From assembly GCA_965112155.1 (NCBI GenBank), contig OZ218112.1: a stretch of DNA of 64,000 bases. The stretch is one strand, 5' to 3'. Under the pieces are notes generated by a model. It searched no databases and was not told the origin of the DNA. It saw only the letters and a list, made by a program, of their open reading frames with translations. Below, piece after piece: positions 1 to 64,000 of this stretch. How positions within the stretch are numbered: the first letter of the stretch is position 1; every line of letters begins with the position of its first letter. The position numbers and the translations under genes are program-made. The DNA comes from Podarcis liolepis (Eukaryota).

Positions 1-422
1 TGTGTCCACTGACCAATAAAAATATAAACCCAGTCCTCTCATATTGGCATTGCTTTTTAAAAGCACCACTGCCTATTTTTGAGTTATGGGGTTCCCATTG
101 CTGGTTTTCCAGGACATCTGTCCAATTTCTGAAAAATAACCCAGGACGCCATTTTCGGAGGTGAATTCCATGACATGTCCTGGAAAAATCAGCACCCCAC
201 AAAGGGAGAGTGGTTTTCTGGGAACAAGTAGCAGAAAATGGGGGCCATTGGAGCATCTGGGGTCAGGCCCTGCCTCTCCATGCGCTGTTGTTGGGAAATG
301 GAATTCCCCAGCAAACCTCATTGCGTTGCTTTTTACTCAAACCCCTGTTTTGCTTCACTGATTGCCATTTAGAGTAGTCTTTTTTGAACACCTGCTCTCC
401 ATGAAGGTTCAATTCTAAGGCT

Positions 423-774
423 CAGTCTGCACATGCCAACATTTCTCCGATGAAAATAGAGACATCCCATTCCATAATGATAATTTTACTGTTTATACCC
501 CACACATCTTTCTGGGTTGCCCCAGTCATTCTGGGTGGCTTCCAACATATATAAAAACATAATTAAACATTTAGCATTAAAAAAAAAACCTTCCCTATAC
601 AGGATTGCCTTCAGACAGCTTGAGGGTAGGATAACTTCATACCCTCCAACATTTCTCCAATGAAAATAGGGACATCCTAAGGAAAAGCAGGATATTCTGG
701 GATCAAAACAGAAATTGAGATGTCTTCTCTAAATCAGGGACATCCTTAGAAAATAAAGTCACTTGGAGGGTCTG
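423..774. mobile_element. Composite MITE with a captured L2-like tail
   Basis: Internal direct repeat ccaacatttctcc(g/a)atgaaaatag(a/g)gacatcc at ~436 and ~646, separated by an antisense L2-like 3' end (tttatacccc...); ends ttggagggtctg. Confidence 0.5.
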
Positions 775-1214
775 AATGAAGTGGTATAGTCCTCCTGAGA
801 CAATAAAATGTACTGGATCTTACATCATAGTCCTTTCAAGAGGGGCTGGTACCCCACAGCAGTGCTGGCAGCCTTCAGCCAGCCTGCCCAGGATGGATCT
901 CAGCTCCTCTTCCTCCCTTCATCCCAGCAACACTGCTCCCCTCCAGCAGTTACTCTGGCAACCTTCCAAATCCTGGGGCAAGGGGGAAAGAGTTCTCTTG
1001 TATTTTTAAAGTCCCTCAATTGTTCTTTTGATAATCATAGCTCAGCCAGGTTGTTTTGAATAAGGAATTCCTTTGCAGCTTGCATTCTCCCTTCATATCA
1101 CATCACAAATAACCAAAATCCTAGCATTTATTAATTTCTAGGGTTTAAGGGGGACCCTCTAAATCTATCTATATATTTATATGCATATAATAAACAAACA
1201 TTATATATCTCCAG

Positions 1215-1353
1215 AACACACTCACTCTCTCACACATAAACACACTCTGTTACACAAACTCTTGCAACACACACATATATACACATACCCTCTCACAGGC
1301 ACATGTTTTTCTCACACACAAGCACAAACTCTCACACACACCCTTACACACAC

Positions 1354-1395
<42 letters not shown>
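1215..1395. repeat. Degenerate CA-rich tract followed by (GA)n
   Basis: Direct reading. Confidence 0.9.
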
Positions 1396-1397
<2 letters not shown>

Positions 1398-2985
1398 ATT
1401 AGCTACAAATATCTTTGTCTTTTTCTCCCCACAACCCTCAATGCTAAAATCAACCTGGTGAAAAGATTATTAATTTCAGTCAGGGAAATGATAGTGCAGA
1501 ATGGGGGGTTCATATCTGACGGTCATAGCCCGGAGATGCAGTTTTTGTCATGCAACCCTTGGTAAGCAAAGAAGAAGACATCAGCAGACCAAATCACAGG
1601 CTTCCCACATCATGTCTGTTGTGGCCTAGGTGGGAGATTATATCTCTGGATGATGCCCTAGTGAACAGCAAAGGGAAAACTTTTTCTCCTCTATGCACCT
1701 GTTTTTGCTTTGTTTCTGCTTTCCATGAGCTTCTATACACGGGAAAGCATTAAAAAAAAAGTACACTATACATCTGAAAGGATGCTGTGGCCTAATTTTG
1801 CCATGAGTGTAGAAGGGGGATGGGGAAGTTATTTGACTCCAGCTCCCATCAGCCTCAGCGTGGCCAGTGGCTATGGATGATGGCAGTTGTAGTCCAGAAA
1901 TACCTGGAGAGACACAAGTTTTCCACCCCTCTTGTATACCAAGTCCCACACACACCAAATGTGACTATTGTTAGCAAATGCACTTGAACAATGCAGATGG
2001 AATCCAGATGGTATAATGTTCTACTGCAGAAACCAAACAAAAACAGTGCATCATCTGAGTTCAGGCCTTGTACAGAGCAGGCAGAGGCAGACTGAAGCAG
2101 CTGCCTTGGGTGGCAGAATCCAGTGGGGTGCTGCCACTGCGGTTGCCCCACTTGCCCCTGCCCCTGCTGCTAGGGTCACACAGTGGAGGTGGCTTTTTCC
2201 AGTGAGATCTCAGGAGAGTTCCATGAGATCTCGCTGGAAGTCACTGCACAACCCCAGTAAGTGAGGCTTCGGCAAAAGGCTGCAGCCACAATGGGGCAAG
2301 GCAGCAACTTTCCATTTTGCCTCATGTAGTGCAATGGGCACTCATGAGAGCGGGAAGTCATTCAACAAAACTAGGCTTGCCATATGTCAGGAAAATTCCT
2401 GATCTGTTCTGTTTTTTTGCTGAAATGGCAAAATATCAGGGAAAACCTGGATGTATGACAACACAATGGAAAAAGCACTGGAAGCAGCTCCAAAAGCTTA
2501 AAATCACTATATTTTGTGGGGAGGCTCAACAACTTGGGGGAGGCTTTTTTGAAATATGGCAACCCTAAACAAAACGTACAGAAGAAAAACTCCCTGAGAA
2601 CTTCACAGCCAATCAGAGCATGTGCTACTTCAGTAAACACCATGTCTGGTGTCTACCTGGTTGCTAAACAACACCTCCACCCACCCCCCACTGGGCTAGT
2701 TGACTTTAACTCCAACAGAACTAACCCTTAAATTGCAAATTGAATGATCCCTACTGTTGCCCTTCCAACAACGGTAAAGCTGTTTCATGACTTCAGGCAG
2801 CATGTGGCAACTCACAAAAACAACACACACACACACACAAAAACAATAAAAATCCATGCACACAGGAGGCTAGCATGCTTTATTCCCAATGTGCCAATAA
2901 TTTAACTTGATTATTTTTGGAAATATTCCGGGGAAGGGAGTTTGATAAATATGCTTGTATGTCTCCCCTTTCGCAAATCCACAAC

Positions 2986-2988
<3 letters not shown>

Positions 2989-3030
<42 letters not shown>
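2989..3030. repeat. (CA)n microsatellite
   Basis: Direct reading. Confidence 0.95.
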
Positions 3031-3032
<2 letters not shown>

Positions 3033-5037
3033 CAATCCAACAGGTTTTCTGATTATTCCCCCCAACTCACATACCGCCAATTACATTTGCCTAAAAATAA
3101 AACCTCCAATCAAAACCCGACCTCTTATGTAATTAGCTAGGCTGCCTGCCTTTCCTCTCCCACAGAATGCCAAATGAAACCAAAGGGTCTGTGATGCTCA
3201 TTTAAAGTGAAAGGAGCAGGCACAAAATCTTTTTTGGCCCTGAGTGTGCTCAGCTACTCCATGTTTGCAGCCCGGTTGAGCCTCAAAACTAGTCATAGCT
3301 CAAGGAAAGGAAATGACCTCTCCTGGCATCTGTTAGGGAAGGATCTTAGCTCAGTGATAGAAGGTCCTTGGTTCATTCCCCAGCATTTCCAGGTAGGGAT
3401 GAAAGGGATTCCAGTATGAATAATACTAATACTAATACTAAAAAATACCCTGCCCATCTGGTTGGGTTTTCCTAGCCACTGTGGGCAGCTTCCAGCACAT
3501 AAGGGGAGAAGAGTGGGGGACGATGACATAGTTTTCAGTACACAGCCAAATCACACCTGGCGACCAAAGAGGAAAGGAAGTTAATTTAAATACTGAATTT
3601 TGCGTTAGCAGTTGCACTACTTTAGTACATTGGGCAGCAGACAGACACTGTGTCCTGTGTCTCCGTTTCCCACAGGGAAAACTGTCCCCTCCTTGTCAGT
3701 CAGTGTGGACAATACTGAGTTAGATAGCTGAATGATCTGACTTAGTATAAGGCAGCTTTCATTTTTCCTAATAGTTTTTGCTCCCATTAGATTAAGAAAT
3801 AAAGGAGAAGCTTGAAGATGGGGAGGCTGAAAACACAAAAGCAAGAAAGAGTCTGTTTGACTGCGTGCTGGTCATCAATGGCAGGCAAATTAGACATGGC
3901 TCCACAGAGATGGAAGAAGGGAACATATGACATACCTTTAATGTGCGTCATGCTCCTGATCCCAATATGGCAGCTTTCCACAAATAATAGCCCAGTTTGT
4001 GGGCTGAAGACCTTCCTGTCTAGCCCATGGGACACTCCCCAAGGCTTTTGCTTGATTCAGATGTGTCCTTGGGTGTTTCCAGACCGGGATTCAATCACAT
4101 TCCAGCAAATTCAGGTTCTTCTGGAAAGTGGCAGGAAAATGCACTAGAAAATGTGGGATGACGATTGCTTGATGCAATATTGTCTAACCTGGTTGCAAAC
4201 TTTTGTGCAAACAAATCAGGTTGGTTGGATGCTCAGCAAAAGGACCACCTGGAAGCAACTCTTGACGACCTGGAAGCAAAAGGACCACCTGGAAGCAACT
4301 CCTCTCACTTGCCTGGATGGAGGAGGGAGAGAGGTGTACATGACAGAGGATGAGTGTAGAAACCTCCAACTTCTGTGTTGCAAACTTGAGAGTTGCCTCT
4401 GTTGTTCTAACCACTTTTGCCTCTGCAGCCCCGTCATTGGCAAGTGGCCCCAAGAAAGTCATTTTGAAGAGGGTTCTCTACACCAACAGCAGCTAAAAAT
4501 ACAGGAGAGCTGTTTGTGTCTTTCCAGCTTTCCTGTCCCTATACCTGGAAGGCTTCCTTGCTCCCAGGCTTAATACCATTAATGATTCACCCTCTCTCAA
4601 TGCTGATGTTACCTCAAAACTGTTACTTAGTGGACAGTATCTGTGCCCTCACTGGTGCTGAGCAAGCCATGCACCTTCCCATTCCCTCCAGAGCCACCCC
4701 ATTTTGCAACTCAGAGATCAGGCAGCAGAGAGGGAACTTGCATGCAAAACGGTTTTAGTCCAAAAGAAAAATGTGAGTAGGCTGCCTGTCAGTGTCACAC
4801 ACAGACACACATGCAAACACACTGACACTGCCTTGAGCCTGCACTATAGCTGAAGTCAAAATGACCTGGAACTCCTGCCCATTTTGCCTGCACCAAGGCT
4901 TGTCAGTTTCAGCTCCTATGTAGTCCCCCTTTTTCCGGTTGGCACTTATGTGTACATGCGCCATCCAGACACACTGAATTCAGTATGACCTCTAAAACAC
5001 AACCCAGATTCCTACCTTCCCTTTCTCTTTTAGCTTA

Positions 5038-5218
5038 GGATCACATCCACACCAAGCATTTAAAGCACATGGCTTCTCCTGAAGATTCCTGGGAACTGTT
5101 AAGGGAGCTGGGAATTACAGCTCTGTGAAGGGTAGACTGCAGTTCCCAGGATTATTCTTGAGACAGTGTGAAGAATGTGCTTTAAATGTGCTTTGACTGT
5201 ATGTTGTGGGTGTGACCT
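5038..5218. mobile_element. Palindromic MITE (relatives near 26437-26610 and 48415-48720)
   Basis: tcacatccacac...catttaaagcacat...cctgggaactgt / gcagttcccagg...atgtgctttaaatg...gtgggtgtga: nested inverted repeats. Confidence 0.65.
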
Positions 5219-5323
5219 AGGACATGGGTGGGGAGCCTCCGTTCTGGTGGCCAAATGTGACCCTCGGTACCTTTCTGACTGCACCTTGGTCCCTAAATTG
5301 CCTCCCAGTACATTTCCGAGCAT

Positions 5324-5718
5324 TTCTGTGTTGGTGCTGACCTTTAAAGCCCTAAATGGCCTCGGTCCAGTATACCTGAAGGAGCGTCTCCACTCCCATT
5401 GTTATGCCCGGACGCTGAGGTCCAGCGCCGAGGGCCTTCTGGCAGTTCCCTCACTGCAAGAAGCAAAGTTACAGGGAACCAGGCAAAGGGCTTTCTAGGT
5501 AGTGGCACCCGCCCTGTGGAATGCCCTCCCATCAGATATCAAGGAAATAAACAACTATCTAACTTTTAGAAGACATCTGAAGGTGGCCCTGTTTAGGGAA
5601 GTTTTTAATGTTTGACATTTTATCGAGTTTTTAGTATTCTGTTGGGAGCCACCTAGAGTGGCTGGGGAAACCCAGCCAGATGGGTGGGGTATAAATATTA
5701 TCAGTTATTATTATTATT
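5324..5718 (+). mobile_element. L2 LINE 3' fragment
   Basis: VLVLTFKALNGLGPVYLKERL...RTLRSS..GLLAVP...RAF and WNALP are L2 ORF2 C-terminal motifs; ends ggggtataaat...(tta)n. Confidence 0.85.
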
Positions 5719-6797
5719 GCTTCCTTGTCACTTAACTGATAACTTTTTAAATGCCCCAGTTTTTCTGTCTCTCTGTCTTTCCAACCAAGTTATCCAACCA
5801 AGCCATGTATTTTCCATAAAACAAAAATCAGATGTTTTCTTACCTAACTCGCTATAAAATTTCCTGTTCATAGACTTTGTAACGCCAGCTCAGGGCTTTT
5901 GAATGCACATTTGTTTTCCACCTTCCCTGCTATCACCACCCTAGGCAGTCAGCTGGAAAAAGAACAGACTTATTTATTGGGAGAGAAACATGCTCAGAAA
6001 GATTTTTTATTTTTTTTAGATAACCCTTACACATCTGTTTCTACAGAAACCGCTCCCCTAGTGTCCTTTCAGAATTGCCAGTCACATGGGGCTCAGAGTA
6101 GAGCCCATCCCAGTGCCAAAATTGAAGCAAAATAACAGCAAAGATTAGGGAATGCTTGAAAGAATATATCTCTCTCTCTGGGTAGTATTTGTTAGCATCT
6201 TCATTTACTAAAGGCTTTTTTAAGCCTGCTTTTTGACCTGCGTGAGTCTACAAAGCTTGCAAAAACCAAAAGCAAAGCTTTAGACTATAGCTGCCTCTTC
6301 CTCACTTCTCCAGACAATCTCGGGTCCTCCAGACTGGGAGATGTTTTCTGTGGGTGTTTCCTGCATTATGTTGTTGATGGACAGTCCACACACATTATTC
6401 CTCTTTATAAGTTGTCCTGCAATGCTTCCCTAAGGGCATCACTTTAGCGCTGCCTGAAGCAGCAATCTTGTACTACAATGCAACAAAACCAGACCAAACA
6501 ACAACACCTTAGAACATTTCCATGGATGTAGCCAGTGGGGGGCAGTGGGGGCAGCAACCCCTCCCCTAAATCAAGTAAATAAATAAAAATACTTAAGTAA
6601 AAGTATAAATAATCAGAATATTTGAAATTAAAATGCTTTGTGAGGTCAGTTGGATGATGTCACGGAGCATTCTAGCGACACAACTGGCAACTCGACTGAG
6701 CGATAGGTGAGGCCTCTGTGAACTGACCAGTCTCGTCACAGGTAGCTCAGTTCTGGAACAGGACAGGTGGGTGTCCCGCCCCCCGCCCCAACAACAT

Positions 6798-6935
6798 ACC
6801 GTATTGTTCACTCTGTAGGACGCACTTTCCCCCCTCCAAAATTAAGGGGAAATGTGTGTGCGTCCTATGGAGCGAATGCAGGCTCCTTGGCTTCAGCGAT
6901 AGCAACGCGAAGCCTCTGAAGCGCAGAGGGAGCGC
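6798..6935 (+). mobile_element. One end of a Tc2-group (CCGTATT TIR) DNA transposon
   Basis: TA|CCGTATTGTTCACTCTGTAGGACGCAC with an internal inverted tgcgtcctatggagcgaat; CpG-rich; truncated against a SINE. Confidence 0.55.
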
Positions 6936-7597
6936 TCCCAGTCCCACCAGGAGATGCTGGGGACTGAACCTGATGCCTTCTGCATGCTAAGCAGTTGTTC
7001 TACCACTGAGCTATGGCCCTAGCTCACAATATTGCTGTCAGGATAAAATGGAGAAGGTGGAGGCTGAAGTGTGTATGCTCTGTGGAGGAAAGGTGGGATA
7101 GAAGTATAAGAAGGAATAAAGTATGGAAACTAGCCTCTAAGTGAATAAACTACAGTATATTTTTAACTTACTCTCCTAATAATTTGTATATAAATTATAA
7201 AAGTGGTATATAAATTTTGTTAAATAAAAAAAGAGGAAATGTTCACACTTTCAAACAGTATGTTATGCCTGAGCCTTCATTGCTGAAACTCCCAACAGCA
7301 TTTTCATGCTCACAAACACCTGATGAAGGAACCATTGTGACATAACCCATTCAAGCAGAGTGAAGGGGCAACAGGCTGTCAACAGTGGCAGTAGTTGGGG
7401 GCTCCCATCTATTAAAAAGCCACAGAAAGTCTTTTCATACTGCCTGAGGAATTAATCCCTTCTTTAGCGTTCATAATCGATTTAACAGGACTGGAGCTAA
7501 CATTTGCTTGGATTTGGCACCATTGATAGGGAACTGCCTGCTGCGTCCTCCGCTTTGAAGTCACCCTGGTCTTTGGGCCTCCAGCACCTTCTTCAGC

Positions 7598-7909
7598 ATG
7601 TCCAACCCATCTAAGAGGCGTATGATACTGGTGTTCCACTGGATTAGGAAGAAGCCCCTGACAGAGAAGCCGTGCTGTACCATCTCGGCCAGACCTTCTG
7701 CCTCTGCACCGGCTTGCAACACTCCTCACATTTCACCCTACTTCACGAGGAGCAAGACACAACCCGCTCCGCTCAGGAGGTCCAGCAGGCGCAAGGTGCT
7801 GCGATTGCCGAATCTCACCGACCCCAAGTTTTTAAGATCTGTCATCGGCAGCGTTGGCCGGAAGAGAGCCCGCAGGCGTGGCAAGCAAAAGATGCCCACC
7901 AGCATTTAA
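7598..7909 (+). CDS. Hypothetical 103-aa Arg/Lys-rich protein (orphan candidate)
   Basis: True ATG with purine at -3; 16 R + 10 K versus 2 acidic residues; CpG-retaining, not recognisably TE-derived. No homolog recognised. Confidence 0.3.
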   Translation: MSNPSKRRMILVFHWIRKKPLTEKPCCTISARPSASAPACNTPHISPYFTRSKTQPAPLRRSSRRKVLRLPNLTDPKFLRSVIGSVGRKRARRRGKQKMPTSI

Positions 7910-9654
7910 GATATGAAAAGCTACTGGATTTAATCAGGAAGTTATGAGACATGCACTGATTGGAAGCGAAGCTGTATATGGGCCCTGAACCTTCTGCAGG
8001 TGCAGATTACGTAGGCTTCCTTTTAAATGCCATCTGAATCAAGTTTGTCCCCCATCCCTATTGGTAGCTATGTGGAGGGTTCCTATCACTTCTTCCTGCC
8101 TCCCTCTCCACTCCAGTGTATCTTTTAACATGAACCAAAGAAGCAGACAAAAGGCAAATGTTTTCCTCTCAGCTCTGTTCCCACTGGAGTCCACTGGTCT
8201 CCTCCTTCTGTCACAGGCTCATCCCCCTGATCTCTCCCAGGTACCAGACGCTTTGCAACCAGAAGTTTAGTGATCCTTCCACTTAGTTCCAGATTTGGCA
8301 AGTAGGCCATGTATGCCTTCCAGATCTTGAGAAGAGGCCTGCCATCTTCCACGCTTTGATGCTGAGTGTCACAGAGGTGTTCCATAAAGGCTTCCCTTTT
8401 ACAGATGGTGACTGCATTTCTCTCCCCGCCTGGCTTTCATTTCCTCTAAAGCTGCACCGCTACTGCAAAGCACATCAGCTAATGAAGCTTCTGACACTTC
8501 TAGGTCTCAGGGGGATTCCCCCTCCCCCCAATTTTATTTTGCAGGATAAGACGTGATTAAGGTTGTTAAGCAGACTTTTTCCTGATGCACCACCCACTGG
8601 GATGCCTCAGTTTTCAGACTCTGATGCCATCCTAGAGTGGGGGTTTGCCATATTCTTATGGATCTGAGTCACACAAGGGTTTGTGCATTTAAACTTTGGT
8701 GTCACTACATCTTGGTGTACGATACGATAGACTGAGGGGTGTAATTAGAGTCTCAGAAAACTGTATAGCTGGAAGCAGGGGTGCCAACTTGAATAATCAG
8801 CCCATCGGCCCCTAGGAATTGGCTTCTGTGGCTAGAAGGGACCTCAAAGGCAATTTAGTTCCATCCCCCACCAATGCAGGAATATTCTGCTGATATTTCT
8901 TCACTTAGTTTTGGGGCTCCCAGACTGTCACTATTTTCCGGTGGGATTCACTCACACACTGTCAAAATGTTGGTTGCGCAATCAAAGATGATTAGGAGCT
9001 CTTGCTCTACAAACCTGCCACCCCAAAAGATTGGAGATTTTGCAATAAGAAACACACTGTGAAAATATACTGTCAAGTTTGGGATAACACTAGCTTTGAT
9101 GCAGCTCTGTCTAGCCTCCCCTCAAAAAATATGCGAGTGAGTTCTCATTAAATAGCCCACATTGTCTTAACTCCCCACAAACAAATCAGAATGAATGCTC
9201 AATAAGCTGGTCATCTGGGAAGACTGTTAGTAGCTAATCAGTAAGTTAGCACAATTATTACTCCTTAAGCAATCTGGATTTAGTCGATTTTGGACTGACA
9301 ACTAGGTATCAAATTTATAACCTATCATTTTTCCTAGAAGAGAGTCCAGGGTGGCTAGCAAGCAAGCAAGCAAGCAAGCAAACAACACATCATAAAAACA
9401 GTCAAACCAGCATGACAGTAATTGAGTCCTCCAGTACAAAATGTCACAATTGACTATGTTCCAAGGACTTGGACAAATTGGAAGATCTTAACACCTTGTA
9501 TGGTCATGTGTGAACTTCCTGACTTCCCTTTGGAGGTAGGGGAAGCTTCATAAATGGACCACTATGAATTCTGTGTCTCTGTGATGTTTCCTGTTCCTCC
9601 CTGCCATATGCAGCACAATTTCCATTCTGCTGCAGTTCTTCTGCCCAAAAGCAA

Positions 9655-11305
9655 TGTTTTGTTTTTTAACATATAGTTTTTGATTTGCTTTTTTATCATA
9701 TCAATTCATTCATTCATTCATTCATCAACGCATACTGTGTTACAGTCATACACAGGATGATAATAATAATAAAAAACATAAATATAAGACATATATACAG
9801 TGGTACCTCGGTTTATGAACTTAATGGTTCCGGAAGTCACTTCTTAAACCGACACCATTCTTAAACCGAGGCACGCTTTCTCTAATGAGGCCTCCCTCAG
9901 CCGGTGCCCTTCCACCGTTCAGATTCCGTTCTTATACACCAAGGTAAAGTTCACTAACTGGAACACTACTTCCTTTTTTGCAGAGTTTGTAAACTGAATC
10001 GTTCTTAAACTAGACTGTTCTTAAACCAAGGTACCACTGTATATGAATATTAATGGAATCATAATTTTCCCCTCCAATTTATTTGACTCTTATAAACCTT
10101 AACTTTTGCTCCCCTTCCACTCTGTCCGTGGTTTCCTATCTGCTATCTTTTCAACTGTGTTTCTTACTCTAGTAAGTTGTTTTCATTACCTTACATTATC
10201 CCATGTTGTAACCTTTACTGCTAAGTATTTTTTGTGAGCCTGATACGATTATTTTCTTGTTATAATATTTTTCCATATATTCTATATGTAATGTCCAGTC
10301 TTCTTTTTAAATTCTTATCATTTTTAGTTCTTAATCTATTTGTCATGCTGGTAAGTTCTATATATTATAATATTTTAAGGTGCCACTCTTCTCGTGATGG
10401 TACTGCATCTGTTCTCCACTTTTGTGGTACCAGAATTCAGGCAGCTGTAGTTATATATATCCATAGAATAATTAGATTTTTGGGGATTTCTGTTGTTAGT
10501 ATTCCCAGAAGGAAAGTTTCTGGGTTTTTTTTTTTGGGGGGGGGGGACATTCTAAAAAATTTCTTAAGCTTGTTATATATCATCTCCCAAAATTATTTTA
10601 TTACTCTACAAGACCACCATGAATGGTAAAATGTGACGGTTGTTTCTTTGCACTTCCAACATAGGTCACTTTTTGATCTAAATATTTTGGCTAGTTTACT
10701 TGGTGTCAAATACCATATGTGGATCATTTTTAAGTAGTTCTTTTTTTAAAGCGTAACTAGCAGTGAATTTTAAATTTGTTTTCCACAATTGTTCCCACAA
10801 ATTCAAATCAATATGATGACCCACATCTTGTGCCCATTTGATCATAGATGATTTCACAAGTTCTTCTTTCGTTTCCCAGTCAAGTAATATCCTATACATT
10901 TCAGATAATTTTTTAACTCTAGAACTTAATATTTCTTTTTTGAATTCTGATGGTTTTTCTGCAAATCCCAATTTCTTATCTACCTTAGATTTTGAATTGA
11001 TTTGGTGATAGTTTAGCCAGTCCGATACATATTCTTTAACCTCTTCATTTTCCCCATTTTTGGCTCTCCTTCCGAAAAGTCTAACAATTCATTATAGGTT
11101 CCCCAGTTGTCACTCATATTCATTTTTTTCCTGGTCTCTGCTTCTTTTGGGGATAGACACCTTGGTGTTTTGTTCTCTAATATATATATATTTATTTTCC
11201 CCATACCCTAATTAAGTTTTTTCTAATAACATGGTTGGCAAAACTTTTACGTATTCCAGCTTTGTTGTACCAAACATCAGTGTGCCAGCCATATTTGCCA
11301 AAAAC
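9655..11305 (-). mobile_element. Degenerate L1-type LINE 3' fragment (interrupted by a MITE)
   Basis: Broken frames give MIKWAQDVGHHI...WEQLWK, WYLTPVKLAKIF..CWKCKE...FYHSWWSC (C-terminal Cys/His domain of L1 ORF2). The minus strand is A-rich. Confidence 0.8.
9798..10039. mobile_element. Tc1/mariner-pogo (Tigger-like) MITE
   Basis: TA|CAGTGGTACCTCGGTTTA ... TAAACCAAGGTACCACTG|TA. Confidence 0.9.
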
Positions 11306-12257
11306 AAAGTTCTTTGTCGCAGTGTCCACTGTGGTGAAATTGTGTAACTAATGCCAGTAATTATGCAAATGACATAACTTACATTGTCATTCCAGTGTTG
11401 ATTTCAATGCAACAGAAGCGCAATGCAAACGGAAGGAAAGCACAATCAATTGCTGCAGATTGAAAGCAGCAGCAGCAGCAAATTCTGATTTTATTTGCTG
11501 GCTTGATTTCTGTTCTGGATGTGAAAGAAATAAGCAAACAACAGCATTTTCTTCTTCCATTTCTGCTTTGATCAGATATCTCTGGTACCTCAGTGACACC
11601 ATCCCCTTTACCATTCGCCCTGATGAGACCATATAATCCAGCATCCTGTTATCACAGATGCTTATGGGAAGGCCACCCTCAGGACTTAAGTGTGAGAGCA
11701 CTCTCCCTACAGTAGCTGGCATTTTTAGGGACATATTGCCTCTGAAAATGGAGTTAGAAAATAGACATCATGGATTTCCTTCTAGTATGAACCCTTTGGT
11801 TCAGGCTCAAGTGGAGTTTGGGGTAAGAGAAAACCATTTTGCTCCATCATCTATAGGTAGGACAGGTGCTTTTTCTCTGTCACTTTTCACATTTATTTAT
11901 GTCCTGCTATGAAAGCTGGTTTAGGCTATGGGTAAACAAGGCAGTGTCCAGTTAAAAAAAAGAAGAGTTGGCAACTCTAATCCAGCATGAAGGTTGTGTG
12001 GTTGAAGCACTCCTTAGAATGTCCTGCCCTACCTTGATCTCTGCTGATATTTACAGTAGTCTTTGCTCTGCTCATACACCAGGGCTGGGCAGATATACAT
12101 TAAGATACAATATATGCAGCATACTGACAAAGGTTTCTGACTCTTAATTGCTTAATGAGGGCAAACAAAAAGACTCACCTCAGCTCTGAGTTAAGCAGTT
12201 AGAATCCCCAGTCTGCAGAAAGTCAGATAGGAGATTTGTATCTGCATATGCCAGGAA

Positions 12258-12458
12258 GGGCAGTATCTCAGTGGCAGAGCATCTGCTTGCAAGCAGAAAT
12301 TCTGAGGTTCAGTCCTCGCTGGCAACTCCGCATAGGGCTAGGAGAGACTCCTGCTGAAACCCTGGAGACCTGTTGCCTGCAAGTCAGTGTTGACAAGTGC
12401 TAGTCTAGATGGAACAATGGTCCGAGTCTGCATAAAGGCAGATCGTTATGTTCTTATG
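12258..12458 (+). mobile_element. Squam3-like tRNA SINE
   Basis: ctcagtggcagagcatctgcttgc...ggttcagtcc...gaaaccctggagacctgttgcc..gtcagtgttgac...ctagatggaacaatggtccgagtc...ttatgttcttatg. Confidence 0.75.
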
Positions 12459-15400
12459 TCTCATGGGATGTCATTGGTAATTTGCACTGCCCTCAGAGCC
12501 ACCATTTGGGTTCTGTTTGTGGACATTGTGCAGACCTAGAGTTGGTGAGGTACATTGGTTAGACTGTTGGACTAGGACTTGGTTCAGAACCACTACTCAG
12601 CCATGAAGCTCCTTGGGTGACCTCGAGGAAATCACTGCCTCTCAGCAGGGAGGATAAAATGGGGTGTGGGGTCACACGTGCTTGAGCTCCTTGGAGGAAA
12701 GGTGAGGTTTAAATGAAAAGACAAATAGAGAAAACAAAATAGATTGCACAAACCTTAATACAGCCCATTCTTCATGTTCCCAAGTGTGCTGCAATGCTCA
12801 CCAGCCCACAACAATTCCTGCTGAAAACTACAGGCTCAGATTTCATTAAAAAAAGAATAATAATGAGAAAAGAGTTGTTCCCTGGAAGTTAAAATCCTTT
12901 GCCCTAAAATGGCAACCTCCCTTTCTTTCTAAGTCTATGTGGTTATGCAGGAGGAAGCACTTTGTGCATGCTCAGAGGCATTGCCACATTTTGCCCACAG
13001 AAACTTGGATCAGACACTCTCAAGAGAGGAGGGTTGCTCCAGAGACTTTTCTGTGTTTTCACTTCTGATAGAAGCAATTGGTGGGGATGTGGGATGATGA
13101 ATCACGACTGCATTCTGTTGAGGACTGGACTGGTTTTGACAGGCAGGCACTGATGTGTTTTGCAGACTGTATCTGATGCTAATGCTCGGCCACAAGGAGC
13201 AACCCACTACACTGCCGTTCCGGTGTCTGAGCACAATCCCTTTTCAACACGAGACCTGCTCTAATCCACCCTGGGATTTGGCTGTGTCTCTAAGCAACAG
13301 CAAAAATGGATTTGCCTATGTTTTGTATCCATAGGCTTGTATCCCCACACCTCAATGGTACAGTAGCCTCAGACGCCACTGTTATGCTCTCTGCCTTAAT
13401 CAGAAGTGTGGAAGATCAGAATCTTTCCCCTCATTCTTTTGTTAACCTCTAGGTAATCCTCCCCAACATTATGACTGCTGAAGAGAAGGAGAGAGGCCAT
13501 GCAAAAATAAAACAAAACATAGTTTTCTCTTGCAATTTGAGCATGCAGTTTTAACATGTATAATGGACTGGATTTAAATTCTACTCAGAGTAGACCCATT
13601 GAAAGTTAATCATGCCCATCATGGAAGGGTGAGAGGGGTATGTGTTATCAGTTTGCTTTTTCTTGTTTTTCTTATGAGTTTTGTGTTCTCATTTTTATGT
13701 TGTGAACTGCTCTGTAATCTTCGGATGAAGTGCAGTATACAAATGTAATAGATACTCCTGCTACTACTAATAATCTCAATGAGTCTGCTCTGAGTAGGAC
13801 TAACCATAGGTATTACCCAGTGGTTCTAAGATTGCCTATTTTATTTATATTTATATCTTGTTTTTCACAGTTGTGCTAATTGGTATTTTAAAATGAGTAT
13901 CTTGAGTGATCCTTTGTAAACCACTTAGAGGTTTTGGTGATCAAGTAAGCAGTATGCAAATGTTGTTCAATAAAACAAAGCAAAACAAAATACCCCAAAG
14001 TAAGCAGGCAGGCAGTGTGTCTTCCTTCCAAGGATGTCACTATATTCAACCTGTGTGTTCTTCCATGCAGTGACATGGATGGTGGTGACCTCCAAGCACT
14101 CTGAATATGCTCAGAGGCAACTGGAAGAGAGTTCTGAGGGCATATGTGGTACAGAAATGGAGGAAATTATTAGTCTTAAACCGTATTGAATTGCTGCATC
14201 GACGCAGTGTGGCCAAACCCTGTAAGATGTGCACTGTTTAGCACCATCTTTGGAGATGAGCCCTTTAGCCTGTTTGTGTCCTGACTGGAAGCTTCAGGTC
14301 AGATTCAGGCCATGGAAAGCCATGTTCTACCTCTACTGTTGGAGGCAGTATGATTGAATACCAGGTGCGGATAACGCTGTTGCACCCAAGACCTGCTTAT
14401 GGACTTCCCATGATATTGGCCACTGTGGGAACAGGATGGTGGTTTAGATGAGCCATTGGTCTGCTGCAGCAGGCTTCTCATTGGCTTGTATGTCCTTCAT
14501 GCCTAGATGCCATTAATGTGAACTACCCCTTAAGAGCATAGGCACCAGCTTTACACCAGGTGTGACTACCTATTTAGCTCCGATCTAGCAGCAGCTGCCC
14601 AGAGCATCAGAGAAATGTATTTCCCATCACTGCCAATGAGAGCTGAGCCATTCCTACCATGAGGCAGAAAGATGGAGCAGATGCTGAAAATTGGCATCAA
14701 AATGTTGGACCACAGGGCTGTGCCTGCCACGGGGCTGTGCCTGCCACACTTTCTCTTGGTCTCTTATTTCCCCCTTTTCGGTTCTTCACACTTCCATAAC
14801 ACTATGTGTTGGTCTGTTTTTAAAATCCTCATGAAAGCCATTACCCCTTATATAAACACATTTTTGTATGCAGTTTCGAAACAAAATGCACTTTTTCTTT
14901 TGCAAGCATTTCTCCTAATAGGCAGTATTTTTGTATGTCAACTTTCACCATAATATATGCATTTTTCTTGCACACATTGTTTGGTTGAAGAACCACAATA
15001 CAAAGTGCAGAGAACTGTGGGTTTTGAAGGAGAGCTGTGTTTTGGTTTGTACCTTGCCTTGAAAAGCGTGAATCAGGTAGTTTCTCATTAGAATGCAAAG
15101 AAAACAGAATGCATCTCCTACATTCTCTGACCTCTGCTGTCTTGAGCAGGCCTGTTTTGAAGGGCTGTAACTCAGTGGTCGAGAGTGGTTGCTCACCCTT
15201 CTCAGGGAGGCGACAGCTGCGGACCTTCACCCCATCAGCCATCCCAGCAGCAGCAGCCCAAGTGCTGCCCAATAGTTAAGGGAATTCCCCAGCCAGCAGG
15301 ATTTCCCTCCGGAAAGTCAATATAAAATGGGCCAGAGGCCCCGCTGCAAGGTTCAATGCCTAACAGTAGTTCCAGATAGGGCTAGGGGGCTGCTGCCATT

Positions 15401-17089
15401 CAGTGAGTAGACCATACTGAACTAAATGGATTATCAGTGTGACTCAGTATAAGGCAGCTTCCTATGTTCCTTCAGGTGCAGTGGTGGATGTGACCCTGTC
15501 GCCAGCATTGAAGCAAGACTCAGCTGCCATTCCATTCAGGTTCTAAACATGGGATAGTGGAGTGACATTGTGTCCTTTGTCAGGGCAAAACATTCTGATC
15601 TGGTCCTTCTTTCTCCAGATGTGCTCTATCCTTAAGCCGTGTGTTCCCATCAAACAAAAACTGCATACAAATAAGCAGTGGGGGCGGGGAGTGATATAAG
15701 CCTGTTCTGTGCAAACATTGTCAGCATTGCTGCTACATGGATGCCTTATTAGAAACAAAGGAAGCTGCCCCCTTTTTAAACCATGTAAAACCATCGGCCC
15801 ATCTCCAGTTGTCTCTCCCAGCCCCACCAGGGATTGAACCTGGGACCTTGTGTAAGCAAAGCAGGTGCTTTACCACTGAATTATGGTCATTCCCACATCA
15901 TTTAAAATCATGATCACATAACATGAATTAAGACAAGGAGGTATTTCTGGCAGACAGCAAACATCAGAGAAAGAGAGAGAGGGAGGGAGAGAGAGAGGGG
16001 CAGAGAGAGATTTTGTTCACTCCAACATTCAACCAGCTTACAGCCATGTCTTCTACTTTCCAATCATATATATGTTTTTAGAGTCCCATTCTGGAGAAAT
16101 CTCCAGCCACTGAATATCCTAATATTCAGAAACCACCTAGAAAACTAGTCCTGATTTTTTCCTAATGTGGTGGAATCCCATCTGCAAAGATATACATGGA
16201 TGGCCTCACTTTGATGAAAGAAATATAGAGGCTCGGAGATGGTCTGTAATGGTTTTCTGGGTTGTGCTGACAATGAGATATTGATTGGTCTTGAGCAGTG
16301 CAGGAAATTAAAAAAGAAAGAAAAAGGAGGGGTGATTAATCTTTGTCAGCCCCCAAAAATGTGACGCACGACTTCTCTTTCCTACGAGGGACTCTTTGAC
16401 TCACTTAATCAAAGGCTGCATCTCATTTGGAAGCTAAGCTGCTTTTGTGGAATGGGAGCAGGGATCCCATCAGAGAGGGGTGCTTGGGAAAGTGCTGAAT
16501 GATTTCTGTACTCCAAATCTCCTTGTCTCAGCAGTTCCCCACCCTCCGTGGGGCTTTAAATGTAGGGAAATGCTCAGTGAAAATCTTGTGGTGGTCATGG
16601 TGGTGGGGACACAGATTGAGGGACAATTTGGAGTGGGGAAAGGGCTAAGCACCCCTTCCTCTTGCAGTTTCAACTGATCATTCCCACCTGTAGTGTCTGT
16701 TTTTTAATCATTAAAACAGGTCACAAGGCTCCCATGCGGTTTGAGCTTATTGCAGTCCAGACCTAAGCACCCAAAACAGCAGGGACAATGGTCATAGGTG
16801 ATGGAAGATGAAATCCAAAATGCCTGGAGGGCACTAGGTCAGGGAAGACTGCTATGCAGTTCAAAGTGACTTCAGTCCTAGTAAAGAGTGCTGGTCACAC
16901 GTGAGTGGGAATTGGGACCTGAGTTTTAACTCTCTAGGTTTTCTCATTTCACTCACTCCCAATCTGAACAACCTCTGAGGTCTTGCATGCCTCCCATTTC
17001 TCCAGACGAGCCAGTCAAAACGATCCAGTTTTCTGAACAAATCCACAAGCTGTGTTTTTTTTTAGAAAGTACATCTTAATATAAATAAG

Positions 17090-17095
17090 TTTATT
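17090..17095 (-). terminator. Duplicated copy of the putative poly(A) signal
   Basis: Identical context to 23118-23123, offset by 6028 bp, inside the tandem duplication. Confidence 0.45.
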
Positions 17096-18022
17096 CAGTG
17101 CATGGTTGTATACAACAAATAATAAACATCTCCTTGTACAAAGCAGTCTGAAACAGCTCGAACCGATCCATGTCAGCTTTGTACAAATCTGCAACAGATG
17201 CTGACGTTGAGCAATGCACGAAATCGTAACATGTCATGCAACTCTTAAGCCAATATTCCAACTTTCTCCCATGCAACGGATATGAGGAACTAAATGGAAA
17301 CCTAATGAATTCTTTTTAAATATATATAGGTTTTTGCTTTTTTAAAAAAGGGGAAAGGAGGGCACAATCAAAACTCTGCTGCGGGCAGAGATCAGGGGGC
17401 AGATGGGCTCCTTGTAGGAATGCATCAGATCCCTCCCTTCTCCCACCAGGCCATTGTCACACCACTATGACTGCAGTTCATGCAAGGCAAAACCCCTTAA
17501 ATATTATCCAGGAGCTTGCTCCTTTCCATGGCAGGACCACAATACATCTGTCTGATAGCCCCTTGCACTTTAAGCCCCTTCAGGTGTTACAATCAGGTTA
17601 ATGTGAGCACACGGTAGGAGCAGCAGGAACAGGTGTGTCAGCCCTACCCCACGACCCCATTATTTATATTATCACACTCCAACTCAAAGAAGGTAAACTT
17701 CTGCAACAGGGTGCCATTTGAATTCAGGGCCTGATTAATAATAATAATAATAATAAATTTTATTTATACCCTGCCCTCCCTGGTCAGAGCCGGGCTCAGG
17801 GCGGCTAACACCAGTAAAATTACAGTAAAAACATAATAGGAAAAAACCACAATTTAAAATACAGGTTAAAATCAATTTAAAATGCAGACCTTTAGAGACC
17901 CTAAGCACTTAAAAGATTTTGGTGCCCCCATATATTCCTAATTCAAAATATAAACAACTATAAACCCTAAAATAAAATTGTATGTTACGGAAAGAAACCA
18001 AAACCTACATGCTTCATTTTTG

Positions 18023-18083
<61 letters not shown>

Positions 18084-18209
18084 GGGGGTCTACTTTTTCT
18101 AGTTGCAACGTCTTTGATCAGACCCTCAGAACTAATCTTACACAATGTGTTTGCTTCTACACTTAGTAGAGATAAGGCATCCAGCCTGCCTCATTGTATA
18201 GTTGTTCTG

Positions 18210-18350
18210 GGACATGGGTGGTGCTGTGCTTTAAACCACTGAGCCTCTTGGGCTTGCCGATCGGAAGTTCGGCGGTTCGAATCCCCGCGACAGGGTGAGC
18301 GCCCATTGCTCTGTCCCAGCTCCTGCCAACCTAGCAATTTGAAAGCAGTT
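18210..18350 (+). mobile_element. Sauria SINE 5' part (duplication copy 1)
   Basis: gggacatgggtggtgctgtgctttaaaccactgagcctcttgggcttgccgatcggaagttcggcggttcgaatccccg; B-box GTTCGAATC. Confidence 0.85.
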
Positions 18351-21300
18351 CAAACTGTTGGGATTTTTTAATATACTTCATCTGAGAAAATGAATTCTCA
18401 GCTGAGTAATTTGTGACCATGAATGTTAAAAATCAGGCAACGGAAAACTTTTGTGGTGCCTCCCTCTTCCCTTGATGCCCGAAGCACGTGCTTAATTTCC
18501 TTCATGGTTAATCCAGCCCTGTTTGGAGTCATGGATGCTCCAGATGCATTTCAGAACCATGGCTTTGCAGGCTTCCAAAAATGCATGTGGAGCCTCCAAA
18601 GATAGAATGGGGTCCTTGTTGCAGAAGTTTGTGTTCCATGAGTTGGGAGGAGTTAAGAATGATAGCATGGGAAAGCAATGGGGACAGTGTGCTTGTCCCT
18701 GCCACCCCACACATGATTATATCAGCCTAAAGGTAGCACCTGAAGCTGGCTTCATTCTTTGTGGGCAGAAGACACTGGGCAATGTTCTCCTTCCCAACAG
18801 CATGTAGATATGCTTTAGGGGTTGTTTGTCGTGATGCTTCTCTTCTACCCTAATTTCATGTAAGTGAAAGAAAGAATTTTAATTTTTTTTTACAAACAAT
18901 ATTGATTTTCCTTATAAAAATTAAGTCACCTCAATTCCACAGTTTCTGTCTTTAGAAAAAAGAAGCCACGACAACAGTTTGTTTTTTTTAAAATATGTTA
19001 CATAAAATGTAATTAAGAGAAAGCAGAGGGAAAGGAGGGGGAGAAAAAGAAACTCTACATATTGGGGATATTTTCATCCCCTCTATTTTTATTTTTTATT
19101 TTTTAGAAAAACAACAACCCAAAAACATTATCTTCCACTGACTGGGGGTTAACGTTAACACTTTGGTTCCTACAGACTAGGGTCAGCACAAGGACTTTAA
19201 ACAGAATACTACAAATCTATTAAAAAATGTATATCTCTCAGTGTAGTTTTTTTTTTTTATCGCAAGAACACTTCTCTGGAGACTGAGACACTGACACTCA
19301 GCTCCAAACCTGATTTTTTTTTTAATTTTTATATTATACTACTATTAGCATTATGTTGCTTGAAAAGACACAGCGCTGAAGAAGACCCATTGGAGTTAAG
19401 GAATCAGAAAGTTGCACTATCCCAAATTAAAAGAATACATTGGGTTTGTTATCAATATCAAGCCTTAAGAGATATAAAATGGTAAGCTGAGAAAAAAAAC
19501 CACAGAGTTCACATATCCTGTTTGTTTACCCTCTAATGCTATAGATATAGTTTTCTCTTGCAATTTGAGCATGCAGTTTTAACATGTATAATGGACTGGA
19601 TTTAAATTCTACTCAGAGTAGACCCATTGAAAGTTAATCATGCCCATCATGGAAGGGTGAGAGGGGTATGTGTTATCAGTTTGCTTTTTCTTGTTTTTCT
19701 TATGAGTTTTGTGTTCTCATTTTTATGTTGTGAACTGCTCTGTAATCTTCGGATGAAGTGCAGTATACAAATGTAATAGATACTCCTGCTACTACTAATA
19801 ATCTCAATGAGTCTGCTCTGAGTAGGACTAACCATAGGTATTACCCAGTGGTTCTAAGATTGCCTATTTTATTTATATTTATATCTTGTTTTTCACAGTT
19901 GTGCTAATTGGTATTTTAAAATGAGTATCTTGAGTGATCCTTTGTAAACCACTTAGAGGTTTTGGTGATCAAGTAAGCAGTATGCAAATGTTGTTCAATA
20001 AAACAAAGCAAAACAAAATACCCCAAAGTAAGCAGGCAGGCAGTGTGTCTTCCTTCCAAGGATGTCACTATATTCAACCTGTGTGTTCTTCCATGCAGTG
20101 ACATGGATGGTGGTGACCTCCAAGCACTCTGAATATGCTCAGAGGCAACTGGAAGAGAGTTCTGAGGGCATATGTGGTACAGAAATGGAGGAAATTATTA
20201 GTCTTAAACCGTATTGAATTGCTGCATCGACGCAGTGTGGCCAAACCCTGTAAGATGTGCACTGTTTAGCACCATCTTTGGAGATGAGCCCTTTAGCCTG
20301 TTTGTGTCCTGACTGGAAGCTTCAGGTCAGATTCAGGCCATGGAAAGCCATGTTCTACCTCTACTGTTGGAGGCAGTATGATTGAATACCAGGTGCGGAT
20401 AACGCTGTTGCACCCAAGACCTGCTTATGGACTTCCCATGATATTGGCCACTGTGGGAACAGGATGGTGGTTTAGATGAGCCATTGGTCTGCTGCAGCAG
20501 GCTTCTCATTGGCTTGTATGTCCTTCATGCCTAGATGCCATTAATGTGAACTACCCCTTAAGAGCATAGGCACCAGCTTTACACCAGGTGTGACTACCTA
20601 TTTAGCTCCGATCTAGCAGCAGCTGCCCAGAGCATCAGAGAAATGTATTTCCCATCACTGCCAATGAGAGCTGAGCCATTCCTACCATGAGGCAGAAAGA
20701 TGGAGCAGATGCTGAAAATTGGCATCAAAATGTTGGACCACAGGGCTGTGCCTGCCACGGGGCTGTGCCTGCCACACTTTCTCTTGGTCTCTTATTTCCC
20801 CCTTTTCGGTTCTTCACACTTCCATAACACTATGTGTTGGTCTGTTTTTAAAATCCTCATGAAAGCCATTACCCCTTATATAAACACATTTTTGTATGCA
20901 GTTTCGAAACAAAATGCACTTTTTCTTTTGCAAGCATTTCTCCTAATAGGCAGTATTTTTGTATGTCAACTTTCACCATAATATATGCATTTTTCTTGCA
21001 CACATTGTTTGGTTGAAGAACCACAATACAAAGTGCAGAGAACTGTGGGTTTTGAAGGAGAGCTGTGTTTTGGTTTGTACCTTGCCTTGAAAAGCGTGAA
21101 TCAGGTAGTTTCTCATTAGAATGCAAAGAAAACAGAATGCATCTCCTACATTCTCTGACCTCTGCTGTCTTGAGCAGGCCTGTTTTGAAGGGCTGTAACT
21201 CAGTGGTCGAGAGTGGTTGCTCACCCTTCTCAGGGAGGCGACAGCTGCGGACCTTCACCCCATCAGCCATCCCAGCAGCAGCAGCCCAAGTGCTGCCCAA

Positions 21301-23117
21301 TAGTTAAGGGAATTCCCCAGCCAGCAGGATTTCCCTCCGGAAAGTCAATATAAAATGGGCCAGAGGCCCCGCTGCAAGGTTCAATGCCTAACAGTAGTTC
21401 CAGATAGGGCTAGGGGGCTGCTGCCATTCAGTGAGTAGACCATACTGAACTAAATGGATTATCAGTGTGACTCAGTATAAGGCAGCTTCCTATGTTCCTT
21501 CAGGTGCAGTGGTGGATGTGACCCTGTCGCCAGCATTGAAGCAAGACTCAGCTGCCATTCCATTCAGGTTCTAAACATGGGATAGTGGAGTGACATTGTG
21601 TCCTTTGTCAGGGCAAAACATTCTGATCTGGTCCTTCTTTCTCCAGATGTGCTCTATCCTTAAGCCGTGTGTTCCCATCAAACAAAAACTGCATACAAAT
21701 AAGCAGTGGGGGCGGGGAGTGATATAAGCCTGTTCTGTGCAAACATTGTCAGCATTGCTGCTACATGGATGCCTTATTAGAAACAAAGGAAGCTGCCCCC
21801 TTTTTAAACCATGTAAAACCATCGGCCCATCTCCAGTTGTCTCTCCCAGCCCCACCAGGGATTGAACCTGGGACCTTGTGTAAGCAAAGCAGGTGCTTTA
21901 CCACTGAATTATGGTCATTCCCACATCATTTAAAATCATGATCACATAACATGAATTAAGACAAGGAGGTATTTCTGGCAGACAGCAAACATCAGAGAAA
22001 GAGAGAGAGGGAGGGAGAGAGAGAGGGGCAGAGAGAGATTTTGTTCACTCCAACATTCAACCAGCTTACAGCCATGTCTTCTACTTTCCAATCATATATA
22101 TGTTTTTAGAGTCCCATTCTGGAGAAATCTCCAGCCACTGAATATCCTAATATTCAGAAACCACCTAGAAAACTAGTCCTGATTTTTTCCTAATGTGGTG
22201 GAATCCCATCTGCAAAGATATACATGGATGGCCTCACTTTGATGAAAGAAATATAGAGGCTCGGAGATGGTCTGTAATGGTTTTCTGGGTTGTGCTGACA
22301 ATGAGATATTGATTGGTCTTGAGCAGTGCAGGAAATTAAAAAAGAAAGAAAAAGGAGGGGTGATTAATCTTTGTCAGCCCCCAAAAATGTGACGCACGAC
22401 TTCTCTTTCCTACGAGGGACTCTTTGACTCACTTAATCAAAGGCTGCATCTCATTTGGAAGCTAAGCTGCTTTTGTGGAATGGGAGCAGGGATCCCATCA
22501 GAGAGGGGTGCTTGGGAAAGTGCTGAATGATTTCTGTACTCCAAATCTCCTTGTCTCAGCAGTTCCCCACCCTCCGTGGGGCTTTAAATGTAGGGAAATG
22601 CTCAGTGAAAATCTTGTGGTGGTCATGGTGGTGGGGACACAGATTGAGGGACAATTTGGAGTGGGGAAAGGGCTAAGCACCCCTTCCTCTTGCAGTTTCA
22701 ACTGATCATTCCCACCTGTAGTGTCTGTTTTTTAATCATTAAAACAGGTCACAAGGCTCCCATGCGGTTTGAGCTTATTGCAGTCCAGACCTAAGCACCC
22801 AAAACAGCAGGGACAATGGTCATAGGTGATGGAAGATGAAATCCAAAATGCCTGGAGGGCACTAGGTCAGGGAAGACTGCTATGCAGTTCAAAGTGACTT
22901 CAGTCCTAGTAAAGAGTGCTGGTCACACGTGAGTGGGAATTGGGACCTGAGTTTTAACTCTCTAGGTTTTCTCATTTCACTCACTCCCAATCTGAACAAC
23001 CTCTGAGGTCTTGCATGCCTCCCATTTCTCCAGACGAGCCAGTCAAAACGATCCAGTTTTCTGAACAAATCCACAAGCTGTGTTTTTTTTTAGAAAGTAC
23101 ATCTTAATATAAATAAG

Positions 23118-23123
23118 TTTATT
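23118..23123 (-). terminator. Putative FGF13 polyadenylation signal AATAAA
   Basis: Minus strand ...gcactgAATAAActtatttatattaagatg, with upstream TGTA motifs and downstream ttgtggatttgtt. Confidence 0.55.
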
Positions 23124-24050
23124 CAGTGCATGGTTGTATACAACAAATAATAAACATCTCCTTGTACAAAGCAGTCTGAAACAGCTCGAACCGATCCATG
23201 TCAGCTTTGTACAAATCTGCAACAGATGCTGACGTTGAGCAATGCACGAAATCGTAACATGTCATGCAACTCTTAAGCCAATATTCCAACTTTCTCCCAT
23301 GCAACGGATATGAGGAACTAAATGGAAACCTAATGAATTCTTTTTAAATATATATAGGTTTTTGCTTTTTTAAAAAAGGGGAAAGGAGGGCACAATCAAA
23401 ACTCTGCTGCGGGCAGAGATCAGGGGGCAGATGGGCTCCTTGTAGGAATGCATCAGATCCCTCCCTTCTCCCACCAGGCCATTGTCACACCACTATGACT
23501 GCAGTTCATGCAAGGCAAAACCCCTTAAATATTATCCAGGAGCTTGCTCCTTTCCATGGCAGGACCACAATACATCTGTCTGATAGCCCCTTGCACTTTA
23601 AGCCCCTTCAGGTGTTACAATCAGGTTAATGTGAGCACACGGTAGGAGCAGCAGGAACAGGTGTGTCAGCCCTACCCCACGACCCCATTATTTATATTAT
23701 CACACTCCAACTCAAAGAAGGTAAACTTCTGCAACAGGGTGCCATTTGAATTCAGGGCCTGATTAATAATAATAATAATAATAAATTTTATTTATACCCT
23801 GCCCTCCCTGGTCAGAGCCGGGCTCAGGGCGGCTAACACCAGTAAAATTACAGTAAAAACATAATAGGAAAAAACCACAATTTAAAATACAGGTTAAAAT
23901 CAATTTAAAATGCAGACCTTTAGAGACCCTAAGCACTTAAAAGATTTTGGTGCCCCCATATATTCCTAATTCAAAATATAAACAACTATAAACCCTAAAA
24001 TAAAATTGTATGTTACGGAAAGAAACCAAAACCTACATGCTTCATTTTTG

Positions 24051-24105
<55 letters not shown>

Positions 24106-24231
24106 GGGGGTCTACTTTTTCTAGTTGCAACGTCTTTGATCAGACCCTCAGAACTAATCTTACACAATGTGTTTGCTTCTACACTTAGTAGAGATAAGGC
24201 ATCCAGCCTGCCTCATTGTATAGTTGTTCTG

Positions 24232-24372
24232 GGACATGGGTGGTGCTGTGCTTTAAACCACTGAGCCTCTTGGGCTTGCCGATCGGAAGTTCGGCGGTTC
24301 GAATCCCCGCGACAGGGTGAGCGCCCATTGCTCTGTCCCAGCTCCTGCCAACCTAGCAATTTGAAAGCAGTT
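24232..24372 (+). mobile_element. Sauria SINE 5' part, antisense within the predicted FGF13 3'UTR
   Basis: Identical to 18210-18350. Confidence 0.85.
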
Positions 24373-26052
24373 CAAACTGTTGGGATTTTTTAATATACTT
24401 CATCTGAGAAAATGAATTCTCAGCTGAGTAATTTGTGACCATGAATGTTAAAAATCAGGCAACGGAAAACTTTTGTGGTGCCTCCCTCTTCCCTTGATGC
24501 CCGAAGCACGTGCTTAATTTCCTTCATGGTTAATCCAGCCCTGTTTGGAGTCATGGATGCTCCAGATGCATTTCAGAACCATGGCTTTGCAGGCTTCCAA
24601 AAATGCATGTGGAGCCTCCAAAGATAGAATGGGGTCCTTGTTGCAGAAGTTTGTGTTCCATGAGTTGGGAGGAGTTAAGAATGATAGCATGGGAAAGCAA
24701 TGGGGACAGTGTGCTTGTCCCTGCCACCCCACACATGATTATATCAGCCTAAAGGTAGCACCTGAAGCTGGCTTCATTCTTTGTGGGCAGAAGACACTGG
24801 GCAATGTTCTCCTTCCCAACAGCATGTAGATATGCTTTAGGGGTTGTTTGTCGTGATGCTTCTCTTCTACCCTAATTTCATGTAAGTGAAAGAAAGAATT
24901 TTAATTTTTTTTTACAAACAATATTGATTTTCCTTATAAAAATTAAGTCACCTCAATTCCACAGTTTCTGTCTTTAGAAAAAAGAAGCCACGACAACAGT
25001 TTGTTTTTTTTAAAATATGTTACATAAAATGTAATTAAGAGAAAGCAGAGGGAAAGGAGGGGGAGAAAAAGAAACTCTACATATTGGGGATATTTTCATC
25101 CCCTCTATTTTTATTTTTTATTTTTTAGAAAAACAACAACCCAAAAACATTATCTTCCACTGACTGGGGGTTAACGTTAACACTTTGGTTCCTACAGACT
25201 AGGGTCAGCACAAGGACTTTAAACAGAATACTACAAATCTATTAAAAAATGTATATCTCTCAGTGTAGTTTTTTTTTTTTATCGCAAGAACACTTCTCTG
25301 GAGACTGAGACACTGACACTCAGCTCCAAACCTGATTTTTTTTTTAATTTTTATATTATACTACTATTAGCATTATGTTGCTTGAAAAGACACAGCGCTG
25401 AAGAAGACCCATTGGAGTTAAGGAATCAGAAAGTTGCACTATCCCAAATTAAAAGAATACATTGGGTTTGTTATCAATATCAAGCCTTAAGAGATATAAA
25501 ATGGTAAGCTGAGAAAAAAAACCACAGAGTTCACATATCCTGTTTGTTTACCCTCTAATGCTATAGATATATATATGTATAAAACATTAAGCATTAGAAT
25601 TTCCCTCGAAGAGCAAAAAAGTGGTCTTTGATTGGACTTCTCTCTTGGCTGGACAGCAAATTCAAATCAGCAGTTAAGTGCTGCAAAAAAATGTTTTCCT
25701 GCTACTTAATTCTGCCCCCCCCCCCCAGCACAGGTGAGATTAAAGAGAGAGTGAGCAAGAGGGACATTTCCTCTCTGTGGTTTTATGCCGCAAGTTATGT
25801 TTTGTCTGGCTATCCTTGTGTGATTGCACAAGCACATTCTATGTTACTGGGCTCTCTCTTTTTTACTATTATCATTTGTTTAGAATTATTTTAGAACAAC
25901 CAGAAGGTCTAAATGGCTGATAAGACAATGTGACCTATGCCAGTTTGTTGGCTTGCCTCGCTGGATGATAGGCAGCTAAGAAAGTGCTTATATCTATGAT
26001 TCCAGAGGTAAGATTCCATTTACGCGTCTCTCCAGTTGCTCCCTAAACCTGG

Positions 26053-26247
<195 letters not shown>

Positions 26248-26902
26248 TCACATTATTCCTGTCTTCTTTTATTCCACTTTCCCTTCCTCTCTTCCCATGC
26301 ATTTCTCTGCTCTGGGATCTGCTCCAGACGATTGGAGAGACCCCAGAGCATATCGGGGGTGTGGGGCTATGTTGTGGAAGCACATGGAGGGAAGAGAGGG
26401 AAGGGACCCCCATGCACAAGTAAAAGTGCTTCACTTAGGTCACACCTGCACTATGCATTTAAAGCTGCATCTTAGCATTTTAAACAGTCATGGCTTCTCT
26501 CAAAGGATCCTGGGCACTATAGTCTGTTAAGAGTGCTGAGAGTTGGTAAGAGACTCATACTCCACACCCCCCACCAAGAGCTACAACTCCCAGAGTGGTT
26601 TAACAATCAGCTCCTATCTCCAATGTAGGCATGGGTAAATCTGTCAGTTGTGGTTTGTTTCCATCTCTCTCCTCTCTCTCTTTGCATTTTAAGTTCAGTT
26701 CTCCACATTTCCGGATCAGTTTCAGATTATTATTATTTTTAAAGCCTCTATGGAAATTCACCAGCATTTTATTGCAAATTTCTCTGAACAGACAGCTTTT
26801 AAAAATGCACCCCCCCCCCAATTTAATGCATTTGAATTTATGTGCAAACTTTACCCTGGTATATGTATTTTTTTGTACATGTTAATTACCTGGAGAACTG
26901 TA

Positions 26903-27143
26903 CAGTGGTACCTCGAGTTACAAATGCCTCAGGTTACAAACGCTTCAGGTTACAAACTCCGCTAACCTGGAAGAGTTACCTTAAGTTGAGAACTTTGTCC
27001 CAGGATGAGAATGAAAATCGTGTGCTGGCGGCACAGCGGCAGCAAGAGGCCCCATTAGCGAAAGCACACCTCTAGTTAAGAACAGTTTCAGGTGAAGAAT
27101 GGACCTCCGGAATAAATTAAGTTCGTAACTAGAGGTACCACTG
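26903..27143. mobile_element. Tigger-like MITE in FGF13 intron 4
   Basis: TA|CAGTGGTACCTCGAGTTAC ... GTAACTAGAGGTACCACTG|TA; same family as 41380-41621 in the opposite orientation. Confidence 0.9.
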
Positions 27144-27320
27144 TACTGCAAAATTTGGAGAACTGAAAATTTTGAAGGATGGCTGAGTTTCAGCTCATGT
27201 ATTGTTTCGGAAGGCTCAGATTAGGAAGATTTGCCTTTAAACGCTAACTGACTTGAATTCCTCCCCTCTTCTCTATACTTAGAATAGCTCCATCTCAGCC
27301 CTGTAGAAACTCTTATCCAT

Positions 27321-27505
27321 ATGAACACAAGAAGCTGCCTTATAATGAATCAGACTATTGGTTCATCAATGCCTTACACTGTCTGACAGCAGCTATCCAG
27401 GGCTTCAGACAGAGAATCTTTCCCAGCCGTACCTGGAGGTGCCAGGAATTGAACCTGGGACCTTCTAAATGCAAGGAGGGGGCCTTGCCACTGAACTACA
27501 CTTCC
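27321..27505 (-). mobile_element. Squam3-like SINE (other copies near 3340, 3700, 6940, 15350, 15810, 21380, 21840, 32520, 33117, 43255, 46555, 49150, 49368, 56800, 59800)
   Basis: Reverse complement of the same head/body/tail pattern as 12258-12458. Confidence 0.72.
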
Positions 27506-27531
27506 TCCCTGCACATTTTCTACGAATGTCA

Positions 27532-27870
<339 letters not shown>

Positions 27871-29589
27871 CTAATGTAAAGGGGAGGGAGGAAACATCTG
27901 ATAATTTGCAGGCTTCCACAGGCCAAAAGGGTTTCTCCTCCTCCTGCCCATTTAGAGATCAGTGGCCTTCAAAAGAATTAGTGCAAGAAATAACACAATT
28001 TGGAGCACACGGACCAATTCTAGGAGCAGCCTGAAGGTAGCGTGATAATAAAATCCCAAGTGAAGAAGTATTGATCAGAAAGAGAATCTTGTTATCAGAT
28101 CACTAGCACCAGCAAGAAGACAGGGGTGAACAGACCTGCGTCAAGGATGGGAAATGCCTAGACTGAAAAAAAGATTTAGAGGGAGAATGCAGGGAGCAAA
28201 TGGTCTTTTACCAACTGAATGATGTTAAAACAACATCTACCGGCTACCTCATTACATTGCAATTATTTATTCATACCCTTTTATCAGCATGCTGCAGGCT
28301 GGATGCCCTTGGAAGCCTACAATAGCTACTGCAAGACCCGCGATGTAAAACCAAAACAAAACAGGGAGAGCGACAGACAAAATGATGGTCTTAAATTTAC
28401 ATGACTGTCTCTCAAGGATTCCTTGTGTGAGGCCTCTGTGAGCTGACAGGAGTTTTGGAGAAAAGTTGAGAGAGGAAGGGAATGAGGCTTAATGGTAAAG
28501 AATGATGGACAGTTGTCAAAGTGATTAGCAAAGGCAAGGTGCTGCTCTTACTTCTTTGAGAAATGGGCTTCAAGCTTTGCTTTCATTTGCAATGGAAGCA
28601 TATAGGGGGCTTTGTAAGCAATCTAGTCTGCTGCAGGAAATCTGAAGCATCTCCAAGAGAGGCCTGCTTAGACTCTGCATTAAGATGCCGAGCAGGAGAA
28701 TGTTAAATTTTAAAAGTTACAATTCTCAGATAATAATATTATTTGAAACCATATGCCAACTATATGGGGTTTGACAGCGGGTCAGCATAGATGGACTCTC
28801 TGCACCGTAACTTCTTCCAAAAGACCAAGTGATTCATCAGAAAGATAATACTATGCCCCCCCCCCCTTTGAGCAATGGATAGAAGGCATGACAACTCCTG
28901 CAATAAACGAATGGATAGCTTTTAGACATAGATTGTGTATGAATAAATACAGTGATATTTGGAATCCATTCAGACATCATGTGAGACCACAGGGAAACTT
29001 AGCTTGATGCCTGGACTGATGAACTATGGTTTGCAATCATGACCACAGAATCAGGAAACTTTCTGAATCAACAAAATCCAATTATGCTTATTGCTCCACC
29101 GTCAGAGGCTGCTAGAGATAGTATACTTATGAAGCCGAGGAGGTAAAAACTGAAAGCAATTCAAGCAGCTCTTAGCCACCATTTGCCTTTTTAGTATTTA
29201 GCCATGGTTTGTATGTTATGTGTTTTGCACAAACCATAGTTTGCCAGAGTCTCTGAAATTGAGCATACTGTGAAGGACTCAAGAACAAAATATGAGTTTG
29301 AATTGATTTTCAATTTGCTAACTGCAATGAGAATATTTGCAGCAAAAATCGGGAATGAAACAATTTACCTTCAGTCCAGCACTGGAGTGACAGAGCTTGG
29401 TAATCTCGAGTCTTCTAAGATTAACATACTAAATGCAAAATGGGGACATACTTACTGCAATCAGTAAGCGTTTGTTTTCACATTTCCCATATTAGCTTTC
29501 TTGAGCCTTATGATCCACGCTATCAGCGTCATCTGCTGCCCCACAGGTTAGAAATAGATTTAATGAGCTTAAGTGACAGGATGGTAGAT

Positions 29590-29805
29590 TTTGATGGAAC
29601 ATTAGGAGACACTTATAAACAGCAAGAGCAGTTCATCAGTGGAACCAATTACCATTGAGGGGGTGGGCAGGCTCTCCTTCACTGAAAGTCTTCAAGAGGC
29701 TACAACAGCTATCTGCTGGGGATGATCCAGTTTTAGATTTTATTCATTAAGCAAGTAGTTAGACTAGATTACTTTCAGGGACCCTTCTAATTATTCTGTA
29801 ATCCA
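29590..29805 (+). mobile_element. Degenerate CR1 3' fragment
   Basis: gcagttcatcagtggaaccaattacc...ctctccttcactgaaagtcttcaag...gactagattactttcagggacccttc resembles the CR1 ORF2 end and 3'UTR. Confidence 0.6.
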
Positions 29806-30529
29806 CGGCTTGCCACTGTCAGGTTACGTATGGGGCAGGCAGGTATGAGAGAGGTGGTCTGTAGTGGCATCTGAATTCTGTATTCTTAGAACCCAACCAT
29901 AATCAGCCTGGTTCCACCATAGTTTATATTTTGCAGAACTTAGAATGTTTAGAACAACATTCCCTTGATCTTTTCTAACTGATAATGTGTTTTAGTGGGC
30001 TTGTTTCTTACATATTTTAGCTATGGGTGCTTTAATGTAGTTGTTTGAGTGTGTATTTTAATTATGGGTAGCTGTAATTTTTTAATAATTGTTTTTATTC
30101 TTGTTTCTTTGCTGTTGGCTTTGATTTGCTTGGCATTTTGTCTTGAAATGAAAGGCAGTTTATAAATTCGAACAGCAACAACAGTACTTTCCCCAAGTAA
30201 CTGTCTCAAACAGGCATTTGCTTTCAACTGACTGATTTAAACATATTTTAGTCTCCTGTTGCTTTTCTCAAATTACTACTTTTATACAACAATGCAATCC
30301 TATGCATCTTTTATCAGAGGTTAGACCCATTGTGTTCAGTGGGGCTTACTTCATATCCAGCATGCACTGGATCACACTATCCAACTTATAGTTTATAAAT
30401 GTGATTATTTTATAACCTATGGTTTCTACTGCTCTGTGTTTGCTGTTTATGAACAGTTATGGGTCTGTGCTATGGGTTGCTGTATGGCTTTTATTTCATT
30501 ACATCTTATTTATTAAATTTCTATCCTGC

Positions 30530-30990
30530 TCTTCTTCTTCTTCTAATTTTTAAAACCATTTATTTCTATTTTCAGGTAAAAACACGCAACATAAAAACAA
30601 ATAGCCCCTTCCCTTCCCCCACAGAAGTGCACAAACTAGAAAAAATCAAAGAGAAGAATTATTTCCCTCATTGTACAAAAGTGCCATTCTAAAAGTCCCA
30701 ATGTGTTGCTGGCAGTCTGTAATCATGCTCTTTTGGCATTGCATAAGTAATAGAGTTGTAGCCAGTTGAGTAAAAAGTGTTGGATTTAGTCAAGTTGGAG
30801 TAGTTAATTTGTCCATCGATATCAAGCCCCAAAGCTGTGAATGCCAAGCCTCAAATTAGTCTGTATTTAATGTCCTCTCAAACCTGGAGATGCTAAGCTT
30901 TGCTGCTGTCATTAGGGTGGGCTATAAGGTCTTTATGGGGGAAATCTTGGGTATCCTCTGCATAATATGCTAACAAAGCAATATTATCTT
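30530..30990 (-). mobile_element. Highly degraded L1-like 3' fragment (similar remnants near 28780-28970, 33430-33620, 51950-52330)
   Basis: Minus-strand remnants resemble L1 ORF2 ends (..LMTAAKLSISRF.., IW.PF-like), followed by T-rich 3'UTR and A-rich tails. Confidence 0.45.
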
Positions 30991-31290
30991 TTTTCTGTTA
31001 TGCTTGTGTTGTAAGTTGCTTAGAGACTCCTGATGTAGCAAATAAAATTATTAAATAAATCAAACCATTATTAACTATTATAACTATTATCATTATTTAT
31101 AAACCACTTTGGGTATTTTGCTTAGAAATGTATGCTTACCATTAATGGAAATAAATAAATGCATACACTGGAGACACAGACTATGGCAAAACAAAAGAAA
31201 TAACATGACATTTTGTAAAATTTGATAAATACCGTAGATCTTTACGTTTGAGGGATATATTGCAAGTGAATATTTCTGTGAGACATATGG

Positions 31291-31421
31291 ATAGAACCAT
31301 AAAATTGTAGCCCCCAAGGGTCATCCAGTCCAACCCTCTGCAATGCAGAAATCCCTGGGTGGGCTCGAACCAACAATTTTCTGGTTAACAGCCAGACCCA
31401 CTGTCCCATCGCACCACAGGA
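31291..31421 (-). mobile_element. tRNA-Asn-derived short SINE with CR1-like 3' tail
   Basis: Minus strand tcctgtggtgcgatggg...ggctGTTaacc...ggttcgagcccacccaggga resembles vertebrate tRNA-Asn(GTT) and is fused to ctgcattgcagagggttggactggatgaccc...ttctat (compare 46444-46521). Confidence 0.75.
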
Positions 31422-31450
31422 TGTTGGAGTGTGTCACACACGCATACATA

Positions 31451-31795
31451 CGGTGGTGCCTCGCAAGACGAAATTAATTCATTCCACGAGTTTTGTCGTC
31501 TTGCGATTTTTTTCGTGTTGCGAAGCACGGTGTCGGGAAAGTTTTGGAAAAGCTTCAAAAATCACAAAAACCTCAAAAAAGGCTACCACACCACGTGCTA
31601 TGAGTTGCTCCTCGAAGTCAAGTCACAGCTGTATTAATGGTGTTAAGAAAAAGGAAACAAACTTGCAAGACATTTCCGTCTCGCGAAGCAAGCCCATAGG
31701 GAAAATCGTCTTGCGAAGCAGCTCTAAAAACAAAAAACCCTTTCGTCTAGCGAGTTTTTTGTCTTGCGAGGCATTCGTCTTGCGAGGTACCACTG
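31451..31795. mobile_element. Tigger-like MITE (young, CpG-rich)
   Basis: TA|CGGTGGTGCCTCGCAAGACGAA ... TTCGTCTTGCGAGGTACCACTG|TA, with internal gtcttgcga repeats. Confidence 0.9.
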
Positions 31796-33951
31796 TATGT
31801 AATAAAGCATATACGGTAAATATACTTGTTCCTCTCCTCAGACACATGTATTTGTCGTGTACATCCAGTTCATTAAAAAGGATAAAGTGCTCACAGCATT
31901 CCAGACGGTTCAGAGTAAAGCACTTCTTTTGCTGAAGCAAGCTGGCGGGAACGAAGAGTAACACCGTGGAGTACGTCATCCAATTAAGAGCAGTAGAAGC
32001 GGAGCCAAGAGCGTGCCGCGGGTGATTATAGCTTGTGTACAGTAATTTGCTGCTGTGCAGAGAGTGCAACACTTGCTCCATTCAGAGATGAATGATCAAA
32101 TTAGGAGCCAAGCCACACCATCTTCATCTTGCAATTTCTTCTTATGGCCCCCTTGCTCAGTCGTGCTGGAAATGCAGCTGCAACTTTCACCCGGTGGGAT
32201 GCTTTCGTGGGCTTGCATAAGTTTAGGAGACATGGGTAGCTGTTGACTGATCGGGGCATTTGAACGCTAGTCTCCCAACTTCTATCCCAATGCTTTCTAA
32301 CCACACTGGCTTACATAAGCTGATAACTATGTGTTTTGGGACACACTAATAGCTACGTGCTTTATCCTTGCTACTGGTCATCAGGGCTGCACAGAACTCA
32401 GGCGACATCAGATGTTTGTGGTGCAGGAAACCAAATGTCAAGACAAGTCGGTCTTCTAGGAACCTCAGCTGATGACCCCCTTTGACTCATCCATCCAAGG
32501 TATTTCTAGGAACACTTATCTACTCATTGCATCCAGAAGTCTGCCTCATATTGCATCAGGCAATGTGCCCTTCTAGCCCAGTATTGTCTACTCTGGCCAG
32601 AAGCTGCTCCCCAAGATCTTAAGCAGAGAAGTGCCATTCCTGATAATCCAAGAAGAAGTGCCAGGGATTCAACTGGGGACCTTTGGTGAGCAAAGTATTT
32701 TCCCCTGCCCTGCAAGTTTATTTTTGGAAATGCCCATATAGTGCAGAATCTGAAGGCAGCCAAATGTCCTGTTGAACCCTCAGGGGTTTTCTTCATGAAA
32801 AATATCTCCATCGAGTGACTACTCTCAGTCACTCAGCAACCCACTCCTTTGCTACTTGCACATTATCAAGAAGCAGGATCCCATTACCACAGCATGACCA
32901 CTGAGCTAAAAGTGTCTTTATAAAAAGAACAACATGAAGTTAGCATTTCCATCCAGCTCTTGATACATCAGGATTAAATTATAAGATAAAGCCAGCCGCC
33001 TCCGTGGCAGACTGATAGAGATGCAATTTGCAGGATTTTTGTTTTTGCTTTAAAAGTTAACCTTGACAGCCTCCACCATCAGTCAGTTAACGATCAGTCA
33101 ACAACAATGGGATAAGGGTGGAAGTTAAGTGGTAGAGCACCTGCTTTGCATGCAAAAGATCCCTGGTCCAACCACCAGCATTTCCAGGTAGGGCTAGGAA
33201 GAAAACCTGCCTGGAGGAGCTGCTGCAAGTCACTTCAGACAATCCTGAGCAAGATGGACCAAAGTTCTGATCCCATGTAAGGCCACATTCACACCATACA
33301 TTTAAAGCACTGTAACAAATTACTTTATTTTCTCCCCAAGGAGAAAATAACAACATTGAACTCGTCAATAACCACTGTGGAGGTGCAACAAGCCATTCAA
33401 AGATGTAAGATAGGGAAGACACCGGGCCCAGATGGCCTCCCGGCTATCTATTACAAAAAAATTAAAAGAATCATTATTTCTACCCATGAAAGATATAATG
33501 AATGATATTCTTTTGAATGATATATTTGTTTTTGTATGGTGTAGGTGTAATGGGTGTTTTTCCTTTTTCTTTGTGTATTATAAAAAACCAAATAATTTTT
33601 TAAAACAAACAAACAAATAAATAAAAGCACCATAATTGCAATTCAAAGAGTCAATGTATCTCCTAAAGAAGTTATTTAAGTGTTCTGTGAGTTGTCAGGA
33701 GGCTTCCTATTCCCCTCTCAGAGCTACAGTTTCCAGAGTTCTCTGGGAAGCAGGATTGATGACTAGTTGCCAGACTAATAGATAAGGGGTATATAGACAA
33801 GGGGTAGCTAACACAGTGCCCTCCAGTCCAATACAATAAGGCCTATGGTCAGGGATGGTGCGTGAAACAACCTTTGGGTGGGGGGCTTCACTTTAGCTAT
33901 CCCTGAAATAAGCAATGTACTGAAAATTGTCTCAAACCTTTGTTGAGTTAG

Positions 33952-34480
33952 GGACTTCCCCTGCATGAGAAAGCAGGCTGCAGCAGATTGAGTGGACAAG
34001 ACCAATAGTGGGTCCAACGATCAAGAAGGCAGTTATTGAACATGCTGTAGAGAGAAGTGAGGGGCCGATGGGCTCGTCCACCTGGGAAAGTAGCCCATCT
34101 AGGAGAACTCTGATCCTAAACCTTCACTGCCTTGTGGAATATATTTGGGAGAAGAAAAGGCTATGGAGTAAACCCCACACAAATCCAGAGCAGAGTCCCT
34201 AAGGCATTTGACTGGCCCCCTGCATTCCTCCTTCTGGCAACTCCTGCAGCCAAGCTGGTGGCAAAGGGATTGCTCTGCTTTCCTTTGGACCACATCAGTG
34301 AGGCCAAGATGGGGTCTTGTCATCTGGGCACCTCAGGAACATCCTCCATACACACTGCCCGGGCCCCAGGGAGGTCACTTCAGTGCTGCTAACGCAGCAA
34401 AAACAACATGGGAGGCAGCAGTTATGAGTTACCAGCAGCCATGGAAGGCACTGTGGTTCTCTAGTGGTTTCTCTTTACCC
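33952..34480 (+). mobile_element. Interspersed repeat, possibly derived from an RTE-clade 5' region
   Basis: A diverged reverse-complement copy exists at 42780-43210 (shared ctctgatcctaaacc, ggagtaaacc, ttcctttggaccacat). Family assignment is tentative. Confidence 0.55.
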
Positions 34481-35442
34481 CTGAAGGCACACTCTATTGT
34501 GCCTTGAGACAGACAGATGCAAACCACAGCAATACACTGAAAACCCACCATTAGAATGGGTGAGCCATGTTTGGAGAGCAGGCTCATATATTCCAAGAAG
34601 TTAAGAGGGTGTTTTTGTCAGGAGTCCAATATTGTCTGTTTGAGGTCTGCAGAGAGACACACACATTGCAGCCAAACTCCACAGCCTGACTGTTAGGGCA
34701 GGCCAACCAGCACTGGAAGAAATGGCCACCCACTTGGATGGTTTTAAAAGAGGATTGGATGGATTCATGGAGGACAAGGCAATAAATGACCATTAAGTAA
34801 GATAGCTATGCTCTGCTTCCACAGTCGGAGGCTATAGGAGGGGAGACTGCCCTTCTGATGTGGTTCTGCTTGAAAGTTTCCCATGGGCATCTGTTTGGCC
34901 ACTGTGAGAACAGAATGCTGGACTCGATGGGCCATTGGCTTGATGCTGCAGGCTGTTCTTATGTTTTTGTGAGAACATATGCATCACTCTTGTATAAGAA
35001 CAGGTCACATATAAAGCACTCTTATAGCACTTTAGAAGTTGTGGCTTCCTCTCAAGAATCCTGGGAACTGTGGTTTGTTAGGGGTACTGAGAGTTGTAAA
35101 GGATGTGTTGATACGACCTCAGATCAACCACCTAACCAGTTGAATATTAGTAGTAGTAGCAGCAGCAGTAGTAAAATGAAGAAGTAATAATTCACAACCC
35201 CTACAGCAGAAAACAAACTTCTGTTCTAAAGAGAAAAGGCCCAGCAAGTTCCATTTGCCACCCATAATTCTTTGCCCTGCCTGGTGCTCCAAACTGTAAA
35301 TTAGCCAGACCTTTTGTTCAAACAAAGCAAGTATCTTATTATTTTAAGCTTCTTCATCGTGCTGCTCTGCATAATAACCCCACAGATGGATCTGGAATCT
35401 GGTCTATGTGAAAGAGCCCTTTCCAGCATTTTTGCTCCAGAG

Positions 35443-35501
35443 AGAGAAGAGAAGAGAAGAGAAGAGAAGAGAAGAGAAGAGAAGAGAAGAGAAGAGAAGA
35501 G
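35443..35501. repeat. (GAAGA)n microsatellite
   Basis: Direct reading. Confidence 0.95.
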
Positions 35502-36248
35502 ACCTAACCAGCTCTTTTGCAATGGTTGAAACCGCCAACTCCTCTGAAAGCTCAAAGATGTTCAGTAAAAGGAAGGGCTTTCCCCAAAGATCTAACAACC
35601 TTGGTCGATGATGAAATAACTCCAGCACTGTTCAAACTCGGGGGCTGCCTTTTCACATCAGGCATACAGGTTGATCGCTAAAAGACATATTACTGCACAC
35701 ATATAGCACCTGTGCTTTAAAAAATGAAAAGAAAAGATGGCACCAACTGCCTCTTGGCAAAGGTTTTATTATTATATTTTAAGGCCTGATTAGCTTGGGG
35801 CCGTGCAGTGTTGGGAATCCCCCCCCCCAAAAAAAACAAAACCCCAGAAAGTTTTCAAAGGCTTTGTTTTTCCATGGCCATTTTTCCATTTCATAATGGA
35901 ACTTTTCATAATGCATTTCCACCCCATTTCATAATGCTTGACAAAACTGATGGCCACCAACCTGGATGGCTTTAAAAGAGAGGATGAATGCTATCAATGG
36001 CGATGGGCTATGTTCCGCTATCAGATCCACTGTGTCTCTGAATACCAATGGCTGGGTATCACAAGTGGGAGAGAGCTGTTGTGCTCAGGTCCTGCTTTTG
36101 GGTTTTCCACTAGCGTCTGATTACACTTACACTTACACACACACACAGAAACAATTTCACCACCACCTGTTTCCACCCATTTCCCAGAAACATGTAAAGG
36201 GGAGAATATTAAACCTGGTCTTGGTTTGTGACATCTCATTGAAATGCA

Positions 36249-36252
<4 letters not shown>

Positions 36253-36307
<55 letters not shown>
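36253..36307. repeat. (TA)n microsatellite, left flank of the PLE
   Basis: Pure TA run abutting the element. Confidence 0.95.
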
Positions 36308-36310
<3 letters not shown>

Positions 36311-36385
36311 TTCGTAGATTTTCACGGGTACAGGAATGCAGGTTTTGGTGTCCTCGGGTGTCTTCCCGTGTAAAAGTTGGGGTGT

Positions 36386-36430
36386 CTAGGCGACGTTTCG
36401 ACGAGGTCTCACTCGTCATCTTCAGGCTGG
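36386..36430 (-). ncRNA. Minimal hammerhead ribozyme motif, inverted-arm copy (sense to FGF13 pre-mRNA)
   Basis: Exact reverse complement of 39086-39130. Confidence 0.7.
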
Positions 36431-36660
36431 TGCTTTCGGCTTCTTGTTACTGGAACAGAGCGGGATCTCAGTGTTTGAGTTCCTATAAATACTGTAGAGG
36501 GGTGTGGTGTATTGCCTCAAAAGTTCTGGGCAGAGGGGAAGTTCCCAGGCTAGTGTTCTTTTCTTCTTTTGTTCCTTAATTACTTGAGGGATATCTTGAG
36601 TGATTTCTTGAGTGATATTCTGAGTACCACTTAGGTGGGTCATTAGGTGTGGATTAGTTG

Positions 36661-37296
36661 CTAAAGCCTTCGTGTCTTGACCTCTTGAATTTGTGAAGAG
36701 TTTTTCTGGGAAGATGGCTGTACTGCACTTAGTTGTGCTTTGGCTTGGCTTCGTGTATAGGGGCGAGCTGTGGTTTTGTGCCCTGTGCCAGCCAGATCTG
36801 TGTAGGGATTGCAGGGGGGTGCAGCATCCGGAGTTGCCACCATGGTTTGGTTACTGGATGGTGTCTGTAATTTATCTGTGGAGAGGGTCTGGGTTTGGGT
36901 CTGGTGTGGTTGATTGGTGGTGGCGTTCTGTGTGCCTCTGGATCTGGTGTCGGTTTTTGTGGGGAGGGCTAATTTCCAGATGTCTGGCAGGCGGGACGTG
37001 TCGTCACGCTTGTTCATGTTGTGAGGGTGTTTCTCTATCTCGATGGCTTCCATGATTATTCTCTTGTGGTGATGTTCCATGTTAAAGAGCAATTTGGAAT
37101 CTGCAAAATTAATTTCGTGTCCTGTTTCTTTCATGTGTTGGAAAAGAGAGGAAGATTTTTCTTCTTTTTTGACGGCATTCTTGTGTTCTGCGATACGTGC
37201 ATTTATTCGTCTGTTTGTTTGTCCAATGTACGTGGCTGGGCAGACTTTGCAGGGTATTTCATAGACCCCTTGGTTTTCCAACTGGATTTTATCTTT
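36661..37296 (-). pseudogene. Inverted duplicate of the PLE GIY-YIG endonuclease region
   Basis: ORF 36661..37281(-) matches the C-terminal part of ORF 37692..38855 residue for residue from ENQGVY onward. Confidence 0.92.
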
Positions 37297-38855
37297 CAGC
37301 CCTATGCAGAATCCATCTCTTCACACGTTACAAACTCCTTCCAGTTCATAGAAACAATAAAGAAGCAAAACCTACATCCCGATGACCTACTTGTGAGCTT
37401 CGATGTTGTATCTCTCTTCACACAAGTGCCCATTAATGAAGCCTTGACAGCCATTCAAAACAAATACAATCCCCCCGAATACATCCTGGACCTGACCAAC
37501 CACTGCCTAACCAACACGTACTTCATCCACAATGGACAAAGATACAAACAGATAGAAGGAGCACCTATGGGATCACCCCTCTCACCGGTCATCGCAAATC
37601 TGTACATGGAACACTTTGAAACCAATGCTTTAGACAAGTCAGAACACAAACCCAAACTTTGGCTCAGATATGTTGACGACACCTTTGTAATTTGGCCGCA
37701 CGGGAAAGAAAAACTGATAGCTTCCTCACACATCTCAACAGCCTACACCCCAAAATACAATTCACTATGGAAATAGAAGCCAACAACCAGCTTCCCTTCC
37801 TTGACGTCCTAATCTACAAAAAACCTGATGGCTCCCTAGGACACACTATCTACCGGAAAAAAACACACACCAACCGCTACTTACATGCTCAATCACACCA
37901 CCACCCTGCACAAATAAACTCCGTAGCCAAGACCCTCATCTCCAGAACCAAACGCCTGGCTGACAAAGACCACTTGACAACTGAGTTACAGAATCTCTCA
38001 AATGTGTTAATCGCCAATGGATACCAGCAAAACAGGGTTAAGAAGCTAATCCAAAAAGAAACACCCCCCAAAAACCAAGACACGGAAGAAAACAATGGCA
38101 TGGCCCTCCTTCCTTATATCAAGGGCACTACAGATAAAATTAGCAAAATCCTCCATAAACACAATATCAAAACAGCCTTTTGCACCAACCAAAAAATAGC
38201 CAATATCCTCAGAAACCCCAAAGATAAAATCCAGTTGGAAAACCAAGGGGTCTATGAAATACCCTGCAAAGTCTGCCCAGCCACGTACATTGGACAAACA
38301 AACAGACGAATAAATGCACGTATCGCAGAACACAAGAATGCCGTCAAAAAAGAAGAAAAATCTTCCTCTCTTTTCCAACACATGAAAGAAACAGGACACG
38401 AAATTAATTTTGCAGATTCCAAATTGCTCTTTAACATGGAACATCACCACAAGAGAATAATCATGGAAGCCATCGAGATAGAGAAACACCCTCACAACAT
38501 GAACAAGCGTGACGACACGTCCCGCCTGCCAGACATCTGGAAATTAGCCCTCCCCACAAAAACCGACACCAGATCCAGAGGCACACAGAACGCCACCACC
38601 AATCAACCACACCAGACCCAAACCCAGACCCTCTCCACAGATAAATTACAGACACCATCCAGTAACCAAACCATGGTGGCAACTCCGGATGCTGCACCCC
38701 CCTGCAATCCCTACACAGATCTGGCTGGCACAGGGCACAAAACCACAGCTCGCCCCTATACACGAAGCCAAGCCAAAGCACAACTAAGTGCAGTACAGCC
38801 ATCTTCCCAGAAAAACTCTTCACAAATTCAAGAGGTCAAGACACGAAGGCTTTAG
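37297..38855 (+). pseudogene. PLE RT-GIY-YIG polyprotein, 5'-truncated, one frameshift near 37716
   Basis: ORF 37021..37776 (RT, genuine only from ~37297) joins ORF 37692..38855 (thumb + endonuclease) if one base is restored at AAA CTG [G]AT AGC (HGKEKL-DSFLTHLN). There is no extra Cys finger between RT and EN, which argues against the Neptune clade. Confidence 0.9.
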
Positions 38856-39085
38856 CAACTAATCCACACCTAATGACCCACCTAAGTGGTACTCAGAATA
38901 TCACTCAAGAAATCACTCAAGATATCCCTCAAGTAATTAAGGAACAAAAGAAGAAAAGAACACTAGCCTGGGAACTTCCCCTCTGCCCAGAACTTTTGAG
39001 GCAATACACCACACCCCTCTACAGTATTTATAGGAACTCAAACACTGAGATCCCGCTCTGTTCCAGTAACAAGAAGCCGAAAGCA

Positions 39086-39130
39086 CCAGCCTGAAGATGA
39101 CGAGTGAGACCTCGTCGAAACGTCGCCTAG
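39086..39130 (+). ncRNA. Minimal type I hammerhead ribozyme motif in the PLE 3' repeat
   Basis: ccagc CTGAAGA t GACGAG tgagac CTCGTC GAAA CGTC gcctag: CUGANGA core, perfect 6-bp helix II, GAAA, palindromic ACGU in place of helix III, GUC cleavage triplet. Helix I is weak. Confidence 0.7.
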
Positions 39131-39178
39131 ACACCCCAACTTTTACACGGGAAGACACCCGAGGACACCAAAACCTGC

Positions 39179-39204
<26 letters not shown>
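39179..39204. repeat. (TA)n microsatellite, right flank of the PLE
   Basis: Pure AT run abutting the element. Confidence 0.95.
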
Positions 39205-39209
<5 letters not shown>

Positions 39210-41379
39210 ACACCAGTGATACTTAGGATCCTAGTTTGTTGCTGAAATTAGCTGTGTGTTTTTTAATAAAAATATGATTATTGCATTCATTTTGCTTGCT
39301 CTTACTTTTTCTGGCTTATTGCTATCATTTCAAATATCAACCGGCCCCAGGATCATCTGATGAAGAGCTGGTTAAAAACTGACAATAACTAAATAAATGT
39401 AAGCAAATAAATGAATCAACTACAATGGCTTTGTTCTGCCTCCAGTGACAGAGGATGCCTGCCTCCTTGCATATCTGAAGCGTGGAGAGTGCTCTTGCAC
39501 TCAGGCCCTGCTTGTGAACTTATGATAGGCTTCTAGCTTGCCACTGTGAGTACAGGATACTAGACAAGGATGGGCCTTTGGCCTGATCCAGTGGGCCTTG
39601 CGTTATATTTTTGTTTCATTGGGCATCACAGTTGTGGATAGTGATGTTGCACTTGGATTCTGTTTGTGGGCTTCACAGACGAATCCTTTTGGCTGCCATG
39701 AGACAGGATAGTGGACTGGGGGAGGGGGCGGCCTTTGGTCCCAATCCAGCTAAACTCTTCTTACTCTCTTAAATGAATAAATAAAACAGAAGGCTCTATC
39801 ATGACAACAATTTATGTAGGAGCTGCCAGAAGATTTCCCACCCCCACGTGCTGCCTTGTAATATCAGAAAAGATCAAGCGGAGTCCAATATTAGAAAAGA
39901 TAAAGGTTTGTCATGGCAAGAGCCTCCATTGACATCCAAGAAAGAATATTTATGAGGAGAAGAGGAAAGAGATGAAAGATAGTGGCGTTGATGTGGCATG
40001 CTTTTGAAAAATGGGCCAACAGGTAATTAAGCCTTCAAAAGGAGAGAAAGCAACAGTGGCTTGCAAGCTTGCAAGAGATACCAATCTAAATAACGGCACG
40101 ACTTGTTTACCCTCCCTCTGGGACTGCTCAAATCTCCTTAAAGATTAATCCAGAAGAAGAAGAAAACTCACAAACAAAACATTTCCACTTTTTCCTGGAG
40201 AAAACTGCTTGAACATTGTAGTCACATGGGAAGCCTGTTGACTGGCATGTTTGGGCCCCTGGTAAGCTCCCACTTTGTAGATTCAAATGCAGCCCAATTT
40301 GCCTACCCTAGGGATGGGGATTGTCAGGACTGGGAGCTGAATGTGACCCTCTGGAGATTCTATGTGGCCTTTGGTACTCTTGCAGGCAATGCCTTCTCCC
40401 CAGGCTGTGTCCACTGCCAGCCTTGCTCCACACCCTTCTTGAGTGCTTTTTCCTGGCTGGAATGTGTTGAGCTATGAGAATGCCTCTTGCCTGCCTAGAT
40501 GAAGGATGGAGAGATGTTTTGGTGTGCATGCAAACCTCCAAATTTTGTGTGGCTGGAATGCAACCGGCCATAAAAAAGCAAGAGCCACACCCATTGCTCC
40601 ACCCATTTTTACCTCTGGCCCTGCCCACCATTGGTATGTGGCCCCCCAGAAGGTTTCCCAGGAGGGAATGTGACTCTCAGACTGAAAAAAGGTTTCCCCC
40701 ATCCTGGCCTCATCTCTCAGTCTCATTAGTGAGACACCAGATCAAGAGGATTAATGGAAAATGTCATGACATTTACTAATGCTTTGACATACCAATATCA
40801 ATACCACAAGGTAAATGGTGAGAATGACCATCTCTTACACCAGTAAAATTGGAAAATGTCCCATCTTACAGAAACAGATATGTTTTGATTAAATAAAGGC
40901 AATGGTTAGCCAAAAATGAAGAAATGAAATTAGCAACCAAAGAGGAGCAGGAGATCTAAAATGGCCAACAACCCCAAGCAGTTAGTAGACTGAAAATTTA
41001 GAAGAAATGCCAGTCAAGAGAACCAGGCCCACAGTTTCAAATAAAAGTTGAAAATATCTAGGAGCCCAGTTTTGCATCCAGAAATGGAAGTGCATTCATG
41101 TCAGGAGCATATAAATAGGCTGATCCACCCCTATCATTAATTAGAATGGGCATCTTGTGAGGCACCCACCCTCTGATGACTACTCTGTGCACATTTTTCC
41201 AAATAAGTGAACTCCTACTTTTAAGGTATAGATTCAGGAGTAGCCAATGTGGTGACTTCCAGAGGTCGTTGGACAACAACTCTCATTGCCCCCAATGGCC
41301 AGGGATGGGGCAATCTAACAATATCTAGAGGCCACATTAGTTTAGAATAAAAGAGGAGGAGAGAGAGGAAGGGCATGTA

Positions 41380-41621
41380 CAGTGGTACCTCGGGTTAAGT
41401 ACTTAATTCGTTCCGGAGGTCCATTCTTAACCTGAAACTGTTCTTAACCTGAAGCACCACTTTAGCTAATGGGGCCTCCTCCTGCCACCGCGCTGCCGGA
41501 GCCTGATTTCTGTTCTCATCCTGAAGCAAAGTTCTTAACCCAAGGTAATATTTCTGGGTTAGCGGAGTCTGTAACCTGAAGCGTATGTAACCTGAAGCGT
41601 CTGTAACCCGAGGTACCACTG
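41380..41621. mobile_element. Tigger-like MITE
   Basis: TA|CAGTGGTACCTCGGGTTA ... TAACCCGAGGTACCACTG|TA. Confidence 0.9.
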
Positions 41622-41699
41622 TATTTAAGTAGGCATGGTGTGAAGATAGCAGACTGGGAGGGAGGGGGTTTCCTCCCCCTCTCACAGTGCTAGAACACA

Positions 41700-42048
41700 G
41701 GGAAATCCAACGTTAGAAGATTCAGAACAGATCAAAGGAAAAACATATCCACAAAGCAGATAATTAAGCCTTTGGAATTTGCTCCAACAAGATGCAGCGA
41801 TGGCCACCATCTTGGATGGCTTCAAGAGAGGGTTAGAGAAGTTCATGGAGGATAATGCAATGTTCTTCCTCCACTCTCAGAGCCTCTAAATACCAGTTGC
41901 ACACTAGTACGTACAACTGGGGAGAGTGCTGTTGCACTCACATTCTGCTAGAGGGCTTCTGATTAAGTCAGTTGGCCACTGTGATAACAGAATGCTGGAC
42001 TAGAATGGCCTTTCGGCTGATCCAGCAGGGCTCTTCTCACATTCTTAG
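41700..42048 (+). mobile_element. Old CR1-like 3' fragment with long 3'UTR (similar pieces near 14320-14495, 20350-20520, 34720-34970, 35935-36120, 39420-39770)
   Basis: tggaatttgctccaacaagatgcagcgatggccaccatcttggatggcttcaagagagggttag...ggccactgtgataacagaatgctggactagaatggcc...gatccagcagggctcttc recurs across the window. Confidence 0.6.
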
Positions 42049-42779
42049 AGAGCATTTTCTTCTGGCTTCTTAACACACCAAGGGAAGTCAGCACAGAAAT
42101 ATTAGTTTTGAAGCTCCGACAGCAGGCTCAGAGCTGATATCTATTTGTGGCAAATCCGTTAACCAGCTTCCCAGCAACAGCTGTGTTCGCAGACCATAGT
42201 CTTCCTCTGCCTAAATCACCATCATGCTCATTTGCACATTTCATTTCTACCCAAAAAATAAAAATCAATAATTTCAGAGGACCATGATTGTCAGAAATGT
42301 CACAGTTTCAAAAGCAAAAAATTAAACCCAACAGAAAGCTGGAATTTGTTATTTAAATCGGAAGCCACAGAAAAACTTAATTTCAAGGCAAACAAGATTA
42401 AACGAGAAGCAGAATGTGCACACATGCCAACAAGGAGGGGAGGGGGAGATATATATTAACAGGACAGAATTTGCAAATACAAAAATATGTTTTCCTCACT
42501 TAATTGAGCAAATTGGCATTATTAAATTAATGCTTTCTCGAGCTGAACGCTGTGGATATTTTTCCACCACCGCTACTCCCTGCCAATGTGTATTTACAAA
42601 ATTAAGAGAGAGGATAAACTTTCCAGATCTGCTTCCATGCTGCAGAAAAGTCAACATCTGTCAACAGTAATGGCTTTGGAAGGACGACTCGCAGCCAACT
42701 CCTGCAAATGCGTAACCCCGAGTTAAGTCCTTCTGTGTTTAATGGTGTTTCAGCTAAATGTGGATAATATTGCAGCCCT

Positions 42780-43210
42780 AGCAGCACCAATGTGACCTCT
42801 CCAGGTTGCAAGCCCGGGCAGTGTGTTTGGTGAACGTTCCTGAGCTGCCCATCTTGGTCTCACTAATGTGGTCCAAAGGAAAGCAGGGCAATACATTTGG
42901 CATCAGCTTGGCTGCAGGAGTGGCTGGAAGGAGGCATACAAGACACTACCCAACTGCCTTAGAGACTCCTCTCCAGATTTGTGTAGGGTTTACTCCTTAG
43001 CCCTTCTTCTCCTGAAGATATCCCACAAGCCAGCAGAGGTTTAGGATCAGAGTTTTCCTTCTCCCTGATGAGCTAACTTCCCAGGTGGACAAGCCCCATC
43101 TGCCCTCACATGCAGCACATGCAGAAACCACCTTCTTGGCTGTTGGACCCACTACTGGTGTTGCCCATTCAATCCGCCAAAGCCTGTCTTCACATGCAGA
43201 GGGAAATCCA
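42780..43210 (-). mobile_element. Second copy of the 33952-34480 repeat
   Basis: Reverse-complement similarity over ~430 bp. Confidence 0.55.
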
Positions 43211-44402
43211 AAGGGTCTACTATTGGTATGCAAATGTTCATATGGCTGTAATGTGGGCCATGGCTCAGTGGCACAGCATCTGTTTTGTATGCAGAAGATT
43301 CCACATTTAATCCCCAGCATCTCCAGGTAGAGCTAAGAGAGACTTCAGTCGCAAACCTTGGAGAGCTTGTGCCAGTCAATTCTGTGTCTTGTGACACCAC
43401 TGTCATAAGAAAAAAATTACATGAGAAATTGGGGGGGGGGGAAATACCTGACCACTGGGGAAAAAGAAAATCCCACAGAAATTGAAGCAGCTGATCAACA
43501 GAGCCAGTTCTACTGAACATTTTGCCATATGACCTGTTTCCCGGGTTTGAAGATGCTCATCTCCACCATTTCAGACCCTCCCAATAGGTGCTGTTGATGC
43601 CTATTGATTATATTGGACAAAGACATCCTAATGTGGAGAGATCTTCTCATTATCAGTTTAATTTGGAGACAATTAACTTTGCTTTTCTGATTGATATCTG
43701 GCTGTTCTTGTTATTTGTATTTAAGTTTTCTTTTAATGTCAGCTATTAATTGTACAATTAAAAGTAATAAATAGTACTCAAAGGGTCAAAACTAATATAG
43801 CAATTTCTTCCAGGTCTCAAATGAAGCAATTGAAATGAATGTTGCAGACTGGCTTGTTTATTCAGAGTGCAGCATTAGGTTGTTTTTTGTTTTTTGTTTT
43901 TTGTTTTTTTGACACATAATTCAGAGTTTCCTTTATGGAGGATTTGGATGTGTTGGGCAGTGGGGAGTGAAGATCCTTGCACCCCTCTCCCAAGCACCTA
44001 TGAGATATCTCTCTCACACTGCTCCATTATGCATTGCAGAGAAAATTCTTATCCATGAAGGATTTCAAAGCCATGTGCAGCTCAGATGAATTTGCAAATG
44101 CATGTGTAATGAAAACAATGAACCTAGTGGGGTTGTCCGAATGTGGTGGTTCAAACTCCTGGTTGCCTAACTTTCTTGGATAAGGATCCCCAAACTGTGA
44201 TCCTTGGTCCACCAGTGCTCTGCAAACTTCATTCAGGTGGTCCATGGCATCTGTGGATTTGTGGCTGAAGAAGAGAGATGGTGATCACGTTAAATGTCAA
44301 CACTGGTTTCTGACTGCATTTTTATTGCTTCTTATATTGTATTTTATTATATTACAATTTCAATTCTATGGAATTCAAACTGTAATGAAATAATACAATA
44401 TA

Positions 44403-44763
44403 CAGGCATACCACAGAGATACTGCTGGTTCAGTTCCAGACCACTGCAATAAAGCAAATATTCCAATAAAGTGAGCCACACTTTTTGTTTGTTTCTTTGT
44501 TTTCCAGTGCATATAAAAGTTATATTTATACTATATTGCAGTCCGTTAAGCCATGGCCCTTGGCTTCAGGGGCAGGAGGCAAAAAACCTGGCTCTAGCCA
44601 TAGCCAGCTCCACTCCCTTGGCCAGAAGAGGGGCAGTGGTGGAGGGAGTGGGCTTCCTTTCCCTGGAAACGGCCAGGCTGCCTGCAGCTGCACCCATGTC
44701 CCCATTAGGAGAAATATCTGCAAAGTGCAAGAAGGCAAAACATAATAATGTGAGGTGTGCCTG
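44403..44763 (-). mobile_element. Tigger1-derived non-autonomous element
   Basis: TA|CAGGCATACC...GAGGTGTGCCTG termini. The left ~150 bp resembles my recollection of the reverse-complemented 3' end of mammalian Tigger1, and the right ~55 bp its 5' end. Confidence 0.7.
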
Positions 44764-45117
44764 AACACATATTGTTGCATGCAATTTGGCTAATGTAAAC
44801 ATTTGCACAAAGCAAGTCCCCAAATACATTGCATTTTGTGTGTGCTACTTTCATTAATATATGCATTTGCATGTACAATTTGAACGTAGTATGTGCATTT
44901 TTGTACACACAACTTGACTGGAGAACTGCATTGCAAAATTCAGAGAAGTGCGACTCTTAAAGGATGACCATGTTTTGGGTTGCATATTGTAAATGAGAGG
45001 CATTCACTTTTAATGTGAACTGAATCTTTCTCTCATTCCTATAAGGTACTTGGTCGGGAAGCAAAACACACAGATCTGGGATAACCTTTGCTCCCACAGT
45101 CCACGAAAGGCCTAGAT

Positions 45118-45486
45118 CCAGGGTGGAGAACCTCTGGTCCAGGACCAAATGTGGCTCCCCATAGCTCCCTATCTGGCTGCCAGGTCTGTTCTCAGTTCCC
45201 ATCTCTCACTGCCCCTCCTCTATGCCTTGCTTTGGCTTGGCTGGAAGTGCCCTTGGCTGGTGACCATGCCTCTTGCTTGCCTAGATGGAGAAACGGGTGT
45301 GCAGAATCCTCTGGCTTTCACCTGGCTGGAACGTAGCCTAGGGAGTGACTGTCGTATTGGATGCTCTGCCCATTATTTTTACCGTCAGCCCCTTACCCAA
45401 TTTTACTTCCAGCTCCATCTACTACAGACATGCAGGCCCCACTCCCCAAAAAGGCTGTTCAGGGTTTAAAAAGGTGCCTGACCCTG
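45118..45486. mobile_element. hAT-Charlie-like MITE
   Basis: cagggtggagaacc ... ggtgcctgaccctg flanked by gcctagat / gcctagct (NTCTAGAN-like target; register uncertain by 1 nt). Confidence 0.6.
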
Positions 45487-46443
45487 GCCTAGCTTTCCCC
45501 CACAGTTCCCCCACAGTGAACCACAGGAATTTGTTCTTATTTAATCTTATAGAAGAGAGAACGGATGAATTCTAAGGATGCCCATCTGACCCAGTGTTAG
45601 AGAGATTTCTGGTGGGGCAGAACATGACTGGGCATGTGGCAACCCTCACCTCTACCGATGTGCCACTTCTTGCATTATTCAATTCAAATCAGATCCATTT
45701 TTTGAGGCCATTTGGAGCTGCTTTAGCAAGGCAGGGGCAGAACGAGGTTTGCTCTCTCTCGTACGTTAGATCTTCCTTTCCTTTGTGCTAGCACCGAGTT
45801 TTTTGGAGGGAGGGATTTTTTCTTATCTTTTTTGAACCATCTCAAAAGCTGCAAGCATCAGCCTCGCAATGACAAAAGGAGTGTGTGGGCGTGCAGTTGA
45901 TCAATTCTAGACTGTCACTGGCTTTTCATTTACTACTCTGAATGTGATTTGGGGGTGGGGAGGTTTGTTGTTTTAAAATGAAATGAAATGCACAGAAGTC
46001 GCATGAAATTCTCAAAAACAGAAAATGCCAAAGGAAGAGGAAAGACATGAGGGGAAGGAAACACCACCGAATGTATTAAAAGCACCCAAGAGCCAGTGCA
46101 GTTCACTGGGTGGCCTTGGGACAGTCACTGTCTCCTGGCCTAACCCACTTCACAGGGTTATTGTGAGGATAAAATGGGGGAGTGGCGGGAGGAACCACAT
46201 ATGCCATCTTTAGCTTCTTGAAGGAAAGGTGGGATGCAAATGTAATCATGAAGGAAGGCGCATGGTGAGAGGGGAGATTTGATTAGGTTGAATTTCACAC
46301 ATTGAGCAGAAGTGGCCAGTTGGTTCTTTAGCTACATACTTCTGGTCAGCTTTGTAATGGGAATGTTAGCCTTACATGGGCTCAGGTGCTCCTTTGCATA
46401 AAAAATGTTCCTCCCCACTTTGCTTTGCCTGTGGCCCTGCAGG

Positions 46444-46521
46444 CAGGTTCCCTGCATTGCAGGGGGTTGGGCTAGATGACCCTCGTGGTCCCTTCCATCT
46501 CTACAATTCTATGATTCTATG
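46444..46521 (+). mobile_element. Short CR1-type 3' end
   Basis: cctgcattgcagggggttgggctagatgaccctcgtggtcccttcc...attctatgattctatg: CR1 terminal hairpin plus octamer tail. Confidence 0.8.
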
Positions 46522-47021
46522 GTAACCAGCACAAGAGAAGCTCAGAAAGAGCCAATGAACCATAGCTCAGTGGTTGGACACCTCCTTTCGATGCCCCAGG
46601 CTTAATCTCCAATGGCACCTTTAGGTAGGTGAGGGAAAGTTCCCACAGAGCTACCGCCAGTCACTGCAGACAGTATTGAGTTGGATAAACCAGTACAAGA
46701 CAGGAAATGTTCACTGTCCAAACCACTGCCAAAGTCACGGGTTTGCATCTGGAAGAAAGCAACAGAAATGGAACTTGTGCAGACTTTGTTTGCAGTGCCA
46801 ACTCTGCAATGACCTATTGCAGAATGAATCCAGAGGATTTTTAAAAAAGAAAGAAAAGAAAAACCAGGGTAAAACCCTCCCTACTTAGAGGGAGATAATT
46901 GGCTTCATATAGAAACATCCCTTCGAGAAGCGGATTCCTGGCTGGAACAATTGAAACATTGCTCTTCTGCCTGTACTGCACAAGCACAAGGTAAAACGGC
47001 AGCTGGGATTTTTCTCCCCTT

Positions 47022-47818
47022 CATAGAATCATAGAATCATAGAATCATAGAGTTGGAAGAGACCACAAGGGCCATCGAGTCCAACCCCCTGCCAAGCAGG
47101 AAACACCATCAGAGCACTCCTGACATATGGTTGTCAAGCCTCTGCTTAAAGACCTCCAAAGTAGGGGACTCCACCACACTCCTTGGCAGCAAATTCCACT
47201 GTCGAACAGCTCTTACTGTCAGGAAGTTCTTCCTAATGTTTAGGTGGAATCTTCTTTCTTGTAGTTTGGATCCATTGCTCCGTGTCCGCTTCTCTGGAGC
47301 AGCAGAAAACAACCTTTCTCCCTCCTCTATGTGACATCCTTTGATATATTTGAACATGGCTATCATATCACCCCTTAACCTCCTCTTCTCCAGGCTAAAC
47401 ATGCCCAGCTCCCTTAGCCGTTCCTCATAAGGCATCGTTTCCAGGCCTTTGACCATTTTGGTTGCCCTCCTCTGGACACGTTCCAGTTTGTCAGTGTCCT
47501 TCTTGAATTGTGGTGCCCAGAACTGGACACAGTACTCCAGGTGTGGTCTGACCAGAGCAGAATACAGTGGCACGATTACTTCCCTTGATCTAGATGCTAT
47601 ACTCCTATTGATGCAGCCCAGAATTGCATTGGCTTTTTTAGCTGCCGCGTCACACTGTTGGCTCATGTCAAGTTTGTGGTCAACCAAGACTCCTAGATCC
47701 TTTTCACATGTACTGCTCTCAAGCCAGGTGTCACCCATCTTGTATTTGTGCCTCTCATTTTTTTTGCCCAAGTGCAATACTTTACATTTCTCCCTGTTAA
47801 AATTCATCTTGTTTGTTT
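47022..47818 (-). mobile_element. CR1 LINE, 5'-truncated, intact ORF2 C-terminus
   Basis: KCKVLHLG...EKDLGVLVD...LYSALVRPHLEYCVQFWAP...LERVQRRATK...SLEKRRLRGD...WNLLPRSVV is typical CR1 ORF2. The 3' tail is (ATTCTATG)n (plus-strand catagaat repeats at 47022-47051). Confidence 0.95.
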
Positions 47819-47965
47819 GAGACCCCTTGAGTCTCTTGAAATGCAACTCTCCCTCCAAGGAAAGAAGGGAGATTCCTGCCAATCCTCTAATATCACACTC
47901 AGGAAGGGCCCCTCCTGAGGTCCTCTTTATTGTGCATTCATAAAGATTTGTGCTCATGATATTAT

Positions 47966-48181
47966 AAAGGTAAAGGTAAAGGGACCCCTGACCATTAGGT
48001 CCAGTCGTGACCAACTCTGGGGTTGCGGCGCTCATCTCGCTTTATTGGCTGAGGGAGCCGGCGTACAGCTTCCAGGTCATGTGGCCAGCATGACTAAGCC
48101 GCTTCTGGCGAACCAGAGCAGCGCACGGAAACGCCGTTTACCTTCCCGCCAGAGCGGTACCTATTGATCTACTTGCACTTT
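47966..48181 (-). mobile_element. Sauria SINE, 5'-truncated
   Basis: aaaggtaaaggtaaagggacccctgacc... is the reverse complement of the 3' half of the 63561 copy; CpGs are retained, so it is young. Confidence 0.9.
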
Positions 48182-50814
48182 AGGGCTGGTCAAACACAGC
48201 CCCTCTTTCTATACTGTCTGTGCCTGGACAAACTGCTTCATTTCCAATCATTGCATATCCTTTAACTTCCTGCTGAAACCCCTTAACTTTTCACACGACA
48301 AACATTCTGGGGGTTGTTTGACTGATTTTGTTGTGATATGGCCCCTCCAGACACCAGAACTAATAAAGTGGAATGATCTGCAGACAGTATAAATCTACAG
48401 CTAATGCACTATTGTTAGCACCTTCCGCACCTTTAAAGCAGTATCATGCCACTTTAACCAGTTGCAGCTTCCCCCCAAAGATTCCTGGGAGCTGTAGTTT
48501 GTTAAGGGTGCTGCAAGTTGTTAGAAGACTCTTATTACCCTCACAGCACTACAGTTCTCAGAGTAGTTTGATTTCCAATTCCTTTCCCAAGGGAATTTTG
48601 AGAATTGTGACTTTGTGAGGATCTCCTAACAACTCTCAACACTCTTAACATAATTATTTGGGGGAAGTCATGACTGGTTAAAGTGGCACCATGCTGTTTT
48701 AAATGCATAGTACACCTGGGGCCTTTGAGAAAAATTCTGCTTGCCATTTTACTCCCCTAGTCCTGATCGTGCTATGATTTAAGCTAAGGTGCAAAACTGC
48801 ACAGGCTCAAATTATTTCCTTTGAAGAAACAATTCAGGGGTGGCAACATTTTTCTTTCTTTCCTTTCTGTCTGTGCTTTGCACAAGTCTATCAGGAATGA
48901 AGCAGAAATGATAAAGCAATGGATGGCACAGGGTGGGGTGGAGCAGGAAGGAAGGAAGAAGAGAAATTGGAATAGTGAGGGTTGCGAGTGAAATCACAGT
49001 TGCACATAGCTGTCTAAAAGCCAGCTCCATGAGGCCATTAAGTCCAAGGCCAAAGACAGCCACTCCATTGAACCAAAGCTCTGCCACTTCAGCCCACCTG
49101 TAATGTGCAAAAGTAGCTCACAGAGACTGTGTAATGTAGAAGAGCCACACTTCCATGGCAGAGCAAATGCTTTGTGTGCAGAAGGACACAACCTTAGCAC
49201 TTGGCATCTCCAGGGAGGAATGCCTTCAGTCCTGGAGAACCGCTGGCAGTCAGTGCAGAGAATATGGATCAGTGGTCTGACTCAGTGTAAGCCAGTAGCT
49301 TCCTCTGTTCCCTCTTAAGGAATAACGATGAGGACTAGACTCCTAACTTCTTTTTGAGAGCAAGAGCTGCAGCCACATGGTGGAGCACACGTGTTGCATG
49401 TGGAAGGTTCCAGGTTCAGTTCAGGCACCTTCAGGCAGAGTTGAAAGCAAAACTCTGGGGAGTTGCTGCCAGTCAGCATAGGCAATATTGAGCTAGATGC
49501 ACCAATGGTCTGACTCAGTATAAGGTGGCTTCTGATGCTCCTACAATCATTGAGTCAGTTGCACTTGAGCTGCTTCTCTCTGCCGGGGAGCTCTCTCTGT
49601 CCCCCCCCCTTTTCTTTTTTGCGATTCTACCAGCAGCATCTTTTTTTGGCTGCAATTTGCAGATGTGAGAAATCTCTAGAAAGATCTATCTGTCAAACAC
49701 AAGCCTTGGCAGCCCACACATTCATCACACTCCACAGCCTTAATTCCACCCCATTCCCGATTACGGATCAGCAGGCTCCATAACCAGCCACCGCGCCACT
49801 GCTTTCACTTGAGCTGCAGAAGGCTCCTTGCTGGAGGAGCCCGGCATGCTAATTGCTATGCGCTGGGGCACGGGCGAACCTGAGCAAACTGTCAGAATGG
49901 AATGAGAAAAATAAACTTCCAATTAGCAAGTGGGGGAGGGGGGAGAGAAGCCATTTCCTTAAAAAAAAAAAAAAACCAACCACCAACCTCCTAAGTCCAA
50001 GATCATTTATTCATCAGGCCCCTTTCCTTTAAAAAAGGCAAATGATAAGGTCACTGCATAAAGCAATCCTTTTCAAAGGTGTACAGTTAAGCAGATTCTA
50101 ACTCTCCAAGAATTTAAGAAGAACCCCACGCCCATCTACTGCAGTGTCCTGTTTTCAATAGTGGCTAGCTAGATGCCTCTGGTGTCCCCATGAAGGCAAC
50201 ACCTTGTCCTGCTCCCCGCCGCCCCCCCCAAGATCTAGTAGTCAGAGATAGGCTGCTATGGCACATGGAGGTTCCATTTGTCTGCAACCGCTAACATCCA
50301 CTGATTTATTGCATTTTCATCCCATCCTTTCTCCTAAGGAGCATAAGATGGCATCCACTGCTCATCTTAACCCTTTCCCATTTTATCCTCACAACAAGAG
50401 CCCATTGAAGTAGGTGAGGTCTTTGTGGGTGAGTGGATCTTGTCACTCCCAGTCCAGTACTGTACCCAGGGGAACCCCTGACTCACTGGGTACTGCTGAG
50501 CCACCATTTCCATCAACCCTTACCATTGGTCATGCTGGCTAGGGATGCTGGGAGTTGTAGTCCAACAATATCAGGCGGAACAAAGGTTTTCAACCTTCCC
50601 TGCCTTAGAATATTCTTCCTCCCCTACAGCCTATGAAAAGAAGCTCTAGAGAAGAGCAGATGGGAAGTCCTGGGCTGAACATAGCTGATGCTGCACAGAA
50701 AGTCAATCAGTAGCTATATGCACCAGAAACCTCTGGAAATATCTTCTCCCAGCAGATTCAGTGAAGCCCAAGCATCTCCCTAGGTAACACCAGGGAGGTG
50801 ATTAAATCTTTTGC

Positions 50815-51290
50815 CAATAATAACAATAACAATAATTCATCCTGAATGAGCCCAGGGTGGCAGACACGGCAAGGATAAAACAGTTCTAAAAAATTCTAGA
50901 AAGAGTTTTAAAACATTATCTCAGGCAAGAATCTCAGGGTTGCTTGGAACAGTGTCTTTCAAACCATCAAATGCCCTGGTAAACAGCAATGTTATACTGT
51001 TTCTCCTGAAAGCCAATAGTGAAGGAGGCAGATGCACCTCCACAGGGAGGGCAGTCCACAAATGGGGAACCACCACCAAAAAGGCCCTGTTGTGGGTTAA
51101 CATCAACTAGTCAACCCTAATGGCAGAACTACTACCAAGTCCTCATTGTAAGATCTGAGATGGATGATAGGGGAGAAGATGCACTTTAGGTACTTGAGTC
51201 CCAGTCCTCCTAGGGATTTATGTGATAGAATTAACACCTTGAATTTGGCTGGTACCCTATCTGCAGCCAGTGCAGTTCTTTCACAGTGGC
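50815..51290 (-). mobile_element. Degenerate L2 3' fragment
   Basis: ORF 50921..51106(-) has RAFLVVVPHLWTALPVEVHLPPSLLAFRR..TLLFTRAF, L2-like; upstream KVLILSHKSLGGLGLKYLK-like remnant. Confidence 0.7.
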
Positions 51291-52695
51291 AGCAGCAGCA
51301 GCAGCAGTAGCGGGTGATTCATTCCTTGGAGGTTGGATCTGCTGCCCGTGCGGATCCTGCCGCCTGAGGTGGTCATCTCACCTTGCCTCATAGGTGGGGC
51401 AGCCCTGCCTTGGAGGGTATAAAACTACTTCCACCCACTTATTCCTGACTACATCATAATAATATGCATTGCACTGCACAACCTCAACCCATTAAAGAAA
51501 CAATGAGCACTAACAGCAGGTGCAAACATCAACCTCACACTCAAAGTAGCTCAAAGCAGCCTTACACACCAGCTGCAAGCAAAACACTTTGGTTGCAATC
51601 ATTTGTTTAAGTGAAAACAAAACACTATCTTCTTTCCAAGCTCCCCTTCCATCCTCAATACATATTTACCATTTGCTGTTATGTAGTCGCACCTCATATT
51701 TTATGGGCACAGATTCAATGCACTCACTATTATTGCCATTTATAGACCGCTTACCACCTGAAAGATCTCAGTGCAGTTTACAAATACATTAAGCATATAT
51801 ACATGGTGAGCACAATAAAATCATGTCAAATGATGATATCAGGTTGGGTGGGTGAGAAAATACTGCTTCAGCTCCAGAAGTGTGATTGCCACTTCGCCAG
51901 GAGAAATCACTGGAGATTCAGCCCCATTCATTGCTACATTTGAGCTGTACATTTACCTGGAAATAAATCCCATAGAACTCAATGGGTAGACAAGTATAAA
52001 AGTGCACCGTGGAAGTATAAACTTGTGAGGATTACAGAAAAACTCTTTTCGTGGATGACGTAGAAGAAATCCACCTCTGCAGGACTCCCCCCCCCCTTTT
52101 GAGGTTCCACTTTATTGGATATGCTTACTGGCATTGAACTCAAAATGCTGTAACCTGTGTTTTTTCTTGAGTCATATTTCAAGGGTTTTGGCATTGCATT
52201 TGGCATATATTTATATATTTATGTTTTTAATAGCTGTTTAGGATTACTTGGCTCTGCGATTGCAGGCTCTCTTTTTTGGAGATATGTTGCTTTAGCTTTT
52301 TTTTAAAAAAGCCTAGCAATAATAAAAGTCACTTTTCTCTGTTTTTCCATGCAAATACAGTTGTTGTTTTTTTTGTTTTTATTAAGTATTGCACTGAGGA
52401 CATATGTTCAGAATCCAAATGCCAACATTACAAAAACATTTATTCCTGATGGAATTCAAACATATCAGAACCCAAGAAATATCCGAATGTCAGAACAATA
52501 ATGGAATACCAGTCTGTTCACCCCTAATCCCCAACTCTGAATTTGGGATATGGCCACATAACCAGATTCTGTAATTGACTAGCCTGATTTCCACAGACAA
52601 ACCTGGACCTTGATGTTAAACATAACCACTCTCAAAATGCCTGTTACTTCTAGCCTGAGACTGAGGTGCTCAGGTTCTGCTCATGGGCTTCCCTG

Positions 52696-53362
52696 GTAAA
52701 GAAAAAGGACCGCTGGACGGTTACGTCCAGTCAAAGGTGACTATGGGTTTGTGGCGCTCATCTCACTTTCAGACCCTTTCTGGGTCATGTGGTCAGCAGG
52801 ACTAAAGTGCTTCTAGCACAATGGGACACCATGACAGAAACCAGAGCACACAGAAATGCCATTTTCCTTCCCGCCACAGTGGCAGTGCCAGATTTACATA
52901 TAAGCTAAACAAGCTATAGCTTAGGGCCCCACTCTCTTGGGGTCCCCCCAAAAATGTAAAGGAAAAAAATGGATATACATTTCCAAAATATAAGATAAAA
53001 AACAAATAAAATAAAACCTACATACAGCAACAGTGTTTTGTGTTGTGTAGGTCCATAAATTACCATATAGCATATATTCAACACAAAAAACAGCAACAAT
53101 TTGTGGTTGACAAAGGACAGCTGGACACATAAAGGGCCCCATTACGTTCAGTAGCTTAGGGCCTCTTCAAAACTAAATCTGGCCCTGCACAACGGTACCT
53201 ATTTATCTACTTGCACTTTGACGTGCTTTCGAACTGCTGGGTTGGCAGGAGCTGGGACAGAGCAACGGGAGCTCACCCCGTCATGGGGATTCGAACTGCC
53301 AACCTTCTGGTCGGCAAGCCCAAGAGGCTCAGTGGTTTAGGCCACAGCGCCACCCACATCCC
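52696..53362 (-). mobile_element. Sauria SINE split by a hAT MITE
   Basis: 3' half at 52696-52882 and 5' half at 53188-53362 are collinear with the 63561 copy. Confidence 0.88.
52883..53187. mobile_element. hAT-type MITE (305 bp)
   Basis: TIR CAGTGCCAGATTTA / TAAATCTGGCCCTG; 8-bp TSD cacagtgg / cacaacgg. Confidence 0.85.
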
Positions 53363-53942
53363 TGTAGCATCTGATCAGCCACTGTGAGAACAGGATGCTG
53401 GACTAGATGGGTCATTGGACGGATCCAGCATCCAGACTCTTCTTCTGTTCTTATGAAAAGGTTCCAGGCATACTGTTGGTGACAGTGACTTATTATGATT
53501 ATTACATCATTATGCTGTGGATTTCATTTTTTAATTATTGTATTGCATAAATTATGTTCTTAATGTAGTGCTCAGCCCTGGGATCTTTGGATAAAAAGTG
53601 GCATATAAATCCAGATAAATAAACCCTTGGTGGGTTGTTTTTTTTGGGGGGGGTGCAGATCCATTAGCCAATAAACATTTTTAGTAGTCTGCTTAGCAAC
53701 ATCGTAATGGCCTTAACAACAGAAAGCGCCTCTCTTTTGAGTTATGAAATTCCCCTGTGCAGTTTCCTGCCAGTTATCCAAACTTAGCATGGGAGATCAA
53801 GTCAGAGGGTTTACATAAGGTGCAAGGCAAAGGATTCAGCTGCAATTCTGCAAAGCAGAACTGAGCAGAGAAGCACGCTGCAATAAACCACTTCCAAAGA
53901 GCAGCCCCTATCCCCCATCGTTGCACCAAATAAGCATCATTA

Positions 53943-54173
<231 letters not shown>

Positions 54174-56912
54174 TCAGCAACAACTTCAAATCTTTCATTG
54201 AAAGAGACATTTTGTGAATATTTAATATGAGCTTCTTCTTTTAAAGCAAAGTAGTACAGCAGGGCATCCACACACCCCCTTTATAAAGGAGAAAAGGCAA
54301 GCTAATCAACTCTCCTGGGGGTGGGATGGGGGAAGAACCCCAATGGATAAGATCATTTCAATGATCCATGTATGCAAGCTTCCTGCATCCAACAGCAACC
54401 AAACAGATGCCTACAGGAAGCCCTTAAGGAAACTCTTGTCACTGTCGCTCTTTAGAAAATTGTATCCAGAGATAAATTGTCCCTGACCATGGAGGTTCTG
54501 CATCTCCATTGTGGCAAATAGCCACTGATAAGTAGGAAAAGACAAAGCTGCAGGAGCCCCAAGTGACAATGAAATGATATCAGAAAGGACGATTATTTGA
54601 ACATGAACAATTATACATGCAAACACTTGGGTATGCTTATGTAAAATGCAAAATTACAAAAATACAAATTCTCCAAAATATAACCACTGTGTGAAAAACA
54701 ATGAAGTTTTCCATGCAATACAGATAATTAAGGACGAGAGCTCCAAGATTAAACTTCGCTTCATGTTGCTTCAAAATCAAATTGGAGAATTATTCACAAG
54801 TAGCATAACCTGAGATATAATTCTGGACATCTTATCAATTAGTATCAATTAGTATCTGATTCACAGAGAACACCATTTTTTCTTATTTGGTGAATTTGTA
54901 TTTTAACATTTTGTATTTTATACAAAATGTGGGATGAATTTACCCCACATGTGCCCACTGAATCATTTTGATTTGCGGAACTGGCATTGTTACCAGTACA
55001 CAACTATACGTGCTCTGTACTTGCAAGGAATCAATTTCTGGAACTCCCTGCCTATTCACATCAGATAGGCAGCTTTGCTGCACTGTTTTGGCACCTCCTA
55101 AAACTGTTCTTGTTCAGGCAAGCCTATCCAGGCACACTGAGCTGGTGTGCTTTAATCTTTTTCCTTTTTTAAAAAAACTTGTTATTATCTTTAAAGGTTT
55201 TTAATTGTTTTAAGTGTTTTTATTGATAATTTCAATATTCCTTAGAGGTTTTCCTACAATCAGGTGTAGCATCAATCCTGTTAAATAATAAATAAATAAA
55301 ATAAGCATATACCCACATATGTTCATGTTTCAATTATTATTTTTGATATCATTTCAGTCTCACTTGGGTTCCTGCAACTTCTTCCTTTGTTACTTACACA
55401 TGATGAACCCCTCCTCTGTTTGTTGTTGTTTTTTGTTGTTGTTAAATAGCCACTGACAGGCATATGATTACATGAATTTCGAGGATGGTTGATCCTTCAT
55501 CTAGCTGGTAGGTAGCCTGCCAGTCTGTGTTCACGCCTCTCCTCCTGCGATTAGAGCATTGGACCAGGGCCTGGGATGCCAGCAGCTGGTCACAGTCTTT
55601 CAGCCTAACCAATCTCAAAGGGCTGTGGTGTGGATAGATTTGTTGCATAATTGCCTAGTTTGTTGTGGTTGCAACCCACCCTGCATAAAGCATGGATAGG
55701 AAATCAAATAAAATAGGGGACAAATAACTAAAATGCAGAGGAGGAGAACCTTTGGAAGTCCCAGAAGCAGTCCCAATGATCAGTTGGTTGCCGGGGCTTC
55801 AAAGCACCGCAGCATCTGACTTCATTGTGATGGAAGGTGATTGACAGGTGGTCAGCCCCACACACTTATCAAATATGGCCCATACAGGATATAGATGTGT
55901 GTATGTAGGTGTGAGAGTGTCAGTGAGCAATCAAAAGAGATGTTAGATTTTGGATGGTACTTGCTTTGGTTTCAGTACATAGATATGCAGCAGTCCATTT
56001 AGCAAAATGTATATACTGCTAATCATAAATAAGCAAATCGTCTAAGCCATTTACATAAAACCATATAGAACATTATTATTTTTAAAGAGCAAGAGACAGA
56101 CGTTGAAAGGCAGCAGGCAGGATAACAATTCTAAAATACAGATACAATCAACAGGTTTTTGTTTTTTATAAAAAAAAGAACTCAAATGTCCATACTAATA
56201 TTCTATGTGTTGTTCATAGACTGCAGGTGGGACACAGACCACATAGAGTGCATGGGACTCAGAAAACTCAGCTGGTGCTCTATAGCTCAAGGAAAACCTG
56301 GCAGCAAAAGGCAGCACTTGTTTGTTTGTTTCTCTTCGAAAGTTGACCTAGATCTGCATGTACCCATATAAATCAGCAGGTGTAATTTTTTGCAGATTTG
56401 GGCCTGCACCCCAGGTCTTTCCAGCACTTAGGAACACCTTAGACAGCAAGTCAATAACAGCAATACATATCAAAGCATCTCCCTTGCAGCAGCAGCCTGC
56501 AACCAATTCATTTCAAAACATGATAATACAGCAATCCAAACAAATGACCCAATTCTGCAACAGTTCATTTCAATAATGCTGACATTATAATGACATTTCA
56601 GCTTCGGTAGAAGATAGGCAGTATCAGCCACTAAAGCTAACACAAAATCAATTATTATTTATCAGTTGTTAGAATACATTTTGTTAAAATACATAAGCCA
56701 TGAGTTGGATACAATAAAACTTTCCGGTGCAGCCAGGTATCCGTCATCCATCAGTTCTTCCAAAGAGCCAAGTGCTGTGAATAGAAACCAGATACGGGCA
56801 CCCAGAAAACTGCATTATACTGAGTCAGACAATTGGCCTATCTGGCTCAGTGTTATCTGCACTGACTGGAAGCAGCTTTTCAGAGGCACAGACAGACGTC
56901 TTTCCTTGTGGT

Positions 56913-57217
56913 CAGTGGCGGAGCTGGGCTGATCAGCGCACTGCGTGATCCTCCCCAGCACCCAATCTCGGTGAGGCTGTGCAATCCTCCCCAGGGGCCG
57001 ATCTCAGCACAGGGGGCACCCCCCCTCATTACTCCCAAGCATACAGCAAGCCGGGGGGAAGGGGGAGAGCCACAGCAGCTGCTGCGCCACTTGCCGCTTT
57101 GCCGCTCGCTGGGCTTGGGGGAGTAGCGGGGTGAGTGTGTGTGTGCCGAATGTCACCCCCTTCAGGATGACACCTGGGGCGGACCACACACCCCACGCCC
57201 CTCTTCCTATGCCCCTG
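56913..57217. mobile_element. GC-rich hAT-type MITE (305 bp)
   Basis: Imperfect TIR CAGTGGCGGAG / CTATGCCCCTG; 8-bp TSD cttgtggt / cttgaggt. Confidence 0.75.
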
Positions 57218-58087
57218 CTTGAGGTCTCAGGAGAGGCAGGGTACTGGACATGGGACAAATGTGTGCACACTGAATCCCACAAGTCCCCATGATCATCACC
57301 CTGTGCGCAACTGCCCTCCAGACATCCTCGTGCTGAGTGTGTGTGGGAAACTGGCCATGCTTTTGTGAGGTCTTCTCCCCCCCCCACAACCCCCACCCAT
57401 GCACAAATTGATGTGGACTTGTGGTGAACTCAGTTTAAGATTAGAGAAATGAGACACTGAAATTGACAGCTTTATCCATTCCTACTACTGGGCTATGATT
57501 AAAATACAGGCAGGTCGAAACCTTCTTTCTCAAGGTTAACTAAGGGGCCATCTACAAAAGCCCATACGAGTGGCTGGCTGAAAATTACTTCTGTAGGACA
57601 GTGGTTTTCTAGGGTGGGGGAAGGAGCTGCATAGATAGGAACCCACCATGGGAGTACACCGTGCTCATAAGACCTCTTTTTGGCAATCTCTCTACCCTGC
57701 TGTCATTATCATGGTCATTTTTGCTAGTTCCTAATAGCAATGAGAAGCAGGTTACAAAAAGTTTCTACATGAGGAATGGCCACAACATTTTCTGTAGAGT
57801 GTATCATAATTTCAGAGCTTTGGGGGAAATGGTTTTGTTTTTGTTTTTTGGCAGCCATTTATTATGTGGTCTTAACATAAACTTGTCTTCCCAACAGATA
57901 ATCTAATTATTTATGCTAGCGGTAAAAAGGTTCATTGAAAATGAACACATTTTGTCATACGCAGCATAATTGGTATCACTCCTGGTTCTTCCTTTGGCTA
58001 CGATGAGCATTTAGCAGCCACCAGATTCAGACTGCTGAGAGAGGTGTCTAGGGGCCTACCCACAATCCATCTGCCTCATCCATCACA

Positions 58088-58672
58088 CATAGGAGGGTGC
58101 AGAAATTTGGAGTGGCTGAATGGAAGACTATTCAGATGCACTTCCCAGTAGCATGGGATCATCACAAGAAGAAACAGCTCCCATCATATATGAAACCAAG
58201 CAAGGGGGCATGGAGTGAGTCCATCACTGCCAGAAGGAGGACCCTTGTTATTAGGGGAGGGATCACCATCCTGGAGCCAAGCTACTTTTCATCAGGAGAT
58301 GAGGCTGGGGACTCAGAGTGGAGGGAGAGGGACCATCACTGTGAGCCTTAGAAGTACTTGCACTGGAGAAGCCCTAACAGCCAGTACCCTTCTCTCCACC
58401 CTCTGACTCAGGAGACTGCATCTCAGAAGGCCCAGAGCAAGAAGAGTCTCCTTACTCCACCCAAGCAAACCATTGTTGGAGAAGGCTTGGGCTTCTTAAA
58501 TTAAAGAAGCCATATCTATTGAGGCAGAGGTCCAGCTCCTATAAAAGGCTTGGCCTGTGAGTAGCTGTTGCTGAAGCAACATCTAAGCTGTGTTTTGATG
58601 TTGCATTATTCATCCTGAGCCATGGAGCTGTCCATGGTACCTCCCTTGCTTTTGTTGAGACCAGAACTTACA
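58088..58672 (+). mobile_element. Possible degraded solo LTR
   Basis: Similar layout to 59048-59551: purine-rich body, TATAAAAG near 58539, ends ttaCA; possible TSD tcaca/tcaaa. The left TG is not preserved. Confidence 0.35.
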
Positions 58673-59047
58673 TCAAAATAATTCATTAATATAGATTCAT
58701 TTGATTTACTGTATTTTTTTCTCATGAGTGTGGCTTTGAATTGCTCTGAATTTTGATATATGCTTCTTTTTTTTGGTTAAAAATATTAGTCCAATGTTTG
58801 CTTTTGAGTGGGATGTTTGCTGTTAGCTGCATTGGGCTTCACTTTGGAATGAAAAGTGTGGCATAAGCAATAGAGGAGGTGTGGAGAAACTTGGCCCCTT
58901 CCACATGCTACAACCCCCACCATCCCTGGCCATTGGCCATGCTTGCTGGGGCTTATGGGAGTTGTGGTTCAGCAACATTTGCTGAGCCAGAAGCTCTCCA
59001 TCCCTGCAATAAATGGAAGTGAATACGAATAAAACCTAGATAACAGA

Positions 59048-59551
59048 TGTTAGGGGTTGGCAGTGCTCTGAAGAGTGTGTGGTGGAGCCAGGTGACCAGG
59101 GGAGTGACCCAGGAGATGGAACCAGCGATTTCCTAGGGTGTCATGCCACCTGCAAGGCAGGAGCTGTGGGAGAAGGGAGAGTCTAGGAAGTCTGAGGCAG
59201 AAGAAGGCATGCAGGATGTGGCAGAGGAAGAAGGGGTGGTCCAGGTGAGGGGCGGGCCAGTAGATTCCCCACCTTCCCCTGACAAACTGTGTCCTAGAAC
59301 CAGGGGGGGAGAAGTCTCAAGTTGCAGGCACACAACCCATAAGAAGGTATATAAGCTGGAAGAGGGAAGGGGCTCTCCTGTTGCTGCAGCTGCACCACAG
59401 GACTCAGACCTATGGAGCTCTGCCTAGAATCTAGAAGCATGTGTGCATGTTTATCCAAAGCACCGTGGAAGCTGCTAGAAGTGTTTATCTTGCCAATAAG
59501 TAATTAACTATTGGATGTGTGCTTCTTCCTTATCTGGGACTGGCTGTGACA
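59048..59551 (+). mobile_element. Probable solo LTR (504 bp)
   Basis: TGTTA...TGACA termini, purine-rich U3-like part, TATATAAG near 59347, AATAAG near 59495; TSD is degenerate (acaga/gcagc). Confidence 0.5.
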
Positions 59552-61730
59552 GCAGCACCCTTTGCCCCTCCCCCATTTATTTCCATCCATGTAAGATTTT
59601 GCTTAATGTGGAACACAAAGATCTGGTCTAGTTGTTTCACCTTCAAATGTGCAGAGAAGGAGGCAGCTCCCTGAGGAGCAAAGCATGGACAGCGGAGTCC
59701 ATGCAGCCCTTTGGGTCTCAGAGTTTCAACAATGATTGCATGAACTCTCTCCCTTTAACAAAGCACAAGATGACAGGAGAAGCTTCATTTGCGCTGAGTA
59801 ATAAATGGTTCAGTCCCCAGCATCTCCAGGTAGAGAGATGGAAAGGCTCCCTGAATAAAAATCTGGGCAGTCGCTGCCAGTCCAATGTAGACAGCACTCA
59901 GATAGATGGCCAACTCAACATTAAGCAGCTCCCTATTTTTCTTGCAACCGATTCATGGTGGACAGATCTAGTTGTGACTGACTACCTGTGTTAGGCAAAA
60001 GCAGAACAACAGCCGAGTTTTGATGCTGCTGCCACACCCTGCTTGTGCACCACCTTGAAGAATTATTTTACTTATTGCATTTCTATACAACCTATTCAAC
60101 CAAGCTCTCTGGGCTATTTAAAACCAAGACTAAAATGAAAATACATTTTGCAATAAAACCACATTTTTTTAAAAACAAACACAATGTTTTTAAAATAATA
60201 TTAATAACAATCCCACACAGAAAAAGTCCAGGAAAAGAAAGCCACCTTAAGCTAGCAGAAAACCAAGCCCCCCCAAACAATTAAATCCACCTTAAAACCC
60301 AATAACCTGACAGAAAAATACAAGTGTTTGACAGATCATAATGGAAAAGGCATGGGAGAAGAAGCAGCTTGGTGACTAGCAATGTCATGGCCTGGGTGCC
60401 GGGCGAGCCTTTCTGGGGAGGCCATTCCATCCGTGAGGTACCACTACTAACAAAACCCTCTCCCTAGAAATCACTTGCCTTTGGCAAGGAAAACCTAGGG
60501 AAGAATCTATTTTCAAGGTGTGCTTGAAAAAAGGCATTTCATTAATTCATTCATTCTATACCACCCTTCAAGGATCACAGGGCAGTTCACAATATAAAAA
60601 CATAAAAATACAGAACACAATAAAAAGCAAAATAAAAAATATCTCCCTCCTGCCCAGACACACACAGAACCTTCCTGGTTGGCCATGATCAAAAGTCTGA
60701 ATGCTGACGTGGATGAGCCACTTAAATGGACTTGAATACTTCAAGAGTTTTGACACTTGAGATGTGTACCATTAGGACCCATCCAGTTATTGTGATTGCA
60801 ATTTGTTTTAAATTGTATTTAATGTTGTATTTTGAATGATTGTGGTCCACCCTGGGACCTTAGGGTGAAGAGTGGGTAGATCGTGGAAGAGGAGGAGAAC
60901 CTATAAACACAAAAAAAAAAAACAAAAAAAGGAGGCTCTCTTCCAGATCACTGTGCATAACTAATTCAGCTTTCCTACAGCTGATATCTCTGCAAGGACT
61001 ATGTTCTTGAACTATGAGACCTTTGGGTATTGGGCGGTATTAAATAAAATAAATAATAATAATAAAAAATAATGTTTTTAAAATAATTGTCATGGACACA
61101 GACTCCTGAAGGAAAGCTGTGCTGGGATAACTCCCACCCTCCAACAAACAAATGATTCAAAGGGTTATGGACATATTTGTGTAAGGAAAAAACATTTTCC
61201 CACTGGATATTTTCACCTGACTAAATCCAACTCTGAAGATAGAGAAGAAAGACTGAAAGCAGAATCAATCTGAGGTCTATCACCAGAGTGTGGAACATGC
61301 AAATTTAATGAAGTGGGCTGGTTTCTTCACCCTCTCCCCCACAGTTCTTGGTGGGATCATTTGTTTCTGGTAGCTTTGGAGAAGCAATGGCTTGGATTTA
61401 TTCCAGGCAAAATGAGGGGGTGAGAAAACTTTCTCCAGGTGGAGAACAAAAACCTAATGAGATCCAAAGCAAAGAGATGATCTCTATGGAGATAACATTT
61501 GCACAGGTTTTTCAGAAGCCACCACTACCTCCACTGGTTCATTGAACATTCAAGTGTTTTTGTACAGAAGGTTGAACAGCAAACACACAGACAATAATGA
61601 TGTTGCCTTGATTCCATCTGCCACATGCTATCTCCAAAACAGCCATTGGATTTGGTGTTGTTGTTTTTTTAAGCCATTCATATGGACTTGTAGACTGCAC
61701 AAACAAACCATTTCCAAGGTGAATACTCAC

Positions 61731-61841
61731 TGTAGGTACTCTCTTCCTCTTTAGTGCCATCGATAGTTCCATCTGCTTGTAGCTGCAAGTGATACCCTTG
61801 TCGGCTGTACAGTTTTGTTACAATGCCTTTAAGCTGTGGTT
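61731..61841 (-). CDS. FGF13: FGF13 coding exon 2 (111 bp)
   Basis: Minus strand reads cttacag|AA CCA CAG CTT AAA GGC...TAC A|gtgagt, giving (E)[36 protein letters not shown](T). This matches the FGF13 core N-terminus; splice sites are canonical and the phase fits exon 3. Not in the ORF track. Confidence 0.97.
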
Positions 61842-62438
61842 CTGTAAGAAAACAAACAAGTGGAAAAGATTAACAGTTCAGTTATAAAACTGACATTGCA
61901 TATGCTTTCAGTGAACAAAAAAGACATGCCTCATTTTTCCAGAGATAAAACTCCCAAGCTAGAAGTTTCACAGCTATTTGTGAGATTGCCGAAACAAATC
62001 AGCAAATGGAGGATTGGTGGTCACCACTGACTTGGGGTAAGAAATGCAGGTGGTTTTAAAACACAAATCTTGTGCCAGTGGATCAAAATGCCAGCAGTAT
62101 GTTACATGGCTGAAGGAGCTAGATCTGATTGCTATTAAGATTAGAAATGTGTTGGCAAGGAAAAGATTCTGCTTTTTAATGAGCTTGAGATTCATCAGCA
62201 GTAGAATAAAAAGAGAAGGGAGGAAGGAAAAACACTTCTTAAAATGAGAGGACGTGTGCTAACCAAGAACCAAGCTGAGAGGTATAGTTAGTACCACTGC
62301 AGTTCCAATTAACCATTGAGCATCAAGAGACAGAAGTACTAAAATATATGCTATAGGAAGGTAATAGGAAAGAGGGTAAGTGTAAGCAACAATACAGCAG
62401 AATTGAACCCAAATTATGTTTTTACTTGGTTTCAAATG

Positions 62439-62489
<51 letters not shown>

Positions 62490-62589
62490 ACTCTACAGTG
62501 AATATCTGGAATTTGGCAAGTATTGCGATTCCAGACAAATGTTGAGAATGTCCAAAAACACCAAGGATACACTATCCAAAGTTTAACAT

Positions 62590-62655
<66 letters not shown>
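62439..62655. repeat. (GT)n(GA)n at 62439-62488 and (AAT)n at ~62590-62655
   Basis: Direct reading. Confidence 0.92.
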
Positions 62656-63560
62656 TTCTTTAAAATGTTTAAACTGGGTTGAATGTTGTATTTTTACATT
62701 CCTGTAATCTACCCTGGAATCTTATAGTGAAAGAAGAAAGAGAGAGAGAAGGAAAGAAGAAAGAAAGAAAGAAAGAGGATCTGTCTGTATCCAAAAAGTA
62801 GGGAAATCTGTCATTTGTCTTTGAATGTTCCCCAGACATTCATCTGGCATTGTCAACATCCATGTGCAAATGTCAGCATGTGCCACAGTCGGGTGATTCA
62901 CTGGAAAGTCTATGCAGTCCTCCAGGATTTCGGCATCAAGAACCCGCTGGCTCCTGTCCCCCACCCCCTCAGGTGCCCCTGGCTAGAGCAGAGTGCCCCT
63001 TGACTGGGATTAGGGAGCCCAGCAAATGCACACCCATGCCTCCATCTGTAACCTGCTATGCAGTTAAACAGACATATGAACATTTCCGAAACTCATGGGT
63101 ACAACAACATCCTTGCCATCTTGATGGTTAGTAAATGAGACTGTAAGGCTCAGTCAGAGCATCAGAGGAATGTGAAGACTTGACTGAAGAATGACTTGTG
63201 ACACAATGAAATGTAGCCTCATGAATGGCACGTTTCTTTCCAGAAAGGGTCAACAAACACCTGCGCCATAGATATGGGGATCTGTGCCTGGGGATTTGTC
63301 TGGCTTCATCAATTTTAGTTAGTTTGGGACCTCTGCAGTGAAACAGTGAGAGGTGCAGAAGCAACTGTTGTCCACCTCCAGCCACAGCAAAGAAGCTGTT
63401 CCCATCTCGTTCAAGTGGAATCTGGCAGTGATGCATACTGCTTCCCAAAAGCAACCTCAGAACATTAGCAAAGCAGACCAACCTGGTGATGCTGTCAAGC
63501 TTATTTAGGGCCTCACCATCCATCATGTCCCTCTTTTAGGTTGCATTTAAGTGGCCTTTA

Positions 63561-63916
63561 GGATGCAGGTGGTGCTGTGGTCTAAACCACAGAGCCTAGT
63601 GCTTGCCGATCAAAATGTCAGTGGTTCAAATCTCCAAAATAGGGTGAGCTCCCGTTGCTCAGTCCCTGCTCCTGCCAACCTAGCAGTTCGAAAGCACGTC
63701 AAAGTGCAAGTAGATAAATAGGTGCCACTCCGGCGGGAAGGTAAACAGCATTTCCGTGCGCTGCTCTGGTTTGCCAGAAGCTGCTTAGTCATGCTGGCTA
63801 CATGACCCAGAAGCTGTACATCAGCTCTTTCGGCCAGTAAAGCGAGATAAGCGCCACAACACCAGAGTCGGCCACAACTGGACCTAACCGTCAGGGGTCC
63901 CTTTACCTCTACCTTT
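63561..63916 (+). mobile_element. Full-length Sauria SINE (Squam1)
   Basis: tRNA-like head with A/B boxes, body cctgccaacctagcagttcgaaagcacgtcaaagtgcaagtagataaatagg, (accttt)n tail. Probable TSD tttaagtggccttt (63546-63559) / tttaagttaccttt (63914-63927). Confidence 0.9.
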
Positions 63917-64000
63917 AAGTTACCTTTGGAATTTTTGTTTTTTGGAAGCATACCTCTAGAAATGTGATATATTGCGATGACAAATGGGGTTGAAAACACA

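Follow-up and report, generated by a model that had tools for sequence, protein, structure and literature searches.

A Penelope/Poseidon-type retroelement with an inverted partial copy, and a tail on the shorter arm, between TA microsatellites in Podarcis liolepis

The window analysed here, a stretch of 64,000 nucleotides of Podarcis liolepis DNA, carries a Penelope element that lies between two TA microsatellites and has a 3' end at both outer edges. No further copy of this element was detected within the 64-kb window. The parts of the locus are as follows.

36253..36307, no strand: left microsatellite, (TA)27.5, at least the last two bases of which are equally assignable to the element end
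36308..36335, minus strand: 28-nt 'tail', present in the left arm only; equals +85 to +112 of the next ORF and codes part of the conserved N-terminal RE-L-x-x-H motif
36336..37296, minus strand: inverted, 5'-truncated copy with the C-terminal part of the endonuclease, the 3' region and the pseudo-LTR; 961 nt, 100% complementary to 38220-39180
36393..36425, minus strand: minimal hammerhead-like core of the left arm, found by pattern match; ATG at 36419
37295..37296, no strand: head-to-head junction; two T are assignable to either side, i.e. 2-nt microhomology
37297..38219, plus strand: spacer, made up of the RT core and thumb from the 5'-truncated direct copy, with the frameshift at ~37715
38220..39180, plus strand: direct arm with the GIY-YIG endonuclease (ORF stop at 38855), the 3' region and the pseudo-LTR; stops at the short end, which is +84 of the next ORF
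39091..39124, plus strand: minimal hammerhead-like motif of the direct arm; CUGAAGA at 39091-39097, 6-bp stem II at 39099-39104/39111-39116, GAAAC, and GUC at 39122-39124
39179..39204, no strand: right microsatellite, (AT)13, the first AT of which is equally assignable to the element end

Read along the top strand, the locus consists of TA, 989 nt of antisense element, 1,884 nt of sense element and TA. The two arms (961 nt each, 0 mismatches) are separated by 923 nt, and the left arm is longer by 28 nt at its outer end. In element sense, both outer ends read ...CAT and run into the TA repeat. A preliminary description of this DNA had reported the same arrangement of arms, spacer and (TA)n, the identical 961-bp arms, the left extension and the two ...cAT ends, and we recovered all of these at the same coordinates. 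The host flanks outside the TA runs are unrelated (28.5% identity, ungapped, over 200 nt), and the inversion is therefore confined to the element and excludes host DNA. A near-repeat outside the TA runs (TGCATAAC/TGCACAAC) was rejected as a target-site duplication because it is wrongly placed for one. Neither a TA run nor a palindrome is present at the junction. Elsewhere in the window, three element-free TA runs of at least five units occur, which cover 0.18% of its length.

Apart from one frameshift, the element contains a single ORF that codes an RT followed by a C-terminal GIY-YIG endonuclease. The Pfam domain RVT_1 was found at 37294-37737 (E 3.1e-13) and GIY-YIG at 37677-38852 (E 5.5e-4, under the curated cut-off). 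The best protein match was a Podarcis muralis gene model with 96% identity over 95% of the query. Residues 181-691 of Podarcis muralis LOC144326219 (P0001) are collinear with the window except for the frameshift near 37715 and are 96-98% identical; the frame of P0001 departs from that of the window at 38825-38828, downstream of the endonuclease. The Vipera latastei protein M6D78_018813 (P0037) is 79% identical to the window copy, and these three sequences form one starred clade in our tree. The Anolis Poseidon protein (P0073; 47% identity over 409 residues) sits on a separate branch. We take it to be the Anolis element of PMC11167929, since by eye its N-terminus appears to fit the translated RNA printed there with one residue different. 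The window copy groups with this protein in a starred clade of 33 of the 38 rows, in a tree that includes no named Neptune or Nematis row.

The endonuclease carries a CxxC inside its core and downstream histidines, which by eye align with the Anolis protein. The 45 residues upstream of GIY-YIG contain one cysteine only and thus no extra CX2-5CxxC finger, which the sections of PMC8557442 on classification give as a trait of Neptune, Nematis and Naiad. The C-terminal endonuclease, its CxxC and histidines and the lack of an upstream zinc finger therefore fit the Penelope/Poseidon clade as outlined in those sections. The DKG motif was lost from this copy through 5' truncation and is present in P0001. 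We conclude that the locus almost certainly holds an endonuclease-bearing Penelope/Poseidon-type retroelement, as initially proposed. A DNA transposon with terminal inverted repeats (foldback or MITE) was discarded because the arms code an endonuclease and the spacer an RT. A LINE-1-type twin-priming inversion was likewise discarded, because the inverted arm is a duplicate of the 3' end; this difference had been pointed out in the preliminary description. The tail pattern had 0 matches in metagenome contigs, and a metagenome protein scan yielded four loci with 33-40% identity, to which we gave no weight.

P0001 is a mis-annotated element. Its first 37 residues are identical to the antisense RT frame, and an inverted copy would therefore lie upstream there too. 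A protein of Diabrotica shows 65% identity over 184 residues, and the lacertid and viper proteins nest among unnamed sequences, away from the Anolis element. The lacertid/viper branch could be of separate, perhaps horizontal, origin.

Two features of the arms were overlooked in the preliminary description: a hammerhead-like motif, and the identity of the tail as the start of the next ORF. Both arms terminate with the motif (CUGAAGA, a 6-bp stem II, GAAAC and GUC). The pattern was matched twice in the window, versus 0.01 matches expected by chance, and both matches are one duplicated sequence. Helix I of the motif is 2 bp long and the palindromic ACGU is present; for the minimal hammerhead of Penelope-like elements, a helix I of 4-5 bp is given in the relevant part of PMC4209133. 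An Rfam scan returned no hammerhead match, its four weak hits being TA runs matched to miRNA models. In comparison with shuffled sequences, the hammerhead and the 3' stem did not fold better (z −0.51, −0.92 and −1.22); the last value belongs to the stem between the two 3' ends, for which 23 of 200 shuffles were equally good. The motif is hammerhead-like by its sequence boxes, and self-cleavage is putative.

The ATG of the next ORF (39097) lies within the hammerhead core, as does its equivalent in the left arm. This agrees with the pseudo-LTR of the class, which the structural descriptions in PMC4209133 and PMC11167929 present as a minimal hammerhead motif plus ORF start. The right arm ends at +84 of the next ORF and the left arm at +112, or at +114 with the AT that it has in common with the repeat, so that the tail measures 28 nt, or 30 nt if this AT is counted. 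The last seven codons encode RENLRKH, which was the top-scoring 7-mer of the N-terminal peptide under a profile built from 23 relatives picked out of 139 proteins. This score was equalled or exceeded by 9 of 92,468 six-frame 7-mers of the window; a 13-residue version of the profile was weaker (77 of 70,423), the 7-residue version being the clearer one. BLASTP of the 38-residue N-terminal peptide against the Anolis protein gave E 0.52, and the multiple alignment misplaced the peptide. Since both ends fall within the beginning of the next ORF, the 28 nt are genuine element sequence, and the template was apparently a read-through RNA of tandem copies.

Some variation among relatives touches the same region. 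With an extra base at the equivalent of 36689, the ORF (38666-39094) would shift to a frame with a stop at 39092-39094, inside the hammerhead core, and this stop precedes the next ATG by two bases (39092-39099). Other indels, at 36498-36557, vary among copies, so that full read-through to this stop is putative.

We aligned four sequencing runs to 36284-38230: the raw reads of two related organisms (~1.9 billion letters each) and two runs of contigs, X15 and X2. Positions 36284-36317 were skipped as a repeat, and the long end was thus left out of the family scoring. The raw-read depth was 2,581 and 4,346 near the 3' end and dropped to 724 and 637 where the spacer begins. If the genome is taken to measure 1.4-1.5 Gb, these depths correspond to ~1,900-3,400 3' ends per genome. 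X15 contains most of the sequence words of the window and could be its source; more than half of the aligned X15 contigs (4,596 of 8,593) were at least 99% alike. Loose ends exactly at the short end (36336) occurred in at least 440 of 22,903 and at least 1,015 of 28,627 raw reads and were followed by sequence with (AT)n as consensus, at an agreement of 0.82 and 0.84; these counts are lower bounds, drawn from the 24 of 590 loose-end rows listed and after reads resembling human DNA had been dropped. The same passage from 36336 into (AT)n was seen in at least 21 X15 contigs. The agreement values imply that about three quarters of the letters past the short end are TA, compared with the 0.18% of the window covered by element-free TA runs, and in two X2 contigs a 5'-truncated end adjoins a TA run. 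The share of copies that bear the tail is ~0.4-0.7 at most, a rough bound from bin depth to which we gave no weight. Our findings indicate a young, high-copy and apparently undescribed family of lacertid elements that strongly favours (TA)n at its short end. As far as this end is concerned, they bear out the suggestion that TA flanks are a habit of the family.

In 510 and 272 raw reads, loose ends before 37295 led into the upstream sequence of the family. The junction of this locus itself (37296|37297) was bridged by none of the 16 pieces listed among 9,425. Opposite-strand joints at 37285/38230 and 37293/38222 in the raw reads were dismissed, as they merely reflect the normal passage from spacer to arm on the reference. 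For X15, the listing covered 15 of 128 rows in one table and 12 of 94 in another and contained 22 distinct joints; 15 led from an antisense arm into a sense spacer and the other seven lay within one arm or spacer. The X15 library was probably made by proximity ligation, and joints on restriction sites mimic rearrangements. We therefore discarded four of the 15 arm-to-spacer joints that had this look, being at most 2 nt from GATC, GANTC, CTNAG or TTAA. The remaining 11 had depths of 52-161 and scattered breakpoints, with extra letters in eight and microhomology of 2-4 nt in two, and their two sides differed by hundreds of bases. By these sequence traits they look like end-joining products of independently truncated cDNAs. 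Head-to-head joints thus recur in this family, which agrees with the remark in the preliminary description that such elements often show inverted partial duplications.

The single frameshift noted earlier is a one-base gap at ~37715. Among the raw reads, 692+11 of 832 and 625+15 of 740 have a base there, as do contigs from X15 and X2; because most family reads are without it, the gap is either confined to this copy or a mistake of the assembly. The variant at position 37698 is likewise private to this copy. An extra base at 36689 was present in 1,707 of 2,055 and 3,034 of 3,484 raw reads of the relatives and absent from X15 and X2; it lies past the endonuclease and corresponds to the frame change of P0001 at 38825-38828. 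The absence of differences between the arms bounds the age of the insertion at ~0.5-1.6 million years, at an assumed (3 to 1)×10−9 per site per year and unless conversion or polishing homogenised the arms. The youth claimed in the preliminary description is supported. The same description had called the family possibly active. Activity can be attributed to the family only: the present copy is dead, because its ORF begins inside the RT and carries a frameshift.

How did the two 3' ends come to face outwards? The shorter arm has 28 nt with no counterpart in the longer arm, which in turn has 923 nt missing from the shorter one, so that neither, as they stand, is a copy of the other. Because the tail on the shorter arm cannot derive from the longer arm, two RNA-templated cDNAs are the likeliest source. 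We consider the best explanation to be two such cDNAs that were primed on opposite (TA)n strands, truncated and joined head to head (probability roughly 0.65), and the preliminary description had arrived at the same route of two separately primed cDNAs. The 11 other joints, together with the absence of a palindrome or short loop at the junction, back the end-joining reading for this locus.

In this mechanism, a single insertion event would begin when the RT-endonuclease protein, probably as a dimer, nicked a (TA)n run on its two strands. The 3'-OH groups thus exposed would serve as primers for reverse transcription of the read-through RNA of tandem copies, within the beginning of the next ORF. 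Priming would take place at +84 from the bottom strand and at +112-114 from the top strand, positions that flank the 3' strand of a small stem. The cDNAs would halt after ~1,884 and 989 nt, and their truncated ends may have been united via the 2-nt microhomology, followed by fill-in. Either one or two RNA molecules could have served as template, and the order of steps given here is conjectural, being drawn from one locus. The long end (+112-114) falls at the main initiation zone of the Anolis element (+111-118 in the portion of PMC11167929 that reports the in vitro data), and the short end (+84) would, from a tail length of 30-40 nt, match the second Anolis start site. Counting against the two-cDNA route are the insignificance of the stem between the ends by folding and the preference for other routes in the passages of PMC8557442 and PMC3846280 on this structure.

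The preliminary description further supposed that AU microhomology positions the priming. Two nucleotides at the short end can indeed pair with the target, but initiation is homology-free according to the experimental part of PMC11167929, a result that speaks against this half of the proposal. At the long end, 15 of 23 relatives continue with Ile, and such a residue here would lengthen the pairing to 4 nt. An extended version, in which the family primes both nicked (TA)n strands through AU pairing at two fixed RNA sites, one per protein subunit, and lengthens the TA by reiterative telomerase-like copying, seems to us quite doubtful. If it were true, the family would at once exploit and create TA microsatellites, and this at thousands of lacertid loci.

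One alternative starts from a single cDNA. After priming at the long end, it would fold back at the 2-nt microhomology and copy its own 3' portion together with the tail, which the endonuclease would then cut off one end in the course of integration. This would directly account for the 100% identity of the arms; moreover, PMC8557442 holds the tail to come most likely from endonuclease-mediated resolution of an intermediate, and self-priming has been inferred from palindromic junctions (in PMC3846280). However, it requires a 923-nt loop shut by 2 nt and an additional, precise cut at +84. The junction here has no palindrome, the sides of the 11 other joints are also unequal by hundreds of bases, and both sites correspond to in vitro reverse-transcription starts reported for the Anolis element (the part of PMC11167929 cited above). 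We therefore regard fold-back as unlikely, albeit a serious competitor. An assembly or read artefact of the fold-back kind, which would also yield arms that are 100% identical, is extremely improbable. No listed contig crosses the junction and the same window has a 6.03-kb tandem duplication without substitutions, but a fold-back artefact would copy the flank too and could not give one arm 28 extra nucleotides of the element in the correct frame. In addition, 11 other such joints are present in short-read contigs and the antisense start of P0001 implies an inverted copy.

The TA runs themselves might be partly or wholly made by the element at an AT-rich nick, through reiterative telomerase-like copying of AU or slippage during priming, and not be a pre-existing microsatellite. 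Both ends close in AT, the RNA reads AU at the short end and the flanking runs are unequal (27.5 versus 13 units), all of which would suit such synthesis. The two X2 contigs with a 5'-truncated end on a TA run are impossible by 3' slippage, though, and element-free TA runs of at least five units do exist in the window. Simple AT-rich targets are on record for Penelope and (TA)n for Naiads (the target-site passages of PMC3846280 and PMC8557442, respectively), and we judge element-made TA runs decidedly improbable. Two independent insertions into one TA run, later homogenised or derived from the same master copy, would be conceivable because revisits are likely in an abundant, TA-biased family. 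Yet the 5' ends meet with 2-nt microhomology and without an intervening TA run, and the arms agree at all nine listed positions at which 42-65% of the X15 contig depth differs, which makes this origin very improbable. We thus retain the joining of two separately primed cDNAs as the preferred reading.

The nearest system is Poseidon of Anolis carolinensis (PAc; Frangieh et al. 2024, PMC11167929). In the experiments described there, both target strands were cut and extended in vitro, and two initiation sites bounded a tail, with the main site measured at the zone given above; the protein is predicted to be a dimer, the targets are AT-rich and initiation occurred without homology to the target. 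The main text of PMC11167929 draws no link to inversions and leaves the later integration steps unvalidated. Compared with PAc as presented in that text, the lacertid element has the same order of RT and C-terminal GIY-YIG, an ORF start in the hammerhead core, a tail between two 3' ends and AT-rich targets. By eye, a stem also lies at the matching place (CAUGGCC/GGCCAUG in PAc, CACGGG/CCCGUG here). The elements differ, as far as that text goes, in their flanks, which are pure (TA)n here and generally AT-rich in PAc, and in that each end here could pair with the target over 2 nt or more, whereas PAc initiates free of homology; helix I is only 2 bp here.

In LINE-1 twin priming, the piece that is inverted comes from the interior of the RNA and does not overlap the other piece. 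The lacertid locus resembles it in that two primers on opposite target strands would be used and the inversion is joined by microhomology. It differs in that the inverted piece duplicates the 3' end and both cDNAs would begin at internal points close to one site.

An inverted truncated copy with a one-sided tail is the typical Penelope structure according to the structural account in PMC3846280 and is drawn in Fig. 2 of Craig et al. 2021 (PMC8557442). The layout also appears in the element descriptions of a curation guide (PMC8969392) and of the D. virilis Penelope form C (PMC2377424), and in this class the tail measures 30-40 nt at one end. Pen2a_Av of Adineta vaga, as depicted in PMC3846280, likewise has an inverted, 5'-truncated copy at its 5' side, a tail of ~30 nt at one end and a pseudo-LTR with the first ORF codons. 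Set against that depiction, the direct copy here is itself truncated in the RT and there is no upstream direct pseudo-LTR; the junction is without a palindrome, and a target-site duplication is unreadable inside (TA)n. P0001 and P0037, for their part, are gene models and not curated elements. The accessible part of a preprint (bioRxiv 10.64898/2026.07.22.740005) contains nothing on the inverted layout beyond these other sources.

The preliminary description therefore overstated the novelty of the locus: the layout has been published as typical, and the two sites, both-strand extension, a predicted dimer and AT-rich targets are known for the Anolis element from the pertinent part of PMC11167929. 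The layout is an ordinary product of an abundant family and is no surprise to a specialist. What remains is an abundant family of lacertid elements, seemingly not yet described, that strongly favours (TA)n, along with a clear case of the tail sitting on the shorter arm. We found no published account of the lacertid family or of Penelope twin priming in a search of openly available papers, which is weak evidence of novelty. The origin of the inverted repeats and one-sided tail of Penelope-like elements is named as an open question in PMC8557442. The present locus is informative through its asymmetry, with the tail on the shorter arm, yet it does not settle this question. With thousands of young copies, a fixed short end and (TA)n flanks, the family offers material for weighing twin priming against fold-back.

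The remainder of the window yielded some minor observations. Five further long open frames lacked any Pfam hit. The segments 13519-19549 and 19547-25571 form the 6.03-kb tandem duplication mentioned above; its copies differ by 6 nt in an (AT)n run, and it is either very recent or a false assembly duplication. Older dispersed repeats with 70-88% identity were found at 33952-34400/42770-43209, 47965-48181/63701-63917 and 26901-27146/41377-41623, among others.
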